Shown: positions 1 to 64,000 of the stretch, in pieces
Numbering within the stretch: position 1 is the first letter of the stretch
Layout of the letters: each line of letters starts with the position of its first letter
Assembly: GCA_964394925.1 (NCBI GenBank)
Contig: CAYMZG010000005.1
Location: forward strand, 26,873 to 90,872
DNA: 64,000 bases
Direction of reading: 5' to 3'
DNA from: an uncultured Candidatus Saccharibacteria bacterium
GTDB taxonomy: Bacteria; Patescibacteriota; Saccharimonadia; Saccharimonadales; CAYLGV01
Made by a program: the position numbers and the translations under genes
Notes under the pieces: generated by a model
Databases searched by the model: none
What the model saw: the letters and a program-made list of their open reading frames with translations, nothing else
Told to the model about the DNA's origin: nothing

Positions 1-1
1 C

Positions 2-667
2 ACCGGTGGCATTGCTGGCATGCGCGCCAAAATAAAGTTCTTGCTGCATAGTTTGGTGGCAGTTGTTGGTGGCTGGTGGCTATTCGCTAAGCTCGGAGTC
101 GATACCATTAACCTCGGCTTTACTACGCTGTACGTTGGAGTGTTTATTGTGGCCATCTTCTGGTTTGTGGTGATCGCTACGGCCAATGCTGTTAATATCA
201 CCGACGGCCTTGATGGACTAGCGGGTGGTCTGTTGGCCTCCTCATTTGGGGTATACACCATTATTGCGGGGATAGAAGGGCAGTATGCTTTGGCCGGGTT
301 CTGCCTGGCGGTAGTGGGGGCGCTCCTCAGTTACACCTGGTTCAATATTTATCCGGCGCGCTTCTTTATGGGTGACGTTGGCTCGTTCGCTCTAGGCACA
401 GCACTGGGTATAATCGCCATTCAGACTAACACCATTTATGTACTACCAGTTATTGGTATCATTTATGTGGCCGAGACCGGTTCAGTGATTGTTAACCGTA
501 TGTCGAAGAAGCTTCGTCATGGCAAGAAAGTTTTCTTGTCATCACCGATTCACCATCACTTTGAGGCAATTGGTTGGCCAGAAACCAAAGTCACTATGCG
601 TTTTTGGATTATGGGTCAAGTAGCGAGCGTGATAGGCCTTATTATTTTCCTGCTTGGGAGGAAATAA
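2..667 (+). CDS. mraY: phospho-N-acetylmuramoyl-pentapeptide transferase MraY, N-terminus cut by window edge
   Basis: The frame is open from base 2. The translation has NAVNITDGLDGLA, FMGDVGS and PIHHHFE and is multi-TM. The stop abuts the next ATG (TAAATG). Confidence 0.9.
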   Translation, partial: TGGIAGMRAKIKFLLHSLVAVVGGWWLFAKLGVDTINLGFTTLYVGVFIVAIFWFVVIATANAVNITDGLDGLAGGLLASSFGVYTIIAGIEGQYALAGFCLAVVGALLSYTWFNIYPARFFMGDVGSFALGTALGIIAIQTNTIYVLPVIGIIYVAETGSVIVNRMSKKLRHGKKVFLSSPIHHHFEAIGWPETKVTMRFWIMGQVASVIGLIIFLLGRK

Positions 668-1927
668 ATGCGCCCGCGTTCAACGGCCCGCCGACAAGCA
701 GTCTACACCGATCAAACCGGGCAGCGACGCCATCGTCCGGACTATGTCTTAGTAATTCTATCGGCAGTTCTGCTGGTGATAGGCTTGATTGTCGTGTATG
801 CAATAAGCCCCGGGCTGGCCGCCCAGAAGCATGTTTCCGACGGCTATTTTGTAACCAAGCAGATAATAACTATAGTGCTTGGTGCGCTTAGTTTTGGGAT
901 CGTATCACAAGTTCCACTGTCGGTTTGGCGGCGCATGAGGATACCGCTGATCGTAATTGCGGTGATAGCAACCATGATTGCATTGGCTCTACCAGTGAGC
1001 CCGGAGTATCCGGCACACCGTTGGATTCGCTTGGGAGGACAATCATTGCAGTCGGTGGAGCTCATTAAATTTGCACTCGTTATTTGCTTATCATCTTTCC
1101 TGGCTGATCGCATAAAAGAGGGAACCATTCGCGATAGCAAAAAAACACTTCAGCCACTCATGATAGTTTTGGGTGTGATCGGCGTGATTGTGGCTGGCGC
1201 GCAGCGTGACCTTGGTTCAACCGGCGTACTTGTTGCCATGATGGCAGCCATGGCTTATGTGGCTGGGCTGCCCTTAAAGCGCGTGCTTATGATTGGTGGC
1301 ATTATTGCCATTGGTACCGTTCTGGCGGTCGCTTCTACAGGGTATCGACGTGATCGTGTTTTAACTTTTTTACATCCCGAACAGGATTGTCAGAATGCAG
1401 GCTACCAAGCTTGCCAAGCGCTTATTGCCGTTGGCTCGGGCGGTGTGATTGGCAAGGGTCTCAGCCATGGCGCGCAGGCGTACGGTTATCTGCCTGAGGC
1501 TTCGAACGACTCGATTTTTGCAATTATGGCCGAGAAGTTCGGCTTTGTGGGCGTGACGGTTCTGATTGCCTTGTTTATGGCCTTATTTACACGAATCAAA
1601 AACATCATGGAACGGGCGCCCGACGACTTTTCGCGTTTAATGGTAGCCGCTGTCTTGGCTTGGTTGAGCACGCAGACTGTTATTAATATTGGCGCCATGA
1701 TCGGGTTGCTGCCACTAAAAGGTATTACATTACCGTTTATCAGTGCAGGTGGTACAAGCGTAATATTCGTGACGGCTGCTCTTGGTTTGGTGTTCCAGGT
1801 ATCACGCTACACAACCTATGGTGTAGCCGAAGAATTGCAGACGCCCGATACTCAGCCAACGGCCCGTAAAACAACACAGCCCAATGAACGAAGGACTTAT
1901 GAGTACAACAGACCACGCAGCTCATAA
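668..1927 (+). CDS. ftsW: SEDS-family peptidoglycan glycosyltransferase / cell division protein FtsW
   Basis: Multi-TM protein with GQSLQSVELIKF, PEASNDSIFA and LPLKGITLPFISAGGTS. It lies between mraY and murG. Confidence 0.85.
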   Translation: MRPRSTARRQAVYTDQTGQRRHRPDYVLVILSAVLLVIGLIVVYAISPGLAAQKHVSDGYFVTKQIITIVLGALSFGIVSQVPLSVWRRMRIPLIVIAVIATMIALALPVSPEYPAHRWIRLGGQSLQSVELIKFALVICLSSFLADRIKEGTIRDSKKTLQPLMIVLGVIGVIVAGAQRDLGSTGVLVAMMAAMAYVAGLPLKRVLMIGGIIAIGTVLAVASTGYRRDRVLTFLHPEQDCQNAGYQACQALIAVGSGGVIGKGLSHGAQAYGYLPEASNDSIFAIMAEKFGFVGVTVLIALFMALFTRIKNIMERAPDDFSRLMVAAVLAWLSTQTVINIGAMIGLLPLKGITLPFISAGGTSVIFVTAALGLVFQVSRYTTYGVAEELQTPDTQPTARKTTQPNERRTYEYNRPRSS

Positions 1928-3074
1928 GCCCATCGTAGTATTAACAGGTGGTGGCACGGGCGGTCATATTACGCCCATTTTGGCGGTTGCCCACGAACTG
2001 AAACAGGCCTCCAGCCAACCAACGACAATTTACATTGGTGAGAAGGGCGGGGCATTCAAAGAGTTAACCGATACCAACCAGGATATTGATCAGAGTTACA
2101 GTATACGAGCAGGCAAGCTGCGACGTTATCACGGCGAATCGTGGCTTACCAGATTGTTTGACGTTAAGACGAACCTACTTAATCTTCGCGATTTATTTTA
2201 TGTACTTGCGGGCGCTTGGCAAGCTTGGCGTTTACTGGGCAAGATCAGGCCATCGGTCGTTTTTCTAAAAGGTGGCTTTGTAGGTGTGCCTGTTGGCATT
2301 GCGGCTGGCCTGCGAAAAATTCCCATTGTCACGCATGACTCGGATGTTATCCCCGGTCTTGCTAACAGATTAGTCAGCCGATGGGTGAACGTACATGCCA
2401 CCGCGCTACCAGCCAACATGTATGCATATCCGAAACACAAGGTTGTGCAAGTAGGGGTCTTGGTTGAGCACTCATATAAACACGTTTCGCCGACTGATGC
2501 TCGTGCATATCGTGAACAGCTTGGTTTACCGGCAGGTGCCCAGATAGTGCTCATTACTGGGGGGAGTTCGGGGGCACAGCGGCTTAATGAGGCGGTACGT
2601 CAGATGATGCCAAAACTTCTGTCGACTTTCGAAGACTTGCATGTGATACATCAAGTTGGCAAGGGCAAACAAGCCGTTTATGACGGCTACAAGCATGATC
2701 GATTGCAAGTATTGGAATTCTTGCGACCAATGTATTTGTACATGGGGGCTGCTGATGTGGTCGTAGCCCGCGCAAGCGGTAATACAATTGCAGAGCTTGG
2801 CGTGCAAGGCAAAGCTAGTATCGTGGTGCCCAGCCCATTTTTAACCGGTGGCCATCAGCTCGAAAACGCGAAGCGCCTGCAGCAGCAGGGGGTTGCGCTG
2901 GTAGTGCAAGAGGCTGATATGTTAAGCGATACCACTGGCTTATTGCCAAGTATAGCGATGTTGTTGCGTGACGAAACCCAGCGAGACAAGCTGGCCAAGG
3001 CGCTGCACAAAGAAGCGATTACCGATGCTGCGGCTCGACTTAGCAAGGTTTTGCTAGAACAGGTGAGTTCATAG
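1884..3074 (+). CDS. murG: UDP-N-acetylglucosamine--N-acetylmuramyl-(pentapeptide) pyrophosphoryl-undecaprenol GlcNAc transferase MurG
   Basis: GGGTGGHITP G-loop, GGSSGAQ and GGHQLENA motifs. An alternative ATG lies at 1899. The gene overlaps the ftsW 3' end. Confidence 0.9.
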   Translation: MNEGLMSTTDHAAHKPIVVLTGGGTGGHITPILAVAHELKQASSQPTTIYIGEKGGAFKELTDTNQDIDQSYSIRAGKLRRYHGESWLTRLFDVKTNLLNLRDLFYVLAGAWQAWRLLGKIRPSVVFLKGGFVGVPVGIAAGLRKIPIVTHDSDVIPGLANRLVSRWVNVHATALPANMYAYPKHKVVQVGVLVEHSYKHVSPTDARAYREQLGLPAGAQIVLITGGSSGAQRLNEAVRQMMPKLLSTFEDLHVIHQVGKGKQAVYDGYKHDRLQVLEFLRPMYLYMGAADVVVARASGNTIAELGVQGKASIVVPSPFLTGGHQLENAKRLQQQGVALVVQEADMLSDTTGLLPSIAMLLRDETQRDKLAKALHKEAITDAAARLSKVLLEQVSS

Positions 3075-3992
3075 ATGTTTCGGCGAAAGAAACAAACACC
3101 AGACAGCTCACCGCAGCGCCGATCGCCAAACGGTAGTGGTCCGCCAGTCTTTTCCTATTACGCCAGAGCCGGATCGAATACTGGGCAGAATGTCGGTCGA
3201 AGCGTAGAACGTGAAGAAGCCAAGCCTGAGCGCCGTACGATACGTTCACGAATCGGTAGTCTACCATCGGTGCTTGCACTGTTGTTTATGTTTGCAATCA
3301 TCTTCTATTCACTTTGGATCCAGCCATCGCCAAAGGTCGTTGTATTGGCCCAGCAGGGTACAATTTATCAAGACACAACAGCCTACCAGAAGGCTATACA
3401 TAATGCGTGGTCATCGCGCTTTGGCAATCAGTTCAAGATGAGTGTTGATGCAGAAGCACTAGAGAAGCAAATTGCCACTGCAGTACCAGATGTGGCCGCT
3501 GTGCAGGTTCAGTTGCCATTGCTCGGTCGAAAGCCTACGGTCGTATTGACCCCAGGAAAGCCCGCGCTCGAACTCATTACTACAAATGGTGGATTCTTTG
3601 TTGATAAGTCGGGCAAAGTGATGGCACGTAGTAGCGATGTAAAACAGAACCAACTCCAAAACGTGCCAACCGTACAAGACGAATCAGGCATCAAGGCTGA
3701 ACCTGGTAAAACTATACTTACGGTAGAACAAGCATCTTTTATACAGAGCCTCGCACGCCAACTGGCCGCCGAAGGCTTAAGCGTGCAGTCGATGTCATTG
3801 CCATCAAATGCCGCCAACCAAGTAGATGTGCGTATTAATGGCCAGAATTACTATATTAAGTTTGCTACAACAGGGGAGGCACGCCAGGCGGTCGGAACAT
3901 ACCTTGCTGCCAGGTCAAAATTTGCAGCCGAGGGTATTGCTCCTGCAGAGTATGTCGATGTACGGATCGACGAGAAAGTATTCTACAAGTAA
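3075..3992 (+). CDS. ftsQ: FtsQ/DivIB-like cell division protein
   Basis: Starts directly after murG (TAGATG junction). It has a basic N-terminus, one TM segment (LPSVLALLFMFAIIFYSLWI) and an extracytoplasmic domain. The family call rests mostly on context. Confidence 0.55.
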   Translation: MFRRKKQTPDSSPQRRSPNGSGPPVFSYYARAGSNTGQNVGRSVEREEAKPERRTIRSRIGSLPSVLALLFMFAIIFYSLWIQPSPKVVVLAQQGTIYQDTTAYQKAIHNAWSSRFGNQFKMSVDAEALEKQIATAVPDVAAVQVQLPLLGRKPTVVLTPGKPALELITTNGGFFVDKSGKVMARSSDVKQNQLQNVPTVQDESGIKAEPGKTILTVEQASFIQSLARQLAAEGLSVQSMSLPSNAANQVDVRINGQNYYIKFATTGEARQAVGTYLAARSKFAAEGIAPAEYVDVRIDEKVFYK

Positions 3993-4073
3993 TCACCCCT
4001 ATTCCACTCCCCGCTAGTTCGCAAATTGTTCATGTATTTGTATTCTCAAAAAAACTATACAAACATACAAAAG

Positions 4074-4188
4074 TAGGGGAATGTCAAAAAAACATATATA
4101 AACTAACAGAATAGGGGAAAGTCAAATAAATTGGCCAGGATCCATGAAAAAGTAAATGTTTTCACGACATTGCTGTGGAAAAGTCAAA
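4074..4188. repeat. three direct copies of a 15-nt motif T[A/G][G/T]GGAA[T/A]GTCAAA in an AT-rich spacer
   Basis: Copies at 4074-4088, 4112-4126 and 4174-4188. They lie inside a 560-bp ORF-free AT-rich gap between convergent genes. Confidence 0.35.
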
Positions 4189-4576
4189 CTTTGACAATTA
4201 TCACAACAAGCACTTCCGTGGTTGGCGAAAGTAACCGCGAATAAAATAACACGGTGCGTATATAACAGGTGTTAGTCGTGCTTAAACTTACGTAATGATG
4301 CCGCCAAGCCAAAATAGTCCCCTGTAGGGCCATATAGACATTCAACCTATAATACTAATTACCGCGTCGCAAAATATACATTGTGCGACATCTTTGTGTG
4401 TTCGCAATGTGGTCTCCTGCTGCGTTATCATAATTGGCTTTTTGATCTGGTTTTCTTGTATTTATGTACATGTACATTATCTTTACCTACTCTGCTTGCA
4501 TCGGTTGATTTTTCTTCCTCAGGATGATTGTTATTTCCAACATTCTTGATGATTAAAATGTTCGCAAAATGTACGT

Positions 4577-5392
4577 TTACTTGTAGATTATTTCAATGAT
4601 TCTTGGATAGGTATCTGCTTGTTTCTCACTTTCTAAGGCGCGTTTTTCCATCGGTAAATGATTATAGAGCCAGTAGTGCGTTGGCGCTCCTATTGTTCTA
4701 CTTAAGGCTGCTCTTCTTTCGCTTGTACCCATACATGCGCTGATAGCACAGGCTACAGCAACTATGCCAGCCGAACGTTTGTAATTACGACGCAAGAGTA
4801 CGTTTGTGAGAGCTGCAGTGCATACTGCGCCCAAAAGAGGGGCGGTATTCACGCCCGTTTCGGCAAGCGGCATGAAGAAACTTCTAAGAACTGTGTCAGT
4901 GGTGTTAAGAATCTTTTTATACCAATCTGCGGTGTGCTGAAGTTCGTGTACAGCGGTTAATTGAAGGTCTTCTGGTTCATATATCCCCGAAATTTCTGCG
5001 GCTACTTCTGTGACATCAATCGCAGTTTCGCTGGTCTTAAAGCTGTCCCTAACCATTTCGTGATAGCGTTCCTCAAGCTTCGGATAAAACGCTATTACAT
5101 CCAGGCCGCCACCTAAGGATACTTCAACATGTACACCATCATCTTCTTCCTCTGTTGGGCCGGTAATTCCTTGTGTGACACAATCTTCATTAATAAAGCG
5201 ATCATCGTGCACGAGTTCGAAGTGGAGTCTACCTGAGCTTCCAGGGTTTAAGGTGTCCAGTATTTCCGAAATAGCCTCAGGCTTAACTTCGATGGAGGCT
5301 ATCTCTGGATGCCTGTCGACAACTTGTTTAAGTTGAATATCACAGCTTAAACTTACTTCCCACCCCTGAGAAGGCTTGGCGTGAGGCGACAT
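4577..5392 (-). CDS. hypothetical membrane protein with HExxH motif (putative zinc metallopeptidase-like)
   Basis: 271-aa ORF with AVHELQHTADW (HExxH) followed by two hydrophobic segments. It sits 6 nt downstream of the preceding gene on the same strand. Confidence 0.55.
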   Translation of the reverse strand: MSPHAKPSQGWEVSLSCDIQLKQVVDRHPEIASIEVKPEAISEILDTLNPGSSGRLHFELVHDDRFINEDCVTQGITGPTEEEDDGVHVEVSLGGGLDVIAFYPKLEERYHEMVRDSFKTSETAIDVTEVAAEISGIYEPEDLQLTAVHELQHTADWYKKILNTTDTVLRSFFMPLAETGVNTAPLLGAVCTAALTNVLLRRNYKRSAGIVAVACAISACMGTSERRAALSRTIGAPTHYWLYNHLPMEKRALESEKQADTYPRIIEIIYK

Positions 5393-5398
5393 GGATGA

Positions 5399-6430
5399 TT
5401 ATTCTGCGAGAGCGTAAGTAGCTTTAGCCACGCGCTTAAACTGTGGCTTGCCCTGGAGATTCAATAAAATAGTGGTTTCTTTGACGTAGCGGCTCTTAAG
5501 CACTTCTTTAACGATCTCGTCGCGGTGCATTGGCTTGCCTGACTTCTTGAGAACGTCGCTGATAACGTCGGCCACGGTGCCTTTTTCGTAGCCCCATTCC
5601 TTGAGGGCGTAAATGCCACGACCAATGAGTACGAAGCGCTTATCTTTGATAAGTTCGTTATGGATGGCCTGAGTGGTCACATCTTTGCGCTTAAAGTCAG
5701 AGTCTTTAATAGCAGCGGCAATTTCGTTAAAGTGCATCTGCTTGCCATTTTCTTTGAGAATAACGTAGATTTTGTCGCGAATGTTCTTAGGATTGACCAT
5801 GGGCCACTTTACAAGGCCCCAGCGGCCATTAAGGGTAGCCAGTTGCTTGCTGGTGCTCGCAAGGGCTTGCGCGTGCTTTACGCTATCCATCTTGGCTTCT
5901 GTGGCGATGGCATCAATGCTGGTCGGCTCACCAATTGCTTTTACGGCGGCGATAATCTGCTCCACGAGCTTCTTAATCTTCTTCTCATCATGAACAGCAG
6001 CAAGACCCACGCTGTGGAAGTAATAGTCGTTATCGTCGATAACTACCAGCTTTGGTGCCAGTTGTGCTAAGAAGGAGATACGTGCCTGGTCAAGTCGACT
6101 ATTCTCTTTGCTGAAGTGTGAGCTGAGCTCGCTAACGCGTGCTACATTTCCCATGTTGCCAAGAAGTTCTACGAGGGCATCTTGAACCATTTCGATGTGT
6201 GGTAGCTGACCGGCGGTTGCATTCGTCTTAAGGCGTACAATGACGGCTTTTTCGAGTTGGCGGACACGTTCACGGGTGATACCAAGGAGTTCCCCGATTT
6301 GCTCAAGTGTTTCTTTGCGATCAAACAAGCCAAAACGACGTGCGATGATTTCCCGTTCTCGCTCCCTATCAATGGTGGCAAGTACGTCGGTGATAATCTT
6401 TTCTATCTGTAGTTTAGCTGTTTCAGGCAT
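5399..6430 (-). CDS. sigma-70 region-4-like HTH protein with C-terminal winged-helix (HARE-HTH-like) repeats
   Basis: The N-terminus, IARRFGL...TLEQIGELLGITRERVRQLEKAVIVRL, resembles sigma-70 region 4.2. The C-terminal segments HFNEIAAAI...RFVLIGRGIYALKEW and MHRDEIVKEVL resemble HARE-HTH (inference). Confidence 0.6.
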   Translation of the reverse strand: MPETAKLQIEKIITDVLATIDREREREIIARRFGLFDRKETLEQIGELLGITRERVRQLEKAVIVRLKTNATAGQLPHIEMVQDALVELLGNMGNVARVSELSSHFSKENSRLDQARISFLAQLAPKLVVIDDNDYYFHSVGLAAVHDEKKIKKLVEQIIAAVKAIGEPTSIDAIATEAKMDSVKHAQALASTSKQLATLNGRWGLVKWPMVNPKNIRDKIYVILKENGKQMHFNEIAAAIKDSDFKRKDVTTQAIHNELIKDKRFVLIGRGIYALKEWGYEKGTVADVISDVLKKSGKPMHRDEIVKEVLKSRYVKETTILLNLQGKPQFKRVAKATYALAE

Positions 6431-6668
6431 CGGTAGTCTGTCCTTCCCTACCCTTAAATACTATAGAAATCTTATATAATTGTAAAACATATGAACAAAA
6501 AGTCAATACATTTATGATATAAAGTACAATTTTATGCATTTACATGCTTTGCAAACATATTTTAGCATGAAATAGACTACTGTGCCTGAATTGTGATGTA
6601 GAAATATCACCGTAAAACAACTTGCAACCTGTGCAACTTGTGGATAAACCTATGTGATGCGTGCAAAC

Positions 6669-8954
6669 TTACTTGGACTTGCGGCGAATGACGCGTTTCT
6701 TCTTATCAGGGGCTTTGTCGATGAGGGCTTTGGCGTCGGCCTCTGTTAATGTCTTGGGGTCAGTGGCTTTCGGTATGCGGGCGTTCTTCTTGCCGTTGGT
6801 AACATACGGGCCATACGGGCCATTCACAATACTGATGCCGCTGTCGAACTGTGCAATGTACTTGTTGGCTTCTTTTTCGAGCTTGGTGGCGTAGAGCTCG
6901 CGGGCCTCTTCTTCGGTAATCTTCATGGGGTCATGCGGTTTGATAGATACATAGAGCTTGCCGACCTGCACATAAGGCCCAAAGCGACCGATGTTGGCTT
7001 TCATATCTTGGCCATCTTCGGTTTTGCCAACCAAACGAGGCAGCTTGAACATTTCCAGGGCTTCTTCAAGTGTAATGGTGGTAAGCTGGGCCCCATCTGG
7101 CATGGGGGCAAAATCTGGCTTTTCTTCGCTTTCGGTTTCACCGCGCTGCAACATTGGTCCAAAACGACCATAACGGGCCATGATTGGCTTGCCGTTGCTG
7201 GGATCGTGCCCCAGGAGGCGGGCCTGGCTTGTTTCCTCGCGGCTCACGTTGGCCGAGGCTTCGATCAGCGGGTGGAAATCTTTATAAAAACCCGCCAGCA
7301 TGGTTTGCCACGCTTCCTTACCTTCGGCAATATCGTCAAATTCTTGCTCAACATTGGCGGTAAAGTCGTAGTCCAGGATATGCGCAAAGTGTTTCACAAG
7401 GAAATCAGTGGTTACTTCAGCCACAGGGGTGGGTAGCAGCTTGGAGCGGTCGGCGCCGTAGTTTTCTTCCTCGGTGGTGGTAGTTATGCTGTCCTTCTCG
7501 AGCGTTAGGCGTGTAACGTTACGGGTGGCGGCTTCGATGTCGGCTTTTTCAATGTAGCCGCGGCTCTGAATGGTGCTGATCGTTGGTGCATAGGTACTTG
7601 GTCGGCCAATGCCGAGCTCTTCGAGCTTGCGAACTAAGCTAGCTTCGCTGTAGCGCGCTGGTGGCCGGCTGAACGTCTCAGTGGCGGTCATGCGTTTGAG
7701 ATCGAGGGTTTGTCCTTGAGTGAGCGGCGGTAATATAGTGTCGTCCTTGCTGCCACCATACACCTTATAAAAACCATCGAAGCGCAGAATTTCACCCTTG
7801 GCAGCAAAGGTCTCTGTGCGGTTGCTCATGGCGATGGTAACATCGGTGCGGCTCACTTCAGCGGCGGCCATTTGGCTGGCCAGCGCGCGCCGCCAGATGA
7901 GGTTGTATAGCTTCTTTTGCTGTTCATCGGCGCCAGCGGCAGTGGTTTCGAAATTGGTGGGGCGAATGGCTTCGTGGGCTTCTTGGGCACTACTGTTTTT
8001 GGTCTTGTACTGGCGGACCTGGTGGTATTCTTTGCCATAGGTTTTGGCAATGTAAGTTTCGGCCGCTTTAATGGCCTGCCCAGATAACACCGTGCTGTCA
8101 GTACGCATATAGGTGATCTGACCACTTTCGTATAAGCGTTGGGCCAGTGTCATGGTTTGCTTAACACTAAAGCCTAAGCGTCGCGAGGCCTCTTGCTGGA
8201 GCGTACTGGTAGTGAATGGTGCCGAGGGATTGCGACTGCCTGGTTTGAGCGAGATATCTGACACGGTGTAGGCTGCGTCTTTGGCATCGTTCAGGAACTT
8301 CTCGGTATTTGCTTGATCTTCAAACCGCACACTGAGCTCGGCATCGAGCTCTGATCCGTCTGCAAGGAAGGTGCCAATTACTTTGTAGTCGCTGGTGCTT
8401 TCAAAGGCTTTGATTTCGCGTTCACGTTCAACAATGAGGCGAACGGCGACTGATTGCACTCGCCCGGCGGATAGACCGGTACGGACCTTTTTCCAGAGCA
8501 CGGGGCTGAGTTCATAGCCTACCAAACGGTCCAGGATGCGACGAGCTTGCTGGGCATCAACCAGCTTAAGGTCAACCGTGCGGGGCTTGGCAACAGCGTT
8601 CTCGATAGCCGGCTTAGTAATCTCATGAAACACAATGCGCTTGGTTTTCTCTGGGTCAAGATCAAGTGCCATGCAGAGGTGCCAGGCAATCGCCTCTCCT
8701 TCGCGGTCTTCATCGCTGGCGAGCCAAACGGTAGCATCCTTGGCGGCGGTCTTTAGCTCTTTTATGACCTTCTTTTTGTCGGCAGGAATTTCGTAGGTAG
8801 GCTGAAAACCCTTCTCAACATCAATGCTAATGCCTTTTTTAGGGAGGTCGCGGATGTGTCCAAAGCTGCTTTTAACGGTGTAGTCCTTGCCCAAGAACTT
8901 CTCTATGGTCTTGGCTTTGGCCGGACTTTCCACGATTACTAGGTTTTTTGCCAT
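6669..8954 (-). CDS. topA: DNA topoisomerase I
   Basis: Toprim N-terminus LVIVESPAKAKTI, active-site region GQITYMRTDS, 761 aa. Confidence 0.95.
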   Translation of the reverse strand: MAKNLVIVESPAKAKTIEKFLGKDYTVKSSFGHIRDLPKKGISIDVEKGFQPTYEIPADKKKVIKELKTAAKDATVWLASDEDREGEAIAWHLCMALDLDPEKTKRIVFHEITKPAIENAVAKPRTVDLKLVDAQQARRILDRLVGYELSPVLWKKVRTGLSAGRVQSVAVRLIVEREREIKAFESTSDYKVIGTFLADGSELDAELSVRFEDQANTEKFLNDAKDAAYTVSDISLKPGSRNPSAPFTTSTLQQEASRRLGFSVKQTMTLAQRLYESGQITYMRTDSTVLSGQAIKAAETYIAKTYGKEYHQVRQYKTKNSSAQEAHEAIRPTNFETTAAGADEQQKKLYNLIWRRALASQMAAAEVSRTDVTIAMSNRTETFAAKGEILRFDGFYKVYGGSKDDTILPPLTQGQTLDLKRMTATETFSRPPARYSEASLVRKLEELGIGRPSTYAPTISTIQSRGYIEKADIEAATRNVTRLTLEKDSITTTTEEENYGADRSKLLPTPVAEVTTDFLVKHFAHILDYDFTANVEQEFDDIAEGKEAWQTMLAGFYKDFHPLIEASANVSREETSQARLLGHDPSNGKPIMARYGRFGPMLQRGETESEEKPDFAPMPDGAQLTTITLEEALEMFKLPRLVGKTEDGQDMKANIGRFGPYVQVGKLYVSIKPHDPMKITEEEARELYATKLEKEANKYIAQFDSGISIVNGPYGPYVTNGKKNARIPKATDPKTLTEADAKALIDKAPDKKKRVIRRKSK

Positions 8955-8960
8955 TAGCTT

Positions 8961-8988
8961 TTAGTATACCTCATTCTTATATATGCAA
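8961..8988 (-). promoter_or_regulatory. possible topA promoter giving a leaderless or near-leaderless mRNA
   Basis: On the minus strand: TTGCAT (8983-8988), 16 nt, TACTAA (8961-8966), then 6 nt to the ATG at 8954. No SD is visible. Confidence 0.3.
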
Positions 8989-9040
8989 ATGGTAAGACTA
9001 ATTGAAAATAGGAAGAATTGCAACTACTACGTTCTGCCGC

Positions 9041-9110
9041 GGAGTTCGGAAAGCCGCCAATGGAATAATTGTTCTTGGCTTTCCTCCGGCAAGAATAGCC
9101 GAGCCTCCGC
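9041..9110. repeat. conserved 70-nt intergenic element, copy 1 (upstream of topA)
   Basis: Aligns without gaps to 10931-11000 with 54/70 identities. Hairpin GGAAAGCC (9048-9055) / GGCTTTCC (9077-9084). Confidence 0.7.
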
Positions 9111-9143
9111 TTGCGGAACGAAGTAGTTTGCACCCCATTTAGT

Positions 9144-9314
9144 TTAGGAGTTGTAGAGTTTGTAGCCGATGAAGATGCCAACGATTGAGCCGACCGCGCT
9201 AATGAGGATGCTCCAGAGACCCAGCATATTGCCATGGTCAAGCACACTGCCAATTGCACCACCAACGAGCCCGCCAACGATAATGCCAATCCAAACACAG
9301 GTCTTTAGCCCCAT
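9144..9314 (-). CDS. small glycine-rich two-TM membrane protein (GlsB/YeaQ/YmgE-like), 56 aa, below the ORF-track cutoff
   Basis: Hand translation gives MGLKTCVWIGIIVGGLVGGAIGSVLDHGNMLGLWSILISAVGSIVGIFIGYKLYNS*. The ATG lies 3 nt after the stop of the upstream gene. Confidence 0.5.
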   Translation of the reverse strand: MGLKTCVWIGIIVGGLVGGAIGSVLDHGNMLGLWSILISAVGSIVGIFIGYKLYNS

Positions 9315-9317
9315 GCG

Positions 9318-9917
9318 TTATGTTGTTCGGAGGTGGCGAAACTTCCGTCCTTTCAGCCCTTTGCCTTTTGGATCGATCACGCTGGCGATGTTTTCGAGAA
9401 GTTCAACAGCGTAGTTGCCGACGACCTCTTCGGTATGTGCCATAAGCTTCGTCTCGGTTTTAATAAATCGTTCGTCCATCCGCCCTTCGAATGATGCAAA
9501 GCGTTCAGCTACTTGCCCTTGAAATGATATAAATCGTTCATCCATTTGTTTTTGAGCAGATGTAAATCGTTCGTCCATTCGTTGTTCGAGAGATTTGAAT
9601 CGTTCATCTGCTTGTTGCTCAAATGATGCAAAGCGTTGATCCATCCCTTGCTCAAATGATGCAAAGCGATTCTCTGTACGCTCTTCAAGTCTGTCGACCT
9701 TGTTGTCGAGCTTATCAATACGGTCATTAACACGATTTTCAAGTGAATGCAGCTCATCACGGATGAGCTCGGTGTGTGCCTTCAAGAGTAACTGCATATC
9801 ACCCTGGACGTCTTTACGTACATCTATACGTAAATCTCTACGTAAATCTTTATATAGCTTCCCTAAAGCCGTTGCCAGGTCATCTTTTGTTAGATAGTCA
9901 GGCTGTTTGTTACCCAT
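9318..9917 (-). CDS. coiled-coil protein with seven tandem 11-residue repeats
   Basis: Repeats: NRFASFEQGMD / QRFASFEQQAD / ERFKSLEQRMD / ERFTSAQKQMD / ERFISFQGQVA / ERFASFEGRMD / ERFIKTETKLM. Confidence 0.7.
   Translation of the reverse strand: MGNKQPDYLTKDDLATALGKLYKDLRRDLRIDVRKDVQGDMQLLLKAHTELIRDELHSLENRVNDRIDKLDNKVDRLEERTENRFASFEQGMDQRFASFEQQADERFKSLEQRMDERFTSAQKQMDERFISFQGQVAERFASFEGRMDERFIKTETKLMAHTEEVVGNYAVELLENIASVIDPKGKGLKGRKFRHLRTT
9465..9695 (-). repeat. 7 x 33-bp in-frame tandem repeat inside the CDS
   Basis: A 33-bp periodicity (AAATCGTTCGTCCAT...) is visible in the DNA. It encodes the 11-mer repeats. Confidence 0.8.
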
Positions 9918-9961
9918 AGTTTTACTATACCCCTCTCTCGGTTAATTAGAAATTGTAAACA

Positions 9962-10822
9962 TTACCGAAGCCCCCACTGGCCACCGCCCAGACCGCGAAT
10001 CTTACCGGTGAGCTCAAGCATAGTAAGTGTTTGATTAAAGGTTGCGGCGCTAAGATCGCTCCGAACTTGCAATTCGTTGATATCCGAAACACCTTGGGCA
10101 ACAAGTTGTATGAGTGAGGATTCCTCTGGGCTATCGCCCACGGGTAAATGTTGTTGTTTGCTGGTAGAGATACCGAGTGCTGCAAGTATGTCAGAAGCGC
10201 TGGTAACGGCTATGGCACCGTCTTTTAACAGATTATTGGTGCCAACACTGGTTGTGCTGTTGATATTGCCCGGGACGGCCATAACCGTTTTGCCCATATC
10301 AAGTGCAAATCGCACCGTGTGCATTGTGCCCGATTTGAGAGCTGCCTCTGTAATGAGTAACGCGTCACCCAAGGCAGCGACCATACGGTTCCGTTCTATG
10401 AACTGATGTTTCATGGCCGGTTCCCCAAGCCCGTATTCACTGATAATACAACCCCCGTTCAACAAAATTTGCTGGGCTAAAGCCGTATGATTACGGGGGT
10501 GGATTCGATCGAGGCCAGCCGCCAAAACGGCAATAGTACAACCATTAGCCTCAAGGGCTGCACGGTGTGCCAGCGCGTCAACACCAAGTGCTAAACCGCT
10601 TACAATGGCCACGCCCGCTTCTGCTACTTCCCGAACTAAACGACTGGTAACATCGCGGCCATACGCTGAAACGGCTCGCGTTCCCACGACACTCAATCGC
10701 GGTCCATCACTCAGAGTTGCCAGATTACCTTGAGCATATATGCCTGAAGGAGGATCAAACAGCTGTTCAAACACTTCAGGATAATCTGGATCTGAGCGTT
10801 GGATATAGTGTAGATTTTCCAT
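9962..10822 (-). CDS. dprA: DNA processing protein DprA
   Basis: GLALGVDALAHRAAL and VLAAGLDRIHP motifs. The start was moved to MENLHYIQ (ATG 10822), which follows AGTGGTGGGACT. The longer track ORF reads through the non-coding repeat. Confidence 0.9.
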   Translation of the reverse strand: MENLHYIQRSDPDYPEVFEQLFDPPSGIYAQGNLATLSDGPRLSVVGTRAVSAYGRDVTSRLVREVAEAGVAIVSGLALGVDALAHRAALEANGCTIAVLAAGLDRIHPRNHTALAQQILLNGGCIISEYGLGEPAMKHQFIERNRMVAALGDALLITEAALKSGTMHTVRFALDMGKTVMAVPGNINSTTSVGTNNLLKDGAIAVTSASDILAALGISTSKQQHLPVGDSPEESSLIQLVAQGVSDINELQVRSDLSAATFNQTLTMLELTGKIRGLGGGQWGLR

Positions 10823-10930
10823 AGTCCCACCACTATACGAAAAAGTTATTAACAGATTATTAAGCTTTGCAAATTCTACAATACATTCTTGCAATAAAAT
10901 GGCCATCGGCTGGTTATGTACCAGCTCGTC

Positions 10931-11000
10931 AGGGTTCAGGAAGCCGCCAAAAGAACAATTATTCTTGGCTTCCTTCCGGCAATATAAGCCGAGCCCCTGA
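10931..11000. repeat. conserved 70-nt intergenic element, copy 2 (upstream of dprA)
   Basis: Partner of 9041-9110. Hairpin AGGAAGCC (10938-10945) / GGCTTCCT (10967-10974). Confidence 0.7.
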
Positions 11001-11060
11001 CAAACCAGTACATAACCAACCAAGATATATTTGTTTATTGCACGAAGTTATATTTTAGTA

Positions 11061-11089
11061 TTGACATTATGTACTGCTTTTGCTAAAAT
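11061..11089 (+). promoter_or_regulatory. near-consensus sigma-70-type promoter with extended -10
   Basis: TTGACA (11061-11066), 17-nt spacer ending in TGc, TAAAAT (11084-11089). Confidence 0.65.
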
Positions 11090-11095
11090 TGCAAT

Positions 11096-11479
11096 TCGTA
11101 AGTCATACATAGACTTATGTACCTTATACCCCTATTCTAACTATTGTTAGATTGTTTTAGAGCGTGCCATCCTAAGTTGTTACCCTCCACTTATCTTGGT
11201 TGCCTGTTCAAAAATTCGAATAAGCAGCGCTCTAAGACATACTAACCCCTTTAACTAACCCCCGTTGTGGTTTCGTACCCCTCGGCAGTTCAAAGCGAGC
11301 CCAGAAAGGTATCCGTGGCAACGCGGTGGCACGGCACTTTAAGGAGTTTTGGTGCGCGATGCTTCGCTGGGTGGGTTGAAGGGTATTTTTACCGGCACAA
11401 CGGGTGTTCCTTGGAATGCAGTGATTGTGCCATGAAATCGGTCTACAGCGGTGCCCACCCCCTCTGTAGGCCGTTTTTA
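11096..11479 (+). ncRNA. candidate structured non-coding RNA or long leader, class not recognised
   Basis: Lies between the strong promoter and an intrinsic terminator with no credible ORF. Long-range helices at 11157-11164/11228-11235 and 11261-11269/11396-11404. Confidence 0.4.
11439..11479 (+). terminator. intrinsic terminator
   Basis: CGGTCTACAG ... CTGTAGGCCG stem (one G-U pair) followed by TTTTT. Confidence 0.7.
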
Positions 11480-11508
11480 TTTAAAACCATGAGATAATTT
11501 ACTTACGT

Positions 11509-12060
11509 ATGGCTAAAGATACACTCAACGTTTTGCAATGCGCCCCAGACCCCCTGGTGGCTGAATTTGCGGATAAAATTGCCGTTTTTTCACCCATGCG
11601 GATTCTTGATGCTGGTTCTTCCTTTGGTCGGAATGCATTGTATTTGGCGAGTTGCGGCCATGAAGTTCACGCGCTAGATGCTAACCTACAAGATTTACGG
11701 GAGGCTCGACAAGGTGCTAATGGCAACCTACATGTCATTGCCGGGGATATTCGTAATCTGCCGCTTCGACCAGTGTTCGATGCGGTGACGATGAACTATG
11801 TTTTGCATGAATTACCGGCAGCCGATCGCTATGCAACCGTGGAGGGGCTCCAGGCCGTGACTCGACCGATGGGTTTGCATGCGATTAGTGGGTATGTTGG
11901 CGATGGCGGCAACGCCCTTCGCTCCAATCAGCTGTATGAATGGTATGCCAAGTCTGGTTGGTATATTGCAAGCTATGATGAACAAGTACTACCTACTCAA
12001 ACCCATGCCGGGAAGACATTACTCAGCTCTTGGGCCAGAATAATCGCGGTTAAACGATAA
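11509..12060 (+). CDS. class I SAM-dependent methyltransferase
   Basis: ILDAGSSFGRN (motif I-like) and VTMNYVLHEL. 183 aa. Confidence 0.75.
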   Translation: MAKDTLNVLQCAPDPLVAEFADKIAVFSPMRILDAGSSFGRNALYLASCGHEVHALDANLQDLREARQGANGNLHVIAGDIRNLPLRPVFDAVTMNYVLHELPAADRYATVEGLQAVTRPMGLHAISGYVGDGGNALRSNQLYEWYAKSGWYIASYDEQVLPTQTHAGKTLLSSWARIIAVKR

Positions 12061-12688
12061 AACTGCGTGTTTCCGCAGCCAGTTGTTGCGAGAAACTCAC
12101 TTCAGTCAGGATGGCATTCGCCTCCTGTAATAAATTCTTCATTTGTGATTCTTCATCTTCATTAAATCGTGCGAGCACAAAGTCGGCGCTGTCGATCTGT
12201 TCGGGCGTCTTGGGGCCTATGCCAACGCGAATGCGACCATAGTCTTCGCCCAGGTGTTGAGACACTGATTTAATGCCATTATGCCCTGCTGCACCTCCGC
12301 CGATTCGTGTGCGGATCTGCCCAAAGTCGACATCAAGTTCGTCATGAACCACGTAGATTTGGCTCGAGTCTACTTTGAAAAAGTTGGCTACTGCCTGAAC
12401 GGCTTCGCCGCTGAGATTCATCATGGTGGTTGGTTTGCAGAGAATAACGCGCGTTTCGCCAAGGTTGCCCATAGACATCTGGCACTTCAGGTCTTTTTTG
12501 CTCGTCCACCCCTCAAATGACTGTTTCTCGGCAAATGAATCAAGTATATCGAAGCCAATGTTATGACGTGTGCCATCAAACTCTTTGCCAATATTACCGA
12601 GGCCGACGATCAAAATTGTCTTTTGCAAACTAAGGGTGTAGATGGGGTTGTGTGTGCCTGTATCAGGTTTTTTTTGGAATAATGCCAT
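12050..12688 (-). CDS. pth: peptidyl-tRNA hydrolase
   Basis: LIVGLGNIGKEFDGTRHNIGF, VVHDELD and GHNGIKS motifs. Confidence 0.9.
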   Translation of the reverse strand: MALFQKKPDTGTHNPIYTLSLQKTILIVGLGNIGKEFDGTRHNIGFDILDSFAEKQSFEGWTSKKDLKCQMSMGNLGETRVILCKPTTMMNLSGEAVQAVANFFKVDSSQIYVVHDELDVDFGQIRTRIGGGAAGHNGIKSVSQHLGEDYGRIRVGIGPKTPEQIDSADFVLARFNEDEESQMKNLLQEANAILTEVSFSQQLAAETRSFIV

Positions 12689-12796
12689 GCCCGTAGTTTA
12701 CAGGCCGAAGTGTGTTTCTGCTAGTAATTCTCAACAGCGTTGCGAATCAAACTAATAGAGGCCGGATTATCTGCCATACCCAACACAATCCAATTA

Positions 12797-13324
12797 TTAG
12801 TGTGTTTGGTGACTGTCGCCTTGAATAGTTCCTGGATTGATTTCACTAGCGGGGAATCCTGTGATGCCTTCCCAGATAGCTTCTTGGACTTTCGGTAACC
12901 TTACTATGGTAAGAGCTACTTCTGCTGGGCGGATAATATCACGAATCGTAGCACCTGCCTCACCATGGGCTAAACCTGCCAGACTACTAGCTAAATGTTC
13001 TTCACCACTATCCGTTATGCTATACCAGCCTCTAGGATAAACTTGTCTAGATGGCGTGTAGTTAAGGTATGGATTTTCGTCAAATGTGGCTTGTCCATTG
13101 TGTGGTGTCACTTGCACATGACCGGCATCTTCAAATTGCCGCAAAAACTCGCTAATGGACACCCCTGATATGCCCAAGCGCCTAAGCGGCTTGCCATCAG
13201 CAACTTCATTATTCATAGCTGTAAATATTGAATAAGGGCTAAATAATGGCTTCTCAATCTCGCGTCGATAAACTGCAAATGCTAAGACACTAGTACGATT
13301 CTTGTTGGTTCTACTTACTTTCAT
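12797..13324 (-). CDS. hypothetical protein
   Basis: 175-aa ORF with no recognised motif. Confidence 0.45.
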   Translation of the reverse strand: MKVSRTNKNRTSVLAFAVYRREIEKPLFSPYSIFTAMNNEVADGKPLRRLGISGVSISEFLRQFEDAGHVQVTPHNGQATFDENPYLNYTPSRQVYPRGWYSITDSGEEHLASSLAGLAHGEAGATIRDIIRPAEVALTIVRLPKVQEAIWEGITGFPASEINPGTIQGDSHQTH

Positions 13325-13367
13325 GCTTTAATAATACGCCATAAAAGGCATATTGACAATATGATAT

Positions 13368-14720
13368 TCAATGGTTTTGTATTGATGGTTTTTGGCCGTG
13401 CTTGTGGGTCTCGTGCTTTTCGAAGAACCAAAAGCGCACTGGTGTGCCTTCAAAGCCGAAGGCTTCACGCAAACGACGATCCATGAAGCGCTTGTAACTC
13501 CAGTGGAGGAACTTGGTGTGCGCGCCATACACCTGGAACTGCGTAGGGTCCTGCTCTTCTTGTACGATGTAGTTGAGCTTTGGCGCACGATTCTTAAGGC
13601 CGGCAGGTGGGTGGCTATCTACCACATCGCGGAGCCAGCGGTTAATTTCTTTGGTCTTAATTAGTTTCTTGCGGTTCTTATCAATATCGAGCACGAGGTC
13701 AAACAGCTTGGTGACGTTTTGCCCCGTTAAGCTGCTAGTAAAGATAAGCGGTGCCCAGGGTACGAAATCGTAGTCGTGGGTAATTTGAGGGGCCAACGTA
13801 TCGCGAGTAAACGGATCTTTTTCGAGTGAATCCCACTTGCTCACCACCAGTATCAGGCCCTTGCCTGCCTCTTTGATCATACCGGCAATCTTTTGGTCGA
13901 GGGCTACGTGCAGCTCGTTAGCATCCATGAGAAGCAAACAGATGTCGGCTTGCTCAATAGCTGCAAGTGAGCGAATAACGCTGAACTGCTCAATCCCCTT
14001 GCCAATCTTGCCGCTGCGGCGGATGCCGGCGGTGTCCATGATTTCTATCTCGCGGCCTTCGTAGCGCACGGTTGCACGGTTGATGTCACGCGTGGTCCCG
14101 GCTCGATCAGCTACGATGGCCTGCTGCTTTTTAGCCAAGGTGTTAAACAGGGCTGATTTGCCAACATTTGGGCGCCCGAGCAGTGCAACCGAGATGCGGT
14201 CGCTGGCTTCGCGCAGGGTCGCTTTAGGAATAACGGCGGTCAGATGCTGCAGTAATGACTCAATGCCACGGTGCTGTGTGGTGCTAGTGAGGATAATTGG
14301 CTTAATACCAAGGCGCTGAAAGTCAGTTGCTTCGGCGCGCGGTGTTTTGTCGACTTTATTGACGATCAAAAAGACTGGCTTGCGGCTCTTAAGCGCCATG
14401 GTGGCGACCCGGCGATCCTCGTCGGTAATTGGCACGTCGGCTTCAATTACTACCCAAATAATGTCGGCACTCTCGGTGGCCTGCTGGATCTGTTCCTGGA
14501 TGGTGAATTCAAAGTCGTCCTCGGCATCTTTGATACCGGCTGTATCGACAAGCCAGAAGTGTTGGCCTCGGTAATCTGCCTTGCCCCAGATGCTGTCACG
14601 GGTGGTGCCGGCTTCACGGGCCACAATGGCTTCGCGCCGTTCTAAGATTGCATTGAACAAGGAAGATTTACCAACATTGGCTCTTCCAACAATGGCGACA
14701 ATTGGCAGTTTCTTGCTCAT
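13368..14720 (-). CDS. der: ribosome-associated GTPase Der/EngA
   Basis: Two G domains (GRANVGKSSLFN, GRPNVGKSALFN), DTAG motifs and a KH-like C-terminus. Confidence 0.95.
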   Translation of the reverse strand: MSKKLPIVAIVGRANVGKSSLFNAILERREAIVAREAGTTRDSIWGKADYRGQHFWLVDTAGIKDAEDDFEFTIQEQIQQATESADIIWVVIEADVPITDEDRRVATMALKSRKPVFLIVNKVDKTPRAEATDFQRLGIKPIILTSTTQHRGIESLLQHLTAVIPKATLREASDRISVALLGRPNVGKSALFNTLAKKQQAIVADRAGTTRDINRATVRYEGREIEIMDTAGIRRSGKIGKGIEQFSVIRSLAAIEQADICLLLMDANELHVALDQKIAGMIKEAGKGLILVVSKWDSLEKDPFTRDTLAPQITHDYDFVPWAPLIFTSSLTGQNVTKLFDLVLDIDKNRKKLIKTKEINRWLRDVVDSHPPAGLKNRAPKLNYIVQEEQDPTQFQVYGAHTKFLHWSYKRFMDRRLREAFGFEGTPVRFWFFEKHETHKHGQKPSIQNH

Positions 14721-14845
14721 TTACCATAAGTATAACAGAGGTGATGAATATTGACAAGTAATTAAAAATCGGTCTTTATAGTTATACACAAAGCTGGCTC
14801 AGGGTCCGATTGTTGCAAGGCTAACATTCAGGTTACTATATAGCT

Positions 14846-15103
14846 ATGGCAGAGACACTTGAAGGGCTTCAAAAGACCCTCGAACTTGAGGTAAGTACCG
14901 ACAAGCTTCGCGGTATTGATGCGGCGCTTGACCCTGGCGGAATTGGTACTTTTATTGTTCGCAACGTACTCAACGACGACCAGATTGAGCACATACAATC
15001 CGAAATATTTGCACCTGGCAGTCTGGTTTGGCACGAAGATCGAGAGCCATATGTGAACAATCGAGGGATGCTTATAATCAAAACCATACCACATCTGCTT
15101 TAA
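14846..15103 (+). CDS. hypothetical protein; possibly the N-terminal fragment of the downstream dioxygenase-like gene
   Basis: 85-aa ORF ending in TAA at 15101-15103. The next ORF overlaps it in another frame. Confidence 0.4.
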   Translation: MAETLEGLQKTLELEVSTDKLRGIDAALDPGGIGTFIVRNVLNDDQIEHIQSEIFAPGSLVWHEDREPYVNNRGMLIIKTIPHLL

Positions 15104-15126
15104 AGCTGAGCCGTGGTGATTCCAGA

Positions 15127-15597
15127 ATGGTTGAACAAGTACCTCACATGCGTGCTTTAGCCGCCAATATCCAAGGTCTTATCAGGGGGTTGTCTCCTTT
15201 GTTTCCATCACTCTCCTCGTGGGAAGCTGACGAGATGAGTGTCCATCGTTATGACGATCAAGAAGTGGGCCTGAGTTTCCACAAAGATAATTTACGGTTC
15301 ATGGGCCTGATTGCCGTTTTGACCGTTGAGGGCGAGAGTGATGTAGCGGTACGTGACGAAGATGGCGAGGCTCACTATTTCCCCGTTCGAGCCGGTGACC
15401 TAAACCTTACCCGCGCGACAGGGCTCTATGCAACCGAGCAAGTCGACGGCAAGCGAGTTAATTTGTGTCCTGATCATGGTGTATATAACTTGCGGACACC
15501 ATTTCGTACATCATTTATAGTGCGTGCAAATAGTGAGCCCCTTGAGCCAATCCCAGGCTTTGTATATGCTAACTGGGACTCGGGAGCCGAGGCCTAG
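15127..15597 (+). CDS. 2OG-Fe(II) oxygenase-like double-stranded beta-helix protein (possibly a frameshifted gene)
   Basis: FHKD (HxD), CPDHG (distal His) and RTSFIVR (RxS). The ATG at 15127 follows GGTGAT. The track ORF starts at TTG 15028. Confidence 0.55.
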   Translation: MVEQVPHMRALAANIQGLIRGLSPLFPSLSSWEADEMSVHRYDDQEVGLSFHKDNLRFMGLIAVLTVEGESDVAVRDEDGEAHYFPVRAGDLNLTRATGLYATEQVDGKRVNLCPDHGVYNLRTPFRTSFIVRANSEPLEPIPGFVYANWDSGAEA

Positions 15598-16370
15598 CGA
15601 GGGTCATTGAGCAGCGTGGCGTGCCCTGCTACGTCATGAACACGTAGGTAGCGCGTGCCCGCGGCTATGGCGAGGCGTGCGGCGGCAAGATTTGGCGCCA
15701 GTTCCATGCGGTCTTCGCCCAAAAATCGTTTTCGTGAATACCCTACCATAACATCAATATCGGGGACCAATCGGGCGAATTGTAGCAGTTTTCGGTTGAG
15801 CTCCCTCGTCTTGCCAAAGCCAATCCCCGGATCAAGTGTGATGGCATCACCATCTATGCCTGCCACCATGAGGACAGCGCGCTTCGTTAATAAGTCTTCG
15901 TACACAATACTCTCATCGTCAATAAGATTGTCATGGTCATGGTGGGCGGCCTGAATGTTTTGGCCGTGCGCTGCTGGTAAGTGGCTAACAATGCACGGAA
16001 GGCCCACAGAAGCCACCGCTTCGATCATGTGCGGATTATTCATGCCTGTTACATCGTTGACAATGAAGTGACCGAAATGTTGCGCCGCACGATACACCGT
16101 TTCGGGGTGGTACGTGTCGATTGAGAATGGAAGCGTGCAACTTGTTGCATAAGCTTCCAGTAGCGGCTCGAGCCGTGCCCATTCTTGGTCGGCCGTTAGT
16201 GGGGTGGCGCCCGGTCTGGTTGATTCTGCGCCAATGTCTATCAATGAAGCGCCCTGATGCTGCATCTCGAGTGCGTGATTGATCGCATCATCCAGGCCAA
16301 CATACATACCCCCGTCACTGAAGCTATCAGGGGTAGCGTTTAGAATGCCAACCAACTCAGACTGTTTCAC
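15594..16370 (-). CDS. folP: dihydropteroate synthase
   Basis: ILNATPDSFSDGG, DIGAESTRPG and GIGFGK motifs. Confidence 0.9.
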   Translation of the reverse strand: MKQSELVGILNATPDSFSDGGMYVGLDDAINHALEMQHQGASLIDIGAESTRPGATPLTADQEWARLEPLLEAYATSCTLPFSIDTYHPETVYRAAQHFGHFIVNDVTGMNNPHMIEAVASVGLPCIVSHLPAAHGQNIQAAHHDHDNLIDDESIVYEDLLTKRAVLMVAGIDGDAITLDPGIGFGKTRELNRKLLQFARLVPDIDVMVGYSRKRFLGEDRMELAPNLAAARLAIAAGTRYLRVHDVAGHATLLNDPR

Positions 16371-16385
16371 GCTGGTAGTATAGCA

Positions 16386-17048
16386 TCAAGATACGTTGCG
16401 GTACTGGCCAAGGGTCATGTCACCGAGCTCATACGTACCAAATTGTGTGCGATGCAACTCGGTCACAGTGTAGCCTAGGGCAGCGAAGGTACGGCGAATT
16501 TGTCGATTTCGTCCTTCCTGCATGGCAACTTCCCACTTTTTACCATCGTCTCCAAGCGGTTGTAGCTCCAGCTGGCTTGGGCCATCATCGAGATTTACGC
16601 CATCTTGTGAGATATGAACGCAGTCTGCATCCTCCAAATGTTTATTGAGACGAACGGTATAGCGTTTTGTCTTAGCGTAGCGTGGGTGTGTCAACTCATT
16701 AGCCAGTTTGCCGTCGTTGGTTAATAGCAACAGCCCAGAGGAGTCTTTATCGAGTCGGCCAACAGGTTTGAGGGTGTGCAGTTCAGCTGGAAGTAGATCG
16801 TAGATTGTGAGTGCACCCTGCCCGTCGCGTGAACAGACGTAACCTACGGGCTTATTGAGCATAATTGTAGTGGTTTGCTGGGGTGCCTCAAGCACTGTGC
16901 CATCAAGCATGACCGTGTCGGCAGTATTAAAGGGTTGACCGAATTGGGCGGGTTTACCGTTGATGTGCACGCGTCCCGCCTGTATAAGCGAATCTGCCTG
17001 CCGACGAGATACACCAGTAGACAAAGCGATAAATTGGTTCAGACGCAT
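16386..17048 (-). CDS. RsuA/RluB-family pseudouridine synthase with S4 domain
   Basis: S4-like N-terminus RLNQFIALSTGVSRRQADSLIQAGRVHINGK. Catalytic motif GRLDKDSSGLLLLTND. Confidence 0.85.
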   Translation of the reverse strand: MRLNQFIALSTGVSRRQADSLIQAGRVHINGKPAQFGQPFNTADTVMLDGTVLEAPQQTTTIMLNKPVGYVCSRDGQGALTIYDLLPAELHTLKPVGRLDKDSSGLLLLTNDGKLANELTHPRYAKTKRYTVRLNKHLEDADCVHISQDGVNLDDGPSQLELQPLGDDGKKWEVAMQEGRNRQIRRTFAALGYTVTELHRTQFGTYELGDMTLGQYRNVS

Positions 17049-17074
17049 AGCGCTAGTATAGCGTGAATTGTTCG

Positions 17075-18436
17075 CTAAAGGGCTACATTAGCTGGGTCAT
17101 CGCCCGAAGGTGCTGGGGCCGGAGCTGGGGCTACGGTTGCTCCTGGAGCGTTTTGATCTGCGATTTGATCTGCATGAGGAGGCGTGACGGTGGCGCCACC
17201 GGGTTCAACAACGCTGGTTGCTGGCGGTGTTGCCGTTGCTACGCCTGCAGCGGCTGCCTCTTTTTGCTGCTCTTTCTCGAGCAGTTCATTGAGATTTGTT
17301 TCATTTTTGGATAGGTCATTAATTGGTTGAATGATCTTTTTCTGAGTACTGCCATTTCCGGAGCTGTTATCTGGTGCTTCGATAATCGGTGGTGCTTCTT
17401 TCACAGGTATGGTGGTGGTTGGCTCGAGTGTCGTTAAGCCGGTAGCCGGTGATTCTGAGTTAGTTTGCGGCTCGAGTGTGTCAGCTGCCGCTTCAGCATT
17501 CGGGGCTGGTGCGCTACTTTTAATGGCTGGTACTTCAGGCGCTGGTGGCTCGTTACTTGGCACGGTGGCTACAAACTGATCAATCTGTGACTTAATTTGT
17601 TCGTTTTCGGCTTCTGCCGGAGCTGCTAGGTTTTGATCGACATCGGTGGTTGGTAGGGTTGGTGCTGGTTCATTGCTGGCAGGAGCCGGTTCTGCTGGTG
17701 TAGCTGGTGTTGGTGCAGCTTCTGCTACGGGCGCGTCGCCGGCCTCGGGTGCTGGGGCGGTTGGTTCTGCGGGTTCTGTCGGTGCGGCGCTATCGGTTAC
17801 GGGTGTATCAGCCCCGGGAGCAGCCGGACTTGTAGATGCTGGGTCTTCAGTGGTAGTAGGCACTGCGGGTGATACTGCAGGAGCATCCGAAGGTGCTGTT
17901 TGATCACTTTGATCAGTCACGGGTGCTGCTGCCGAGGTGGCATCAGTTGCGGGTGGTGTTGAAGTGTCTACGGGTGCTGCGTCTGCTGGCGTAGCGGCTG
18001 AAGTATCGGCCACAGGTGCGGTCGGATCAATTACCGCTGTTCCTGCAGTAGTGGCTGTCTGATCGGATTGACCATCGAGTACCTCTTTAGCTACTTTGGC
18101 AACATCTTCGAGTGTAACTTGTGATTTTACGAGGTAACGGTCGGCGCCGAGCTTGTCGGCACGATTCTTATCTTCGGCCTGGCTGAGTGCGGTCATCATA
18201 ATAACTTTAGTGTCACGGGTTTCAGGCGTGCTGCGCAGTAGGTCGAGCATATCAAAGCCGCTTATCTTGGGCATCATAACGTCGGAAATGATCAGATCAG
18301 GCTTTTCCTTCATGGCTAAACTAAGAGCTTCTTCGCCGTCTTTAGCGCTGATGATTTCGTAGCCTTCTGCCAGCAAACGCGCTTCGTAAATTTCGCGTAG
18401 ATTATTGTCGTCTTCGACGAGCATTATTTTGGTCAT
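17075..18436 (-). CDS. response regulator receiver domain fused to a ~330-aa Pro/Ala/Thr-rich low-complexity tail
   Basis: The REC domain spans MLVEDD...LIISDVMMP...LVKS. The rest is PAT-rich with no output domain visible. Confidence 0.8.
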   Translation of the reverse strand: MTKIMLVEDDNNLREIYEARLLAEGYEIISAKDGEEALSLAMKEKPDLIISDVMMPKISGFDMLDLLRSTPETRDTKVIMMTALSQAEDKNRADKLGADRYLVKSQVTLEDVAKVAKEVLDGQSDQTATTAGTAVIDPTAPVADTSAATPADAAPVDTSTPPATDATSAAAPVTDQSDQTAPSDAPAVSPAVPTTTEDPASTSPAAPGADTPVTDSAAPTEPAEPTAPAPEAGDAPVAEAAPTPATPAEPAPASNEPAPTLPTTDVDQNLAAPAEAENEQIKSQIDQFVATVPSNEPPAPEVPAIKSSAPAPNAEAAADTLEPQTNSESPATGLTTLEPTTTIPVKEAPPIIEAPDNSSGNGSTQKKIIQPINDLSKNETNLNELLEKEQQKEAAAAGVATATPPATSVVEPGGATVTPPHADQIADQNAPGATVAPAPAPAPSGDDPANVAL

Positions 18437-18512
18437 GAGTTACCCTCGTTAAATCGTGCTAATGCTTTATGGTGTTCAGTGTAGCATATCTGGCCAGTGG
18501 TGAATAGTAACT

Positions 18513-20252
18513 TCATGACATTGCTGCCCCAACTGGTTTTTGTGCTTCTTGCTGTTGTAATTCCATAGCTTTCTGGCTGCTAATACGGGGTACGTTAATG
18601 TAGAAGGTGCTGCCCTTTTTGATTTCGCTCTCTACCCAAATGCGGCCGTGGTAAAGTTCAATAATTTTGCGGCAAATAAACAGGCCCAGTCCTGTGCCAC
18701 CAATCGTTCGAGTGGCGGAGTTGTCGACTCGATAAAACTTCTGAAATAGGTGTGGTACGTCTTCGGCTGGAATGCCGTTGCCAGTATCACGAATGAAGAA
18801 CTGAATCACTTCGTCGTTACCTGTTAGCCCAACGGATATCTTGCCCGAGTCGGTGTACTTTACGGCATTGTCGAATAAGTTAGTGATTACCTCGCGCATA
18901 CGGTCGGGATCAATGTAGGCATAGTACAGAGGTCGTACTACGCGATCCCCGCCTGCGCTGCTAGATGTGGGGTGGCTGTTGGTGCCCACCGTAAAGTCTA
19001 GGAGTAGCCCTTTTTTCTCGGCGGCAAAACGTAGGCCATCGGTCAGTTGTTCAAGATAGGCACCCATTTCAACTACCACGGGATGATTGACGAGGCGACC
19101 ATCTTCGGCCTTAGCGCTAGTAAGCAGATCCTGGAACAGCTTGCCAAGGTGCTGCGTGCTCTCGTGCGCCTTTTCGAGGTAGCTTCTTGCTTTGCTGTCG
19201 ATGCGAGTGACCTTGTCGTTGAGGGCCAAGGCTAAATATCCCTCAATGGCAGCCACTGGGGTGCGCATCTCGTGGCTAGCGGTACTAATAAAGTCGGCTC
19301 GTCGATGTTCCTCCGTACGCTGTTCGCTCACATCTCGGATGACCGCCACGGCCCCCACTGATTCACTGGTTTTAGGTAGGATGATTGGTGAAATGACCAG
19401 TGAAACAATTTTGTTATTGGCAACATCTTTGTTAATGAGCTGGACAATGTTGGTGACTGTTTTATTGTCATTAACCACTGTTTTGAAGGGATACTGCTCG
19501 GCTGGCAGCTCTCTGCCGTCTTCCATGTTGAACTTAGCTACCAGCTGCACATCCAGGCCTGTGGCTTCGTCGATTGACCAGCCAGTAAGGGCCGAGGCGG
19601 CGGGGTTGAATAAGCTAATCTTGCCTTCAACGTCGGTTACAATCACTCCATCGGTAATGGACTGTAGTAAGATCTCGGCTTGTTGCTGGTTGCTCTTGAG
19701 CGCTCCAGACAGTTTAGCAATCTGAACGTTGACGCGGTCAACATACATTCGCCGCCAGATCATGTAGGTAATGCCGCCCCAAACGTAATTAACTCCCACA
19801 ATAATCAGATTGGTGCTGTTGATAGTAACCTGCCCCTGGCTATTAGTCATGAGCAGAATGAGGTATATGGTGATCAGTACCTCAAAGCTGAGGATCATGT
19901 AGCCACCGAACATGCCACCAAAGAAGAGCAAGGCCAGCCAAAGTATCTCAAATGGTGAATGGAGTTGCCCGGTGCTGTTCACGAAACTGATACATAGCAA
20001 CATCACAAGTAGGTGTAGACCAAAGGTGGCAATTCGAGCGGCATAGTTGCGCGCTAGATAGTTATAGAAAACGGCGCGAAAGATCACCGCAATGGCCGCG
20101 ATAGTACCAGTAATAACGTTAAAGCCGTGTTGCTGCAGATCTTTGAGGGCTGGCACAAAGAACGTAAGCACGCATGCCAGGAGTGTAACGACGGCAACGA
20201 TCGTGAGTAGCCAGCTGTAGAGCTTGTACCAAGATTCTTTTACGGATTGCAT
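18513..20252 (-). CDS. membrane sensor histidine kinase (multi-TM, PAS-like, HisKA, HATPase)
   Basis: H-box FISTASHEMRTPVAAI, N-box NLFDNAVKYT, DTGNGI and GGTGLGL. Confidence 0.85.
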   Translation of the reverse strand: MQSVKESWYKLYSWLLTIVAVVTLLACVLTFFVPALKDLQQHGFNVITGTIAAIAVIFRAVFYNYLARNYAARIATFGLHLLVMLLCISFVNSTGQLHSPFEILWLALLFFGGMFGGYMILSFEVLITIYLILLMTNSQGQVTINSTNLIIVGVNYVWGGITYMIWRRMYVDRVNVQIAKLSGALKSNQQQAEILLQSITDGVIVTDVEGKISLFNPAASALTGWSIDEATGLDVQLVAKFNMEDGRELPAEQYPFKTVVNDNKTVTNIVQLINKDVANNKIVSLVISPIILPKTSESVGAVAVIRDVSEQRTEEHRRADFISTASHEMRTPVAAIEGYLALALNDKVTRIDSKARSYLEKAHESTQHLGKLFQDLLTSAKAEDGRLVNHPVVVEMGAYLEQLTDGLRFAAEKKGLLLDFTVGTNSHPTSSSAGGDRVVRPLYYAYIDPDRMREVITNLFDNAVKYTDSGKISVGLTGNDEVIQFFIRDTGNGIPAEDVPHLFQKFYRVDNSATRTIGGTGLGLFICRKIIELYHGRIWVESEIKKGSTFYINVPRISSQKAMELQQQEAQKPVGAAMS

Positions 20253-20412
20253 TACCTTACAATACCCACCCAGTTGTATATTAGTTGCTTACGCTTATCT
20301 GGGGCTAGTATACAGTGTTATCCCTGTTTTGACGAGACATTGACTGGACGGTTCATCCCTGTTGTGGTAAGATTTTTACTTGTCTGGAGATATGGCTTGC
20401 CACATTCACCAC

Positions 20413-20489
20413 GGCCCCGTCGTCTAGCGGTTTAGGATATCTGGTTCTCATCCAGAAGATCGCGGGTTCGAATCCCGCCGGGGTCACCA
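20413..20489 (+). tRNA. tRNA-Glu (anticodon CUC), CCA encoded
   Basis: Hand-folded cloverleaf: acceptor GGCCCCG/CGGGGTC, anticodon arm TCTGG-TTCTCAT-CCAGA, T arm GCGGG-TTCGAAT-CCCGC. Confidence 0.9.
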
Positions 20490-20528
20490 AAGTAAAAGGC
20501 TCATCGAAAGATGGGCCTTTTACTTTGG
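20487..20528 (+). terminator. 19-bp hairpin (GAAA loop) that begins inside the tRNA CCA
   Basis: CCAAAGTAAAAGGCTCATC-GAAA-GATGGGCCTTTTACTTTGG. Confidence 0.5.
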
Positions 20529-20636
20529 TTAGGTCTCGCCAGAGACTCCGAAGCCGCAGCGTTCGATCTTCAGGCCCGCTCGCAAGTGCTTGCACTGAGA
20601 ACGGGCGCGGAAGTAAACATCCCGCCGGGGTAACGA
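20529..20636 (+). repeat. tRNA-linked GC-rich structured module, member A, ending in a copy of the tRNA-Glu 3' end
   Basis: Core GCAAGTGCTTGCACTGAG at 20582-20599. ATCCCGCCGGGGT at 20619-20631 matches tRNA positions 20472-20484. Confidence 0.6.
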
Positions 20637-20648
20637 GATGCTTGTACT

Positions 20649-20676
20649 AAAAGACTTTCTCTTGAAGGTCTTTTTT
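20649..20676 (+). terminator. intrinsic terminator
   Basis: AAAAGACTTTC-TCTT-GAAGGTCTTTT stem, with the T run extending to 6 nt. Confidence 0.7.
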
Positions 20677-20737
20677 GCTCATGCTTGCAAAATGCCAAGA
20701 TAATAGTATTCTTTTCACATTAATTTGGATTTATGTT

Positions 20738-21148
20738 ATGGGAAATATGGAACAGATAACGGGTGGCGAGTTGCCTACAACCGCTGCAGTAGAGCTCATG
20801 TTAGAGGCAGTTAATCGCGCAAGTTTTAGAAGTACAGACAGTGGTCACTTTAGGGTTGCAGGAGGTGATGCAGCTGGTACGATCAACGTTGATCGAAATC
20901 CAGTAGTCGTAACTGATGATGGCAGAGCCCACGAGACTCATAATTTCATCCGGGCGTGTGTTGGCCCCGAGGATGAGGATATAGACACTTCCTTTTGGGA
21001 AGAGCAAACAGTCATCGACCTGAATTTTAGCAATAAACCTGCCCTCTCATTCCATAAGGGCAAAAAAGAGTGGGTGTATGGTTCAGGCAAACCGCCAAAG
21101 AAGTTTGTCCTCAAAGCGTTAACTCGTCTCGGGTTAGATAGCCTGTAG
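20738..21148 (+). CDS. hypothetical protein
   Basis: The start was moved to the first ATG (MGNMEQITGG). The track start is a TTG inside the terminator. Confidence 0.45.
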   Translation: MGNMEQITGGELPTTAAVELMLEAVNRASFRSTDSGHFRVAGGDAAGTINVDRNPVVVTDDGRAHETHNFIRACVGPEDEDIDTSFWEEQTVIDLNFSNKPALSFHKGKKEWVYGSGKPPKKFVLKALTRLGLDSL

Positions 21149-21311
21149 GCACCCTATCGCCCAGGCGCATAAAGACTAGCTCGAGGATGCTCTGTACCCC
21201 AACAACGCCTCATGAACGGGTGCTAAATTTTCAGGTGTTGGATCACGTCGAATAACTCCATAGCTGTAAGCATAAGCATTTACAATAAACTTGTAGAATT
21301 ATCAACAAAGT

Positions 21312-21339
21312 TTTACATTGTCAGCACGAAGCCTATAAT
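21312..21339 (+). promoter_or_regulatory. putative promoter
   Basis: TTTACA, 16 nt, TATAAT. It lies about 50 nt upstream of the GGAGG RBS of the next gene. Confidence 0.5.
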
Positions 21340-21389
21340 GAGACTACCGACTTGTGAGGGGGTAACATTAATTAACTTTGGAGGCTGTT

Positions 21390-22067
21390 ATGACACAACC
21401 CAACGTCCAAGCTGTGCGAAGTAATACGCTCAGCACCTTTTTAGCAACATTAATCGGCATGTTAATTGCGGTGCCGGTAGCGGCTTATATCTCAACAACC
21501 GTGCTTAAATCACAGATTGCGCGTGCCGAGAGCGTGCAACAAACAGCACAAGTAACTCCTCAAGTGAGCGCAAGTCAATCAGTAGCAGGTGGTAGTTGCA
21601 CTGCTCCAGTCACACAGTCTGCAGATGCGGGTGCTCCTTCACTCACATCATTGGTTGGTGGCCATGGCTTGCCAGCCCCTTACGCAACTGCACTTGCTAC
21701 CAACATTAGTCAGAGCTACACCACCACAAATAATACAACCAACAATAATACGAATAGCTATAACACTGATTCATACAATACTACGAAGACCAAGGGTAGC
21801 TACAACACTGGTAACAACACAAACTCGAACAATCCAGTGACCACTTCAAGCAACACAACCAATACAACCACCACCACAAATAACGATTCTAGTAACAGTA
21901 ATAACAACAATACGAACAACAGTAGCGTTGGCTCCAACAACAATACCGACTCAAACAACACGACCAACACTAGCAGCAGTTCATCGACAACCACTAACAC
22001 CACGCCAGTACAAGATGCAAGCAACGTAATTGTACTGAACAACAGCCCGATAGATCTCAGTCTCTAG
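21390..22067 (+). CDS. membrane-anchored Asn/Thr/Ser-rich low-complexity protein
   Basis: The ATG follows a GGAGG RBS. N-terminal TM segment LSTFLATLIGMLIAVPVAAYI. The C-terminal ~120 aa are almost only N/T/S. Confidence 0.6.
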   Translation: MTQPNVQAVRSNTLSTFLATLIGMLIAVPVAAYISTTVLKSQIARAESVQQTAQVTPQVSASQSVAGGSCTAPVTQSADAGAPSLTSLVGGHGLPAPYATALATNISQSYTTTNNTTNNNTNSYNTDSYNTTKTKGSYNTGNNTNSNNPVTTSSNTTNTTTTTNNDSSNSNNNNTNNSSVGSNNNTDSNNTTNTSSSSSTTTNTTPVQDASNVIVLNNSPIDLSL

Positions 22068-22173
22068 TTTGGTTAATGCAAAACGTAACAAGGCCGCTTG
22101 CCGGCCCTTGTTACGTTGACGCGACAGCTAAAGAACGCTCTCGCTTTCAATCTTTACCTTGGCTCACGCCCTA

Positions 22174-22716
22174 TTAACAATATGGTGTGTAGGCCATGGA
22201 TACCATGCCGGAATAGATAAGACCATACCAATCAGTATGAATGTAAATGTAGTACCACCAATTGTCATTTCCGCCGTAAGTGTCAACAGACGTAACTACA
22301 TTACCCCACCACTGAAAACCGGCGCCAGCTGAGGTCCGTATACCTGGCGTCGTAAGATCCTTATTGCTTGCGGTATTCACGGTAATCGAGACCTTACCTC
22401 TAGTGTTTGCGGGCTTGGTGGCGATTACGCGAAGTTTGTAACCATACGGTGTCATAATTTTGCAGGCTGATGCGGTAAAGCCGTTCTGGTATATGACACG
22501 TCCGTAAGTACCAGCTTTGCTCTTAAGCGTACGTTCTTGATATTTTGAGAAACCCGTGTAGCTAATCGTGCTTAGCAACAGTACTGCCGCAGAGGCAACC
22601 AGAACTACCCTGAATAACTTTGTGGGGTTGCTGAAGGGCCCTGGCTTAGAAGCACTGCCAACCTTTGCGGTGGACTTTGCCTTCAAGGTGGGTTTAAGTT
22701 TTTTAGGTTTTTTCAT
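22174..22716 (-). CDS. secreted or membrane-anchored hypothetical protein
   Basis: The start was moved to MKKPKKLK (ATG 22716), which follows AAGGAG. It has an N-terminal TM or signal segment and a Trp/Tyr-rich C-terminus. Confidence 0.6.
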   Translation of the reverse strand: MKKPKKLKPTLKAKSTAKVGSASKPGPFSNPTKLFRVVLVASAAVLLLSTISYTGFSKYQERTLKSKAGTYGRVIYQNGFTASACKIMTPYGYKLRVIATKPANTRGKVSITVNTASNKDLTTPGIRTSAGAGFQWWGNVVTSVDTYGGNDNWWYYIYIHTDWYGLIYSGMVSMAYTPYC

Positions 22717-22725
22717 GTTTATCTC

Positions 22726-22759
22726 CTTATTGAAGTTTATAAGCATAAACTTCAATAAG
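22726..22759. promoter_or_regulatory. perfect 15-4-15 inverted repeat in a divergent intergenic region
   Basis: CTTATTGAAGTTTAT-AAGC-ATAAACTTCAATAAG. It overlaps the minus-strand gene's SD complement at 22723-22728. Confidence 0.5.
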
Positions 22760-22795
22760 TCAAGTTCATGCCTGGTTTTGATATACAATGGTGCT

Positions 22796-24367
22796 ATGCA
22801 TAAGCGCAGCAGCTTCCTTTTAGTACTTGGTTTGATTGTAACGTTTTTCAGCCTAAGCTTCCCTGCTGTTACGAGTGCGGTACCGTCCCAAGTTTCGGAG
22901 CAAACCCCATCTGGGGTGATATCTGGTGGCGGCTGTGGGCAGAGCAATGCACCTTCATTTCAGGCGTTGATTGGGGCAAAAAAGGATACTTACGTTGTGT
23001 ATGTCCGACTAGCTCGTAGCGGCCAAAATGCATCATCAAGTATATATTTTCAATCATTTCAAGGTGGTAGCTGTCAGCTGATCGGAACGACTTTGGCCAG
23101 AGGTGACGGCTGGCAACCGGTCGGTACTTGGTCAGTCAACGGCCCGGCCGAGGCTGGCAATTTTGTTCTTCAATCAGGAGCAATTGACAGTGCTCCATCC
23201 GCCAACCGGCCCACCATAATGCTAGTTTCAAAGACCAAACCAGCCTGTCAGCCCACCGTCGAATGTTATGTGAACCTTGATGGCCAAACGGGCATCGTAC
23301 GCCCCACTGGTACGCTGTTAAACGAGGATACCTTGCATGTTGTTACGGCCATCGACCCAGCTGATGATCAGCTTCAAAAAGTTACCTATTATGTCGATGA
23401 CCGCTCGGTGTATACCACCACTTCGCTGGAGCCATTCAACACACACTATGTTGGCCTGGGCGCTCACACGCTTACGCGAGTAGCGACCTACGCTTCCGGG
23501 CAATCAATTGTATTCAGTTCGACGTATGACAATGGCTACGACAACCCGGCCGTTTTATTTGTGAGCATTTTATATGGACAAAATACGGCCTTTAAGATCA
23601 TGCTCATCATTTTTGTTATTGCATGCGCGTGGTTGTTGTTCCGTGGCATTCTTCGAGCCATTCATAAGCGCCGCGTATGGAAGAAGACACATATCTTAAA
23701 GCCTGCTGGTAAGACCCCGCGCCCATCGGCTAAGCCAGCCGCAACAGAAGCGGCACATTTTACCAAGCCGGACAGCACGCTAAAGTTGGCAGCACAGTGG
23801 ACGACCGTTATTCTGTCGGTGGCTGCTGCTGTTATTCTGCTCGTTGCCGTGCTGTATAACTTTGTCATTCAGATCTATCAGGTTGATGGTCCGAGTATGC
23901 AGACCACACTTCATACCGGCCAACACTTACTTGTTAATCGTCTGGGGCGCACATGGGCTCGAGTGGACCGCAAAAAATACGTTCCTAAAAGGGGTAGTAT
24001 TGTGGTTTTCAACAAACAACAGGCCAGCCAGCTTTCGCTGGATGTGTCCCAAGAACAAAGTTACGTTGTAAAGCGTATTATTGGCTTGCCCGGCGAACGT
24101 GTGACACTTAACGCTGGCAAGTTCCACGTGTACAATGCTCAGTTCCCACAGGGTTTTGACCCAGACGCCAACCACTCATGGTCGAGTAATATACAGGCCG
24201 CTCCCTCATATGAATCGGTTGATATAACGCTTGGCCCTGACGAGGTCTTTGTTAGCGGTGATAATCGTCCTGATTCAGTCGACTCGCGGTCATATGGGGC
24301 CGTTAAGGTCGATAATCTGATAGGTCAGGTTGTCTTGCGTATCTCGCCCCAGTTCAAAATTTTCTAA
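22796..24367 (+). CDS. lepB: signal peptidase I (S26) fused behind a ~350-aa exported N-terminal domain
   Basis: The start was moved to MHKRSSFLLVLG (a signal-peptide-like sequence). The C-terminus has GPSMQTTL, VVKRIIGLPGE and GDNRPDSVDSR. Confidence 0.8.
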   Translation: MHKRSSFLLVLGLIVTFFSLSFPAVTSAVPSQVSEQTPSGVISGGGCGQSNAPSFQALIGAKKDTYVVYVRLARSGQNASSSIYFQSFQGGSCQLIGTTLARGDGWQPVGTWSVNGPAEAGNFVLQSGAIDSAPSANRPTIMLVSKTKPACQPTVECYVNLDGQTGIVRPTGTLLNEDTLHVVTAIDPADDQLQKVTYYVDDRSVYTTTSLEPFNTHYVGLGAHTLTRVATYASGQSIVFSSTYDNGYDNPAVLFVSILYGQNTAFKIMLIIFVIACAWLLFRGILRAIHKRRVWKKTHILKPAGKTPRPSAKPAATEAAHFTKPDSTLKLAAQWTTVILSVAAAVILLVAVLYNFVIQIYQVDGPSMQTTLHTGQHLLVNRLGRTWARVDRKKYVPKRGSIVVFNKQQASQLSLDVSQEQSYVVKRIIGLPGERVTLNAGKFHVYNAQFPQGFDPDANHSWSSNIQAAPSYESVDITLGPDEVFVSGDNRPDSVDSRSYGAVKVDNLIGQVVLRISPQFKIF

Positions 24368-25663
24368 TCAATCGGCATCGGCCTGAACACTCGGTAACTC
24401 CAAGAGATTGGTCGTATAGCGTGGGCTGCGCTGGTTATAAATGGGCCGCCACTGTTGCCCGAGGCTTTCTGTCGCAAAGCGTACGGTGTGTTTGCCGTAG
24501 CGCTCGTTTAGGTTGTCTATGCTGGCCATGCGAGCTGTAGATTTTTCGTAGCAATGATGACTCACCTCTTTTAAAAGATCAAGCTGCAGTTCACTGGCGG
24601 GCACAAAGTCATACAACATAACCCCTGCTCGGTGATAGTATTGGTGCGAATCGTATAGCTTATGAAGTTCTGACACCAAGTCATGAATTAGCTCGCCGGT
24701 GTCGGCGGTTGGTGTGCTGTAAGTTATCTCTTTAAACCATTTTCGGTAGCCGGGTTTATGCCTATTGGTTGTGAGGAATAGGGCGGCTCGTTTGGTGACC
24801 TGGCCACTCCGGCGGAGGCGGAAGGCGGCCTGGGTAGTGAATGTGGCAATGGCGGCTTCGAGTGAGCCCAGGTCGTTTGTATCGTGGCCAAAGGTGCGGG
24901 TTCGGGCAATACTTTTTCGGGATTTACCCTCTTGATCGAGCGGATAGCACGATAGGCCGTTGAGCTCGGCAATTAATTGCCGACCACGGATGCCCATAAG
25001 CTGCTGAGCATGCTTGGGCTGAAGTTGGGCCAGCTGACGCGCGTTCATAATGCCTTCGGCACGCACCTTTGGCGCAAAACGCCAACCAATGCCCCACACG
25101 TCTTGTACTGGCATGGCTTCTAGTTGAAAACGGACATTTCGAGCTGGCTCCCCAACGAAGTTAAGTACACCGTGTAGTTCAGGGTCTTTCTTGGCGCGCT
25201 CGCTGGCCAGCTTGGCAAGGGTTTTTGTAGGGGCGATGCCAATTGAGACCGGTATGCCTACCCAGCGCCAGATCGCTTCACGAACGTGTTGCCCCCAGGC
25301 TACATAATCTTTGATGGGCAGTTCCTGGAGATCGAGAAATGATTCGTCAACAGAGTACACTTCAATACGCGGTGTTATAGAGGTGAGAACTTCGGTAATA
25401 CGTCTGGAAATATCGCCGTACAGATCAAAATTAGCACTAAACTGCACCACGCCATGCCGCTTAAAAATATCACGATGTTTAAACGCGGCTCCAGCCATGG
25501 GGATGCCGAGCGCCTTAGCCTCGTTACTGCGAGCCACCACACAGCCGTCGTTACTACTGAGCACTACTACGGGGGTTGTGGCCAAATCTGGTCGGAACAC
25601 TCGCTCGCAACTGACGAAGAAGTTATTGCAGTCAATAAGGGCAAAGATCGGCGGCTTTTTCAT
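24368..25663 (-). CDS. umuC: Y-family translesion DNA polymerase, UmuC-like
   Basis: [21 protein letters not shown] and SVDESFLDL. The start was moved to MKKPPIF (ATG 25663). Confidence 0.85.
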
Positions 25664-25683
25664 GGTTTTACTGCCAGCTGTGC

Positions 25684-26028
25684 TTATCGGACGGCACTGT
25701 CCCGATATTGGTGAATGGCAGCCGTGACACTTCCCCATACCTCAGCGTGCTCGGGGATTTTGTGCTTAGGTGACACAGCAAACTGGCCATCCTTGACCCA
25801 GACAGCGGGATCATTGCCACGTGGTGTCACAGCTCGGTCAACCAACAACACATCTCCGGCAAAAATGCCCTGCCTGGCCCATTCATTGCCGGTGATGCGC
25901 ATCATATAGGTGCTAGCGCTGTGCTGAATTAATAGTTGGTTAAGGTCAATGCCTTGCAGTGAGCTATCGGTAGCCGGGTTGGGAAACCCATCATGCACTG
26001 ATACGCCGCTCGGATTGTTGTAATACAT
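25684..26028 (-). CDS. umuD: UmuD-like S24-fold protein lacking the Ser/Lys catalytic dyad
   Basis: [16 protein letters not shown]...[20 protein letters not shown] aligns with the UmuD core. The ATG at 26028 follows a GAGGAG RBS. Confidence 0.75.
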
Positions 26029-26185
26029 CGTCAATCTCCTCATATAGTAATTTGCTTGCTTTTCGCCGTGTAAAGCGCCACTGGCGCCAGCGCGTTCGCC
26101 AGACCGCATACCAATACTGTTGTGGTGGCTCGCGGAGTGGCGTGACGAGCGGTGTTTCTATGAACAATACTTTCTTGGTGCTCAT
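25991..26185 (-). CDS. hypothetical 64-aa ORF
   Basis: Its ATG overlaps the stop of the upstream ORF (ATGA), and its 3' end overlaps umuD-like by 38 nt. The Arg/Trp-rich composition makes it doubtful. Confidence 0.3.
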   Translation of the reverse strand: MSTKKVLFIETPLVTPLREPPQQYWYAVWRTRWRQWRFTRRKASKLLYEEIDDVLQQSERRISA

Positions 26186-26421
26186 GGCTTGGCACCACCA
26201 TAGAGCAGGATGCGTAGATCTGGTAGGAGCAGCTTGGCTTCTGCTACACGCATGCCGGTGGTGATGCCAAGCTTACGCGCCTCCTTCGAGGCCGCTGTAA
26301 TAATCCCCTGGTTCAGTCGTTTCATGCGTTGCCGCCGATTCCCCGGCTGGTAGGCTGCAAACGCCCAAGCCCGTTTCATTTGTTCTTTGGTTGTGACATT
26401 CATCATAAGTTGCATAATCAA
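26182..26421 (-). CDS. 79-aa ORF resembling the N-terminal segment of Y-family polymerases but lacking the catalytic DxD-FF motif
   Basis: GIITAASKEARKLGITTGMRVAEAKLLLPDLRIL resembles DinB [34 protein letters not shown] (recalled from memory). Confidence 0.4.
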   Translation of the reverse strand: MIMQLMMNVTTKEQMKRAWAFAAYQPGNRRQRMKRLNQGIITAASKEARKLGITTGMRVAEAKLLLPDLRILLYGGAKP

Positions 26422-26457
26422 TTCCTTTCGTTAGTAGAAGTTCTGAATGAGTGGTGC

Positions 26458-26700
26458 CTAAAGGGCTCGGCTGCTGAGTAGCGTCCAGGTGCGGCTGCCC
26501 GGCTCAAAGCTCAGACGGTACAGTTTTTGGCCGTCTGTCATGTTAAAAATTTGTATAAGATCTTGGCCTTTTTGCACCAAGCAGCGTAGGCCGTTTTGCA
26601 GGAAACTAAGTTCCCTGCCTTCGACTTCGATATTGCGTGGGAAACAGTGCTTTTGATCAAAGTAAAACGCAGTGACATTAACTACGGTGTTGTGAGACAT
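26458..26700 (-). CDS. hypothetical 80-aa protein, first gene of the umuDC-like cassette
   Basis: The ATG follows an AGGAG RBS with 7-nt spacing. Confidence 0.5.
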   Translation of the reverse strand: MSHNTVVNVTAFYFDQKHCFPRNIEVEGRELSFLQNGLRCLVQKGQDLIQIFNMTDGQKLYRLSFEPGSRTWTLLSSRAL

Positions 26701-26957
26701 ATACGACTCCTATAAGAGATTTAGGGATAACAAAAGAGTCAACTGAGACAAATTGTTCAGCCGGAACGGGTTAGAAGAGAGCTTTCTGGTAGGCTCGTGG
26801 GACCGTTCACCCGATGAGCAATTTACAGATAGCTAAATGTCGTATATGTGAGGCGCGCAGTGACCTGAGTATGCTTGCCTAGTCGTGTATAAAGCCTGGT
26901 GGCGATGGACGATTTGCCGGGACGGCAAAACTGACTCATGCTCCCATAGCTGCTTGT

Positions 26958-26987
26958 AGTATAGCCACTCAAAGTGCTCGTGGTCAA
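26958..26987 (-). promoter_or_regulatory. putative promoter with ~250-nt leader for the umuDC-like cassette
   Basis: On the minus strand: TTGACC (26982-26987), 18 nt, TATACT (26958-26963). Confidence 0.4.
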
Positions 26988-27023
26988 CGTTCGAATGATG
27001 TGCTTTTTGTCACAAACCTGTGC

Positions 27024-27458
27024 TTAAACCGGGCCGGGAGTTGCGGTTGACTGGTTAGGGTTAAGGCGTAATTGATCGAGGAACGTTACCAGCTCCTTGG
27101 GGGTAATCTCGGCCTTTACAATGTAGCCGTCGGCCTGGGCTTCAATGGCAGCACGACCCTCCTCGGCCAATTCAAGATTGGTCGTAACAATGATTTTGGC
27201 GCGCAGGTTTGGCGTCTCGCGTACGTCGCGCAGGCGATGCAGGATTTCGGTGCCAGTTAAGTTCGGCAGCATGATATCGAGCAAGATTACATCGTAAGCA
27301 TCGGTCTGGGCGGCCTGTAGCGCTTCTTGGCCATCAACAATTACCGTAACGTCGTAGCCAGCCTTGCTAAGGGCCCGAATATACAGCTCGCTAATAAATG
27401 GCTCATCTTCAATAATGAGCACGCGGGTGTTATTGCTGGGGGTGGGATTGTTGTCCAT
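27024..27458 (-). CDS. single-domain response regulator (REC only)
   Basis: VLIIEDEP...VILLDIMLP...IVKA. The start was moved to MDNNPTPS, 31 nt after the kinase stop. Confidence 0.85.
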   Translation of the reverse strand: MDNNPTPSNNTRVLIIEDEPFISELYIRALSKAGYDVTVIVDGQEALQAAQTDAYDVILLDIMLPNLTGTEILHRLRDVRETPNLRAKIIVTTNLELAEEGRAAIEAQADGYIVKAEITPKELVTFLDQLRLNPNQSTATPGPV

Positions 27459-27489
27459 AGTATTACTATTTATTGTACCCTGTTTATTC

Positions 27490-29031
27490 CTATCGTCGAT
27501 AAATTGAGTGGTTTTTGATCCAGCCGTGTGCCGTGCGAACCATGGCTTCATTGCCAGTGCCAGCTTTCAGCTCATCGGCCAGTTGGCTATAAGGTTTGAG
27601 TGTTAAGGCCACAGTCGTGCCCTCGCCCTCCTTAGATTGCACCCAAATGTCACCTCCATGGGCGTTAACAATGACCTTACTCAAATAGAGTCCGAGCCCG
27701 GTGCCGCTAACGGTGTCACGGTTACGGTGATTGCGGTGGAACTTCTCAAACAGGTTTGGCAAGACACTAGTTGGTATGCCGACGCCCTTATCGATCACAT
27801 CAATCTCAACGAGGTTGTCTTTGGTAAGCGTTGCTTTCATAAGCACCCCCTTGCTCTTGCCGCTGTATTTGATGGCGTTGTCGAGGAGGTTGCATAGTAC
27901 TTCATAGAGCGTCATACGGTCAGCGGCAACCGTGGGAAGTCCGGTCGCGATATCCAGCGAGACCTCCTTACCGGCGGCTTTTGCTCGTGTGGCCATGTCA
28001 CTGGCGGCATGTTTGATGAGTTCCTCAACACTCTCCTCGCCCAACTTAATGGCCAGCTGGTTTTCTTCAATGCGAGCCACGTTTAGGATAGTATTCACAA
28101 AGGCGGTAAGCTCATCGGCAGAGGCGCGCAGCCGATCCATGAACTTGGTCATCTCGGGATCGAGTTTGCCCTCAAGCTCGTCCTGGAACACTTCAATTAG
28201 CCCACGCATGAGGGTTAGTGGTGTGCGGAGCTCGTGCACCGCCAAAGCAATAAAGCTCAGCGACGTTTCGTCTTGTAAGTACTCCTCGGTGCGGTCGAAT
28301 AACGTCACAATGTATTCGATGCCAGTTGGGTTATCACGGTTATAAAAACCTTCCATGTCGCATTGGCGGTATTCACCGGGGCTGTCTTTGAACGAGACTC
28401 GCACCCGACGCCAATAGGCATTGTCGGTTATCTTATTGGCGGCACAGTCGGCGATCCAGCTCTCTAGGGTGAAGTCGCTTGGAAATTCGAGGTCCAGCGC
28501 TTCATAGATTGGTTTACCAAACAACTCAGCGCTGGGTCGGTGTGTAAAGTTAATTGCTGAGTCGCTCGCAAACGTAACGGCTTGCTGCTTATTAAATACA
28601 AACAGTGGTAACGGCAAGCGAGTTAAGATGTTACTCGACTGTGTTGCTTCTTTGCGGTGCTCGGCCAATAGCGTGTTTTGCTGAACGGTTGCCAGCTCAT
28701 AGAGCTGAAAGACCATGCTTGTGACGTATTGACTGCCGATCGACAACTGATCGGTTTGGGGCGCAGAAGATGGAGTCTCTGTTGGCGACAAGTGCAAGAT
28801 ACCGTCACCAAGGGCCTTAAGGGGGACTCTCGCTAGTTGCCCGGCCAAGGCGGCTGTAGCAAAGGCAGCGAGTAGGCTGAGGACAACGGTAATAGCAAAG
28901 GTGATGAGTGGCTGCAAGTGTCCAACGCTGTACAAGAGGTATCCCACTCCAAGCACAACCAGCTGGGCGAGGCTGGCCATGAGCCATATACGATTGCGTA
29001 TTTGACCAGTTGCTTGCTTTAAGTGCTCCAC
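27490..29031 (-). CDS. sensor histidine kinase
   Basis: H-box FIALAVHELRTPLTLM, NLLDNAIKYS, DKGVGI and GTGLGL. Two N-terminal TM segments. Confidence 0.85.
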   Translation of the reverse strand: MEHLKQATGQIRNRIWLMASLAQLVVLGVGYLLYSVGHLQPLITFAITVVLSLLAAFATAALAGQLARVPLKALGDGILHLSPTETPSSAPQTDQLSIGSQYVTSMVFQLYELATVQQNTLLAEHRKEATQSSNILTRLPLPLFVFNKQQAVTFASDSAINFTHRPSAELFGKPIYEALDLEFPSDFTLESWIADCAANKITDNAYWRRVRVSFKDSPGEYRQCDMEGFYNRDNPTGIEYIVTLFDRTEEYLQDETSLSFIALAVHELRTPLTLMRGLIEVFQDELEGKLDPEMTKFMDRLRASADELTAFVNTILNVARIEENQLAIKLGEESVEELIKHAASDMATRAKAAGKEVSLDIATGLPTVAADRMTLYEVLCNLLDNAIKYSGKSKGVLMKATLTKDNLVEIDVIDKGVGIPTSVLPNLFEKFHRNHRNRDTVSGTGLGLYLSKVIVNAHGGDIWVQSKEGEGTTVALTLKPYSQLADELKAGTGNEAMVRTAHGWIKNHSIYRR

Positions 29032-29048
29032 CCGCTTCTTTCTAAGGC

Positions 29049-30287
29049 CTACGGCGCGTATTTAACATAGCTCGGATTACCAACAGCGGTTATCCATGTC
29101 TGGCCAGCATTCAGTGCAATTGGGGAGCCATTGGCATCACCGAAGCGTATCTGGCTGCCTTCATTCTCCTTCGACCACGTACCTTCGGTGACGGCACCAT
29201 CTTGGAAGATGTAGGCCTTACCATTACCAAATGCATTATAGGTAGTGTGAATACCATCGGCATCAATGCCCTGCTGTAACACAATAGCAATTACAACCTT
29301 CGGATTCAGTTGGGCGCCTGACTTCTCGTCGATATGCGGCTTACCACCCTCGCTGCGTTTGTAGCTATTGCTCGTAGCGTCATAGTCGTAGTGGGCGTAG
29401 TACAACGGGCTGCTAATGGTGAAATCAATCGACTTGGCAGAAGGTGTGGCAGCCGGCTTTTCGGCCTTGCGCGGAAAACCAATAAAATTGCTTGAGGTAA
29501 AGCCCTTGGACTTTTCGAGTTCAAGCAGCTTCGGAACAGAGGTGTACATATTATGCGGTGCATAGCGCTGTGGGATGCGCCAATATGGTGCCGTGTTGAA
29601 GAACTGGTCAAGGTCTTTGTAGCCGGGTGAGCGAATCATTTGGAGCGCTTCGGCACTACCGCCAACGTGGGCAATGGCGGCGTCGAAGCCACGGGCCCAA
29701 CGAATGTAATAAGGCCGTACGGAACGCACGGGCCCAACGTAATCCGGCTGACTTTCTTGGAACAGCGCGAGGAATCGAGTAATGCCACCTTCTGCAATGG
29801 CTTCAAAGACCACGCCGGCAGTGTTTAGGCCTGATTGTGGGCGCGCATCTGGGCTGTTCTCGATCATAATACCCGTTACAGGAGTCTGATTGGTGCCGAT
29901 TGGCACCTGAACGCCCGTTAGATTGGAAGCCTCGGTGGTTGGTTTGGGCGGTTCGGGCTTGGCTTGTGTCTGATTTTGAATGGTAACAGTTTTAGTAGCT
30001 TCCTTTTTGAAGAAACCAATGTATATACCTGTTGCCGTACCGGCTACGAGGAGTATCGTGGCAATAATAATGGCAATTTTCTGCCAAGTCGGTCGCTGCT
30101 GCCACCACGCTTTGACTTTGCTGCCTACGCCCTGTTTTGAGCCATCACGTTTGTGCGGTGAAGATCCTGCTTCATCTGTCTCGTTACCGGCATAACGTGA
30201 CATATCGATAACATCTTCATCAGCAGCCACTTGTTCTGGTGGTTCAAAGGTTGGTTCGTGATCTCGTTGCATATCTGTTTTAGGCAA
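29049..30287 (-). CDS. DUF3048 (YerB-like) membrane-anchored protein
   Basis: One TM segment, then IMIENSPDARPQSGL...GGITRFLALFQ...VGPVRSVRPYY, which is typical of DUF3048 (family recalled from memory). Confidence 0.65.
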   Translation of the reverse strand: MPKTDMQRDHEPTFEPPEQVAADEDVIDMSRYAGNETDEAGSSPHKRDGSKQGVGSKVKAWWQQRPTWQKIAIIIATILLVAGTATGIYIGFFKKEATKTVTIQNQTQAKPEPPKPTTEASNLTGVQVPIGTNQTPVTGIMIENSPDARPQSGLNTAGVVFEAIAEGGITRFLALFQESQPDYVGPVRSVRPYYIRWARGFDAAIAHVGGSAEALQMIRSPGYKDLDQFFNTAPYWRIPQRYAPHNMYTSVPKLLELEKSKGFTSSNFIGFPRKAEKPAATPSAKSIDFTISSPLYYAHYDYDATSNSYKRSEGGKPHIDEKSGAQLNPKVVIAIVLQQGIDADGIHTTYNAFGNGKAYIFQDGAVTEGTWSKENEGSQIRFGDANGSPIALNAGQTWITAVGNPSYVKYAP

Positions 30288-30367
30288 TTTTTAGCAGGTG
30301 TTATATTTGATGTAAAATTACACCCCATTGTAACATGCTTATGCTATCTGTGCATCAGATGAGAATT

Positions 30368-31795
30368 CTAGAGGGCGGCCAATTGCTGGTTGAGACGTCT
30401 CAGGCTAACCGTTTTGCCAAGTACGGCTAGTGTATCCGCCAGGCCAGGACTTGCAGGAGCCTGGGTTGTGGCAACGCGGATGAGACTAAACAGCACCGCA
30501 GGCTTTTGCTCGGTGGCTTCGAGTAAATCATTGAGGCGTTTTGTGAGATCCTCAACACTAAAATCACTGGCTTCAAGGGTTGTCTTGGCTTGCTCTAAAA
30601 GCTCGCGCAGTTCAGGTGTGTCAAGTTTTTTGAGCTGCTTGTGTCCGCTTATGAGTTCTGGCTGGAGTGGTAGATCGGCAAAGAAATAATCGGTCAAAGC
30701 TGGTAGCTCAGAGAAATACTTAAGACGTTCTTGCACAAGGCCCAATACCAGCTTCTTGTACGCATCGTCGTAGGCCTCAGCAGTCTTTGGCCAGTAGCCG
30801 CTGACAGTGTTGAACAGGTCGTCGAGGGGTAATTCACGTATCTTGGTGCCGTTCATCCAAACAAGCCGTTGTTCATCGAAGCGCGCCCCACTGCGCTGCA
30901 CGCGGTCGAGGCTAAACTTCTTGATAAGCTCGTTAATGGTAAATAGCTCCTGCTCGGTGCCGTCATTCCAACCAAGGCTGGCAATAAAGTTAATCAGCAC
31001 CTCTGGCAAGAAGCCGTCGCGCAGGTAATCAATAACATCCTTGGCGCCATCGCGCTTGCTGAGTTTTTTGGTACCACTTGGCCCCAAGATGTGCGGCATG
31101 GTGGCAAAGATTGGTCGCTCCAGGCCCAGCGCCTCATAGAGGTTAAGGTAGTTTGGTGTGCTTGCTAAGAACTCTTGACCCCTAATAACATGAGTAATCT
31201 TCATTTCTGCGTCGTCGACAATGTGGGCGAAGTTATAGGTTGGAAAACCATCCGACTTAATGAGGATGAAATCATCTATCACTTCGGGGCCAGTGCTTAG
31301 ATCGCCCATCACGGCGTCATGCCACTGGTAAGCTTTGGGGTCAGATTTAAGGCGTAGTGGCTGTGTGCCGTCCCAGGCGGGAGGATTCTCGGGGCGGTGA
31401 TTACGGTATAAGAAAGGTCGCTTCTCTTTTTGAGCCTGTTCACGAAAGGCCTGTACTTCTTCAGGGGTGTACGGATCGGCGTAGGCACGACCAGTATCAA
31501 CGAGCTTCTGCGCCCATGGCTTATAGGTAGCGAGCCGTTCGCTTTGGCGATATGGGCCATACGGGCCAGCACAGTCAGGGCCTTCGTCATAATCAAGTCC
31601 CAGTTTATGCAGTGAGTCCATAATCTGCTGATCGGCCCCGGCAACTTCACGTGCTTGGTCGGTGTCTTCAAGCCGAAGGATAAACTGGCCACCAGATTGG
31701 CGTGCTAGTAACCAGGCGTACAGAGCCGTACGAATGCCACCGACATGCAGATAGCCAGTGGGACTGGGGGCAAAGCGAGTTCGAGCGGGTTTCAT
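30368..31795 (-). CDS. gltX: glutamyl-tRNA synthetase
   Basis: RFAPSPTGYLHVGGIRTALY (HIGH region) and KLSKR (KMSKS). The start was moved to MKPARTRF. Confidence 0.9.
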   Translation of the reverse strand: MKPARTRFAPSPTGYLHVGGIRTALYAWLLARQSGGQFILRLEDTDQAREVAGADQQIMDSLHKLGLDYDEGPDCAGPYGPYRQSERLATYKPWAQKLVDTGRAYADPYTPEEVQAFREQAQKEKRPFLYRNHRPENPPAWDGTQPLRLKSDPKAYQWHDAVMGDLSTGPEVIDDFILIKSDGFPTYNFAHIVDDAEMKITHVIRGQEFLASTPNYLNLYEALGLERPIFATMPHILGPSGTKKLSKRDGAKDVIDYLRDGFLPEVLINFIASLGWNDGTEQELFTINELIKKFSLDRVQRSGARFDEQRLVWMNGTKIRELPLDDLFNTVSGYWPKTAEAYDDAYKKLVLGLVQERLKYFSELPALTDYFFADLPLQPELISGHKQLKKLDTPELRELLEQAKTTLEASDFSVEDLTKRLNDLLEATEQKPAVLFSLIRVATTQAPASPGLADTLAVLGKTVSLRRLNQQLAAL

Positions 31796-31869
31796 AGCAG
31801 TTAATTGTACAAGATAGGCGGTGTTTTGCCTACGGCATGTCATCTGTTATGCAGAATCAAGTACGTTGA

Positions 31870-32943
31870 TTAAAGAGAGGCCGCGATGTTAAGCAGCTGA
31901 TCGCTGTTGAGTTGTGAGTCACCTTCGATGCGGTACCATATGCCACCGTCAACCCAAGTGGCATTACTGCCGTCGTAGACGTAAATTGTTTTGCCACGAT
32001 CTTGGATGGTCTGGTTGTTCGGGTGATTAACTGCCACATAGTTGTCCATGAGCGCCTGGCTATTCCACTCGGATACGTTTTGCATAATTCTGAAGTTTCG
32101 ATTGTCACTAGTTGACTTATATGGAATAGTGATCTGGCCTGGGCTATAGGCGATGCCACCTGCGACCCCAAAACCAGCTGGCTGGTAGCTCGGCAAATTA
32201 CCCTTAATGCCAGCGCGAGAAGCAGCGATGCGCATGCCGATACTGGTGCTGTTTTGGTATACAAAAAAGCCAACCACGAGCACCAGTGCAATCGCAAAAC
32301 CACCTACACTCACCTGTCGTGGGGTGAGGTGTAATCGTCGTGCGAGGCGTGCGGTGCGCTTGTCTTTTTTAAGCGGTGCACTATCTACTGCCTCAGCGTC
32401 AGATAACGCCTTGTCAATTGTTCCTAGGTTGCTTTTACTCGAGATGTTCGCCGTGGTGGTGTTCGCTGAGTGTCGACCGGGTTTGCCGTCTTGCTTGATA
32501 GACTGGCTTGAGACTGCCGAGGTCTTGGCTGTGGCTGAATCTGTGGTGATCTGCGTGGTCGAGAACCGACTAATGGCGGCACTCTTTGGCACCACCTTGG
32601 CATGCTCGAGCCGTTGTTTGTTCATGACGGGTTTTGAGTTAGTGATTGATTTGGCGGGTGTAGTTTGGCTATTTGTAGCTTTAACGGGCTTCGGTTTCGC
32701 AACGGTTTTACGCATCAATGTCTTTGATTTCTCAGTTGGATGAGCAGTGGCCTGATTGGTCTGTCGTTTGAGATTGTTCCCTGGTGTTTTTTTGGATCGT
32801 CGAAAACCATCGATCGATGCCACTTTATTTGTTGTGGCAGCCGCTTTTTTTGGAGTACCGGCAGCAGGCTTTGCTTCAATCATCTTACCCGTCAGGGCGT
32901 CATAACGCTTGCCGTTTAATTCAATAACGTGTTGATTACCCAC
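31870..32943 (-). CDS. hypothetical single-pass membrane protein with Lys/Thr/Ala-rich N-terminal region
   Basis: 357-aa ORF with TM segment VSVGGFAIALVLVVGFFVY and a C-terminal globular region. Confidence 0.55.
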   Translation of the reverse strand: MGNQHVIELNGKRYDALTGKMIEAKPAAGTPKKAAATTNKVASIDGFRRSKKTPGNNLKRQTNQATAHPTEKSKTLMRKTVAKPKPVKATNSQTTPAKSITNSKPVMNKQRLEHAKVVPKSAAISRFSTTQITTDSATAKTSAVSSQSIKQDGKPGRHSANTTTANISSKSNLGTIDKALSDAEAVDSAPLKKDKRTARLARRLHLTPRQVSVGGFAIALVLVVGFFVYQNSTSIGMRIAASRAGIKGNLPSYQPAGFGVAGGIAYSPGQITIPYKSTSDNRNFRIMQNVSEWNSQALMDNYVAVNHPNNQTIQDRGKTIYVYDGSNATWVDGGIWYRIEGDSQLNSDQLLNIAASL

Positions 32944-33083
32944 AGTGGCCTAAAAAACCTTTGGTTTTACGTGATGCATCTATCTTACCGCTAGCGCAAT
33001 CTGAGCGCAAGGGTCTTACGTGGTCTGGATATATTGCGAAGCCTGCCTATGGCTTCGTTTGCGTATTTTCGGTATGCTGAGTA

Positions 33084-34559
33084 GTGATGGATTTCCTCGA
33101 TCCCAAGAAGAAACGTGCACACCGCATCCGTCTCTATATAGGTTACGGTCTGATGGCGGTCGCCCTAGCCATTGCCACCGTTATTCTACTGTTCGCTGCC
33201 TACGGCTACGACATTGACCGCAGCACAGGGGGCATTATTCAGAATGGCATGGTGATTCTCGATGCTCATCCTGAATCGGCAACTATTTACGTGAATAGTG
33301 AACAGCGTGGCACTACCGCAGATCGATTGGCTCTGCCCGCGGGTCAATATAAGATTGAGTTAAAGCGAGACGGGTATCGACCATGGCAACATAATGTCAA
33401 TCTTGAGGGAAGCAGCATTGAACAGCTGGTGTATCCGTTCTTGTTCCCGCAGAAACTTGTGAGCAAGAACCTGCAGCAATTCGCTACCCCGCCACAGGTA
33501 GCGTCACAGAGCCCCGATCGCCACTGGCTAATTGTATCTGAGCCAACCGTTGGGAGCTTCCAGGTATTTGATCTAAATAACGATAAGAACCCTTCAACGA
33601 GCATTAGTTTGCCGGCTGACACCATTACATCTACTCCTGGCGCTCAAAGCTACGAAGCTATAGAGTGGTCAAGCGATAACACACATCTGTTACTTCGACA
33701 TGCTTATCAAGGTGGAGCTGAGTTTGTAGTGTTGGATCGTGAGAATCCTGCCAACAGTGTGAATATCACCAAGCTTTTTACTGGCACACCATTCACAACC
33801 GCGACTCTGCGAGACAAGAAGTACGATCAGTACTATTTACATACAAACGATGGTTCTTTGTATTCGGCTGAAGCTAAGAGTAAAACACCTACTCTGGTGG
33901 TCCAAAATGTCGCTCAGTACAAGTCTTACCAAGCTGATACCCTACTTTATGCTGTTTCAACAACGCCCTCGGCCACAGTAGCCGATATCCATTATCGTCA
34001 GGGATCACAAGATTACGTACTACGAACTGTGCCCAAGGCTGATAAGTACTTGCTGGATATGGCTCGTTTTAATGGACATTTCTATATTGCAGCCGGTAGC
34101 ACGGCCGACGGGCATACTTACGTGTATAAAGATCCAATCGACGATTACACACGCCGCCCAGCTCGTACACCCCAACCAAACCGTGTTTTGATTGAGCAAG
34201 GCGCCCAGTATGTATCATTCTCGGCTATCGCCCGTTTCATTGCGGTCCAGGCCGGTAGTAGCTTTGCGGTATACGATGCCGAAACGGGTCGACAGTTCAA
34301 ATATGACACCAAACTTAATCTGACGCCTGGTCAAAAAGCAACCTGGATGGACGGCCACCGCCTGCTCCTCAACAGTAATGATGTGCAATATGTTTTTGAT
34401 TTCGACGGTACGAATATGCAAAAACTAAATCCTACCCTTCATACGTATCCCCCATTCTTTGATCGTGACTACACGGCCCTCTTCACCGTCTCGCCGCAGA
34501 ATAACGCCGCCGACAAGCCAGTTTTGCTCCGCTCAGAGCTCAAAGTTAAAACGAACTAA
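33084..34559 (+). CDS. PEGA-domain membrane protein
   Basis: N-terminal TM segment, then ATIYVNSEQRGTT...LPAGQYKIELKRDGYRPW (PEGA-like), followed by a long beta-rich region. Confidence 0.65.
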   Translation: MMDFLDPKKKRAHRIRLYIGYGLMAVALAIATVILLFAAYGYDIDRSTGGIIQNGMVILDAHPESATIYVNSEQRGTTADRLALPAGQYKIELKRDGYRPWQHNVNLEGSSIEQLVYPFLFPQKLVSKNLQQFATPPQVASQSPDRHWLIVSEPTVGSFQVFDLNNDKNPSTSISLPADTITSTPGAQSYEAIEWSSDNTHLLLRHAYQGGAEFVVLDRENPANSVNITKLFTGTPFTTATLRDKKYDQYYLHTNDGSLYSAEAKSKTPTLVVQNVAQYKSYQADTLLYAVSTTPSATVADIHYRQGSQDYVLRTVPKADKYLLDMARFNGHFYIAAGSTADGHTYVYKDPIDDYTRRPARTPQPNRVLIEQGAQYVSFSAIARFIAVQAGSSFAVYDAETGRQFKYDTKLNLTPGQKATWMDGHRLLLNSNDVQYVFDFDGTNMQKLNPTLHTYPPFFDRDYTALFTVSPQNNAADKPVLLRSELKVKTN

Positions 34560-34703
34560 TAGTCCCACTCACCTACCTACTATGGCCCCTGCAGCTGTGT
34601 GGAGGGGTTTGGCTATAGGCCACAAGGAAACCAAGAGTGTGCCTTTGGCGGTTCCCGTACCCTCCAACATAGCTACAGGTGCCATGGCGGTGTTAGTGCG
34701 CTA

Positions 34704-35915
34704 TTAGCTAGATAGCCGGCTGGTGAGGCGATGCCAAAGTGTTTCGCTGTTACTCGGCAGTGTTTTGGGGCTGCCCTCATTGGCCTTGGCTGAACTAGCC
34801 GTGTTGCCTGCTGGATCGGGCGTTATCTGCTCACCAGTAACAACCAGGCGGTTTAAGCTGGTCCCCGGTGGGTCACACGTTATGAGGCTGAACGTGGCCG
34901 GCTTGCCGTAATTGTAGTTAAGTACTGACACGTCCTGCGGTTTAACAATCTTCTTATCGAATACTTTGTAGACGTAGCGTTTGCCGTCTTTTTGCAGTAT
35001 GAAAGTATCACCGTTCTCCAGTCGTTTTAAGAGTACGAAGGCGAACTTATACTTTCCCTTGTTAAAGATATTATTTGCGGAGTGACCGAAAATGGCACCG
35101 TTGCCTAATTCACCCGGATTTGGAGTTGTTGCGTAATGCACCACTCCCCTGTCGAGTGCGTTATGAATAGCATTCTCATCAATCGACGGCTCGTCGTACA
35201 CAACGGGTATCTCAACGTTAATTTTAGGAATAATTATGAGCGGTTCGCTACCAGCGGTAGTTGCGCTGCCATCAATGATTATGGAATTGTTACTGACGGT
35301 TTTACTTGGGGATATAAAAGGAGCCAAGAAGCGTTCATTGAAAAAACTAAACAGTAGGATCACGACAACGATTAGGCCCGAGGCCAGCCCGAACGCCAGT
35401 GATTTGAGGTGGCCTCCGCGTTTGCCATGCCCTGAACGAGCTGCACCACGAGCAATTTGTTTCTTCACCGCACTCACCGTGCGTGTGCCGTGCGGGTGGT
35501 GTTTCCGTCGGGCAGCAGTATTATGCGAGACATGATCAACTGGTGTTGGTGTGGTGAGTTGGGCGGTTTTATCGGTCGCGGTAGTAGCGTGGTGTGGTCG
35601 GCCGTCACCGAGGCGTACACCACGTTTGTTGTATTCATCATAAAATTCTTGCCAGACCTGATGCTTCTCGTGGTCTGGCAGGGCGAGATAGTAGTTGTGC
35701 CAAGCGGTCTGGATTTCCGCTAACGAGCGGCCAGATTGGCTCAACTCAAGCATGTAGCGTTGATGCTTCGAACGGTGCGGTTCATGCTTGGCCTCAATGA
35801 TCTCCTCTTTGGCGTTCGGCTCCTCTGCATAGAGGTCATTTAGTTTGGCACGAATCAAATCCGCCGCCGGATTGGCGGCGTTCTCGGGCGCGTTGTCGTG
35901 ATTCGTATTGCTCAT
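34704..35915 (-). CDS. sortase-family transpeptidase with long N-terminal extension
   Basis: GHSANN and the TLxTC-type motif FSLITCDPPG. One TM segment. Confidence 0.75.
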   Translation of the reverse strand: MSNTNHDNAPENAANPAADLIRAKLNDLYAEEPNAKEEIIEAKHEPHRSKHQRYMLELSQSGRSLAEIQTAWHNYYLALPDHEKHQVWQEFYDEYNKRGVRLGDGRPHHATTATDKTAQLTTPTPVDHVSHNTAARRKHHPHGTRTVSAVKKQIARGAARSGHGKRGGHLKSLAFGLASGLIVVVILLFSFFNERFLAPFISPSKTVSNNSIIIDGSATTAGSEPLIIIPKINVEIPVVYDEPSIDENAIHNALDRGVVHYATTPNPGELGNGAIFGHSANNIFNKGKYKFAFVLLKRLENGDTFILQKDGKRYVYKVFDKKIVKPQDVSVLNYNYGKPATFSLITCDPPGTSLNRLVVTGEQITPDPAGNTASSAKANEGSPKTLPSNSETLWHRLTSRLSS

Positions 35916-35979
35916 ATGTGCTTATGCTGGATTAACAGATACCAGTATAGTATAATTTGGCGGTCATTCATACCGAGCC

Positions 35980-36064
35980 GGGCGAGTGGCGGAACTGGTA
36001 TACGCGCACGACTCAAAATCGTGTTCCTAACGGAGTGAGGGTTCGATTCCCTCCTCGCCCACCA
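35980..36064 (+). tRNA. tRNA-Leu (anticodon CAA), long variable arm, CCA encoded
   Basis: Acceptor GGGCGAG/CTCGCCC, anticodon arm CACGA-CTCAAAA-TCGTG, T arm GAGGG-TTCGATT-CCCTC. Confidence 0.9.
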
Positions 36065-36100
36065 AACAAACAGTCCAGCAACGCTGGGCTTTTTGTTTGG
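36062..36100 (+). terminator. long hairpin beginning inside the tRNA CCA
   Basis: CCAAACAAACAGTCCAGC-AAC-GCTGGGCTTTTTGTTTGG, with two small bulges. Confidence 0.5.
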
Positions 36101-36218
36101 TTGATGTGATGAGAACCCGATCGGCGAAGCCGGGGTTCGTTCATGACGAACACGCGCAGGTGCTCGCACCGAGCATGTGAGGAAATGCGAGCGAAGCGAG
36201 TTCCCTCCTCGCCATGCC
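36101..36218 (+). repeat. tRNA-linked GC-rich structured module, member B, ending in a copy of the tRNA-Leu 3' end
   Basis: Core GCAGGTGCTCGCACCGAG at 36156-36173. TTCCCTCCTCGCC at 36201-36213 matches 36047-36059. Confidence 0.6.
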
Positions 36219-36354
36219 CCTTTTGCTATATTCTTGTAAATCTCATACCTTGCATTAATACAAGACCCAGCCGCTTGAGCTGGGCTTGTATAGCGATACC
36301 TCCGTACCCCCACAACAGAGATAATAACAACTGAAACTGAGAACTGGCTGGTTA

Positions 36355-37149
36355 TTACGTAAGTTCTGTAATGGCAGTTGTCAGCGCCTCAAATGGTTTG
36401 CTGGGATTTTGCAGCCACCAGGTAGCGGCGTATGTTGCTGATCGAACGCGCCACTTCTTGGTGTCCTGTGTGTTTTTTGTGGAGCTTACTTGACCATTTA
36501 TGGCTACCACATATTGATCAAGGTGTTTGACGATGACCGCTAGATTGTGCGCTCCGGTCATTTCATGCAAGCTATCGATGAGCTGAAGCAGGCCCATGTC
36601 GAATGTAATAGGCTGTGTTACGCGAAGTCGCGTGGCTAGTTTTTGCAGCTGAGCCATGGTCAAAACATGCAGACGATTACCTTGCAGCAATGCCATGTCA
36701 CTGTTGGTCAGGCTGTCACACGCATCTTTGGTAAGCGTTATCTGGCCAGTGTGTTTATGTAGTAACTTCTCGAGTAAGATGGTTGCTTCACTATTATGGC
36801 CAAAATTTCCAGCCAATAAGATGCCGTCGGCCCACGCTGCTTCGTGAAGAACCTCCGCCAGGGCTTGCTGGCCGAAACTCCCACTCGGTGTGCTTGGCGC
36901 GAATTCAACTTGCGGCAGAACGGCCCCAGCGATTTTATGTACCGCATCGGGCAGAAGTACCCGCACGCTGCCGGCACCGGCCTTTACAGCATGGCTATAG
37001 GCTTCAGCTGGGTCAATAAAACCATGTGTATTGCCGCCGACAATCAGTAGCTTCCCGGCTTGCGCTTTATGCTCGGGCCGACTCCACAGCAGATCAGGAA
37101 AGAGTGGACTCTCGGGCTGCTGTTTCTGCCAATAGTTGCGCTGATCCAT
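36355..37149 (-). CDS. YjeF C-terminal / carbohydrate-kinase-like protein (putative NAD(P)HX dehydratase)
   Basis: KLLIVGGNTHGF...AGAGSVRVLLPD pattern. Weak family resemblance only. Confidence 0.45.
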   Translation of the reverse strand: MDQRNYWQKQQPESPLFPDLLWSRPEHKAQAGKLLIVGGNTHGFIDPAEAYSHAVKAGAGSVRVLLPDAVHKIAGAVLPQVEFAPSTPSGSFGQQALAEVLHEAAWADGILLAGNFGHNSEATILLEKLLHKHTGQITLTKDACDSLTNSDMALLQGNRLHVLTMAQLQKLATRLRVTQPITFDMGLLQLIDSLHEMTGAHNLAVIVKHLDQYVVAINGQVSSTKNTQDTKKWRVRSATYAATWWLQNPSKPFEALTTAITELT

Positions 37150-37150
37150 G

Positions 37151-37948
37151 CTAGTCCTTGAGCGTAATGCTCACCGGACAGTGGTCGCTGCCCATCACAT
37201 CGGAGTGGATTTCAGCGTTTTTCAAATGATCTCTTAGACTTTCCGATATGAGGAAATAATCAATACGCCACCCGACGTTTCGAGCTCGTGAATTAGCAAA
37301 GTGACTCCACCAGGTATAGAAACCGTTACCTTGCTTGAACTCCCGGAAGGTGTCAACAAAGCCGGCCGTCAGCCAGTTATCGAAACCACTACGTTCTTCT
37401 TCGGTAAAACCCTTTTTGCCCCTGTTAGGCTTTGGATTGGCGAGGTCATCTTCGGTATGGGCAACATTCATGTCGCCGCAATATATAACAGGCTTCGTCT
37501 TTTGGAGGTCGGCACAATAGGCAGTTAATGCTGCGTCCCAGCGCTCGCGAAGGGGTATGCGCGTGAGATCATCTTTGGCATTCGGTGTGTAGGCGGTGAC
37601 CACATAAAAGTCTTCGAATTCAGCGGCGATAACGCGCCCTTCATCGTTGCTATGGCCGTAGTTATCGGCTTCCAGGCCACCAATTTTTACAAACTCATCT
37701 GGTATGTCGTTAACAACTGTAATCGGCTGATGTTTGGTAAATATAGCGGTGCCACTATAACCCTTTCGAGTTCGCGAGGAGTTCCAAAATTCTTGATACT
37801 GGGGCATGTCAATGACCGCCTGCCCTTGCTCGGCTTTGGTTTCTTGCAGACACAATATGTCTGGTTGGTGTTTGGCGACGAATTCTTGGAAGGTGCCCTT
37901 CTTAATGACGGCGCGGATGCCATTAACATTCCAACTATATATCTTCAT
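37151..37948 (-). CDS. xthA: exodeoxyribonuclease III
   Basis: SWNVNG, CLQETK, GDMNVAH and SDHCPV motifs. Confidence 0.9.
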   Translation of the reverse strand: MKIYSWNVNGIRAVIKKGTFQEFVAKHQPDILCLQETKAEQGQAVIDMPQYQEFWNSSRTRKGYSGTAIFTKHQPITVVNDIPDEFVKIGGLEADNYGHSNDEGRVIAAEFEDFYVVTAYTPNAKDDLTRIPLRERWDAALTAYCADLQKTKPVIYCGDMNVAHTEDDLANPKPNRGKKGFTEEERSGFDNWLTAGFVDTFREFKQGNGFYTWWSHFANSRARNVGWRIDYFLISESLRDHLKNAEIHSDVMGSDHCPVSITLKD

Positions 37949-37975
37949 GTAAAACAGTATAACAAAGAGGGCTTG

Positions 37976-38497
37976 TTACTTGTTCTTTGAAACGCTGCCG
38001 ATCGCACAAATAATCGCATCTCTGGATGCACTGGTTCGTGTGATGATACCGTTTGTGAGCATTCCAAGTATGCCCTCCTTCTTACCGATATCTGCGATTG
38101 CGAAAACTTCGTGGGTGGCTGCCGATAAATCCATGCCCTGTTGTAGCAGTTCTGCAAGTGCAACGGGCAACTCGACTCTTGGGCTGATACCAAAACCTAC
38201 CTTGTCGGGCCCCTTGGCCACACATGCAAAATTGCCCACGAACCATGCTTGATTGATCATTTGCACGCCACCCTCGATCCCTACCCCGTAATCTGCTCCC
38301 GGTACTTTGCTCTGGGCATCACGTGCGCGATTGAGAGCTCCCTGTAATGTCTCCTCATCGGACATGGGTTGGTCTGATACGCCAGAAGGAACATCTACCC
38401 CTATAAATGTGAGCTCTTGATCTTTAAAATACTCGCGGAAGGCGTCTTCTACTGCTTTAATTTTTGCTGGGTTTTTTGTGCCAATTGCGATCTTCAT
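37976..38497 (-). CDS. inosine/xanthosine triphosphatase-like protein (YjjX family)
   Basis: MKIAIGTKNPAKIKAV N-terminus, 173 aa. Family recalled from memory. Confidence 0.65.
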   Translation of the reverse strand: MKIAIGTKNPAKIKAVEDAFREYFKDQELTFIGVDVPSGVSDQPMSDEETLQGALNRARDAQSKVPGADYGVGIEGGVQMINQAWFVGNFACVAKGPDKVGFGISPRVELPVALAELLQQGMDLSAATHEVFAIADIGKKEGILGMLTNGIITRTSASRDAIICAIGSVSKNK

Positions 38498-38550
38498 ACG
38501 CTACAACTATAGCCTTCCGGTCAGTAATATGCCATACTTAGCTACCAGAA

Positions 38551-39264
38551 ATGAGTGCGAAATATCAGCGTGTCCTATTAAAAATCTCTGGTGAACAGCT
38601 GGCCGGTACCTTTGAATCAGGTATTGATCCCGTTTTGGCGGGGTGGATTGCAAAAGAGGTCCAAAAAGTCACCGAAGCTGGTACGCAAGTAATTATAATG
38701 GTTGGCGGTGGCAACTTTCTTCGTGGTGCCCAAATAGCTGGCCACGGGATTCAGCGTGTAACGGGCGACCAAATGGGTATGTTGGCAACCATGATTAACG
38801 CCCTGGCACTTACCGATATCTTTGAGGCACATGGGATCAAAACGCGATGTTTGAGTACAATCTTCGCCGAACAAGTAGCCGAACCCTTTGTGCATCGTTT
38901 GGCGCATAAACACCTCGAAAAAGGCCGTGTTGTTGTTATCGCGGGCGGTAGCGGTCGGCCCTATGTTACGACCGATACAGCAGCGGTAGTTCTTGCTTTG
39001 GAACTTGACTGCGAAGCAGTTCTCAAGGCAACTAAAGTTGATGGAGTATATGACAAAGACCCTAAAAAGCACTCTGATGCAAAAAAACTCGACTCATTAT
39101 CTTATGAGCAAGCCGTTACGGATGTGGCAATCAAAGTGATGGACAAGGCTGCCCTCGGCCTAGCAATGGAACAGCATATGCCGCTTGTGATCTTCGACGC
39201 TTTGAAAAGTGGCAATATCCTTGATGTAGTGCATGGCAAGCCGGTCGGAACAACAGTTTCATAA
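38551..39264 (+). CDS. pyrH: UMP kinase
   Basis: RVLLKISGE, VGGGNFLRG and TKVDGVYDKDP motifs. Confidence 0.95.
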   Translation: MSAKYQRVLLKISGEQLAGTFESGIDPVLAGWIAKEVQKVTEAGTQVIIMVGGGNFLRGAQIAGHGIQRVTGDQMGMLATMINALALTDIFEAHGIKTRCLSTIFAEQVAEPFVHRLAHKHLEKGRVVVIAGGSGRPYVTTDTAAVVLALELDCEAVLKATKVDGVYDKDPKKHSDAKKLDSLSYEQAVTDVAIKVMDKAALGLAMEQHMPLVIFDALKSGNILDVVHGKPVGTTVS

Positions 39265-39270
39265 AAATAG

Positions 39271-39305
39271 TTGACTAAATTACTAATTTAGTACATTATA
39301 TGTAC
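39271..39305 (+). promoter_or_regulatory. putative promoter overlapped by two palindromes
   Basis: TTGACT (39271-39276), 17 nt, CATTAT (39294-39299). Palindromes ACTAAATTA-C-TAATTTAGT (39274-39292) and GTACAT-TAT-ATGTAC (39291-39305). Confidence 0.4.
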
Positions 39306-39307
39306 AT

Positions 39308-40045
39308 ATGAAAAGGTCTGAGTTAACAGGTCTGGTGCTGACTCATGGCGAGCGTGACCCTATGGTTACCCTCGACCAACTGGCAACGGTTTGCGGGCAA
39401 ATCGTCGTTGTTCAAGATACCAGGACCCCCACGAACCCCTTGCCACTCGAAAATATAAGCAATGAAACTGAAATCACGGTCGTGGATCGTGACTTTGACA
39501 CCTTCCCAGCTCAGCGAAATGCTGGCATTGAAAAAGCTCGCGGTGACTGGGTTTTGTCGGTTGATAGTGATGAATACGTATCGCGTGATCTTGCAGAGGC
39601 CCTTACGGGTTTACGGCCAGCTCAAACTGATGAAGTATATGGCATTCCTCGGCAGGAACTGTTGCATGGACAAACTCTGAGCTCAAGATTGTACTGTGAC
39701 TATCATCCACGTTTGTTCCGGTCACATATTCGCTATGCAGCAACACCTGTGGTTCATGAAGAGTTCGTTGATTTTGACTATGGTCAACTTGGTTTTATCG
39801 AGGCACCACTCGTTCATGACATGTCTGATTCCCTCTACGAGTTATTTACCAAGTCATATGCGTATGGGCGGGCTTGGCAATTATCCCGTCCAGATTCGGA
39901 GTGCGGATTACGCCAGTTGGCCAACATAACATTGGGCCCCGTGGTGCGGCACGGTGGTTGGCGTGATGGTATAGCGGGACTTGCTATAGCCGCCACGCAA
40001 CTCGCCTATGGAGTTGGTCGCTACTCCACTAGGACACAAAACTAA
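39308..40045 (+). CDS. family 2 glycosyltransferase
   Basis: DxD-type motif SVDSDEYV, 245 aa. Confidence 0.65.
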   Translation: MKRSELTGLVLTHGERDPMVTLDQLATVCGQIVVVQDTRTPTNPLPLENISNETEITVVDRDFDTFPAQRNAGIEKARGDWVLSVDSDEYVSRDLAEALTGLRPAQTDEVYGIPRQELLHGQTLSSRLYCDYHPRLFRSHIRYAATPVVHEEFVDFDYGQLGFIEAPLVHDMSDSLYELFTKSYAYGRAWQLSRPDSECGLRQLANITLGPVVRHGGWRDGIAGLAIAATQLAYGVGRYSTRTQN

Positions 40046-40076
40046 AAGAACCGCTTGTTTTGAGCGGTTCTTTTTT
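40044..40076. terminator. bidirectional intrinsic terminator
   Basis: AAAA-GAACCGC-(9 nt)-GCGGTTC-TTTTTT, between convergent genes. Confidence 0.75.
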
Positions 40077-40091
40077 GGCTTCTCGGAGTAA

Positions 40092-40541
40092 CTAGTTCAA
40101 GTTGCTCTTGGTGAAGGTGCCGCCACCTTCGAGGGTTGCTGTAAGCGTGTAGGTTGTACATGTGGTGTCATCTGACTCACATGAACCACCTGAGCTGTTA
40201 GTAACAGCGTATGAGTACGATGTTGCGCTTGGTGAGCTTGCTACAGTGTAGCCAGAACCCTTCGGATCCTTCAAAGCTTCTTGGTCAAGACCCTTCATGT
40301 TCGTGCTGCGCCATGAGCTGTCGTTAATATCAGTGAGTGATGGGTAGCTACCCTTCTGTGCGTAATACGCCTCAACCTGGCCATGAAGTGCCTTTACATC
40401 GGTTGTGCGCTCGGTGTTACGAGCCTTTTGTTGAATACCGGTAAAGGTTGTGATTACCAGTGCCGCGAGGATACCGATAACAACGATAACGATCAAAAGT
40501 TCCACAATCGTGAAACCCTGTTGCTTAACTTTGTTGGTCAT
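40092..40541 (-). CDS. type IV pilin (prepilin-type N-terminal cleavage/methylation domain), paralog 1
   Basis: MTNKVKQQ-GFTIVELLIVIVVIGILAAL. RBS AAAGGTGGGAAC. Confidence 0.85.
   Translation of the reverse strand: MTNKVKQQGFTIVELLIVIVVIGILAALVITTFTGIQQKARNTERTTDVKALHGQVEAYYAQKGSYPSLTDINDSSWRSTNMKGLDQEALKDPKGSGYTVASSPSATSYSYAVTNSSGGSCESDDTTCTTYTLTATLEGGGTFTKSNLN
40093..40316 (-). repeat. 224-nt segment identical to 40716-40939 (3' halves of the two pilin genes)
   Basis: Base-by-base comparison found no mismatch. Upstream of this tract the two genes diverge. Confidence 0.85.
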
Positions 40542-40660
40542 AAGTGTGTTCCCACCTTTTCCTTATGAATATTTTAATGTTGATGAGTGCATTGTACACC
40601 TAGTTGTTCAATAACCACAAGCATAATATGATGCGCTTACAAATAAATGAGGAAGGAGAA

Positions 40661-40694
40661 TAAAAAACCGGGTCTGTTTTGGACCCGGTTTTGT
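40661..40694. terminator. intrinsic terminator between the pilin paralogs
   Basis: AAAAAACCGGGTC-(7 nt)-GACCCGGTTTTGTTT. Confidence 0.7.
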
Positions 40695-40714
40695 TTCGGC
40701 TTCTCGTTGAACGC

Positions 40715-41170
40715 TTAGTTCAAGTTGCTCTTGGTGAAGGTGCCGCCACCTTCGAGGGTTGCTGTAAGCGTGTAGGTTGTACATGTGGTGTCATCTGACT
40801 CACATGAACCACCTGAGCTGTTAGTAACAGCGTATGAGTACGATGTTGCGCTTGGTGAGCTTGCTACAGTGTAGCCAGAACCCTTCGGATCCTTCAAAGC
40901 TTCTTGGTCAAGACCCTTCATGTTCGTGCTGCGCCATGAACTATTATTAAGGTCGGCTAGAGATGGGTAGCTACCCTTCTGTGCGTAATACGCCTCAACC
41001 TGGCCATGCACGGCCTTTACATCGGTTGTGCGCTCGGTGTTACGAGCTTTTTGTTGAATGCCGGTAAAGGTTGTGATAACCAATGCGGCCAAAATACCAA
41101 TAACGACGATAACGATCAAGAGTTCAACGATCGTAAAACCGCGCTGGTCTTTATGTAGTGTACGTGACAT
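40715..41170 (-). CDS. type IV pilin, paralog 2
   Basis: MSRTLHKDQR-GFTIVELLIVIVVIGILAAL. The ATG at 41170 follows AAGAAGGGTGGG. Confidence 0.85.
   Translation of the reverse strand: MSRTLHKDQRGFTIVELLIVIVVIGILAALVITTFTGIQQKARNTERTTDVKAVHGQVEAYYAQKGSYPSLADLNNSSWRSTNMKGLDQEALKDPKGSGYTVASSPSATSYSYAVTNSSGGSCESDDTTCTTYTLTATLEGGGTFTKSNLN
40716..40939 (-). repeat. 224-nt segment identical to 40093-40316
   Basis: See the partner entry at 40093-40316. Confidence 0.85.
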
Positions 41171-41373
41171 GTATATGCCCACCCTTCTTAACTTGTTGTA
41201 TTAGTAATATACGGGCGCAGTATAACCTTGATTAAGCCGAAACACAAGCATTTTTCCACAGTTACAACAGCTGTGAAATATCCCAAATTTGACTAATGCT
41301 TGAATTGATGATACGATGTTGAAGGTTCCAAAAAACGGAACATCCCTTGTTAGCAACTAAATAAGGGAGTGAT

Positions 41374-41532
41374 ATGGAGACAATCACAAAAGCCATCGAG
41401 CAACCGCTCGAAACATCACACGAAGCATCCGACAAAGGACTGGACGACCAGTCCTTTTTTGATGCCACAAAGGCCGAAGGTGTGAAACTGCCGACAGCGT
41501 TCATTATGCAGCGCATGCTGAGGATGGAGTAG
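41374..41532 (+). CDS. 52-aa acidic hypothetical protein, below the ORF-track cutoff
   Basis: Hand translation gives METITKAIEQPLETSHEASDKGLDDQSFFDATKAEGVKLPTAFIMQRMLRME*. It has an AAGGGAG RBS and ends 9 nt before the next ATG. Confidence 0.4.
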   Translation: METITKAIEQPLETSHEASDKGLDDQSFFDATKAEGVKLPTAFIMQRMLRME

Positions 41533-41541
41533 AGTAAACAT

Positions 41542-42126
41542 ATGATCAGGACAGTTGTATTAACGGGCGGGCCATCGGGGGGTAAGTCAACGCTGCATAA
41601 TCAAATCGGCGAACAGCTGACAGGGGTTTACCTAGTGCCCGAAACGGCTACGATGCTGCTGAGCGGTGGATTTCCTGCCCCTTCGGAGCGGCATCCTTGG
41701 GATGAGACATGGCAGGCCGATTTCCAGGTAGCTATTGCCGCCGGTCAGCTCGCGGTAGAGAACATATCGAAACGGCGTGCTGAGCGAGAAGGAAAATCAC
41801 TCATCGTGTTAGATAGAGGGCGACCCGACGGCGCAGCCTACCTGCCAGGTGGTATGCGGGAGTTCGAAGCGATTACTGGCCAGGATGAGCGCACGATGCT
41901 GCATTCGTACGACATGGTGCTGCACATGCCCACCGCGGCAGCGCACCAGGCATACGATCAGAGTAGCAATCCCCATCGCTTCGAAGAAGCGGCGGCAGCG
42001 CTCGAGCTTGATGAAAGAATAATGAAAGTCTGGGAAAATCATCCGAACCGTATTGTGCTCGATGAGATAGATGAAACAGAGCGCATGGCGCATGGGCTGC
42101 GAATCGTGAAGGGCTTGCTCGACTAG
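41542..42126 (+). CDS. AAA_28-type P-loop NTPase
   Basis: Walker A LTGGPSGGKST, then VPETATMLL. Confidence 0.6.
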   Translation: MIRTVVLTGGPSGGKSTLHNQIGEQLTGVYLVPETATMLLSGGFPAPSERHPWDETWQADFQVAIAAGQLAVENISKRRAEREGKSLIVLDRGRPDGAAYLPGGMREFEAITGQDERTMLHSYDMVLHMPTAAAHQAYDQSSNPHRFEEAAAALELDERIMKVWENHPNRIVLDEIDETERMAHGLRIVKGLLD

Positions 42127-42132
42127 GCTGCA

Positions 42133-42267
42133 AATTGTGGCGGAGGGAGAGGGATAGCGGCCTTCGGCCTTCTCCGCTGCGGCGTACTCGGTGCAAGCAC
42201 CTGCGTGCGTCCTCGCTACGCCGAACCCTGCCACTTCGTGCCATGGGTTCTTCACCCCCCCATACAG
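42133..42267 (-). repeat. tRNA-linked GC-rich structured module, member C, ending in a copy of the tRNA-Ser 3' end
   Basis: The core at 42187-42204, read on the minus strand, is GCAGGTGCTTGCACCGAG. The 18 nt at 42138-42155 are identical to 42307-42324. Confidence 0.6.
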
Positions 42268-42308
42268 CAATGTTTATATCCCAGCCTTCGGCTGAGCTAC
42301 AAACATTG
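42268..42308 (-). terminator. hairpin beginning inside the tRNA CCA
   Basis: Minus strand: CAATGTTT...CAGCC-GAA-GGCTG...AAACATTG. Confidence 0.45.
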
Positions 42309-42396
42309 GCGGAGGGAGAGGGATTCGAACCCTCGATACCCTTTCGAGTAAACCCGCGTTCCAGGCGAGCGCCATAAACCACTAGGCGACCCCTCC
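42307..42396 (-). tRNA. tRNA-Ser (anticodon GGA), long variable arm, CCA encoded
   Basis: Acceptor GGAGGGG/TCCCTCC, anticodon arm CTCGC-CTGGAAC-GCGGG, T arm GAGGG-TTCGAAT-CCCTC. Confidence 0.9.
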
Positions 42397-42493
42397 GTAG
42401 TACGTAAAAAACTGGAACGAGAGTAGTATAGCGAAAAAAATCTAAATTTACACCTTGATTACAGATACCGTTAAGAGGTAGACTATATCAAAC

Positions 42494-43387
42494 ATGCCAG
42501 TGATTGAGTTAAAAGACGTCAGTAAACTGTACGGCTTCGGCGATGCTACTACCATAGCGCTCGACGAAGTTAACTTAGTCATTGAGCCGGGCGAGTTTGT
42601 GGCTATCATGGGCCCCAGTGGTTCTGGTAAGTCAACACTGCTTAATATGATGGGCCTCCTCGACCGCCCTACGCACGGTGAATATAAGCTTGGTGAGCGC
42701 TACGTTTCGCGACTGAGGCAAAATCAGCGTGCTAAAGCTCGCCGCGACACCATTGGTTTTGTTTTTCAGTTCTTCAATCTGATCCCTAACCTTACAGTCT
42801 TAGAGAATGTGGCTTTGCCTCTTGCTTATAAGGGCACAACACGAACGCGACGCCTGAAGCAGGCGGGCTATGTATTAGAGCGTGTTGGTTTGGCAGAAAG
42901 GGAGTATTTTTATCCGTGGCAACTGAGTGGCGGTCAGGCCCAGCGCGTGGCTATCGCTCGTGCACTGGTAAACAACCCGAGCATTATTATCGCTGATGAG
43001 CCTACTGGCAACCTCGATAGTGCCTCATCTCGCCTTGTTATGGAGCTACTGAGCGAAATTCACCAGTCTGGTAGCACGATCTTGATGGTCACACATAACC
43101 CTGAGCTAACGCGCTATGCGAGCCGAGTGGTGTTTATGCGAGATGGCTCAATTGTGAATGATGAGCAGTCCGAGGTTGGTCAGCTACCTGACACCATTCG
43201 TCGAAGGGCCTACTTTGTGCCAAAAAAGACAGTTGAAGATGATTTGGCTGGCGTGTCGGCTCTGATGGAGTCCGCACCCGATAAAGCTCTCAAGAGCGGC
43301 CAAAAAACGACGTTAGCGAAGAAGGTGAAGAAGCACCCGCGCTCAAAGTCATATAGCACCAAAGCCAACACAAGGAAGAAAAGATAA
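42494..43387 (+). CDS. ABC transporter ATP-binding protein (MacB/LolD-type) with basic C-terminal tail
   Basis: Walker A GPSGSGKST, signature LSGGQAQR, Walker B IIIADEPT. Confidence 0.9.
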   Translation: MPVIELKDVSKLYGFGDATTIALDEVNLVIEPGEFVAIMGPSGSGKSTLLNMMGLLDRPTHGEYKLGERYVSRLRQNQRAKARRDTIGFVFQFFNLIPNLTVLENVALPLAYKGTTRTRRLKQAGYVLERVGLAEREYFYPWQLSGGQAQRVAIARALVNNPSIIIADEPTGNLDSASSRLVMELLSEIHQSGSTILMVTHNPELTRYASRVVFMRDGSIVNDEQSEVGQLPDTIRRRAYFVPKKTVEDDLAGVSALMESAPDKALKSGQKTTLAKKVKKHPRSKSYSTKANTRKKR

Positions 43388-44616
43388 TGGCACAAAACAA
43401 TATTCGTATGGCCATGAATTCGATCGGCGCCTACAAGTGGCGCAGCTTCCTCACTATGCTGGGCATCATTATTAGCGTTGTCAGTATTGTAACCATTGTG
43501 TCGCTTGGCGAGGGTGTGAAACACCAGCTCAATGCGCAAATCACGCACACTGGCAAGGATCTCATCACGGTTCGTGGCGGCACTATCGTTGAGCGTAACA
43601 ACAAGGGTGAAATAACGCACGTCAATCTCCTGAACCTGTTCGCGGGCAATAACTTGAATGAGGCGGACTACCAGGTTGTAAGTAAGGTGCCGTCGGTCCA
43701 GTTGGTGGTACCGTTTGCTTCGCTATCGGGCACGCCAGTAACCGATGATGGTGTGCAGTCGAATACTATCTCGACGGTGGCGACTACCGGCAAGGCGGCC
43801 GATGCACTCAGTCAAGATGTGCAATACGGTGGTTTTTTCAGTGATTCAGATAGCGATAGCGCCACAGCAGTTATTGGTAAGCAGGTTGCTGAACAGCTGT
43901 TTAAAGAAGATGCACCAATCGGCAAATCTTTCCAGCTTCGGGGCCAGCGCGTCGTGGTACAGGGTGTCTTCAAAAAGTTTGCTGCGAGCCCCCTCACGCC
44001 AGGGATTGACTATAATAACACTATCTTTGTACCCTACTCCTTCGGTCAGCGTGTGACAGGTGCGAGCCTGCAGCCCTACCAAATCTTGGTTCGGCCCAAG
44101 CCAGGAGTCAGTTCACAACAAGCCGCCGACGACGTCACAAAGGCGCTCAAAGAAGCCCATGGTGGTCAAACAGACTTTACTGTTTTGCAGGCGACCGACA
44201 ACTTAACGCTCGCTGGCACAGCACTCAGTTTAATAACAAACGTGGTAGCTGCAATCGCAGCGGTTTCACTAATCGTTGGCGGTATCGGCATTATGAATAT
44301 CATGCTGGTTTCGGTGAGTGAACGAACGCACGAGATCGGTGTGCGTAAGGCGGTCGGTGCTACCAACAAGCAGATCCTGCACCAGTTTATGACAGAAGCA
44401 GTGACGCTTACCGCAACCGGTGGTGTTTTGGGTGTTATTTTTGCTCTGCTGGCAAACTATTTGCTGCGCATATTCACTAATCTTCAACCAGTTATTACAC
44501 TGCCAATCGTCTTCGTAGCCGTGCTCGTTGCGATGGTAGTTGGCACGGTCTTCGGTATGGCTCCTGCCCTGCAAGCTGCTCGCAAAGATCCCATAGAAGC
44601 ACTGCGACGGATTTAA
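43387..44616 (+). CDS. ABC transporter permease (MacB-like periplasmic domain + FtsX)
   Basis: TAATG overlap with the ATPase gene. Four TM segments and a large extracytoplasmic loop. Confidence 0.85.
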   Translation: MAQNNIRMAMNSIGAYKWRSFLTMLGIIISVVSIVTIVSLGEGVKHQLNAQITHTGKDLITVRGGTIVERNNKGEITHVNLLNLFAGNNLNEADYQVVSKVPSVQLVVPFASLSGTPVTDDGVQSNTISTVATTGKAADALSQDVQYGGFFSDSDSDSATAVIGKQVAEQLFKEDAPIGKSFQLRGQRVVVQGVFKKFAASPLTPGIDYNNTIFVPYSFGQRVTGASLQPYQILVRPKPGVSSQQAADDVTKALKEAHGGQTDFTVLQATDNLTLAGTALSLITNVVAAIAAVSLIVGGIGIMNIMLVSVSERTHEIGVRKAVGATNKQILHQFMTEAVTLTATGGVLGVIFALLANYLLRIFTNLQPVITLPIVFVAVLVAMVVGTVFGMAPALQAARKDPIEALRRI

Positions 44617-44619
44617 ACT

Positions 44620-45072
44620 ATGAACATTACTATTGTGGCAATCGGCAAAAAACGGACCGAATACTTCGAGGCAGCACTCGCAGAATACCAAAAGCGATTG
44701 TCACGTTGGGTGTGTGTAACATGGCATATCATCCCGGCCAGCGATGCTTTAACTGAGACGGCTCAGGTGGGCAAACTACTCAGCCAGTTTGGCTCGCAAA
44801 CGGTTAGCGTACTTCTTGATGAACGTGGTGAGCAATGGTCTACTATGCAGCTCGCTAAGCGCATCGATACCTGGCAGAATGACTCGGTCAAAGATCTGAT
44901 TATGATAATTGGTGGCGCGCACGGTGTTGCGCCTGGTGTGCTGAGCCAAGTGACGCATACGTGGTCGTTGTCTTCGTTAGTGTTCCCGCACGAGCTGGTT
45001 CGTGTGCTGCTGCTTGAGCAACTGTACCGCGCCTATGATCTCAACGCTGGCGGAAAATACCACCACGCCTAG
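44620..45072 (+). CDS. rlmH: 23S rRNA (pseudouridine1915-N3)-methyltransferase RlmH
   Basis: SPOUT-type: ITIVAIGKK...LDERG...IGGAHG...LSLS..FPHEL. Confidence 0.9.
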   Translation: MNITIVAIGKKRTEYFEAALAEYQKRLSRWVCVTWHIIPASDALTETAQVGKLLSQFGSQTVSVLLDERGEQWSTMQLAKRIDTWQNDSVKDLIMIIGGAHGVAPGVLSQVTHTWSLSSLVFPHELVRVLLLEQLYRAYDLNAGGKYHHA

Positions 45073-45812
45073 GTTATACTTCGGAATGTTGTAGCGGTAA
45101 CGATTAAGTGGTCGATGATGTCTATGCCGAGTAACTTACCGGCACTAATAAGTTGTTCGGTAATGCTTGTGTCAGCGAGGGTTGGTGCTAGTCGGCCCGA
45201 GGGATGATTATGAGCCAATATAATGGCAATAGCCCCTCGTTCAATCGCAGGCTGAAAGACCTCGCGCGGGTGCACGACGTTGGCGGTAAGACTGCCGACG
45301 GAGATTACCTCGTCGTGAATGAGCTGGTAGCGACTATTCAGGTACAAGCCCCGCAGTTGTTCTTTGCGTAAGTGCCCCATATCTCGTACATATTCGTAGG
45401 CCTGGCGGCTATTACGCACAAAGACTGGTCGTCCGCTCTGCTTGCTAAAGTAACGGCGTCCAAGTTCAAAGCTGGCCACAACTTGGCAGGCTTTTACCAG
45501 CGGGATATCGAGAGCTTCCATTAGTTTTCGCGGGTCTTCTTCGTTGGTGATCGCTTTTTCGCCGTATTCTTTCACGATCCGCCGTGACATTGCCAAGACG
45601 TCTTCGCGCTGTGTGCCAACACCCAACACCACTGAAAGCAGCTCAGCGGCGTTTAAACGCTTAACACCACTCGTGAGTAGCTTTTCTCGCGGTTTCTCGT
45701 TATCGGGGATATCACGGAAGCGTAGCATATACCGTTCATCGGTTTCGGTAAATAGGCGATCGTTGTCTTGTAATGTGTAGGTGGTGCGTATTGTATGTGG
45801 CATACCTGGCAC
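45069..45812 (-). CDS. radC: RadC-family JAB-domain protein
   Basis: LAHNHPSGRLAPT (JAMM-like) and a helix-hairpin-helix-like N-terminal part. Confidence 0.85.
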   Translation of the reverse strand: MPGMPHTIRTTYTLQDNDRLFTETDERYMLRFRDIPDNEKPREKLLTSGVKRLNAAELLSVVLGVGTQREDVLAMSRRIVKEYGEKAITNEEDPRKLMEALDIPLVKACQVVASFELGRRYFSKQSGRPVFVRNSRQAYEYVRDMGHLRKEQLRGLYLNSRYQLIHDEVISVGSLTANVVHPREVFQPAIERGAIAIILAHNHPSGRLAPTLADTSITEQLISAGKLLGIDIIDHLIVTATTFRSIT

Positions 45813-45877
45813 TATAGCAGACCAATGTGGCCCAATTTTTTGTGACCGAAGTAAAAATCAGCTCATTTAAGAATTAT

Positions 45878-48808
45878 TTAATCTTTATTGAGGCGACGTT
45901 GATAGTGGCTCTTCAGTACTGCTAAGTAGCCAACAATCGGAATAGTCAGTAATGCTATCCACGGTCCAAAGAATTTACCAAGAACACCCGCGATCAAGAA
46001 TGCAATCAAGAACCACAGTATTGCGCTACCTGCTCGCACGCGAATTCGTAGGTATTCGGCCGCCAGATAGTAATATGGGAAGACAGTAACAACTAGGAAG
46101 GTGCTCGATAGCAGACCAAAGATAAGTACAACCGAAAGCCCCTGCCAGAATGGGCTGGCAATGGCTAGCGGAATGAGCGAAACTACAGCGGTCATACTGG
46201 TCGCAAATAATGGCCGGAAACGTTCCTCGAGGGCTGCGACGGTCGCATCAATCGGCGCCATGCCCTGCCGGCGAGCCTGATTGGCATAGTCAGTTAGCAG
46301 AATGGTGTTCTTAATACTCAGGCCAACCAGTGCGAAGAAGCCGAGCATGGTAAAGAAGCTGATAGCATTGTTGGTCAGTTTGAGCCCGAGCATGACGCCA
46401 AAGATACTGAATGGAATAGCCATGAAAATTAGCAAAGGCTGCAAGAGCGAATGGAACTCTATGGCCAATAAGATGAAGATGACCACGAGTAGTACGGGGA
46501 ACGCCAGGGCAAGTGTTTTGAAAGAGTTTTGATTGTCGGATTCTTGACCGAGGTCAAAACCGATAGCATCTTTCTCTAGTCCGTAGCCAGCAACGCGTGT
46601 GTCGTCGAACTCTTTTTTAACGGCCTTTTGTGCGAGGTTAACAAGTGTTGTTGTATCGCTACCATCAAAATTGGCGTTGACGGTTACTACGACTTTCCCA
46701 TCTTTACGTTCAATAATCGCTGCGTTTGAGACGGTGGGATTTACGAATCGTGCAACGCTGTTATTTGGTCGTTTAAGCTCGGCGGTTTTCATCCATGTTT
46801 GCAGATCATTGGCGAGCTTGTTAGCAGCTTCGCGGTTATCGGCCTTAATTTGAACCGTAAAGCCCGAAGAAGGCGGACCGAGGTCTACTTGCGATACTGC
46901 AACCGGCGCAGCTTGAAAGTCTTTATCAAACGATGCTTGAAGTTTCGTTACCAGCTCTGGTGAGGTAATGTCACGCTGGCTGTACGGCTTTAAATCAATA
47001 CTTAGTGCTGCCGACTGGGTGCTACCCGTAGCGTAGTAGGACGCTTTAACGAAGTTGTCGCCCAGTACTTGACTCGTCACTTTCTCGGCTTCAGCTGTTA
47101 TTAGCTCGGCTTCATCAATAGTTGTGCCGGGTTTGAAGCTAACACTTACCATAAGTTTATTTGTATCTTTGGATGGTGGGAAGATATTGAAGATAACGTC
47201 ACGGGCAATGAACATGCCAGCGCCAACAAACAGTAGTCCAACTAGGATGGCTGATGCGATCACAGCGCCGAGGCGCTTACGCGAACGACGTGCCCATAAC
47301 ATAGGGCTTGCAATGAACGCTGCCAAGCGTGCCTCAAAACCAGCGCTCAGCTCCTTAACTCCACCCTTCTTAAGCTGCTTTTTGCCCAATAAAAGGAACC
47401 TACTAAAGAATGGTATAAAGATCAATGCAACCAGCAAACTAATGAGTAGTGACGCGATCAGGGTAATAGGAATGGCGCGAATAAAGGTGCCCAGAATACC
47501 ACCCACGAATAGCAGTGGCGCAAAGCTTAGACAGGCGGTGAGCGTTGCAGCAAGCATAGCGCGACTAATTTTAGTCGCCGCCTCTTTAACGATTTCACGG
47601 CGGTCTTTTAGCCGTTTACGGGCAGCGTCAATCGCCTCAACCATAATAATGGTGTCATCAACAATGAGCGCCAAGCCTAGGATGAGGGCAAACAGCGTGA
47701 TGACGTTTAGGGTGTAGCCCGACAAGTACATGAGGCCAAGCGTTGCCAGCAAGACGGTTATCATAGAAACCACGGTTATTACCGATGCCCTAATTGCAAT
47801 GACTATTGAGCCAACAACTAGCACGGCTAGGAGGCCTTCGATCAACACGCGCTGTAGTTCGCCAATATTGTCTTTAATGGAAGGCGCAAAACTGGCACTT
47901 ACTTTCGCTCCGTAACCTTCGAACTGTGGCTGCTTCAACATCTCATTGATGGCTTTCTCGACGTTATTATTGAGTTTAATAACATCGGTGCCCTTTTCGG
48001 TCGATATACCAATTAAGACTGAGTTGTAAAACTTGTTGCTGTCGCCTTCCCGCTGGCCATAGCCATCGAAGTTTTTCTGCACCGATATGGGCTTGCCGGT
48101 AGCTGGATCAGTGCTGACTTCGTAGGGGCTTTTGATGAACACTGCTTTAACGCCTGGTATGTTTTGCTGCTTGAGCCAGTTAGCGGCTGCTTCGGCCTTG
48201 GCGGCAGTTTGTGCGGTAGGTGCCGTGCCGGTCTTGTCGTAGAACGAAATCGCTTCATCGATTTGCTGGATATCCCCACCGGTTGCCCCAAAGTATGGTG
48301 CGTTAAAGCGCACCTGCGCTTGTGGCGGTAATTTGCCAGAGTCTTTGACAGCTTTATCGAGTCGTGCCGAGGCGCTCTGGGCATCGGTGCCGTCTTTATA
48401 CTGGATTGAGACGGTAAAGAAGTTCGGTGCGCTGGTGCTACTAACTGCTTTAACGTCTTTATCGGCCAGGGCAATTTCTGAGATCGGCTTGGCGGCCTGC
48501 TGATCAACCTTGACTGGATCATTTACAAAATATCCGCCCGTGACAATGTTGAGGGGGATATTTACGCTCGGGAAACCTTCGCGGCGAAGAAAAGTGGTAT
48601 AGCTGAGGAAGCCAAACACAACAATTGTGAGCCACAGTACAAACGTCAGTAGTGGCCTATCAAAAAATAGTAGCGTCAGGCGCGGTAATAACTTATCTTT
48701 TGGTGCAATTTGTTTTGTTGGCGCGGTTTTTTGGCTTTTAGTGGCTTTGGTAGCTGTCTTTGCAGTAGCTTTTGTAGACTTTTCTCGTGTAACCGATTTC
48801 TTGGCCAT
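45878..48808 (-). CDS. RND-superfamily efflux transporter permease (AcrB-like)
   Basis: 976 aa with two TM bundles and two large extracytoplasmic domains. No adjacent MFP or OMF gene. Confidence 0.85.
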   Translation of the reverse strand: MAKKSVTREKSTKATAKTATKATKSQKTAPTKQIAPKDKLLPRLTLLFFDRPLLTFVLWLTIVVFGFLSYTTFLRREGFPSVNIPLNIVTGGYFVNDPVKVDQQAAKPISEIALADKDVKAVSSTSAPNFFTVSIQYKDGTDAQSASARLDKAVKDSGKLPPQAQVRFNAPYFGATGGDIQQIDEAISFYDKTGTAPTAQTAAKAEAAANWLKQQNIPGVKAVFIKSPYEVSTDPATGKPISVQKNFDGYGQREGDSNKFYNSVLIGISTEKGTDVIKLNNNVEKAINEMLKQPQFEGYGAKVSASFAPSIKDNIGELQRVLIEGLLAVLVVGSIVIAIRASVITVVSMITVLLATLGLMYLSGYTLNVITLFALILGLALIVDDTIIMVEAIDAARKRLKDRREIVKEAATKISRAMLAATLTACLSFAPLLFVGGILGTFIRAIPITLIASLLISLLVALIFIPFFSRFLLLGKKQLKKGGVKELSAGFEARLAAFIASPMLWARRSRKRLGAVIASAILVGLLFVGAGMFIARDVIFNIFPPSKDTNKLMVSVSFKPGTTIDEAELITAEAEKVTSQVLGDNFVKASYYATGSTQSAALSIDLKPYSQRDITSPELVTKLQASFDKDFQAAPVAVSQVDLGPPSSGFTVQIKADNREAANKLANDLQTWMKTAELKRPNNSVARFVNPTVSNAAIIERKDGKVVVTVNANFDGSDTTTLVNLAQKAVKKEFDDTRVAGYGLEKDAIGFDLGQESDNQNSFKTLALAFPVLLVVIFILLAIEFHSLLQPLLIFMAIPFSIFGVMLGLKLTNNAISFFTMLGFFALVGLSIKNTILLTDYANQARRQGMAPIDATVAALEERFRPLFATSMTAVVSLIPLAIASPFWQGLSVVLIFGLLSSTFLVVTVFPYYYLAAEYLRIRVRAGSAILWFLIAFLIAGVLGKFFGPWIALLTIPIVGYLAVLKSHYQRRLNKD

Positions 48809-48867
48809 ACTCCCTCTTTCTGTTGCTATAGATATGGTAGCAGAGTAATGGTTAAAAGAAAGCCTAG

Positions 48868-49158
48868 TTACGGGCTTTCAGGTGTGTCGACAGGTTTACC
48901 TTGCCAAAAGAGTTTCCAGAGCATCGCCGGTGTGCGCTTCCAGCCTTCTTTTTTTGCTTGGTCTAAGGCTACACGCCCCGCCAGTCCAACCCCAATCAGG
49001 CCAATTAACACCTGAATTCCCCAGACGGTGGCACGAAATTCATTGCTTGCATCGGTGCTGGTGAGCTGGTTGTTATTATGCGCAATGTACAGACCAACTT
49101 GAGCGAACGGTAGCCATGAAATAACCACTAATATAATCCCTAAACGCAATCGTTTCAT
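48868..49158 (-). CDS. small membrane protein
   Basis: 96-aa ORF with two hydrophobic segments. Confidence 0.5.
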   Translation of the reverse strand: MKRLRLGIILVVISWLPFAQVGLYIAHNNNQLTSTDASNEFRATVWGIQVLIGLIGVGLAGRVALDQAKKEGWKRTPAMLWKLFWQGKPVDTPESP

Positions 49159-49185
49159 AGATCTAGCATAGCAGACGTTAACCTA

Positions 49186-49725
49186 TTATTGGACATGAAT
49201 TGGCTCAAGCAGTACACCGTTCTTGGCCACATTTGTCTCGGTACACATGGCGCTGTTAAAACAGCACGGCCGTCGCATGCCTGAGTTCATCTTTGAGATT
49301 GCTACGTCTACTCTTCGTGCCCTCGTGCCAGCCTGTTTGGTGGATCTGATCCAACGTAGCCACTCCCATTGTGCCTTTGGGGTGACATTATCCCAGACGG
49401 CCTGCGCCTTGGGCGCTTTTTTTAAAGCTTTGGCGAGATCAGTTGGCGTTTCTGGTCGCGGCCAGTCAGTTGCCGGTTGAATAGTTACCTCAATATTGTC
49501 GCCATCTTGTACGTTAGCTAATGTGCGCAGTGCTTGATTGATATTAAACCAATGGCCACCTCGCCCATCGGGCTCAAGCGGCGCGGTAAATGGTTGGCCA
49601 TTAAGCGTACCATTGCCCATCACCAAGCCGCGTGAAGGTAGCTTCTTGCTGGCCTCACTCGGCAGATGCACAATGAGCCAATCTTCAATGGTATAGATTT
49701 TTACGCTAAAACTGATCTTTGTCAT
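49186..49725 (-). CDS. DUF1905 / YdeI-like protein
   Basis: The N-terminal beta domain has PSRGLVMGNGTLNG. The C-terminus has WEWLRWIRSTKQAGTRARR. Family recalled from memory. Confidence 0.6.
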   Translation of the reverse strand: MTKISFSVKIYTIEDWLIVHLPSEASKKLPSRGLVMGNGTLNGQPFTAPLEPDGRGGHWFNINQALRTLANVQDGDNIEVTIQPATDWPRPETPTDLAKALKKAPKAQAVWDNVTPKAQWEWLRWIRSTKQAGTRARRVDVAISKMNSGMRRPCCFNSAMCTETNVAKNGVLLEPIHVQ

Positions 49726-49732
49726 ATACGTA

Positions 49733-50302
49733 TCATACCAAGTGCGACGGTAGGTCTGGAAGTGTCAGTAATTGTTTGAGCTGATCCTTGCACCACCAGC
49801 TCCACGTATCATTGTCGTCGCTCAGGGCGTTCTTGGTGAACTCATCCCAGGTGAGCCAATGAAAATCATCAACTTCTAAAGCATTAGGTTGTGGCTCATC
49901 AGTGGTGTTGGCAAAGTATAACGGGCATACCTCATGCTCAATAATCCCGTTAAATGGTGGGGTTTGATACCGATAATCCGGCAACAAGCAGCGCAGATCT
50001 GTCACGGTCATACCCAGCTCATAGGCAACACGGCGTGTAATTGCGTCAGATATTGGTTCATCTGGCGCTGGATGGCCACAACAACTGTTTGTCCATACAC
50101 CAGGCCATACCTTTTTTGAATGGGCGCGCTGCGTGACCAAGATCTTGCCGTCGCTCCTAAAGATATACACCGAAAACGCCAAATGAAGTGGTGTGTTGGC
50201 ATGATGGCTCGCTAGTTTTGGCGCACTGCCAATTGGTTTGCCCGCATCATCGACCAATACTATGAGGTCTTGAGTGGCGGGATCAATGGTCGATTCGCTC
50301 AT
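49733..50302 (-). CDS. idi: isopentenyl-diphosphate delta-isomerase, type 1 (Nudix)
   Basis: LHLAFSVYIF...TNSCCGHP...E motifs. Confidence 0.85.
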   Translation of the reverse strand: MSESTIDPATQDLIVLVDDAGKPIGSAPKLASHHANTPLHLAFSVYIFRSDGKILVTQRAHSKKVWPGVWTNSCCGHPAPDEPISDAITRRVAYELGMTVTDLRCLLPDYRYQTPPFNGIIEHEVCPLYFANTTDEPQPNALEVDDFHWLTWDEFTKNALSDDNDTWSWWCKDQLKQLLTLPDLPSHLV

Positions 50303-51165
50303 TTTGCTAGCCTACTTACGATGAGAATCAGCGTTACCACAAACCCGGTGAACTGATTAAGTAGCAAGAATTTGCGCCAGCCTTTATTGGCCTGCTCACA
50401 CTGTTTGTCGGTGAGATTACGAAACGGCCAGACCATGGCTACGTAGCCAAGGGCTGGTATGCTGACCAGTATGGCTGGCCAACCGCAAAATGCCAGTAGT
50501 ACAATGGCACCGATGTAGAGCGCTAGACTCAGCTGAATGGTCTTAGCGGCACCCAAATATGTTCCAACCGAGGCAATCTTGGCGGCTCGGTCGGCTCGGA
50601 TATCTTGCACTGCTCCAAATGCGTGACTGGCACAACCCCACAGAAAAAACGCCAGCACATACGGCCAATACGCACTTCGCCAACCTGTAATGAGCATGGC
50701 AAAGATAAGTGGGCTCACAAAGTGAAAGCTGGAGTTCATTGAGTCAAGAAATGGCCGCTCTTTGAGCCGAAATGGTGGCATGCTGTAGGAAATTGCACCG
50801 AAGGCGATGAGGCCCAAGAATACATTGCTCAGTAGACTGCCGTGCACGAATAAGTAAGCTAATACAACAGCGTTAAAGAGGGCTGTGGCAACCAGCATAA
50901 AACGATGTGTTTCGGGTGGTAAAAGCCCGCCCTCAATACTATTCTTGCGCGGATTACGCAGGTCCGACTCATAGTCGTATACATCATTAACCACGTACAC
51001 CAAGCAGTTATACGGGATCAAAAAGTAAAATGTGGCGATAACAAAATAAGCATTTACAGAACCGCCGGTAGCAAGGTAGCCGGCCGCAAATGGAAAAGCG
51101 GTGTTGATCCACGAAATCGGCCGAGACGAGACGAGAATCTTTTTGAGTTTAGCTGCGGTGTTCAT
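50299..51165 (-). CDS. crtEb: UbiA-family prenyltransferase, lycopene elongase (CrtEb)-like
   Basis: Multi-TM protein with the Asp-rich NDVYDYESD motif. It lies directly after the two cyclase-domain genes. Confidence 0.7.
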   Translation of the reverse strand: MNTAAKLKKILVSSRPISWINTAFPFAAGYLATGGSVNAYFVIATFYFLIPYNCLVYVVNDVYDYESDLRNPRKNSIEGGLLPPETHRFMLVATALFNAVVLAYLFVHGSLLSNVFLGLIAFGAISYSMPPFRLKERPFLDSMNSSFHFVSPLIFAMLITGWRSAYWPYVLAFFLWGCASHAFGAVQDIRADRAAKIASVGTYLGAAKTIQLSLALYIGAIVLLAFCGWPAILVSIPALGYVAMVWPFRNLTDKQCEQANKGWRKFLLLNQFTGFVVTLILIVSRLAK

Positions 51166-51460
51166 AGTACTCCCAGAGTAGCACAACCACTATGACGGAT
51201 ACGACTGCATAGGCAAAGTCCTCGATGGGCGCGCGGCCAATGTAGGCGCCAAGGATCCGGCTTGTGTCATATGCCACAATGCCCGCCGCAATAATGAGCG
51301 AATCAAAAATTGCCGTCAGCCCCAACACAAGTGCAAGTGTGTACCAAAATGGTGTTACGATGCTCTGCCCTGAGCCATGGCGTATTAATTTTCGTATTAA
51401 CACATAGCCCACGCCGACAACCAGCGCAAGCACGAGACCATTCAATAGTAGATAATTCAT
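51149..51460 (-). CDS. crtYf: lycopene cyclase domain protein, small subunit (CrtYf/CrtYd-like)
   Basis: 103 aa, three TM segments, one of an adjacent pair of equal size. Confidence 0.7.
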   Translation of the reverse strand: MNYLLLNGLVLALVVGVGYVLIRKLIRHGSGQSIVTPFWYTLALVLGLTAIFDSLIIAAGIVAYDTSRILGAYIGRAPIEDFAYAVVSVIVVVLLWEYYEHRS

Positions 51461-51768
51461 GCCCCACCCCGCTTCTGCTTAATAATCAGGTACGTGATGA
51501 GGCTTGTGTAATTGAGGAGTAACAAAAAGAACAGTTCTTCAACTGGAAATTGCCCAATACGCAGGCCAATAAGGTAGTTGTTGTTACCGATGAAAAAGAT
51601 ATGCCAAGCTATGCCAGCGATGTCCCAAATAATGAATAAAGTAATACTAATGAGCATTATGGTTGCGGTTTGGCGTGGATGTTTAAAGAACGCTAGCTCA
51701 AGGTGGTAGTCAATACATAGTAAACCGCTGAGTGAAACGAGCAATGCTATAAGGTATGCGCCGGCCAT
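51457..51768 (-). CDS. crtYe: lycopene cyclase domain protein, small subunit (CrtYe/CrtYc-like)
   Basis: The start was moved to MAGAYLIALL. 103 aa, three TM segments. ATGA-type overlap with the next gene. Confidence 0.7.
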   Translation of the reverse strand: MAGAYLIALLVSLSGLLCIDYHLELAFFKHPRQTATIMLISITLFIIWDIAGIAWHIFFIGNNNYLIGLRIGQFPVEELFFLLLLNYTSLITYLIIKQKRGGA

Positions 51769-51784
51769 GTTTACTGTGCCATCC

Positions 51785-53311
51785 CTAAACCCTGATGTCC
51801 TTAATGGTCTTTGGTGCGCCAGCTGACCAGTCCTTGACCACATGCTTGTACACCAGTTGTGCGCTGATCAGGCACATTGGCACACCAATGCCCGGCTGGG
51901 TTCCACCTCCGACGTAATAGAGATTACGGACGCGTTTACTCTTCACACTTGGTCGTAGTATGGCGGTTTGTCGGAGGGTGTGGCTCATGCCAAGCGCGGT
52001 GTTTTGCCAAGCATTAAAGGCGTCGCCAAAGTAGCTTGGCGTACGAATTTCACGGAGCACAATCCGTTTGCGAAAATCAGGTATGCCTGTCATTGATTCG
52101 AGCTGTTCTAGGTAATGCTCGGTGTAACGAGCAACTGCTTCTGGTGTTTTGTCGGCGCCAGCTGGCAATGGCACAAGTACAAAAATGTTCTCATGTCCCT
52201 TGGGGGCGGTGGCTTTATCGGTAGCGGTGGTTTTACTCACATACATCGAGGCGCGCTCTGGCCATTCCCTCGTCTTGTAGATGTCGTCAAAATTCTCTTG
52301 CCACGCCGAGACAAAGAATAGATTATGATGCTCGAGCTCGGGCAGTGAACCCTTAACGCCCAGATACATTAGTAGGGCTGACGGCCCGGCTTGTCGTTTT
52401 GTCCAATAGGCATCGGAGTACGTGCGGTCAATCGGTTGCAGCAATGACTGCTCGGTAAAGTATAGGTCGGCATTTGATACAACAATGTCGGCGTGGATAC
52501 GTTGGCTACCAATCATGATGCCTTCGGCCTGCCCGGCCTTGGTAATAATCTGTTCCACAGGACTATCGTAGTGATACTGCACACCAAGTTCTGTGCCGAG
52601 TGCTACAAGGGCTTCGGTGACTGCGTGCATGCCTCGTTTTGCAGGATAGAATACCCCTTCCTGGAAGTCGAGGTAACTCATAAGTTGATACAGCGCAGGC
52701 GTTGTAAACGGTGAAGCGCCTAGGAATACGCTCGGATACTCTAAGATTTGCTGCAGCTCTTGTCGCTTAAAATGCTTCGCCACATAGCTATGAAGCGTCT
52801 GCGAAAACATTGGCAACAATGACGGCCCGGCGGCAATAACCTCTCGGTTCAACACATTACCATAGCGCTTAAACGGGTTATACAAAAAGTACTTAAGCGC
52901 TGCTTCGTAGTGACGTTGCCCACGCGCGAGGTACGAACGGAGTTTTTCGGCTGCCCCTGGTTCCAAGTTCTCGAAAACAGTCAGATTATCTTTGAGATTA
53001 CCCGTGATAGTAACAGGATCAATGGTTTCAAAGAAAACTTTGTAGGCCGGGTCGAGCCGTAGCAACTCAAAATAGTCGGCAACCCTTTTATCGAAAAGCT
53101 GAAAGTAGGCCTCGAACACATCACTCATGAGATACCACGATGGTCCGGTGTCAAATGTGAAGCCGTCTTTTTTGAGTAGGCCCATACGTCCGCCCGGCGT
53201 AGCGTTCTTCTCGTATACAGAAACCACCAGACCGGCTTTTGCCAGAATATTAGCCAGCGCTAAACCACCTGCCCCAGCTCCAATAATGACGGCAGTTTGT
53301 TTACTTGGCAT
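51785..53311 (-). CDS. crtI: phytoene desaturase
   Basis: AVIIGAGAGGLA FAD-binding fold and the C-terminal YYVGGGTQPGIGVPM. The start was moved to MPSKQTAV. Confidence 0.9.
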   Translation of the reverse strand: MPSKQTAVIIGAGAGGLALANILAKAGLVVSVYEKNATPGGRMGLLKKDGFTFDTGPSWYLMSDVFEAYFQLFDKRVADYFELLRLDPAYKVFFETIDPVTITGNLKDNLTVFENLEPGAAEKLRSYLARGQRHYEAALKYFLYNPFKRYGNVLNREVIAAGPSLLPMFSQTLHSYVAKHFKRQELQQILEYPSVFLGASPFTTPALYQLMSYLDFQEGVFYPAKRGMHAVTEALVALGTELGVQYHYDSPVEQIITKAGQAEGIMIGSQRIHADIVVSNADLYFTEQSLLQPIDRTYSDAYWTKRQAGPSALLMYLGVKGSLPELEHHNLFFVSAWQENFDDIYKTREWPERASMYVSKTTATDKATAPKGHENIFVLVPLPAGADKTPEAVARYTEHYLEQLESMTGIPDFRKRIVLREIRTPSYFGDAFNAWQNTALGMSHTLRQTAILRPSVKSKRVRNLYYVGGGTQPGIGVPMCLISAQLVYKHVVKDWSAGAPKTIKDIRV

Positions 53312-54152
53312 AGGCGGCGAGCTTTCCCTGTAGGAAAATCTTGAGTTTAATGCTTCGCTTAACACTAAAGCGTTGAGCAGCAATTTTAGCAGCGGGTTGT
53401 TTTGATAGCTCCTCTAGAAGCGCCAGATAATAGGTGTAGGCTAGTTTTGTAGCGCCTCGGGCAGCTTTTGGTAATTGTTCTATGTAGCTGCGGGCGACTT
53501 CAAAATCGTTAGAAATGTCGTCAATCACGCGCGCTTTAATAGACTCATCGAAATTTTCAAACGAACCATACGGAAAGTAATAGCGACCACGCAAGGCAAA
53601 GTCGTCGTGGATGTCACGCAGGAAATTAACCTTTTGGAAGGCCGCTCCAAGGGCCTTGGCGCCGTCGGCCAAATCCTGATATTGTTTATCATCACCCTTT
53701 ACAAAAACACGTAGACACATTAGGCCAACCACTTCGGCAGAACCGTAAATATATGTTTCATACGTAGCCTGCGTGAATGTCGCGGGCTTAATATCTATGC
53801 GCATGCTCACAAAGAATGGCTCGAGCAGTTCTTTGCCAATGTTGTATTGGTGTGCCGTTTCGATGAAGGCGTGAATAATTATGTTGCTACTAAAGCCTCG
53901 CTTGAGGGCGGCGTACACCTCGGCCTCGAAAGCATCAAGGAGCTGCCCGGCTTCCTTGCCCTGATACGTGTCCACGATCTCATCGGCAACTCGGACTAAC
54001 CCGTAGATATTGTAGATATCTTGCTGGATAGCCTTATCGAACAATGTGATGGCCGATCCGAATGATGAGGAAAAAGTTTGTGTTAGTACCTTGCTCGCCA
54101 ATCGCGCGCTGGTGGTGTAATCAGTTGTTGTTTGGCTATTTTTTGGGCGCAC
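53301..54152 (-). CDS. crtB: phytoene synthase
   Basis: VRVADEIVD, YGSAEVVGLM and VNFLRDIHDD motifs. Confidence 0.85.
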   Translation of the reverse strand: MRPKNSQTTTDYTTSARLASKVLTQTFSSSFGSAITLFDKAIQQDIYNIYGLVRVADEIVDTYQGKEAGQLLDAFEAEVYAALKRGFSSNIIIHAFIETAHQYNIGKELLEPFFVSMRIDIKPATFTQATYETYIYGSAEVVGLMCLRVFVKGDDKQYQDLADGAKALGAAFQKVNFLRDIHDDFALRGRYYFPYGSFENFDESIKARVIDDISNDFEVARSYIEQLPKAARGATKLAYTYYLALLEELSKQPAAKIAAQRFSVKRSIKLKIFLQGKLAAYAK

Positions 54153-54202
54153 TCAAATTTCATCCCTTTACTGCTTTAAACTATAGCACAACAGAGGTGT
54201 TA

Positions 54203-55042
54203 TTAGAGCCAATCTTCCAACAGTTCGGTATGCAGGCCGGCCGCTTTTTGAGCGTTTAGGAAGGCTTGCATATCTTGTTTGAATTCAGGTCGAAAATGCA
54301 TGAGTACAATATCGCCAGGCCGCAGGCCATCACCATATTGATACTGCATTGAGCCGCCATTGGCCTTGGCGATCCAGAGTACGACAGCACGCATACCACA
54401 GGCGGCTGCGGCTCGCTGCGTATCAAGATTATAACTTCCTCCTGGTGGCCGAAACAGAATTGGTCGCTTGCCGAACTGTTGTTCAAGCAGATCAGCTTCG
54501 TCGCATATCTCAGCTTTTTGTTCAGCGTAAGACATTTTAGTAAGCAGCCTATGATTGACGGTATGATTCTCGATGACCGAACCATTGTTCGTAAATCCCT
54601 TAAAAAATGCGGGGTTATTAGCTATGAATAGATCGGCTAAGAATAATGATGCTTTTACGTGATTCGCGCGCATAAGTTGTAGCTCAAAGGCCTCTTTATG
54701 GCCGCCATCATCGATACCCAAGAAGACAACGGGCTCTTTGGTGGGCACGGTGCTAATAACTGGCGCAATACCATCAATCACTGGTGGAATGCTCGAGTCA
54801 TGCTTCACCTTTGGAGCAACCAACGTACTATCGATTGGGAGCTGTTGCAACGGCAAGGGCTCGTCACGGGTCTCATAACGAGATGTAGCCAGTGGCTCTG
54901 AGCCGGCATGAGGTGAAAAATACAAGTTTAAGAAGATGCTATATACAAGAGTGACCAGGATAAGACATATTACAAAAAACCATCCTGCCCAGAACTGCTT
55001 AGCGGGTTTTTGGGGCGATGTTCTAACGTATGAAATCACCAT
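54203..55042 (-). CDS. polysaccharide deacetylase (NodB homology domain), membrane-anchored
   Basis: FLGIDDGG, NHTVNH and LFRPPGG motifs. Confidence 0.8.
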   Translation of the reverse strand: MVISYVRTSPQKPAKQFWAGWFFVICLILVTLVYSIFLNLYFSPHAGSEPLATSRYETRDEPLPLQQLPIDSTLVAPKVKHDSSIPPVIDGIAPVISTVPTKEPVVFLGIDDGGHKEAFELQLMRANHVKASLFLADLFIANNPAFFKGFTNNGSVIENHTVNHRLLTKMSYAEQKAEICDEADLLEQQFGKRPILFRPPGGSYNLDTQRAAAACGMRAVVLWIAKANGGSMQYQYGDGLRPGDIVLMHFRPEFKQDMQAFLNAQKAAGLHTELLEDWL

Positions 55043-55104
55043 AGAACATATATTATACCAGTATTTTACGTTTTATGCTAGTGCTGCATTGTATTTGAGT
55101 AGCA

Positions 55105-55761
55105 TTAATTGTGCGAGGATTCGTGTGGGTCCTGAAGCAGCAATGCCAACTCATAGAATGGTCTTGCCTGTTTTTGGTCTAGTTTTGGAATGTAACCCAT
55201 ACTCAGCGATGCCTGATGAAGAGCATAATCCATACTTACCTTGGACATTTTTTCTTTTTTGTTTCTTGGTTCACGAATGCTGTGGAGTAGACGATGAGTA
55301 TGGAGCGAAACCGTAACTATCCGTATACCCTCAACCTCAATAACGACCGGCTCCATGATTGCAGGATGGATGAGTTTTTCGAAGCCGACCTTCTTGCTGC
55401 GCAAATGCCAGTTACCACTTTCGTTAGTAAGAGAAACTTCTTCATTCGCAAAAGCTGCATCGTCAACTTCCATGTCCCCCATCACTTCTGCCAGTGTGAC
55501 CATTGGTCGTTTTGTGCCAAGCACATCTATATCAGGGGCATGTGCTATGGCAACTCCAATTTCAAGCTGATCTCGAAACTCAAGATAGGCATCACCAGTC
55601 GTATCTTGCATGATGGCCATTCGGCCAATCGAGCCAACAATTCTGGCATGTTCATCACGTTGTAGTGACTCTATCTGCGACGCATAGTCGGTAAGTTCAA
55701 ATGGCAGCCCTTCTTTGATCATGTCTGCACTATATATCTCGTGCTGCCAGGTAGCAAGCAC
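55105..55761 (-). CDS. hypothetical protein
   Basis: 218-aa ORF with a GTG start. An alternative ATG lies at 55722. Confidence 0.45.
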   Translation of the reverse strand: MLATWQHEIYSADMIKEGLPFELTDYASQIESLQRDEHARIVGSIGRMAIMQDTTGDAYLEFRDQLEIGVAIAHAPDIDVLGTKRPMVTLAEVMGDMEVDDAAFANEEVSLTNESGNWHLRSKKVGFEKLIHPAIMEPVVIEVEGIRIVTVSLHTHRLLHSIREPRNKKEKMSKVSMDYALHQASLSMGYIPKLDQKQARPFYELALLLQDPHESSHN

Positions 55762-55896
55762 GAGCGAGATGCTACACTACACGTCAGAATAATGGTGTAA
55801 ATGATAAAGCGATCTCTGCCAGCCAAGCCACGGCTTCGGCGCAGTATATTGCAAGCTAGCCGTAATACCCTATGTTAACCTTTGTTCACATACATG

Positions 55897-56466
55897 CTAG
55901 CGTGGCGGCGAACCGTGGTGGAAGTTGCCAATTACAGCCAGCGCTAAAGCGAGCAGCATAACGGTAATCACAATTGAGGTCAAGGCGATGATTATTACCC
56001 GATAGGTTGTTGATCTACCTTGGTAGATGTTAGTGCCAGCTTCAAGCTTATGTGGGTTTACTAACAGCATAAGGCCCAGGGCAGCCCATGAAAAAACGGC
56101 GAAAGCCGTGGTTATCAGGAAGTCTTTATCTAAGCCTTGTGGTACGGTATGACCTTGATATATCTTCACATGTATATGATCACCAACTTTGTAGTCATTT
56201 TGGTAATACAACTCCATCTTGTATTCGCTTCCGCCCGATGCAGGTTGGACGGTGTAAGTGTACACATCCATATATGATGATGTACGGTAGTCGGTGTAGC
56301 GTGACTCATACGTTTTATCAGTTACGGTTCCATTTACCACGGTACCGTATATATGAGATCGCGCACCCTTGAACGTAAGGAATGTTAACGCTGCAGTTAG
56401 AAGTACAAGTGTTATAAGTGCCAAGACATACTTCTTCATATTAAACTGCGAATTGTTGCTTGCCAT
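55897..56466 (-). CDS. membrane protein (DUF3592-like topology)
   Basis: TM segment, a beta-rich loop, then two TM segments. The start is uncertain: ATG at 56466 or 56439. Confidence 0.5.
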   Translation of the reverse strand: MASNNSQFNMKKYVLALITLVLLTAALTFLTFKGARSHIYGTVVNGTVTDKTYESRYTDYRTSSYMDVYTYTVQPASGGSEYKMELYYQNDYKVGDHIHVKIYQGHTVPQGLDKDFLITTAFAVFSWAALGLMLLVNPHKLEAGTNIYQGRSTTYRVIIIALTSIVITVMLLALALAVIGNFHHGSPPR

Positions 56467-56641
56467 GCTGTGAGTATAGCAAACAAGGGTTAGACGAGTG
56501 CTATAACCATAAGAATTTGCAATCAAAGCCGATTGATGATAATATTACTGTATTGTATTTGATGGATCCGGGTTGGTTAGATGTTACTCGATTTCAGCAA
56601 TCGCAAGTCAACACATAACTAACAACAAGGATTCTATTTTT

Positions 56642-57868
56642 ATGCCTTATAGTTCAAGAAGTTACTCTACCCGCCGAGGCGGCAACAATTTTAACCGTGG
56701 TGGAAGTGCATCATACGGTGGTTCGCGTGGTGGCGGGCGCCAAAATAATCGACGTGGTCCAAAAAAGGACTACATAGATCCAAGTAGGTTTATTAAGGTC
56801 GCCCAACCCGTCGAGGCAGAATCATACACACCTCAGCATAGCTTTGATGACTTTCAGGTCCACGCCCTACTTAAGCAAAATCTTCGGGCTAAAAATTACC
56901 GTTTGCCGTCACCAATTCAGGATAAGACCATACCGCATGCGCTGGCTGGTCGAGACGTTATTGGCATTGCTGATACGGGTACTGGTAAAACGGCGGCTTT
57001 TGCCATTCCTTTGCTCAACGCAGCAATGAACAGTGGCGCCAAGGCATTGATTGTTGCGCCAACTCGTGAGCTCGCTCAACAGATTGAAGTTGAGCTGCGC
57101 TCGATCGCGCGTGGCAGTCGCTTGCGCGGTGCGCTGCTGATTGGTGGCACGGGCATGGGCTCACAACTGCGAGACCTGAGCGCCAAGCCACAGATTGTCA
57201 TTGGTACGCCTGGTCGCATTAAAGATCATCTTGATCGTGGCAGCCTGAATCTGGCCGACTTTAATATGGTGGTACTCGACGAAGTTGATCGCATGCTCGA
57301 CATGGGCTTTGTTAACGATATGCAAACCATTTTGGCCGAACTGCACCCTGAGCGTCAGTCGCTTTTCTTCTCGGCAACGCTTGATACGCGTGTTAATAAT
57401 TTGATTTCATCATTCTCGAATGACCCCATAACAATATCTATTAAATCAGGTGACACGAGTGAGAACGTTCACCAGAACGTGGTCTATGTAAATCACCAAG
57501 CCGAGAAAATCGAAACCCTTCATGACCTGCTTATTAATGGTGAGATTCAAAAAGCTATTATTTTTGATGATACACAGCGGAGTGTTGAACGATTGTCTGA
57601 CGAGCTTGTTAAGCGTGGCCTCAAAGCCGATGCAATTCACGGCGGTCGCAGTCAAGGTCAACGCCAGCGCGCTCTTGCCAAGTTCAAACAAAGTGAAGTT
57701 GACATTCTTGTGGCGACCGATGTTGCTGCTCGTGGCATAGACGTGTCTGATATTACGCACGTGATCAACTACTCAACCCCACAGTCATATGCCGACTACG
57801 TGCACCGCATTGGTCGCGCTGGCCGTGCCGGTCGAGTTGGCTATGCGCTTACGTTTGTAACTCGCTAG
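56642..57868 (+). CDS. DEAD-box ATP-dependent RNA helicase with Arg/Gly-rich N-terminus
   Basis: ADTGTGKT, PTRELA, DEVD, SAT and HRIGRAGRAG motifs. Confidence 0.9.
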   Translation: MPYSSRSYSTRRGGNNFNRGGSASYGGSRGGGRQNNRRGPKKDYIDPSRFIKVAQPVEAESYTPQHSFDDFQVHALLKQNLRAKNYRLPSPIQDKTIPHALAGRDVIGIADTGTGKTAAFAIPLLNAAMNSGAKALIVAPTRELAQQIEVELRSIARGSRLRGALLIGGTGMGSQLRDLSAKPQIVIGTPGRIKDHLDRGSLNLADFNMVVLDEVDRMLDMGFVNDMQTILAELHPERQSLFFSATLDTRVNNLISSFSNDPITISIKSGDTSENVHQNVVYVNHQAEKIETLHDLLINGEIQKAIIFDDTQRSVERLSDELVKRGLKADAIHGGRSQGQRQRALAKFKQSEVDILVATDVAARGIDVSDITHVINYSTPQSYADYVHRIGRAGRAGRVGYALTFVTR

Positions 57869-57931
57869 TTGCTTGTAGGTCTATCCTCATGTGCGCCTAT
57901 CTATCGTACTAATAAATACCTAGCACAGTAG

Positions 57932-58513
57932 CTAGAAGATGATGTTCGTTGACGGCAGAGATGCTTTAAGTTTGCTGATTTGCTCGGCACTCAATGGGTT
58001 TCCTGTTAAGTTGAAGGTTTTGAGGTTATTCTTTAAGTTGCTTAACTCATTGGGCAGACCAGTTATCTTATTGTTACTGTAATTAAGAGTTTCAAGGTTA
58101 CTTAACTGACCAATCTCGGCTGGCATACCCGTCATATTGTTGTTGCTTACATCTAGTGTTTCTAGTTTCGACATTTGCCTTACTTCACCAATAAGACTAC
58201 CCTCAAGAATATTATTGTTAATTTTCAGGACTCGCAGGTTTGTCATTCTGCCCATCTCTGAGGGCAGCGTTTTTATGCTGTTGTTGGATAGCAGAAGGTC
58301 AGTAGTAGCCGTTTTGTTGTATATGTCTGCGGTTACCTTGGTTAGGCCTTTGTTACTTAGGTCTAAAATGGTGGCATTCGGTGTAGTCGTATCTGAGTTA
58401 GTCGAAGACGCTACTGGCGTGTTTGAGCTGTTTCGGCTCGTGCCTACTCGATATCCGAAATAGCCTCCTCCTATTACCAGCAACACGACCAGAATTCCAA
58501 GAAAATATTTCAC
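57932..58513 (-). CDS. leucine-rich repeat protein, membrane-anchored or secreted
   Basis: N-terminal TM segment, then about six LxxLxLxxNxIxxLP repeats. Confidence 0.8.
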   Translation of the reverse strand: MKYFLGILVVLLVIGGGYFGYRVGTSRNSSNTPVASSTNSDTTTPNATILDLSNKGLTKVTADIYNKTATTDLLLSNNSIKTLPSEMGRMTNLRVLKINNNILEGSLIGEVRQMSKLETLDVSNNNMTGMPAEIGQLSNLETLNYSNNKITGLPNELSNLKNNLKTFNLTGNPLSAEQISKLKASLPSTNIIF

Positions 58514-58546
58514 TACTTATATTGTAGCAAACCAACTAATTATTAC

Positions 58547-58933
58547 TTAACGGTTGAAGAAGTCTAATATTCTGCCAGCAAAGATAGAGATACGGGGGTG
58601 ACGTATCTCCGGACTACTGCACATTTTTGAGGGCGTTGGGCTATCCTTTACGGGTTGGTGTTGGTAACCCGAGCAGTTGGCAGTTAGCTCTGCTAGATCA
58701 GCTCGATTATCTGTTACGACATCCTCGACTATGCCGAAAACACGGCACGTGCTGCGGCCCATTCTAAATGCCAAATTCATTGAATAGTTGGCATCCCTTA
58801 CAATTTCTGCTGCCAGAATTGTTGCATTCGGACAGCCGAAACATTGCAAACACCCCTCTTCAGACATGGCGGCTTGCACTTCAGCACGGTCTTGTCCTAA
58901 TAGTATACGTTCAAGTCTTGTCCCGGGTTTCAT
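58547..58933 (-). CDS. hypothetical Cys-containing protein
   Basis: The start was moved to MKPGTRLE, 4 nt after the upstream stop. Confidence 0.4.
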   Translation of the reverse strand: MKPGTRLERILLGQDRAEVQAAMSEEGCLQCFGCPNATILAAEIVRDANYSMNLAFRMGRSTCRVFGIVEDVVTDNRADLAELTANCSGYQHQPVKDSPTPSKMCSSPEIRHPRISIFAGRILDFFNR

Positions 58934-58937
58934 TGCG

Positions 58938-59540
58938 TTACTGAGATTCAATACTGACGGTGCGTATCTGAACCGCACCTTGCTTAACTACTACGTCACC
59001 GACGATTGCGAGCCGTTGATGCTGTGGTGTTAAATTCGCTGGGGTAATAATGGGCGTCCAGGCTGTACACACAGTAGAAAATTGTGACGTAAGGGGTGAG
59101 GTAGAAACAAAATCATGGGGGTCTACTTCAAGGCCATAAGGATAACCTGGCAGAATGGTGTACTCCCCTGTCCATATTTGTATTTTAGCTTTCACACCGT
59201 AGGGTGCGAGATCGCGCGCGTTGATGCAGTAACGCTTTGAAGTACTGGCTGCTGAGAAGTTCTTTTGTAGGGTGAATTCAATATCACTGTCATTGCCGTC
59301 GTTAACACTGTTGCTGTAGGTGGCCCAACCCTGATCGTATGTAAGTTTGCCACCCGTTGCACGTATGCTAACAGGCTTGTTCGTAAGCAGCGTACCATCT
59401 TCAACTTGAACACCACCTAGGTACTGTGTAATCTGAGATGTTTTAACTGCTGCTTCAACACCTCGCACTGCAAATATACTAATAGTCAAAACTGCTAAAA
59501 CAAAGACATAACGAAATTTAATCATTAGCCTATTATACAA
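58938..59540 (-). CDS. secreted hypothetical protein
   Basis: Signal-like N-terminus FRYVFVLAVLTISIFAVRGVEA. Confidence 0.55.
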   Translation of the reverse strand: MYNRLMIKFRYVFVLAVLTISIFAVRGVEAAVKTSQITQYLGGVQVEDGTLLTNKPVSIRATGGKLTYDQGWATYSNSVNDGNDSDIEFTLQKNFSAASTSKRYCINARDLAPYGVKAKIQIWTGEYTILPGYPYGLEVDPHDFVSTSPLTSQFSTVCTAWTPIITPANLTPQHQRLAIVGDVVVKQGAVQIRTVSIESQ

Positions 59541-59553
59541 TTAAAGACTGCTA

Positions 59554-60093
59554 TTAGTCAACTAGTTCGAGTTGTACATTTTGCCAGACTAAGCCGTCCT
59601 GATCTTTCTGTGGTGTGCCTACTGGCTCAAAGCCCATGTCCTTCAAAAGCGTGGCAGCAGCCGTGTTGTCTGCAAGATGACGCGAGAATACTTGCAACTC
59701 TCCCTGGTCATTTAGGAAGTCTATGACTGCTTTTGCTGAAGCTGAACCAACACCTTTGCCCCGCATGTTTGGATCGCCAATCATTATGTGCACCGACGGA
59801 GCTGGTACGCCTTCTTTCTCGATCAGATCTACCCAAATGGCCCCTACCACACTGTCGTCATAGGCAATTGCCCAATTAAGCTGCTCGGTCGTTTCTAGAA
59901 ATTCTTCTACCCGTTCTTTTTCTTTATCCAGATCCGACGCATGATTGTCTTTATCTGGTACGCCCATGAGCTTGAGCGTGCTCCTGCCCAGTTCACCATC
60001 CAGCCACATTACACTTATGGGCGCGTCCCGTTCAACATTCGGCTCGATTAGTCTTACGTGTGTATTCTGAGTTACAAGGTCGGGTGCTTTCAT
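59554..60093 (-). CDS. GNAT-family N-acetyltransferase
   Basis: MRGKGVGSASAKAVIDFL acetyl-CoA binding motif. Confidence 0.8.
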   Translation of the reverse strand: MKAPDLVTQNTHVRLIEPNVERDAPISVMWLDGELGRSTLKLMGVPDKDNHASDLDKEKERVEEFLETTEQLNWAIAYDDSVVGAIWVDLIEKEGVPAPSVHIMIGDPNMRGKGVGSASAKAVIDFLNDQGELQVFSRHLADNTAAATLLKDMGFEPVGTPQKDQDGLVWQNVQLELVD

Positions 60094-60139
60094 GTAGGCA
60101 GTATATCAGTAGCTCACATGTCGCGTATAAATTGTCGTT

Positions 60140-60991
60140 TTAAAAAATGGATAGAATTGCATCGATTTCTTGGCGTGCAATAAAATGACCAGACTCGTCG
60201 ATTAGGTTAAGCTGAGATTTGGGGATCTGCTTATCGAGTACCTCAGCCCAGGCAAATGGCACCAGAGTATCGTCGCGCCCCTGCCAAATACTTGTTGGCA
60301 CCTTGATCTCGCTCGGCTTAAAACCCCAGGGCTTGTTAAACACCCGATATTCTTCGATCATGCCACTTGGTTTTCGGAGGGCTTCTTTGGTGGGGGTTAC
60401 AAAATCAAATGACTGATCTTCAATAACCGTCTGGTCTGCTTTGCACAGTTGTCGGGCAGATACGCGTCGCCACATTTTTGGCGTACATCGTACAAATAAG
60501 CTCATAAGTGCATAGGTAAGCCAATTGAGCCATGGGACATTATGAGCAAAGCGAGACAGGCGTCTGTCCATGGGATTCAGTTCTTCGAAGTTCTTTCGCT
60601 GCGACAGATCCAAACATGATGCGATTAATACCAGGTGGCTGACTTGCTTTGGTATGGAATGAGCACAGGCCATAGCGTACTGACCACCCATTGACCATCC
60701 AAGTACGCCAAACTTCTTGAGTTTCAGTTGAGACGCCAGCTCGCCGACATCGTTTGCCCAGTCGGTCATGGTGCGGCCTTTTTGTACCGAAGAGTAGCCA
60801 ATGCCCGGCCTATCCGGTGAAATGATCCGTACACCCTTTTTCTTCGCAGCTGCCTGTGCCCAGGCTACATCTAGACGGTTAACTAACCCGCCGTGACAAT
60901 TAATAACTGGATAGCCCTTAGGATCACCGAACTCGGAGTATGCCAACTGGCGACCATCCCGTAGAGTGATGGTTTTATATGTGTATTTCAT
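60140..60991 (-). CDS. alpha/beta hydrolase
   Basis: Nucleophile elbow GWSMGG and a C-terminal GHF motif. Confidence 0.85.
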   Translation of the reverse strand: MKYTYKTITLRDGRQLAYSEFGDPKGYPVINCHGGLVNRLDVAWAQAAAKKKGVRIISPDRPGIGYSSVQKGRTMTDWANDVGELASQLKLKKFGVLGWSMGGQYAMACAHSIPKQVSHLVLIASCLDLSQRKNFEELNPMDRRLSRFAHNVPWLNWLTYALMSLFVRCTPKMWRRVSARQLCKADQTVIEDQSFDFVTPTKEALRKPSGMIEEYRVFNKPWGFKPSEIKVPTSIWQGRDDTLVPFAWAEVLDKQIPKSQLNLIDESGHFIARQEIDAILSIF

Positions 60992-61004
60992 GGGTCAACC
61001 TAGT

Positions 61005-61469
61005 TTATAATTTATCCGCCGCCTGCTCGGCTCTTGTGCCCGAGACTACAAGTTTTACCGTATCAAGAATATCCCGCTGAAATGCAATCTGTTCTTCCAG
61101 CCCATTTGGTAGTGGAAATACAGCTCCACTCTCACCGATTTCAAACTTCTGATCGCTACCCGACACTATCTTATACCGATCTTCGTCAATCTCAACCTCT
61201 TTAACTTCAAGCACAGTTGTAAGGTACTTCCCGCTCCATTGTTGTAATTGCGCCCTCATCTGGCATCTTTCTGCTTGGTCTTCGACCCTGTACAGTACCG
61301 GTTTTGAAAAATGGTGAGTTGCAAATATGATGCCTCGGCGCGGTTTTGGTAGAATGCTTGCGATTGACTCTGCGGTTTGACGCTGAAGGTCTTGAAGCTC
61401 TGCAATTTTTTCAGGGTCTCCAATAAGTTTACGTGGTTGCTCAGGTTTTTTTGGTCCGATTGGTGGCAT
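61005..61469 (-). CDS. hypothetical protein
   Basis: 154-aa ORF with no recognised motif. Confidence 0.45.
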   Translation of the reverse strand: MPPIGPKKPEQPRKLIGDPEKIAELQDLQRQTAESIASILPKPRRGIIFATHHFSKPVLYRVEDQAERCQMRAQLQQWSGKYLTTVLEVKEVEIDEDRYKIVSGSDQKFEIGESGAVFPLPNGLEEQIAFQRDILDTVKLVVSGTRAEQAADKL

Positions 61470-61581
61470 AATAACTCCTCTATTAAGTTACAGTATCTTC
61501 TAGAAACTAAACGTTGGCAAGCATAAGCGTGATTAGTCGAAAAGTAGTTATGACGAATCCAATGGAGTTAATTAGCAGGCT

Positions 61582-62118
61582 TTACGCCCTGCACAATTCG
61601 GCTAGCTTCTTGGTTGTGTTAGCGTTTCGAATGGTGATGAATTGATACGCACTCGTGCCAACGATTTTGTTATAGCGAGTGCGGCCAAACGTCTCGAGTG
61701 GGGCAGACCAAAAGATGATTGGACCGCGCGCAGCCACCCGCTCGTACTCAGGCTTCGCCTCGCCTACCTCGTGCATTATTTGCGCGGCTGTTCGCGGTGC
61801 AATAATAAATAGGGCGTTATGTTTTGCTTCACTGTTATCCCACCATTTTGGAGCCTGGTGCACCGCATCTTGTAGCTCGTTGGCTGAAATTACTGCACAG
61901 ACCACACGGAAGCCAAACTGTTTCTCGATAGCTTGTTCGCATAATGCCACTAGTTTTACGCGATCGGTTTCGGTGGATTCAAAAATAACGTTTCCGGAAT
62001 TTATGTAGGTGCTCACTTCTTTCAGGCCGGCCACTTCAAAGCAGGCTCGCAAGGCGGGCATTGCTACACGGTTTTTACCGCCCACGTTTATGCCTCTTAG
62101 TAAGGCTACGAATTTCAT
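61582..62118 (-). CDS. DUF1697 protein
   Basis: MKFVALLRGINVGGKNRVAM N-terminus. Confidence 0.75.
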   Translation of the reverse strand: MKFVALLRGINVGGKNRVAMPALRACFEVAGLKEVSTYINSGNVIFESTETDRVKLVALCEQAIEKQFGFRVVCAVISANELQDAVHQAPKWWDNSEAKHNALFIIAPRTAAQIMHEVGEAKPEYERVAARGPIIFWSAPLETFGRTRYNKIVGTSAYQFITIRNANTTKKLAELCRA

Positions 62119-62197
62119 GCCTGTATTATACAAAACCTTGCGTTCGTCTCGGTATTTCTTTTCTAGTTATTGCCTAGTTTCGGGCTATACTTTACGC

Positions 62198-62791
62198 ATG
62201 AGTACGCTTTGCTTTGCCACGACCAACCAAGACAAGATCCAGATTGCACAAACAGTATGCAAGGGCACCGGTTTTGAAATTAAGCCGGTTGCTTTAGATA
62301 TTGACGAGATTCAGGGCGAAGATCCAGAAGTAATTGTGCGCGACAAAGCTAAACGAGCGTTTGAGCAGCTTGGTATGCCCGTGATTGTGAGTGATGACAG
62401 CTGGCAGATCCGTGCGCTAAAGGGCTTCCCCGGTGCATATATGAAATCCATTAACTATTGGTTTACGCCAGATGATTTCTTGCGGCTCATGGGTGGTGTC
62501 GAAGATCGCCACATTGCCATACATCAATACCTTGCCTACACCGATGGTAATGTTACTGAGGTCTTTCGGAATGTCATTGAAGGAAAAATAATACATGAAG
62601 CGCGTGGCGTAAATGAAAAAGCACCAAACATGACTGTGACCGTCCTCGATTCCGATAACGGCAAAACGATTGCCGAAGTCTTCGAACACGGCGCTGATGC
62701 TGTAGCTGAACGTTACAGAAAACGACGAGATGCTTGGCACGAGTTTGTGGATTGGTATGTCTCCACTGACCAACGTAAGCAGGTTGGCTAA
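62198..62791 (+). CDS. non-canonical purine NTP pyrophosphatase (HAM1/RdgB family)-like
   Basis: FATTNQDKIQIA...DEIQGEDPE...VSDDSWQIRALKGFPGAYMK. The start was moved to MSTLCF. Confidence 0.7.
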   Translation: MSTLCFATTNQDKIQIAQTVCKGTGFEIKPVALDIDEIQGEDPEVIVRDKAKRAFEQLGMPVIVSDDSWQIRALKGFPGAYMKSINYWFTPDDFLRLMGGVEDRHIAIHQYLAYTDGNVTEVFRNVIEGKIIHEARGVNEKAPNMTVTVLDSDNGKTIAEVFEHGADAVAERYRKRRDAWHEFVDWYVSTDQRKQVG

Positions 62792-62865
62792 AATCACTCA
62801 CTGAACGAACCTCTACTCGAATTGTAGTGTGTTCAAAATGTTTTTTAATAGCTATGTCTCTAGCA

Positions 62866-63999
62866 TCATAAATCCGTGCCAGGCAAAGTGATTTCTATAG
62901 AATCTAACATGCTCTTAGGCACTAACAGGTGGGCCCCGCTAGAAAGCTTAACGTCTGGCTCCGTTCCCAATATACCGGCAATTGCTTTATTAACTTTGCT
63001 GCTCTCAGCACGAAGGGCAGTGACTTTCTCTTCGGCTTGGCGTTCGAGGGTAGCAAGATCCGGCCTCACTCCGTCGGCCTCAAAATCTGCAAAAGCTTGA
63101 TTCACGACGGCTCCAACTATATTCTTTTCTATAATATGCCTCTGTCTCAGGGCTTCTGATTGCTCGGAAGTAATCTGGTAGGTGTCATACTCCACCCCCT
63201 CTTCTCGGACACCCTCATATATCACGTCATGCCCAGGCCTCTCAAAGTAATAACTCGATTCCCCAGCATTCTTTAATAACTCGTACTTAATTCCGTCGAT
63301 GGTAATATATGCTCGTTGCTCACCAACGGCTGGGTTGAAGACAGTGGTGGAATATACCGCCACCCTAACAACATGTAGTGGGTCATCTTCAGATCCCTCT
63401 CCAAACGGCATGACATTCGGAGTAAATAAGTGACGTCCAGTGCTAGTGAAATTTTCTGTGCCTCCAAGTTCTGTATAGTAGTCGCCTGCTGGTGTGGCTG
63501 TGATATCAACAAAGTGATCTTTTACCGGACCGTTTCCGAACACATTACGCGAACGATATATATGGCTTTTAATTCCGTTCCACTCTATAGGTGTAAGGGT
63601 GGAGTCGGGGTCCTTGAAGGGTTGCAGTGGCTCGTTAGGTGTAATGCGATTCTGCTGGTTCATTCGCAAAGCTTCTTTCTTGGCCATAGTACGGACAAGC
63701 TGTTTGGCGATTCGTGGCCTGAGGCGAGCGGCACGCTCAAAGAAAGCTTCGGGTAATTCATTTGGTTTGGGAAGCTTGCAGATGTCGAATACTGTAAGCC
63801 CAGACTTGCTGCCGTTTTCGCTAGGTTCTTCCCATAAGAGTGATTGGTGGATGTGAATAAAGTCACCCGCAACTAACTCAGGAGTATCTGAACTTAGCGG
63901 TACGCTGTCGGTAAGGCTCGTTTCTGGAACGCCTGTTTTGTACGCTGCATCTGCCGTACACAGAAGCTCCCTGTAGTCTTTGGGAAACTGGCTTGACCA
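62866..63999 (-). CDS. hypothetical protein, reading frame open to the window edge
   Basis: The track ORF starts at ATG 63687. The same frame has no stop up to base 63999, so the true start may lie upstream or outside the window. Confidence 0.45.
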   Translation of the reverse strand, partial: WSSQFPKDYRELLCTADAAYKTGVPETSLTDSVPLSSDTPELVAGDFIHIHQSLLWEEPSENGSKSGLTVFDICKLPKPNELPEAFFERAARLRPRIAKQLVRTMAKKEALRMNQQNRITPNEPLQPFKDPDSTLTPIEWNGIKSHIYRSRNVFGNGPVKDHFVDITATPAGDYYTELGGTENFTSTGRHLFTPNVMPFGEGSEDDPLHVVRVAVYSTTVFNPAVGEQRAYITIDGIKYELLKNAGESSYYFERPGHDVIYEGVREEGVEYDTYQITSEQSEALRQRHIIEKNIVGAVVNQAFADFEADGVRPDLATLERQAEEKVTALRAESSKVNKAIAGILGTEPDVKLSSGAHLLVPKSMLDSIEITLPGTDL

Positions 64000-64000
64000 T

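Follow-up and report, generated by a model that had tools for sequence, protein, structure and literature searches.

The stretch of DNA analysed here (the window, 64 kb in all) comes from a Saccharibacteria (TM7/CPR) bacterium and carries topA and dprA on its minus strand, with two small genes between them and a hairpin-forming repeat upstream of each. An initial annotation of the same DNA had noticed part of this repeat as an ungapped match between 9041-9110 and 10931-11000. The count given for it, 54/70 identities, is correct; random pairs of 70-mers from the window share a mean of 17.6 (sd 3.7, maximum 31). A repeat finder, which is independent of the ungapped alignment, returns a 62-nt pair, 9044-9105 and 10934-10995, that is 82% identical. 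The 70-nt match is real, and it is the conserved centre of a hairpin-forming repeat of ~115 bases. When the window was searched with a covariance model built from the copies, exactly three matches were obtained, referred to here as w2 (95.5 bits, 10925-11004), w1 (82.1 bits, 9035-9114) and w3 (54.4 bits, 34597-34669, plus strand); the next best match scored 12.5 bits. The copies and the genes around them are as follows.

6669..8954, minus strand: topA (Pfam Toprim, Topoisom_bac and Toprim_C_rpt), downstream of w1
9019..9132, minus strand: w1, subtype 1, whole hairpin, between the small membrane-protein gene and topA (minimum free energy fold and model match)
9045..9104, minus strand: Y-shaped core of w1, with P2 at 9086-9102, the P3 arms at 9077-9084 / 9048-9055 and the P3b tip between the arms
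9144-9314, minus strand: small membrane-protein gene (open reading frame, weak Pfam match), between w1 and w2
9318-9917, minus strand: gene for an 11-residue-repeat protein (open reading frame, weak Pfam match, 33-nt periodic repeats), between w1 and w2
9962..10822, minus strand: dprA (Pfam DNA_processg_A at residues 3-207 of the 286-aa form, ATG at 10822), downstream of w2
10906..11023, minus strand: w2, subtype 1, whole hairpin, upstream of dprA (fold and model match)
10935..10994, minus strand: core of w2, with P2 at 10976-10992 and the P3 arms at 10967-10974 / 10938-10945; from the columns of the copy alignment, P3b at 10951-10966 and the invariant bulge UUGGC at 10946-10950
11066..11094, minus strand: promoter-like TTGCAA-17-CATAAT (a consensus match only), which could drive a dprA transcript containing w2
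33084-34559, plus strand: PEGA-domain gene, flanking w3
34574..34692, plus strand: w3, subtype 2, diverged in sequence, in the spacer where the PEGA-domain and sortase genes converge (model match, fold and orthology of the flanks)
34704-35915, minus strand: sortase gene, flanking w3

Pfam thus bears out the assignment of both topA and dprA. The open reading frames 8954-9298 and 9962-11023, which had been reported to run through the repeat, exist, and they were rightly taken for translation artefacts: the public record (P0001) gives a DprA of 353 aa that starts at a TTG at 11023 and runs through w2, whereas the DprA proteins of relatives have 285-289 aa. Over w1 lies a spurious frame of 114 aa (8954-9298, minus strand). 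Within the gene at 9318-9917, six tandem 33-nt units that are 62-77% identical occupy 9465-9668 (minus strand) and encode an 11-residue periodic, apolipoprotein-like helical repeat.

The promoter-like site at 11066..11094 has the same sequence in three relatives (L001, L054 and L063; relatives are cited by such labels throughout) that do not carry w2. On the opposite strand, a near-consensus promoter, TTGACA-17-TAAAAT (11061-11089), heads a non-coding stretch of ~390 nt (within 11061-11487) that ends in a hairpin and T-run at about 11440-11481. This stretch is kept upstream of dprA in L001, L003, L004, L054 and L063 and carries inserted domains that vary. Of its 74 predicted pairs, 14 have changed on both sides; Rfam gives no match, and a 76-aa frame inside it (11267-11497) has no match in Pfam. 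The stretch probably represents a structured RNA gene of Saccharibacteria that has not been described before. Another non-coding block, of ~300 nt, is almost identical between the window (26700-27030, minus strand) and L064 (9050-9375). It lies upstream of two small open reading frames and a umuDC-like pair, behind a promoter-like TTGACC-17-TATACT, and could be the leader of an SOS-type operon or a small RNA belonging to one. The window also contains two direct repeats. One, of 300 nt and 96% identical (40093-40392 and 40716-41015), overlaps two adjacent genes, 40092-40541 and 40715-41182, whose products have an N-terminal methylation (pilin-type) motif; from their sequences they look like recently duplicated or converted pilin paralogues. 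The other, of 37 nt and 81% identical (42119-42155 and 42288-42324), overlaps the 3' part of a tRNA-Ser gene (42307-42396, minus strand) and a site 169 nt away, and may be a duplicated tRNA fragment such as integration at a tRNA gene leaves behind.

Structure of the repeat

All seven full copies now known adopt the same Y-shaped fold, and their outer stems are unrelated in sequence. The conserved core of ~60 nt is a three-way junction that bears two hairpins. P2 is a short hairpin (5' arm UCGGC, 3' arm GCCGG, loop 5-7 nt). A single unpaired A connects it to P3, the helix GGAAAGCC/GGCUUUCC, which has UUGGC as its invariant 3' bulge and P3b, a small hairpin, at its distal end. The outer stem P1, of 17-30 bp, closes the core with a sequence that is unique to each locus; between w1 and w2 it is wholly different and yet paired in both. 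Only its innermost 3-4 bp recur among the seven full copies, as RGGG/CCCY or GGAG/CTCC. Arms longer than 30 nt were considered, as a lenient alignment gave 45-68 nt, and then rejected, since stricter scoring with shuffled controls backed only those of w2 and L026.

The helix singled out in the initial annotation, GGAAAGCC/GGCTTTCC in w1 (9077-9084 / 9048-9055) and AGGAAGCC/GGCTTCCT in w2 (10967-10974 / 10938-10945), does differ by two double-sided, pair-preserving changes, which fall at alignment pairs 31-67 and 33-65, and the second hairpin that it described, CGGC-N7-GCCG, is recovered both by folding and in the alignment of the copies. The minimum free energy fold of 9015-9135 pairs 9132 with 9019 in w1 (z = -5.1 on the minus strand and -6.1 on the plus strand). 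The fold of w2 reaches -71.4 kcal/mol (z = -9.8) on the minus strand and -49.6 kcal/mol on the plus strand. The whole hairpins of w1 and w2 have z-scores of -5 to -10 against shuffles; w3 folds at -59.5 and -57.1 kcal/mol, with z about -4. The possibility that the frame 'KNN.S.GGF', which the copies share, is coding was also rejected: the core has no start codon, the apparent synonymous changes are the compensatory changes of the stems, and the P2 loop varies in length (5-7 nt), so that the frame upstream of it shifts.

Copies, subtypes and sites

A scan of 185,579 species-representative genomes with the exact subtype-1 pattern, which is blind to subtype 2 and to divergent copies, returned 44 loci, of which four are real. 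All four are in one Saccharibacteria metagenome-assembled genome, CAYLGV01, on four contigs (L009, L026, L035 and L048); its TopA is 91% identical to that of the window. In another relative, the DprA of which is 68% identical, the contigs L056 and L057 begin inside a shortened copy that lies upstream of dprA and antisense to it. The L056 copy and w3 share the junction UU, the loop UAUAG and the linker CAA, and the family therefore has two subtypes. In total, seven full copies and one truncated copy are known, that is eight copies at five loci in three genomes, and related copies were found only in close Saccharibacteria relatives.

Other searches were negative. The three matches of a metagenome pattern scan are all chance matches in unrelated DNA, and neither a scan of viral contigs nor blastn against phage and plasmid records gave anything real. 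Across the whole window only three tRNAs pass the Rfam gathering scores, with no family for the element among riboswitches, ribozymes (such as hammerhead, twister, pistol and hatchet), sRNAs or leaders, and ARAGORN likewise reports only three tRNAs in the window, all away from it; at E<=10 around the copies, the Rfam matches are all of the hairpin type and far below threshold (mir-584, 24.9 bits against a threshold of 80, and STnc420, 20.7 against 70). Nhmmer and the covariance model detected no copy upstream of dprA or topA in L001, L003-L006, L054, L055 or L063. The copy number appears low (three in 64 kb). It should be noted that L056 and L057 both break at position 1 inside the hairpin, although they are independent assemblies; such palindromes fragment short-read assemblies, and copies may therefore be under-counted.

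The copies adjoin genes of various kinds. Those upstream of topA, w1 and L048, occupy an orthologous site. Upstream of dprA are w2, in the sense orientation, and the antisense copy of L056, and the L026 copy is upstream of a gene for a UvrD/PD-(D/E)XK helicase-nuclease. The L009 copy lies between divergent GtrA and sugar-transferase genes; w3 and the L035 copy lie between convergent PEGA-domain and sortase genes. At this last site the window has subtype 2 and L035 has subtype 1, in opposite orientations, and the site is empty in the closest relative, L065/L066 (sortase 88% identical, gap 53 nt), and in L064 (gap 10 nt) and L067 (gap 16 nt). At dprA, the copy of the window is of subtype 1 and runs sense to the gene, that of L056 is of subtype 2 and runs antisense, L054 has a 5' arm and GGGGC only, and L001 and L063 have no element. 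Both the window and L048 have the element at the topA site; L006, which has the same gene order, lacks it. More distant relatives are without both the topA and the dprA copies.

The element is thus missing from the orthologous sites of L001, L006, L063, L064, L065/L066 and L067, as a dispersed repeat would be. The distribution is not that of a gene-specific cis-regulatory leader, since two copies are located between convergent genes, one is antisense to dprA, and none is found upstream of topA or dprA in L001, L003, L004, L006 and L063. The initial annotation had offered two interpretations of its 70-nt match, a small dispersed repeat or a regulatory RNA or operator common to genes of DNA uptake and processing, and only the first is supported. 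It agrees with the distribution of the eight known copies, which occupy five loci of three related genomes, run in either orientation and lie in spacers of divergent, tandem and convergent type. Against the second are the copies that flank the sugar transferase/GtrA and sortase/PEGA pairs, the copy of another lineage that runs antisense to dprA, and L006, which has the same order of dprA, repeat protein, membrane protein and topA without the element. Nor is there support for the proposal that topA and dprA each kept a copy when an insertion split them. As the repeat adjoins unrelated genes too, it behaves as a small insertional element and not as a dedicated switch for DNA uptake; its association with genes of DNA uptake is in all likelihood incidental.

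The window, CAYLGV01, L001 and L006 lie at about equal distances from one another, with TopA proteins 89-93% identical and third codon positions at 41-52%, near saturation. The cores group by genome and subtype and not by locus. Those of L009, L026 and L035 are mutually 97-98% identical, whereas the full cores of w3 and L035, at the same site in two genomes, are only 70% identical; w3 and L056, from different loci of different genomes, agree at 25 of the 29 nt present in L056 (counted by hand). This grouping and the states of the sites together imply that cores move or are exchanged between loci, and on these comparisons independent insertions are more parsimonious than one ancient copy followed by many losses and type switches.

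The dprA-topA region differs between relatives in other ways. In L001, comparison of 1392-1533 with window 9025-9444 shows a deletion of the gene for the small membrane protein and of most of that for the repeat protein; 41 nt of the latter remain at L001 1427-1467, matching window 9404-9444. To judge from such alignments, the region is apparently a hot spot at which alleles are replaced and sequence is deleted.

Possible roles as structured RNA, operator or recombination site

Three other accounts of the element have to be set beside insertion. The most substantial of them, although we consider it rather unlikely, is that the element is a cis-acting structured RNA, co-transcribed with its neighbours, that has a processing, stability, insulating or factor-binding role, its junction and bulge being bound by a factor acting in trans. 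The long stem would then need only to pair. The copies at the orthologous topA site, w1 and L048, are suggestive in this respect: their cores are 92% identical, against 47.5% at the third codon positions of topA, and their arms have drifted to 60-64% identity and still pair over ~24 bp. Loops vary among the copies, with the junctions and the UUGGC bulge invariant, and there are compensatory changes in P2 and P3; in P2 a C-G pair is replaced by U-A among copies, and a U-A pair changes to C-G between w3 and L056. The initial annotation had asked that the compensatory pattern survive the addition of further copies if the structure is selected, and it does, with 11 pairs changed on both sides (eight in P1, one in P2 and two in P3) against 6.3±1.6 in shuffles, two of 500 of which reach 11, although this signal is ambiguous in a DNA palindrome. 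Over the seven copies 87% of cells are paired (80% in shuffles), and the covariation score of 0.261 exceeds both the shuffles (0.135) and slid registers (0.06-0.12, with 1-5 double-sided pairs); the test uses only seven related sequences, and a DNA palindrome can yield the same signal. Compensatory pairs are thus in excess over both kinds of control, as in a structured RNA. Templated correction between arms preserves complementarity in quasi-palindromes, however, and can keep a DNA palindrome paired without selection on an RNA.

The evidence on strand is similarly divided. In each of the five full-length copies that do not lie between convergent genes, it is the same strand that is sense to the gene downstream, the start of which is 30-110 nt away, and in w2 and L048 wobble pairs are found almost only on the gene-sense strand (7:2 and 4:0), which folds better by ~20 kcal/mol; this hints at a strand-specific role. 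Summed over all copies, however, wobble pairs number 20 versus 16, which is no preference, and 5/7 copies fold equally well on either strand. A co-transcribed RNA is also difficult to reconcile with copies between convergent genes, with the copy antisense to dprA and with close relatives that lack the element upstream of the same genes. No promoter is conserved upstream of the copies, the U-tract is missing and stems of 25-30 bp are atypical of riboswitches. An intrinsic terminator can be set aside: no T-run follows any copy on either strand, and a terminator scan reports none at the copies.

A proposal that we regard as barely credible is that the tip of P3, a palindrome of 12-16 bp (AAGAACAATTGTTCTT, GAAC-N4-GTTC), is a double-stranded DNA operator for a dimeric repressor such as LexA of the Gram-positive type; that topA, dprA and the UvrD-like helicase are its targets is just as hard to credit. 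The likeness to the Gram-positive LexA (Cheo) box is confined to the four CAYLGV01 copies, all of which have a perfect GAAC-N4-GTTC at this position, and genes acting on DNA are among the neighbours: at three of the five loci, copies precede DNA-metabolism genes. In the window, by contrast, w1 and w2 each have one degenerate half-site, and subtype 2 (w3) is entirely without the palindrome. P3b has undergone no compensatory change and is only 78% paired. Sites with up to one mismatch number 22 in the window, with 21.8 expected by chance, and the two perfect ones lie inside a coding region; there is none upstream of the umuDC-like operon of the window or of L064. The site in P3b is at least 75 nt upstream of the likely topA promoter and does not overlap a promoter, and other copies flank unrelated genes. 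A 2020 paper from the group that described the Patescibacteria SOS network lists that work among cases in which LexA came to recognize a direct repeat in place of the usual palindrome (PMC7739468). The idea of a LexA box was dropped, as it draws support from neither this literature nor the count of sites in the window nor the umuDC-like promoter.

It is also very unlikely, if a little less so than an operator, that the element is a recombination site made of folded DNA, comparable to integron attC or hairpin telomere-like sites, that bounds exchangeable blocks of genes. Evidence for this includes the arrangement of w1 and w2, which are direct repeats bracketing a 2-kb block of dprA and two small genes. 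Homology between the window and L001, the TopA of which is 93% identical, breaks off at 9024 and 11021, only a few bases from the outer edges of the hairpins; inside the block L001 differs, its DprA being only 66% identical and its small genes deleted. At two orthologous sites, moreover, the core occurs in flipped orientation, as would a segment between inverted repeats. Integron attC sites, like the element, are imperfect palindromes that are read as folds, with conserved structure, variable sequence and at times a branched centre, and direct copies of them flank gene cassettes. They differ in conserving the outer R'/R'' and varying the centre, and in requiring IntI; here it is the ends that vary and the centre that is conserved. 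The R'' (RYYYAAC) and R' (GTTRRRY) boxes are absent, since the outer ends are unconserved, and neither an integrase nor any tyrosine or serine recombinase was found among the window frames scanned. Most copies are solitary, and L006 has the same block without a topA copy. The coincidence of the ends of homology with the hairpin edges may reflect breakage or recombination associated with the palindrome, or chance.

Probable insertion and possible origin of the arms

The reading that we favour, and think probable, is that the family is a new insertion element of palindromic form, its conserved Y-shaped core closed by stems specific to each copy, and that it is restricted to a narrow clade of Saccharibacteria. 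It probably behaves as a mobile element, being found in all types of spacer, present or absent, and in either orientation at the same site. The position of w1 and w2 beside topA and dprA is then best read as incidental, or as a shared hot spot for insertion. Several observations stand against insertion. No terminal inverted repeat is common to the copies, and none of them shows a clear target-site duplication, the flanks being inverted and not direct repeats, with CTC(C) at both borders of w1 and L048; the TA...TA at the borders of L009 and L035 is self-complementary and hence uninformative in this respect. The 92% identity of the w1 and L048 cores resembles purifying selection, unless cores have been exchanged between lineages. 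Pfam detects no transposase, recombinase, reverse transcriptase or HUH enzyme among 58 open reading frames scanned in the window; it finds no LexA or RecA in them either.

Comparison with known repeats is instructive. REP/BIME and REPIN sequences of Proteobacteria are likewise short, multi-copy extragenic palindromes that lie between genes, including convergent ends, and give stable hairpins in transcripts. In REP, however, the repeat itself is conserved and tied to a RAYT, whereas here the arms are unique to each locus and the branched centre alone is conserved; the conserved palindrome of 20-40 nt, often with GTAG/CTAC, is not seen, and neither a RAYT nor a Y1/HUH transposase was found in the window. 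MITEs and related elements (Correia/NEMIS, ERIC, the Rickettsia palindromic elements, BOX/RUP) resemble the family in being small, non-coding and dispersed, in varying among relatives, in forming long hairpins and in being at times co-transcribed with neighbouring genes. MITEs, however, have terminal inverted repeats in common, are flanked by target-site duplications and descend from a parent that encodes a transposase. Here the outer stems of the seven full copies have no shared terminal inverted repeat, no target-site duplication is clearly seen, and no transposase was found among the window frames scanned. The architecture of a MITE is in effect inverted, with the centre conserved and the ends variable. 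By analogy only, one may think of the T- or Y-shaped hairpins of parvoviruses (flip/flop ITRs), where a long stem closes two inner hairpins and both orientations of the centre occur; those are the ends of replicons, however, and the elements described here are chromosomal and internal.

How a conserved core could acquire a different stem at each locus is suggested by two sites at which only part of the element is present. L054 matches the 5' arm of w2 at the dprA site, and the match ends after GGGGC; at the topA site, L006, which is empty, aligns with the 3' arm of w1/L048 (GTTGC..CTTCAT...GTTGCA). At two loci, therefore, one arm is ordinary flanking DNA, and the core and the other arm are extra. 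Fold-back inverted duplication (snap-back, or quasi-palindrome template switching) is an established route by which palindromes are made or corrected. We suggest that the core may land beside a short G-run, after which fold-back or template-switch synthesis would copy the native DNA next to it in inverted form to give the second arm. The GGG/CCC closure of the core would nucleate the fold-back, so that the element would build its own locus-specific stem, and later exchange between the arms would keep them complementary. The copying of an arm from neighbouring DNA would explain the closure by GGAG/CUCC, and not AGGG/CCCU, in w1 and L048. On alignment alone, the patterns in L054 and L006 would fit one-sided deletion, to which long palindromes are prone, equally as well as fold-back insertion.

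In its full form this scheme would describe a transposase-independent, 'self-stemming' mobile element, the ~60-nt core of which is copied by way of G-run microhomology while the nascent strand copies host DNA in inverted form. It is an unlikely scheme, and we put it forward tentatively. If it is true, each insertion would make a new stem of 17-30 bp, which would explain why a conserved centre is combined with unique arms; to our knowledge, such a mode of spread has not been described for bacterial repeats. On an equal footing, the family may be a new class of three-way-junction RNA, specific to Saccharibacteria and under strong sequence constraint.

Saccharibacteria and other CPR bacteria have very small and compact genomes, and we know of almost nothing reported on their repeats and non-coding RNAs. 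The element has practical consequences, as it corrupts public annotation, making DprA 67 residues too long, and breaks assemblies, two contigs ending inside a copy. Directly upstream of topA and dprA it introduces hairpins of great stability, and it coincides with recombination and deletion breakpoints in a naturally variable region. If it is transcribed with the neighbouring genes, folding predicts that it would form a very stable RNA hairpin (-47 to -71 kcal/mol). Its architecture, a conserved branched centre to which each copy adds a stem of its own, is unusual and the reverse of that of the classic MITE and REP, and the element could reveal a new route by which palindromes originate and move, or a new structured RNA.

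Follow-up and report, generated by a model that had tools for sequence, protein, structure and literature searches.

The locus considered here raises the question of what is encoded by the stretch between dprA and a SAM-dependent methyltransferase gene in a 64,000-nt piece of Saccharibacteria DNA, which was analysed as a whole and is called the window below. The original prediction had left two readings side by side, an unclassified structured RNA or a riboswitch-like leader of the methyltransferase gene. Our analysis led us to conclude with high confidence that the stretch is a gene in its own right for a conserved, structured RNA of a new family and not a leader, and we consider it rather probable that the fuller statement also holds, namely that this new RNA gene acts in trans as a folded scaffold with a proposed pseudoknot and a recognition surface.

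The whole transcription unit with its promoter occupies window positions 11061-11482 on the plus strand and would give a transcript of about 385 nt, both RNA ends being deduced from the positions of promoter and terminator only. The RNA gene is present in one copy in the window. The near-consensus promoter that had been read at 11061-11089 was confirmed, TTGACA-17 nt-TGcTAAAAT scoring 11/12 against the consensus with the extended TG present, and TTGACA was found 5' of the RNA in nearly all of 135 loci. The terminator stem CGGTCTACAG/CTGTAGGCCG at 11439-11473, followed by T5, was also as predicted; it was overlooked by the consensus scan solely owing to its 15-nt loop, and the stem was 99.7% paired with changes on both sides at nine of its ten pairs. 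The unit folded better than its shuffled versions (MFE z = -4.9). The prediction that the unit carries no credible ORF stood as well, since the 76-aa frame is closed in most homologues by a stop 3-5 codons from an invariant loop motif; no conserved ORF was found within the RNA gene across homologues, and the small-protein reading was rejected.

The search among relatives that the original prediction had called for, made here by nhmmer and by a pattern scan, recovered the RNA from about 100 lineages. The same RNA in the same position was found in 12 of the 12 distinct Saccharibacteria loci that were reached via DprA homologues 51-70% identical, with nhmmer E-values of 1e-110 to 1e-21 for the eleven complete loci and two weaker partial matches (E about 1e-9) for L013, which is truncated and carries an insertion. 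Scanning the genome collection with DprA gave one locus only, and the other loci came from the protein-hit route. A pattern scan for the RNA alone added at least 120 further metagenome contigs, and 100 representatives were kept after filtering to less than 95% identity. Nearly all of these contigs carry the promoter and the terminal motif, both of which lie outside the search pattern, while P3 and L3a are constant in the metagenome matches partly because that pattern demands it, the unbiased sample being the 12 loci. In the material sampled, the RNA family is restricted to Saccharibacteria (Saccharimonadales). The RNA measures roughly 265-600 nt in relatives in comparison to about 385 nt in the window. 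The core strands P2, P3 and P4 and the unpaired J1/2, L3a, J3/4, UGG and L10 are almost invariant, and this core is nearly unchanged while the neighbouring DprA has diverged to about 50% identity. The peripheral helices are free to vary in sequence and length and tolerate large insertions.

Covariation supports about 12 helices across the RNA, and the unconstrained MFE fold of the window sequence matches the covariation model; the features are collected in Table 1. The 5' domain, consisting of P1, P2 and a three-way junction of P3, P3a and P3b, was evaluated in an alignment of 62 sequences. The results showed that 91.3% of cells were paired in comparison to 28-50% in slid controls, that 12 of 30 pairs had changes on both sides, and that the observed values were reached by none of 500 shuffles on four of five measures and by one of 500 on the fifth, further pair types. 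The originally noted pairing of TTAGAGCG with CGCTCTAA proved to be part of the 12-bp helix P3, paired in all 62 sequences within the limit set by the search pattern. In relatives, the P2 loop may carry as much as about 200 nt of inserted sequence, and a hairpin of varying sequence and length occupies the position of P3b. The L3a loop is identical in 11 of the 12 loci reached through DprA, L013 having CCCCCC instead of CCCUCC. A likeness of GUUUUAGAGC to a Cas9 repeat:anti-repeat was judged a coincidence, with no cas or IscB gene near and a conserved hairpin, not a guide, as the preceding segment.

In the 3' domain, P4 encloses P5, P6x/P6 and a four-way junction with P6a, P7 and P8, followed by the optional P9 and by P10. 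In an alignment of 73 sequences, 95.6% of cells were paired in comparison to 34-54% in slid controls, changes on both sides were observed at 25 of 40 pairs, and none of 500 shuffles reached the observed value on any of the five measures. P4 carries compensatory variants at both ends: pair 9 is C-G or G-C in the 73 sequences and A-U in L013, and in the L055 group pair 1 is G-C. Another candidate partner of the P4 3' strand, CCCC-GA-UUCAA before P6, was considered and rejected, as it could pair in most sequences but ignores the P4 variants. The P6x helix CCCC/GGGG was 84% paired with both-side changes at three of four pairs; one group of relatives, read by eye, has an alternative P6x, CCCGG/CCG(N)GG. 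The sequence GUGGG is present in 100 of 100 3' domains, beside P4 in 90 and elsewhere in the remaining 10, and could base-pair with CCCAC in the terminal loop, to which it is complementary. The core GGUGCCCACCCCCUC of that loop, L10, is the same in all 73 sequences and lies outside the search pattern.

Some of the helices originally proposed for this domain were not retained. The long-range helix CCCGTTGTG/CACAACGGG is present in the window but is not a conserved structure, the 9-nt match being found in the window only, while the other 46 representatives have matches of 4-7 nt and the shuffled mean is about 5. In L002, the closest relative in the alignment of loci reached through DprA, eight of the nine pairs are kept (alignment read by eye). 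The helices nested within it, TACCC/GGGTA, TTCAA/TTGAA and CCCAG/CTGGG, clash with the covarying P4 and P6, and their strand GGGTTGAAGGGTA is assigned by covariation to CCCTTTAAC at 11247-11255, the 5' strand of P4. The hairpin GGCACAA/TTGTGCC (P9) does have counterparts in many relatives, but the mutually exclusive helices built on it are specific to the lineage of the window.

Table 1. Position and support of the RNA gene, its structural elements and the adjoining genes in the window
Feature	Position	Strand	Observation
dprA, divergent neighbour	9965..10822	-	Pfam DNA_processg_A, E = 5e-71
-35 hexamer TTGACA	11061..11066	+	GTATTGACA unvaried across the 12 loci reached via DprA
Extended -10 TGcTAAAAT	11081..11089	+	TTGnTAnnAT kept across the 12 loci reached via DprA
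RNA gene	11096..11482	+	Inferred start about 7 nt past -10, end at terminator U-run; nhmmer matches at every related locus
P1 hairpin CGUAAGUC/GACUUAUG	11097..11119	+	Both-side changes at 7/8 pairs, 62 sequences
J1/2, single strand (Y)ACCUUAYAC then C-run	11120..11135	+	Conserved
P2 hairpin UCUAAC/GUUAGA	11136..11151	+	99.7% of cells paired; changes wobble-compatible
P3 5' strand UGUUUUAGAGCG	11153..11164	+	100% paired to 11228-11239; compensatory changes at two inner pairs
P3a hairpin	11173..11193	+	Stem covaries at 3/4 pairs; 13-nt loop UUGUUACCCUCCA (L3a, 11177-11189)
P3b variable hairpin of P3 three-way junction	11202..11225	+	MFE fold
P3 3' strand CGCUCUAAGACA	11228..11239	+	Partner of 11153-11164
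J3/4, ACUAAC	11240..11246	+	Conserved in relatives
P4 5' strand CCCUUUAAC, 9-bp long-range helix	11247..11255	+	100% paired in 73 sequences
Variable P5 hairpin and P6x 5' strand (C-run)	11256..11293	+	Window fold, covariation
P6 AGCGA (11294-98)/UCGCU (11364-68)	11294..11368	+	96% paired; closes four-way junction
P6a	11299-11310	+	93% paired
P7, GCAA loop	11312-11327	+	Four-way junction arm
P8 arm	11329-11362	+	92% paired; both-side changes at 7/9 pairs (GCA/UGC, ACA/UGU, GCG/CGC)
G-rich junction GGGUGG (P6x 3' strand, then UGG)	11369..11374	+	Conserved GUGGG
P4 3' strand GUUGAAGGG	11375..11383	+	Covariation
P9 optional hairpin GGCACAA/UUGUGCC	11394..11431	+	Hairpin in many relatives, none in others
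P10 terminal hairpin and U-run, intrinsic terminator	11439..11478	+	15-nt loop CGGUGCCCACCCCCU at 11449-11463
Class I SAM-methyltransferase gene, lineage-specific insertion	11509..12060	+	Pfam Methyltransf_25/11

The genomic neighbourhood distinguishes an RNA gene from a leader. On the upstream side, dprA is divergent from the RNA in 71 of the 71 loci with a DprA match, and the RNA keeps its position where dprA is missing and topA is the neighbour. Downstream, where 87 related loci had enough sequence for counting, pth lies on the opposite strand in 78, about 20 nt away at the tightest, and a match to the methyltransferase was found near the RNA in one locus only (33% identical, counted irrespective of strand). 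Because pth is convergent in most loci and the methyltransferase is peculiar to this genome, and because the position of the RNA holds even with topA in place of dprA, we regard the RNA as trans-acting rather than as a leader.

How such an RNA might work can be proposed from the pattern of conservation. The RNA has a near-consensus sigma-70 promoter and an intrinsic terminator to itself. It would act in trans as a compact scaffold, and the role we consider most likely is that of the folded core in a ribonucleoprotein, or of a recognition scaffold of another kind. A scaffold with displayed loops is suggested because the invariant blocks lie in loops and junctions while the helices covary, because GUGGG is kept in every 3' domain and relocated where it is missing beside P4, and because J1/2 and L3a lack a conserved internal complement across the homologous RNAs. 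The terminal-loop CCCACC would dock on the GGUGGG junction beside P4, and the resulting pseudoknot would anchor the 3' hairpin on the core, although both sequences are invariant and no compensatory change can therefore support the pairing. The pyrimidine-rich J1/2 (YACCUUAYAC and the C-run) and L3a UUGUUACCCUCCA may form a recognition surface for a conserved partner, which could be a protein or a G-rich RNA. Our leading guess for the process served is the translation apparatus. The more specific idea of a housekeeping-grade RNA, present throughout the environmental Saccharibacteria sampled, conserved to about the depth of RNase P RNA or tmRNA and forming a new ribozyme or ribonucleoprotein core that works on the translation apparatus, is offered tentatively as a less likely possibility. 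The loops resemble the anti-Shine-Dalgarno tail of 16S rRNA and, going by the universal 16S sequence, are also complementary to GUAACAAGGU near the 16S 3' end (h44), no 16S rRNA being present in the related loci collected. The lineage of the window seems to use mostly leaderless mRNAs.

The C-rich loops also invite another explanation, in which the RNA is a base-pairing regulator whose anti-Shine-Dalgarno-like loops would repress several mRNAs by pairing with their G-rich ribosome-binding sites; we consider this rather unlikely. The elements concerned would be L3a with CCUCC, L10 with CACCCCCU in comparison to CACCUCCU of 16S rRNA, and the C-run of J1/2. RNAIII and RsaE/RoxS of S. aureus repress mRNAs by means of C-rich loops that bind ribosome-binding sites, and the new RNA resembles them in having such motifs in hairpin loops, the terminator loop included, with L3a UUGUUACCCUCCA and L10 CGGUGCCCACCCCCU both closed by covarying stems; with RNAIII it also shares a large size and many hairpins. 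Single sites in the window, at 18439(-), 41176(-), 63192(-), 51463(-) and 27844(-), are complementary over 8-9 nt just upstream of a start codon. However, over 642 translation starts the enrichment was 2-6 fold on about five counts and no better than that of Shine-Dalgarno words or the reversed-loop control, giving no specific enrichment for the C-rich loops. In addition, Shine-Dalgarno use looks minor in these genomes and -10-like words dominate upstream of starts; L10 is probably paired inside the RNA, and the L3a loop of L013 departs from CCCUCC. The depth of conservation and the 12-helix fold go beyond the needs of known base-pairing sRNAs, and in comparison to RNAIII and RsaE/RoxS the new RNA shows no homology, is far more deeply conserved, is built from long-range helices and multi-way junctions where they string hairpins together, and gives no specific signal of G-rich sites at starts.

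It is less likely again that the molecule is a ribozyme or a protein-free RNA, along the lines of the self-assembling ornate RNAs ROOL and GOLLD. Invariant junctions with a variable periphery are typical of catalytic or architecturally constrained RNAs. The new RNA combines such junctions with peripheral helices that vary freely, and it has a long-range helix and probably a pseudoknot, while the self-complementary G-run and C-run motifs could pair between molecules. Against this, no similarity to any Rfam ribozyme family was detected, and the loci showed no association with phages or tRNA clusters, one contig having a mobile element alongside.

The orphan large structured bacterial ncRNAs OLE, raiA, ROOL and GOLLD are a close likeness in kind, being lineage-restricted, several hundred nucleotides long and rich in covarying helices with near-invariant junctions and loops, and being stand-alone genes revealed by comparative sequence analysis whose neighbours give no function. 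The new RNA differs from them in its host clade (Saccharibacteria/CPR) and architecture and in being fixed between pth and dprA/topA instead of lying in phage, tRNA or stress-gene contexts, and their Rfam models gave no match, whether the gathering score was applied or E was allowed to rise to 10. The descriptive features of that class are nevertheless all present, i.e., more than 250 nt, many covarying helices, invariant junctions, a stand-alone gene and a context silent on function.

A strongly diverged universal RNA (RNase P RNA, tmRNA, SRP RNA or 6S RNA) missed by the Rfam models is improbable, even though size and depth of conservation fit. A P4-like long-range helix around a cruciform junction recalls RNase P, only 2 ncRNAs are annotated by PGAP in one complete Saccharibacteria genome (PMC8830319), and CPR RNase P RNAs often score under the Rfam cut-offs, in a study that scanned for the single family with a very low bit score (PMC8172020). 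In our scans with Rfam 15 at the gathering threshold, the whole window gave only 3 tRNAs, and permissive scans (E up to 10) of the RNA region and 20 diverse homologues gave only chance microRNA or leader matches, with none to RF00010 or RF00011, so that the unclassified status survives the Rfam search that the original prediction had named as a refuting test. The originally reported absence of RNase P, tmRNA and SRP signatures was borne out by motif searches over 100 homologues, which returned only sporadic chance matches: near-matches to RNase P CR-I (GAGGAAAGUCC) and CR-V (ACAGAAnnCGGCUUA) lay in variable regions at no conserved place, and SRP domain IV (GGAA/AGCA) was seen in 2 of the 100, always within variable regions and with no Rfam match. 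ARAGORN found no tmRNA in the window or in 136 sequences, and no conserved T-arm or tag reading frame was found among the homologues. The complementarity between the two ends is 3-6 nt, which is chance level, both ends being local hairpins; the RNA thus lacks the 5'/3' closing stem, and with its branched multi-domain fold and no match to RF00013 it is unlike 6S RNA. The likeness to type A RNase P RNA extends to size, a long-range helix enclosing a cruciform four-way junction, conservation mostly in junctions and expandable peripheral helices, but the new RNA has no CR-I/CR-V, bulged-U P4 or P1/P2 end pairing, and its long-range helix appears to have the opposite strand polarity relative to the junction, an order unreachable by circular permutation. 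It resembles tmRNA in size, in the strength of its dedicated promoter and terminator and in probably having a pseudoknot, but lacks the tRNA-like domain, the CCA-ended acceptor and the tag frame. No description of the RNA was found in the literature on ncRNAs and structured RNAs of Saccharibacteria, Patescibacteria and CPR.

Conservation at the DNA level, with the transcript functionless and the site kept as dprA/topA promoter architecture, a supercoiling-generating divergent unit or a recombination site, is very improbable. In more than 30 loci, a spacing of exactly 17 nt separates the dprA start codon from the RNA -35, a -35-like TTGCAA of dprA overlaps the RNA start, and topA, a supercoiling-sensitive gene in other bacteria, is always downstream of the RNA/dprA divergence point in the loci compared; but compensatory changes in about 37 pairs over 400 nt indicate selection on RNA pairing and not on DNA sequence, and the conserved blocks, among them the terminator loop, stretch 300-400 nt away from the dprA promoter. 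The overlapping dprA promoter could account for some of the 5'-end conservation.

Least credible of all is a cis-regulatory leader or riboswitch that controls the methyltransferase through terminator read-through, as its terminator 30 nt before the ATG on the same strand and an alternative 9-bp helix in the window have to be weighed against the weak methyltransferase counterpart (33%, 1/87 loci), the opposite-strand pth in 78/87, the restriction of the helix CCCGUUGUG/CACAACGGG to the window among 47 representatives, and a constitutive terminator hairpin, its stem intact everywhere and its loop invariant, with no conserved antiterminator-type platform. Synteny refutes the leader reading as a property of the family, and it could survive at most as a secondary use in this one genome.

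In general, the conservation and covariation across about 100 lineages back the unclassified structured RNA of the original prediction, and the gene, which matches no described RNA family, appears to define a new RNA family of Saccharibacteria. Saccharibacteria live as ultrasmall epibionts, have genomes of about 1 Mb and keep few regulators. To our knowledge, RNA classes this large and complex are rarely discovered. HEARO is the guide RNA of IscB, OLE forms a membrane ribonucleoprotein, and ROOL and GOLLD are RNA cages, i.e., earlier large RNA classes proved to be parts of unexpected machines. One transcriptome paper presents Saccharibacteria as being without validated small RNAs. An RNA of about 300-450 nt kept in place across more than 100 lineages must serve something that the cells cannot lose. 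For annotation, the family provides a new marker gene and accounts for the 400-700 bp that recurrently look "empty" upstream of dprA/topA. Culture and transformation of Saccharibacteria are now possible, and the function may be directly testable, provided that cultured strains carry the RNA gene.

A 686-nt gap separates dprA from the following + strand gene, and the sequence from promoter to terminator (385 nt) folds with a z-score of -4.9 in comparison to dinucleotide shuffles, the unconstrained minimum free energy structure of the window sequence giving the same architecture as the covariation model. The promoter, the terminator and the P3 and P9 helices of the original prediction were all borne out; the terminator was missed by the consensus scan because its hairpin loop is 15 nt long. 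That the unit holds no credible ORF also stood, as the frame of the 76-aa ORF in the window is stopped 3 to 5 codons from the invariant loop motif in most homologues, and the longest ATG ORFs of the homologues (median 33 codons) lie at varying positions. Judged from sequence, the gene product is an RNA and not a protein.

Features of the RNA gene and its neighbours (window coordinates; paired percentages and compensatory pairs refer to the homologue alignments)
Feature	Position	Strand	Observation
dprA	start placed at ATG 10822	-	GGTGG precedes the start codon
Promoter TTGACA-17-TGcTAAAAT	11061-11089	+	consensus scan 11/12, extended TG
P1	11097-11119	+	7/8 pairs compensatory
J1/2		+	invariant unpaired, (Y)ACCUUAYAC and C-run
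P2	11136-11151	+	99.7% paired; loop insertions reach about 200 nt
P3	11153-11164 with 11228-11239	+	100% paired (62 sequences)
P3a	11173-11193	+	3/4 pairs compensatory
L3a		+	invariant unpaired, UUGUUACCCUCCA; exception L013, CCCCCC
J3/4		+	invariant unpaired, ACUAAC
P4, long-range	11247-11255 with 11375-11383	+	100% paired
P6x, C-run with G-run		+	84% paired
P6	11294-98 with 11364-68	+	96% paired
P6a	11299-11310	+	93% paired
P8 arm	11329-11362	+	92% paired; e.g. GCA/UGC, ACA/UGU, GCG/CGC
UGG	between P6x and P4	+	invariant unpaired
P10	11439-11473	+	99.7% paired; 9/10 pairs compensatory
L10	15-nt loop of terminator hairpin	+	invariant unpaired, CGGUGCCCACCCCCU
Terminator hairpin CGGTCTACAG/CTGTAGGCCG, then T5	11439-11473	+	direct reading of sequence
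Class I SAM-methyltransferase gene, 183 aa	11509-12060	+	next gene beyond the gap

The DprA scan of representative genomes returned one related locus, L001 (DprA 53% identical), where nhmmer aligned the entire unit including the promoter (E = 5.6e-37) and where the unit is also divergent from dprA. Homologues of DprA place the organism in Saccharibacteria/Saccharimonadales; the contigs of ten of these homologues (51-70% identity) all have the RNA immediately upstream of dprA, and it is present in 12 of the 12 distinct loci reached through DprA, a sample that is unbiased as to RNA sequence. A search pattern that combined the P3 5' strand with loop L3a, both of them conserved in the RNA, matched one contig of IMG/VR and at least 120 from metagenomes, and among the latter the constancy of these two blocks is imposed by the pattern; in nearly all matched contigs TTGACA is present upstream (at 85-325 nt) and GGTGCCCACCCCC downstream (at 147-358 nt), both of which lie outside the pattern. 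Of the 115 complete copies (329-684 nt, -35 through end), 106 are distinct in sequence, and 100 representatives share less than 95% identity. Large lineage-specific insertions extend the P2 loop by ~200 nt, the interior of P3 by ~190 nt and P9 by ~150 nt, and leave the core blocks unaltered (L011 about 2730-2903; L013, a truncated DprA-route locus, about 260-417; L075 3' domain).

For the 5' domain, 62 sequences were aligned by MAFFT and fitted to no structure; 91.3% of cells were paired in comparison to 28-50% with partners slid 1-3 columns, changes on both sides occurred in 12 of 30 pairs, and the observed value was reached by none of 500 shuffles on four measures and by one on the fifth (further pair types). 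For the 3' domain (73 sequences), 95.6% of cells were paired in comparison to 34-54% when slid, both sides changed in 25 of 40 pairs, and on all five measures each of the 500 shuffles stayed short of the observed value. P4 carries compensatory variants at both ends, namely GCCUUUAAC/GUUGAAGGC in a group of compact RNAs, CCCUUUAAG/CUUAAAGGG in another group of homologues and CCCUUUAAA/UUUGAAGGG in L013. P6 closes a four-way junction of P6a, P7 and P8, while P3b, P5, P7 and P9 are variable or optional among homologues, and in a ~265-nt lineage we read a small pseudoknot-like module in place of most of the inner 3' domain. Two sets of pairings proposed earlier were wrong or are specific to this lineage: the 9-bp helix CCCGUUGUG/CACAACGGG occurs only in the window, the other 46 representatives tested showing chance-level complementarity, and the three pairings nested in it compete with the covarying P4 and P6. 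CUAAC occurs twice, at 11137-11141 (P2 5' strand) and 11242-11246 (J3/4), with GUUAG complementary to both, and the C-run and UUCAA before P6 (11277-11293) form a possible second partner for the P4 3' strand; a conformational switch or an ancient internal duplication might lie behind these conserved alternatives.

A DprA match was found in 71 of the 95 loci with enough upstream sequence, with dprA divergent from the RNA in all 71. For the other 24 loci, a divergent topA was read directly in about 17 (including L034, L043, L049, L055, L067, L088, L125 and L134) and no clear divergent gene was seen in the available sequence of the remainder; the position of the RNA is maintained in loci that lack dprA. 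Downstream, a convergent pth was found in 78 of the 87 loci with enough sequence, and a weak methyltransferase match near the RNA in only one, which removes the suggested tie to the methyltransferase. The order is therefore fixed as der-pth, the RNA on the opposite strand and dprA-topA, and the RNA is a separate gene and the leader of nothing. The modal spacing from the RNA -35 to the dprA ATG is 17 nt, exact in more than 30 loci, and a -35-like TTGCAA for dprA falls on the first transcribed bases of the RNA (window 11061-11096, equivalents in L001-L069). The two divergent promoters would overlap completely, with RNA polymerase on one at a time, and the dprA leader would be very short and without a Shine-Dalgarno sequence.

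This arrangement is loosened in the window by two insertions, the methyltransferase gene and a hairpin-forming repeat element at 10908-11021. A 62-nt sequence is present in two copies at 82% identity (9044-9105 and 10934-10995), the latter flanked by 27-nt inverted arms (10908-10934 / 10995-11021), and the whole is apparently a small repeat element, able to form a hairpin, that entered the space separating dprA from the RNA promoter and widened it to 240 nt, in comparison to 17 nt in most relatives. At L015 (IMGVR_UViG_3300049064_000004, 1-6700), the promoter side of the RNA holds Dam-/Dcm-type DNA methylases, an FtsK/PD-(D/E)XK protein and a RecT-like protein in place of dprA, apparently because a mobile element or prophage inserted beside the RNA gene.

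GUGGG, the complement of CCCAC in L10, is present in 100 of 100 3' domains, beside P4 in 90 and elsewhere in the other 10. We read the two as a loop-junction pseudoknot, in which both sides are invariant, so that compensatory change cannot prove the pairing. A conserved complement of J1/2 and L3a was sought within the RNA and none was found.

L10 (CACCCCCU) and L3a (CCUCC) are similar to the anti-Shine-Dalgarno sequence of 16S rRNA, and complementary sites were therefore searched for at translation starts in ~0.9 Mb of Saccharibacteria sequence. The results showed no excess over canonical Shine-Dalgarno words or a reversed control, so that a regulator pairing through C-rich loops stays a rival only, and a rather unlikely one. 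The best single candidate mRNA target, if the RNA has any, is the start region of a repeat-protein gene (9926-9899, - strand), where GGGGUAUA complements J1/2 and AUGGGUAACAAAC complements 9 nt of L3a. The gene (9318-9917, - strand) encodes 199 aa with six tandem 33-nt units at 9465-9668 giving an 11-residue repeat (MDERFxSFEQx-like), and its sole Pfam match, Apolipoprotein-like, is weak and sub-threshold. Upstream of 503 long ORFs in the same loci (-20 to -4), the top 5-mers are -10-like (ATACT 13.7-fold, TATAC, ATAAT) and Shine-Dalgarno-like words are a minority. This dominance of -10-like words close to the start codons suggests many leaderless or very short-leader mRNAs in these Saccharibacteria. 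Junctions and loops that stay unchanged, combined with peripheral helices that are free to expand, are the pattern of RNP cores and ribozymes, and simple base-pairing sRNAs do not have it. A ribozyme or self-assembling RNA would share this pattern and is, in our estimate, improbable.

A strongly diverged known RNA is a very improbable reading, and RNase P was weighed specially because CPR RNase P RNAs escape Rfam cut-offs (PMC8172020) and the PGAP annotation of a complete Saccharibacteria genome has only two ncRNAs (PMC8830319), but its catalytic-core sequences are missing here and the strand order of the long-range helix, taken relative to the junction inside it, is the opposite one, a difference that would be beyond explanation by circular permutation. 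RNase P CR-I/CR-V, SRP domain IV and the tmRNA T-arm were absent as conserved features of the homologues searched, ARAGORN found no tmRNA, and pairing sought between the 5' and 3' ends was not found. At gathering score Rfam 15 gave three tRNAs and nothing else in the whole window, and up to E = 10 nothing relevant in the RNA region or 20 diverse homologues, in agreement with the original prediction that the RNA is unclassified. The tRNA genes (window 20464, 36039 and 42307-42396, and several other loci) encode the 3' CCA. According to TM7x transcriptome papers, validated small RNAs are lacking, and no description of this RNA was found in the literature searched in full text. We rate the family as new; the RNA classes described so far include no detectable relative of it.

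Taken together, the RNA is stand-alone, strongly promoted and terminated, and highly structured, and purifying selection acts strongly on its pairing as well as on its loop sequence. It probably acts in trans as a folded scaffold, in which L10 would lock onto the RNA core and J1/2 and L3a would be left free to recognise a conserved partner.

Follow-up and report, generated by a model that had tools for sequence, protein, structure and literature searches.

A regenerated target gene together with a displaced gene fragment is the defining mark of genomic islands that reside in tRNA genes (PMC4383910), and attB sites located in the T-loop are already known (PMC1762012). Elements of the IS91 family insert beside GTTC or CTTG, carry subterminal imperfect palindromes and form single-stranded DNA circles (PMC13181058). 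In the tRNA genes of Patescibacteria, group I introns have been reported at position 35/36, in a paper that covers the anticodon loop only (PMC13011429). Here, we analyzed a stretch of 64,000 nucleotides (hereafter the window) from an uncultured Candidatus Saccharibacteria bacterium, in which every tRNA gene is followed by a small module containing a copy of its own 3' end. These modules look like an undescribed family of tiny insertion elements that target tRNA genes. A literature search found no description of the module, and Rfam 15, searched both with gathering thresholds and with E as high as 10, matched only tRNA in the window, in locus A and in L001, in agreement with the initial impression that this is no described RNA family.

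Covariance model R1 retrieved exactly three copies in the window (55-75 bits, next best match 9.9), one at each of its three tRNA genes, where the insert measures about 130-170 bases. The conserved 18-mer GCARGTGCTYGCACYGAG also has exactly three occurrences, each on the tRNA strand, a number reached in 0/100 shuffles. The preliminary description of this DNA had reported these 18-mers, the coordinates, strands and identities of the three tRNAs, direct copies of their 3' ends (13 nt in loci A and B, 18 nt including CCA in locus C) and a 19-bp hairpin with a GAAA loop after the tRNA of locus A. All were reproduced exactly, the hairpin with one G.T pair among its 19 bp. Of the two C-GAA-G loops announced for each copy, locus A has one exact loop only. 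The terminator said to close locus A can be recognized by eye but received no call in a simple terminator scan; it is a candidate for the original terminator of the tRNA gene. The features of the three loci are listed in Table 1.

Table 1. Module features at the three tRNA genes of the window (positions are those of the window; Term1 and Term2, first and second terminator)
Locus	Feature	Positions	Strand	Basis or detail
A	tRNA-Glu(CTC), intact, CCA encoded	20413-20489	+	ARAGORN; Rfam tRNA, 62.6 bits
A	Term1, 19-bp hairpin, GAAA loop, starting in CCA, A-tract/T-tract arms	20487-20528	+	sequence
A	local hairpin GGTCTC-GCCA-GAGACT	20532-20547	+	fold
A	conserved core	20556-20619	+	covariance model R1, 55.4 bits, E 1.7e-14; covariation
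A	core: GTTC, then first G of insert	20561-20564, 20565	+	
A	core: P2 helix	20574-20581 / 20599-20606	+	C.A mismatch 20579/20601
A	core: P3 AGTG-CTTG-CACT	20585-20596	+	
A	displaced copy, tRNA positions 59-76	20619-20637	+	13 nt exact, 17/19 overall
A	Term2, 8-bp stem and T6 run	20649-20676	+	by eye in sequence
B	tRNA-Leu(CAA)	35980-36064	+	ARAGORN; Rfam
B	Term1 hairpin, starting in CCA	36062-36100	+	terminator scan: stem 36072-36090 and TTTTTGTTT
B	GAACCC / GGGGTTC helix around hairpin CGGC-GAA-GCCG	36113-36139	+	GTTC 36135-36138; sequence, fold
B	conserved core	36130-36193	+	R1, 63.8 bits; 19-mer 36155-36173; P2 36150-36155 / 36173-36178
B	displaced copy, tRNA-Leu positions 60-72	36201-36213	+	= 36047-36059, 13 nt exact; CCA region decayed
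C	tRNA-Ser(GGA)	42307-42396	-	ARAGORN; Rfam
C	Term1-type long hairpin, starting in CCA, poor T-tract	42268-42308	-	sequence
C	conserved core, type I	42167-42230	-	R1, 75.3 bits, E 1.6e-20
C	core: GTTC; 19-mer; P2	42226-42223; 42205-42187; 42211-42205 / 42187-42181	-	
C	tail hairpin GGCC-GAA-GGCC	42169-42159	-	slightly past model match
C	displaced copy, tRNA-Ser positions 59-76 with CCA	42138-42155	-	= 42307-42324, 18/18

The distribution of the module was assessed by scanning a genome collection, which gave at least 118 loci, mainly in Saccharibacteria MAGs; the covariance model identified 109 cores in them, and further copies in relatives exist. Among the matches of the exact motif, 65 are located 52-191 nt past a tRNA on the same strand, these tRNAs covering at least 18 isotypes. 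The core was present 60-130 nt downstream of 75 of 121 tRNAs representing at least 20 isoacceptors (about 80 loci, almost all in Candidatus Saccharibacteria MAGs), in a sample that is biased because all loci were found through the conserved 19-mer. The orientation of the core relative to the tRNA strand is fixed, and a type II core is found at Thr, Glu, His, Met and Ala tRNAs. Core similarity showed weak clustering by tRNA and no clustering by genome, and therefore no sign of recent bursts within a genome. Orphan copies of the core also occur.

In its full order, the module region comprises the tRNA gene, a terminator hairpin, an inverse copy of the tRNA T-arm and acceptor, a variable hairpin, the T-stem 5' strand with GTTC in direct copy, the core, a copy of tRNA positions 59-76 and, often, a second terminator. 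The insert is about 110-170 nt long and contains no ORF. The four-part architecture originally proposed had missed three parts, namely the inverse copy that covers the 3' third of the tRNA, the repeated T-stem 5' strand with GTTC, and the second terminator. The long hairpin, which it counted as the first part, exists but may be the tRNA terminator of this lineage instead of a module part, because a hairpin starting inside the CCA is also present at a module-less tRNA of a related genome (L043). On one side of the variable hairpin, tRNA positions 76-44 are repeated in inverse orientation, and on the other side positions 44-57 in direct orientation; the inverse copy pairs better with the distal copy than with non-cognate copies (p = 2.5e-4). 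The conserved core is placed inside the split second T-arm, 3' of GTTC. In most copies GTTC is joined to a G, which is the first base of the insert even for a tRNA whose T-loop reads GTTCA (7/7 loci); no tetranucleotide is conserved at the right end of the core.

In almost every one of about 58 loci, the distal copy of the tRNA tail begins in the T-loop, at positions 57-60. Counted from the tRNA 3' end, it mostly starts at -17 to -20, and it often continues through CCA. Exact distal copies of 13-20 nt were found in about 58 of 65 loci, and in a subset the direct repeat takes in the terminator and totals about 55-86 nt. Identity of the distal copy correlated with Term1/Term2 similarity (rho 0.43, p = 0.002). 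Over the whole set, Term1 did not resemble the Term2 of the same locus significantly more than the Term2 of another, clear homology being limited to a subset. No usable signal came from simple scans for promoters and terminators, and neither a sense nor an antisense promoter was found.

Preservation differs among the three copies of the window. At locus A, 20472-20484 equals 20619-20631 (13 nt) and the copy goes on to 20637 with two mismatches, CCA having become CGA. The local hairpin of this locus occupies the place that the inverse copy holds in better-preserved copies (L105, L090 and L020). In the helix enclosing the C-GAA-G hairpin of locus B, a remnant of the inverse T-arm pairs with the copy of the T-stem 5' strand. 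CCA and inverse copy are both decayed in A and B. Two Logan contigs from the same strain carry the core of locus C unchanged, and the displaced copy of this locus starts 11 nt past the stop codon of a convergent AAA_28 gene. Other genes adjoining the window modules encode a histidine kinase, a sortase, an ABC transporter and pilins. The genes downstream of loci B and C are convergent; this, and the lack of any Rfam T-box match, led us to discard a T-box riboswitch, a class defined by a specifier loop, the T-box sequence and a downstream gene under its control.

The core consists of a P2 helix containing an unpaired A that is invariant, a GCA/GA internal loop and a P3 hairpin with a CUUG loop. 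Among 104 distinct related copies, 83% of the cells in the core helices were paired, against 68% in shuffles, and the covariation score was 0.353 against 0.094, a value as high being reached by 0/500 shuffles (slid controls at most 0.079). The inner hairpin and enclosing helix of the preliminary description are real, and they covary once more copies are aligned. A K-turn or loop-E reading of the GCA/GA loop was rejected, as pair 30:41 covaries as Watson-Crick. Folding energy did not differ significantly from that of shuffled sequence (z -0.9 to -1.4). Read from the aligned cores, type I cores are more than 90% identical across species and tRNAs. The core is far better kept than the flanks, which are unalignable, even where the inverse copy has decayed, and this suggests selection in place, through a host or RNA function.

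Besides their architecture with its boundaries, recurrence at many tRNAs and structural covariation, the modules display gain/loss polymorphism and recent duplications. Empty orthologous or equivalent sites, which had been expected to define the insertion boundaries, were found for the tRNA-Ser(GGA) of L128 and the tRNA-Glu(CTC) of L068; at L128 the exact boundaries are unreadable because the flanks are rearranged. In the relatives used for filled/empty comparison, the closest homologues of a flanking gene are only about 70% identical. An inversion between modules B and C, considered for synteny differences, was unsupported, since the 264-aa proteins are unrelated. Modules form tandem arrays at L118 and L030. 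L098 carries a perfect 86-nt repeat around a 78-nt insert, and L104 has two 100% identical units of about 190 nt on either side of an MFS gene. At four tRNAs, unrelated cores sit in the same architecture; L043 offers a mirror-image case at the tRNA 5' end, and serial displaced fragments follow a single tRNA at L103, L104 and L058. A duplicated tRNA tail without an insert was seen at 0 of 42 tRNAs. Larger gene-carrying inserts were also observed at the same tRNAs as modules.

The signature of the modules is that of tRNA-gene islands, a regenerated target plus a displaced fragment, in miniature and without an integrase. We give somewhat better than an even chance to the reading that they form a miniature gene-less insertion family targeting the 3' part of Saccharibacteria tRNA genes. 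The attL/attR-like miniature element suggested at the outset is borne out in outline by the T-loop start, the empty sites, the arrays and the recent duplicates, and further by the unrelated cores and serial fragments; it was incomplete in leaving out the terminator, the inverse copy and the split T-arm. The same description was right to reject decayed tandem tRNA copies.

In such a family, the insert would land in the T-loop, 3' of GTTC, and the tRNA escapes disruption, since everything from the T-loop to the gene end exists in two copies. The proximal copy would complete the working tRNA and the distal copy, the displaced fragment, would decay slowly. A small intermediate, which we picture as circular or as a fold-back single strand, may carry positions 59-76, the terminator, the inverse copy, the hairpin, positions 44-56 and the core, and recombine with a tRNA gene by way of the 59-76 segment that both have in common. 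If single-stranded, it could fold into a rod, held together by pairing between the inverse copy and the split direct copy, with the core protruding at the T-loop. The agent may be a trans-acting recombinase or an HUH-type nuclease recognizing the core hairpin; homologous recombination after natural transformation would be an alternative route. The relevant strand may be DNA or RNA.

Several observations sit poorly with insertion alone. No recombinase, transposase or reverse transcriptase was found in or beside the window modules or in the larger inserts examined, and those of L100, L035, L103 and L104 contain no recombinase domain. At least 20 tRNAs are targeted with each copy matching its own tRNA, unlike classical attP/attB pairs, and the inverse copy and the split T-arm have no standard mechanism. 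The conservation of the core above its flanks, its similarity without clustering by genome, and the whole-set result for Term1 and Term2 also count against this reading. A combined account is possible but doubtful: the module would be an unrecognized gene-less mobile element, a fold-back strand or small circle of about 150 nt that copies itself into the T-loop of a matching tRNA gene and regenerates that gene, with a core perhaps co-opted as RNA and modules that may act as landing pads. That strand would display a mimic of the tRNA acceptor/T-arm helix with the conserved hairpin at the T-loop. Co-opted, the core could serve as a tRNA-linked RNA, for example as a top-half decoy or a spare 3' half, and Saccharibacteria might exchange small gene cassettes through resident modules.

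Alternatively, the module could be a structured RNA used by the host, transcribed on the sense strand with the tRNA or just after it, its insertion origin being secondary. The split T-arm would then hold the core, the tail would be an acceptor 3' strand with NCCA matching the cognate tRNA, and in well-preserved copies the inverse copy and the tail would form a 12-18-bp acceptor/T-stem minihelix mimic; such an RNA could be a decoy, a spare 3' half or a substrate of enzymes acting on the tRNA top half. A co-transcribed structured RNA with a tRNA-like tail had been the second hypothesis of the preliminary description, and judged on sequence the CUUG tetraloop, the sense-strand G.U pairs and the core conservation speak for an RNA or single-strand role. 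G(CUUG)C, present in P3, is a classic stable RNA tetraloop, and P2 and P3 covary strongly. G.U pairs favor the sense strand in Term1 hairpins (57 vs 5 antisense) and in the variable region (40 vs 21). The core persists where flanks are unalignable, the distal copy is often perfect despite a decayed inverse copy, without correlation between the two, and in many loci a terminator-like hairpin of Term2 type lies past the distal copy. In L105 the fold is a four-way junction with the tRNA-like helix as its closing stem. We nevertheless consider a host RNA unlikely as the primary explanation. The module is missing from many tRNAs and from the orthologous tRNAs of relatives, the same architecture can hold unrelated cores, some copies are orphans or stand in tandem arrays, and the CCA and the inverse copy have decayed in A and B. 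Moreover, Term1 stands between tRNA and module, no promoter was found, folding energy is no better than that of shuffled sequence, and no Rfam family matches.

The core alone might instead be a mobile hairpin element moved as single-stranded DNA by an HUH enzyme, in the manner of REP/REPIN, of the 'PATE' elements of IS200/IS605 or of IS91. Its insertion point would be on the 3' side of a tetranucleotide that becomes accessible in the loop of a DNA hairpin, for instance the T-arm; the tRNA-derived repeats would be rescue duplications, with survivors only where the tRNA was left intact. We regard this as rather improbable. The junction of GTTC with G and the CTTG loop of P3 recall the IS91 targets GTTC and CTTG (PMC13181058), yet IS91 and IS200/IS605 make no target duplication, whereas 18-86 nt are duplicated here, and the right end of the core lacks a conserved tetranucleotide. 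The loops of the module are mostly C-GNA-G triloops, a very stable type of DNA mini-hairpin. A bare P2-P3 hairpin of about 41 nt lies between REP-like units in Spirochaetaceae MAGs and adjoins a RepA-like gene on a plasmid-like contig, but the flank of the Spirochaete copies is not GTTC. The fixed orientation to the tRNA strand and the conservation of core over flanks are also in line with this idea, which leaves the inverse copy unexplained; no HUH gene was found in the regions examined.

It is very unlikely that the modules are scars of integrase-bearing phages or islands at tRNA genes that lost all genes and kept only the two att-proximal ends. The regenerated tRNA, the displaced fragment and the T-loop boundary would fit (PMC4383910, PMC1762012), as would the larger gene-carrying inserts at the same tRNAs. 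However, 2.9 million viral contigs are essentially free of the core: their six matches were a motif-only one in a GC-rich context (L006), four chance ones and one on a plasmid-like contig; two are related matches, neither adjoining an integrase. BLAST searches for distant similarity in annotated phages and plasmids gave nothing relevant. Repeated independent decay to the same unit of about 110-170 nt at 20 or more tRNAs is improbable, and the core interrupts the T-arm copy of the would-be attR core site instead of lying beside it.

Least probable of all is an antisense RNA, in which the 18-nt complement of the tRNA 3' end would resemble a retroviral primer-binding site and Term1 would be bidirectional. 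An 18-nt stretch is just as long as tRNA positions 59-76, the P2-P3 fold is 2.5 kcal/mol better on the antisense strand, and the 143 A.C/C.A cells of P2 (vs 17 G.U) on the sense strand would be G.U wobbles on the other. The main P2 mismatch is more likely a conserved unpaired A, because A46 is invariant opposite C, G or A, and the Spirochaete copies have A.A there. The sense strand is favored by Term1, by the variable region and by the tail, the loop would read CAAG and not CUUG, and neither an antisense promoter nor a nearby reverse transcriptase was found. Other known classes were rejected: the CUGAUGAG-like strings of some copies, which recall a hammerhead, turned out on inspection to be inverse T-loops altered by mutation, with no GAAA element; the GATATAGTCGG string resembles the S element of group I introns, but the core is about 75 nt, has no RF00028 match, and the window tRNAs are uninterrupted; fragments of group IIC introns after terminators do not fit the size and the tRNA-derived ends; and a casposon-like or CRISPR-like staggered integration lacks terminal inverted repeats and Cas1.

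Genomes of Saccharibacteria and other CPR bacteria are very small, yet roughly a fifth or more of the sampled tRNA genes carry modules. If mobile, the modules would represent a new, extremely small class of elements targeting tRNA genes, with an unusual recognition logic (many tRNAs, a copy matching its own target, an inverse copy included), and could mark hotspots of accessory gene entry. If they act as RNA, they would be a new class of tRNA-linked structured RNA in a lineage with few known non-coding RNAs. Either way, their tRNA pseudo-fragments can confuse island-finding and tRNA annotation, and covariance model R1 provides a marker for them.

Compared with tRNA-like RNAs (tmRNA, the bacterial Y-RNA-like YrlA, viral tRNA-like 3' ends and the CCA-ended Mauriceville retroplasmid transcript), L105, L090 and L020 likewise have an acceptor/T-stem-like helix with an NCCA end that closes a foreign structured domain. 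Unlike in these RNAs, the tRNA-like part copies the neighboring tRNA instead of having a fixed sequence, is decayed in many copies, including A and B, and matches nothing in Rfam. Like integron attC sites and the attP site of CTX phage, the unit could fold as a single strand into a rod imitating a double-stranded target, with inverse and direct copy as the two arms of a helix from which features protrude. This is no more than a structural analogy, and the GTTCGRY of the module does not meet the R-box consensus GTTRRRY of attC.

With elements moved by HUH enzymes (IS91, IS200/IS605 with PATE, REP/REPIN with RAYT), the modules share imperfect hairpins, conserved mismatches and a strand-specific orientation, and with IS91 a junction beside GTTC and a CTTG in a loop (PMC13181058). 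They differ from IS91 and IS200/IS605 in duplicating their target and in having no HUH gene in the regions examined. The likeness to REP/REPIN lies in the imperfect palindrome and in the bare hairpin found among REP-like repeats of another phylum; whereas REP/REPIN have many intergenic copies with a 5' GTAG-type motif, the core has no GTAG and occurs in three copies in 64 kb, all linked to tRNAs.

Like MITE-like elements and CIMEs, the cis-mobilisable, non-autonomous derivatives of integrative elements, the modules are small, gene-less and bounded by att-like repeats, and they were presumably moved in trans; unlike these, they have no identified autonomous partner and their repeats derive from the target. 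MITEs have a fixed short target-site duplication and element-specific terminal inverted repeats, whereas the duplication varies here between 13 and 86 nt and the inverted segments are locus-specific copies of the local tRNA. Islands in tRNA genes that use a tyrosine integrase carry genes and the integrase, and attP identity ties one lineage to each tRNA. The modules have 110-170 nt without genes or integrase and a related core at 20 or more different tRNAs; they add an inverse copy of the tRNA end, place the core in the T-loop of a second, split T-arm, and have a core almost absent from viral, phage and plasmid collections. With the same islands (Islander-type; the T-loop attB of mycobacteriophage Ms6) they have in common that the tRNA is split in its 3' part, with a boundary in the T-loop, that the gene is regenerated and the displaced 3' fragment forms a direct repeat at the far end, and that successive events at one tRNA leave serial displaced fragments.

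ARAGORN and Rfam placed three tRNA genes in the window, at coordinates identical to those of the preliminary description: tRNA-Glu(CTC), tRNA-Leu(CAA) and tRNA-Ser(GGA), whose downstream modules are hereafter named loci A, B and C. The 18-mer GCARGTGCTYGCACYGAG occurs exactly three times in the window, each time on the tRNA strand and about 90-100 nt downstream of the tRNA, and none of 100 shuffles contained three matches. The terminal copies of the tRNA 3' end were confirmed as exact over 13 nt (A), 13 nt (B) and 18 nt (C); in A, the likeness of this distal copy extends to 17 of 19 positions, with CCA changed to CGA. The G+C content of the core regions is 59-69%, versus 45-54% for the window. 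A covariance model of the core (R1), built later, hit three places only in the window (75.3, 63.8 and 55.4 bits; next best 9.9 bits). The observation is real and statistically solid. Folding energies of the window modules were no better than those of shuffled sequence (z -0.9 to -1.4); the evidence for module structure rests on comparison between copies. Type IV pilins and a sortase are among the genes of the window, and homologues of one of its proteins carry the name Candidatus Saccharibacteria; the window is therefore very probably Saccharibacterial DNA.

Well-preserved copies in other genomes (L105 in the complete genome CP025011, L060, L024, L090 and L020) showed that the parts described from the window stand but make up only part of the unit. 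The full order is the tRNA (positions 1-76); Term1, an A-tract/T-tract-armed hairpin whose stem reaches into the CCA; an inverse copy of the tRNA 3' third, from position 76 to about 44 (29 of 34 nt match in L105); a small variable hairpin belonging to a few recurrent sequence classes; a direct copy of positions ~44-56 with GTTC at its end; the conserved core; tRNA positions 57/59-76; and, at many loci, another terminator hairpin that resembles Term1 in style (Term2). Counting the tRNA itself, the 3' third thus occurs in three copies, of which the middle one is inverted and the last is split by the core at the T-loop. A G directly follows GTTC even where the tRNA reads GTTCA (7/7 loci), and is therefore part of the insert. 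The inverse copies of the window modules are degraded: B and C keep a GAACCC-type remnant, and A has a local hairpin in its place. A hairpin starting within the CCA was also found in L043 at a tRNA without 3' module, so this feature may be a trait of the lineage's terminators rather than of the module.

The core comprises a P2 helix of 6-7 bp with a C.A "mismatch" (invariant A) and a closing C-G pair, an internal loop GCA/GA and the P3 hairpin GGUG-CUUG-CACC. Among 104 distinct cores, P2 pairs change compensatorily (at one pair, GC 47, AU 32, UA 17, CG 3), and P3 shows double changes, from UA to AU in 8 copies (for example GGAGC/GCUCC in L104). Paired cells reached 83.2% in these cores versus 68.3% in shuffles. 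Covariation of the core helices was borne out once more copies were aligned, with a score of 0.353 versus 0.094 for shuffled alignments (0/500 shuffles as high; slid controls at most 0.079). The tail hairpin NNNN-GAA-NNNN covaries too (GGAC/GUCC, GGCC/GGCC, GGGC/GCCC, GUGC/GCAC). Regarding the strand, P2 contains 143 A.C cells, which would read as G.U wobbles on the other strand, versus 17 G.U cells; at the main A.C position an invariant A faces C, G or A, with A.A in Spirochaete copies. G.U pairs number 57 on the sense strand versus 5 on the antisense strand in Term1, and 40 versus 21 in the variable region. The sense strand also carries G(CUUG)C, a classic RNA tetraloop. The G.U bias, this tetraloop and the invariant A favour rather than settle the sense strand as the relevant one, either as RNA or as single-stranded DNA. 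Many module loops have the form of C-GNA-G triloops, a very stable type of DNA mini-hairpin.

No Rfam (15) family covers the module, which is absent from the literature searched as well; the tRNA group I introns of Patescibacteria are a different thing (PMC13011429). A scan for CGCARGTGCTYGCACYGAG over one genome per species (GTDB representatives) returned at least 118 loci. Among the matches listed, most were Candidatus Saccharibacteria/Saccharimonadales MAGs, seven copies were in Spirochaetaceae MAGs, and about 35 were 19-mer-only matches, mostly within GC-rich genomes, as chance predicts. Of 128 exact motif matches among those listed, 65 have a same-strand tRNA 52-191 nt upstream, covering at least 18 isotypes; the tRNA-end duplication noted in the window recurs after the motif in about 58 of these 65 loci and extends through the CCA in about 35. 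Counted from the tRNA 3' end, this copy begins at -18 (or -17, -19, -20), i.e. at T-loop positions 57-60. Further copies in relatives were also recovered with R1, which found 109 cores in 83 loci of a set seeded by the conserved 19-mer and made mostly of MAG fragments of at most 8 kb. A core lies within 260 nt at 75 of 121 tRNAs in these loci, and at about 1 in 5 of the tRNAs that did not themselves seed the sample; where tRNAs are clustered, the module stands behind the last one. The module is widespread in Saccharibacteria. Complete tRNA-linked modules were also seen on bins of other names, a Limnocylindrales MAG (L016), a Bacillota MAG (L090), a Pristimantibacillus MAG (L113) and a rumen "proteobacterium" MAG (L098), which may be mis-binned or else reflect horizontal spread beyond the phylum.

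Several observations point to insertion. Empty tRNA sites were found in relatives: the orthologous tRNA-Ser(GGA) of L128, beside the same ABC transporter gene, and the tRNA-Glu(CTC) of L068 both lack the module. Units occur in tandem (two in L118, three in L030), and L098 and L104 show very recent events. L098 holds a 78-nt insert flanked on both sides by a perfect 86-nt repeat. In L104, a 1.2-kb MFS transporter cassette lies between two 100% identical units of about 190 nt, the older displaced fragment having 4 substitutions and the newer 1. This cassette suggests possible traffic of cassettes between tRNA loci; its end resembles the 3' end of a different tRNA (…CCCCGTCCACCA). Four tRNAs (L017 Ser-GCT, L030 Gly-GCC, L045 Leu-CAG, L103 Asp-GTC) carry unrelated cores in the same architecture, with Term1, an inverse T-arm and a 13-21-nt distal tail copy, the 19-mer being absent, which implies no fewer than two or three additional core families. 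An AGTGCC-NGT-GGCACT hairpin is common to the alternative cores of L030 and L045. None of 42 module-less tRNAs had a duplicated tail without insert. A mirror-image 5' case was found in L043, where the first 24 nt of tRNA-Ser(GGA) are duplicated upstream, in the order original promoter, tRNA-Ser 1-24, P2-P3 hairpin, new TATACT -10 box and intact tRNA. Orphan cores lie 0.8-5 kb behind the matching tRNA, and directly upstream of them a tRNA tail, now decayed, and Term1 are retained. The interval from the tRNA to the orphan core holds accessory genes (MFS transporter, GDSL lipase, beta-eliminating lyase, S51 peptidase, APH, radical-SAM enzyme, inositol monophosphatase), and no recombinase was found among the genes between orphan cores and matching tRNAs. 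Such cores are what later insertions at the same regenerated tRNA are expected to produce. Distal-copy identity correlates with Term1/Term2 similarity (rho 0.43, p = 0.002), as expected of one duplicated, ageing segment, and Term1/Term2 homology is clear in L070, L032, L090, L122 and L113. Islands in tRNA genes are defined by a regenerated target gene and a displaced fragment at the far end (PMC4383910), and T-loop attachment sites are known (PMC1762012). Taken together, the empty sites, arrays, other cargo, mirror case, orphans and joint decay constitute the signature of a tRNA-gene island.

Positions of features discussed in the text, by locus
Locus	Positions	Strand	Feature
Window	41542-42494		Locus C neighbourhood
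L128	3001-6283		Counterpart of the locus C neighbourhood
L104	2166-3830		Two module units and the cassette between them
L043	4031-4300	-	Mirror-image 5' case
L035	4900-5250		Orphan module
L103	2300-5200	-	Small genes separated by modules
L089	2200-2450		Small genes separated by modules
L076	5141-5202		Bare hairpin
L001	320-570		GC-rich structured stretch
L001	856-1782	-	IncFII RepA-like replication gene

Some neighbourhoods deserve description. The locus C region shares the gene order Exo_endo_phos, AA_kinase, pilin, AAA_28 with L128, L127, L129 and L131. L128 has three extra genes (258 aa, GT2, APH) between AAA_28 and tRNA-Ser; the same three follow AAA_28 in L127, L129 and L131, where no tRNA-Ser was detected; in the window they are absent and module C occupies that spot. 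In L035, an intact tRNA-Arg(GCG) is followed at 4.5 kb by a decayed tRNA-Arg-like pseudogene bearing the orphan module, with APH, radical-SAM enzyme and inositol monophosphatase genes in the interval; the arrangement suggests that a later island pushed away the old 3' part of the tRNA along with its module. In L103 and L089, modules separate three short genes (166, 281 and 150 aa) whose function is unknown. Ahead of each gene stand a tail fragment of tRNA-Asp and a promoter-like TTGAC(A/T)-N17-TATGAT, and ACAAAATAGTTCCATACCTG recurs upstream of the orphan modules in two species. Seven Spirochaetaceae/Spirochaetia MAGs (L025, L047, L048, L071, L076, L093, L119) carry the 19-mer as a bare hairpin of about 41 nt, with P2 reading GAGTCGTAC...GAACGATCTC and A.A replacing C.A, between tandem REP-like units (GCCTGGTCG...CTGCTCGGC); no tRNA was found near these hairpins. 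Lastly, in the AT-rich IMG/VR contig 3300024581_002713 (L001), a GC-rich structured stretch contains a GGAC-GAA-GTCC hairpin and a P2-P3 hairpin that has the C.A mismatch. Because this stretch is immediately downstream of an IncFII RepA-like replication gene, the contig resembles a plasmid, and the stretch might be an origin, a priming signal or a further insertion.

The family is best filed as a new miniature form of insertion element that targets tRNA genes and has a conserved structured core; we infer the following mechanism for it. Its S-I-S layout would be exactly what one crossover yields when the tRNA gene recombines with a small intermediate, circular or fold-back, that contains I plus S; S would stand for positions 59-76, terminator included or not, and I for the inverse copy, variable hairpin, positions 44-56 and core. 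The single-stranded unit would fold into a rod: pairing of the inverse copy with the split direct copy would mimic the double-stranded target, with the core protruding at the T-loop. Cognate inverse/direct pairs fold better than non-cognate ones (-12.6 vs -10.0 kcal/mol, p = 2.5e-4), and the predicted fold of L105 shows the rod. The crossover could be carried out by an enzyme recognising the P2-P3 hairpin; homologous recombination following natural transformation would be an alternative route.

The main rival is a co-transcribed RNA used by the host, as a tRNA top-half mimic, a decoy or a spare 3' half. Such a function and an insertion origin are not mutually exclusive. Type I cores are >90% identical over about 55 nt, from a reading of the aligned cores, while other module parts are unalignable, and the inverse and distal copies decay independently of each other; this points to either selection on the core in place or its repeated renewal from copies that are active. 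Less well supported are scars of ordinary islands, an antisense primer-binding-site-like RNA, and a single-stranded-DNA element consisting of a bare hairpin, with rescue duplications.

Unlike a classical island, the modules have related cores at 20 or more isoacceptors, each copy matching its own tRNA; they include an inverse copy of the tRNA end; and the core interrupts the T-arm copy that would form the attR core site. No recombinase was found in or near the modules, and viral contigs, annotated phages and plasmids almost entirely lack the core. Core similarity did not cluster by genome (p = 0.44) and clustered weakly by tRNA (p = 0.03). Returning to the insertion element, its GTTC junction and CTTG loop are reminiscent of IS91-type HUH elements, with their target rule and their subterminal palindromes (PMC13181058); unlike the modules, those elements make no duplication.
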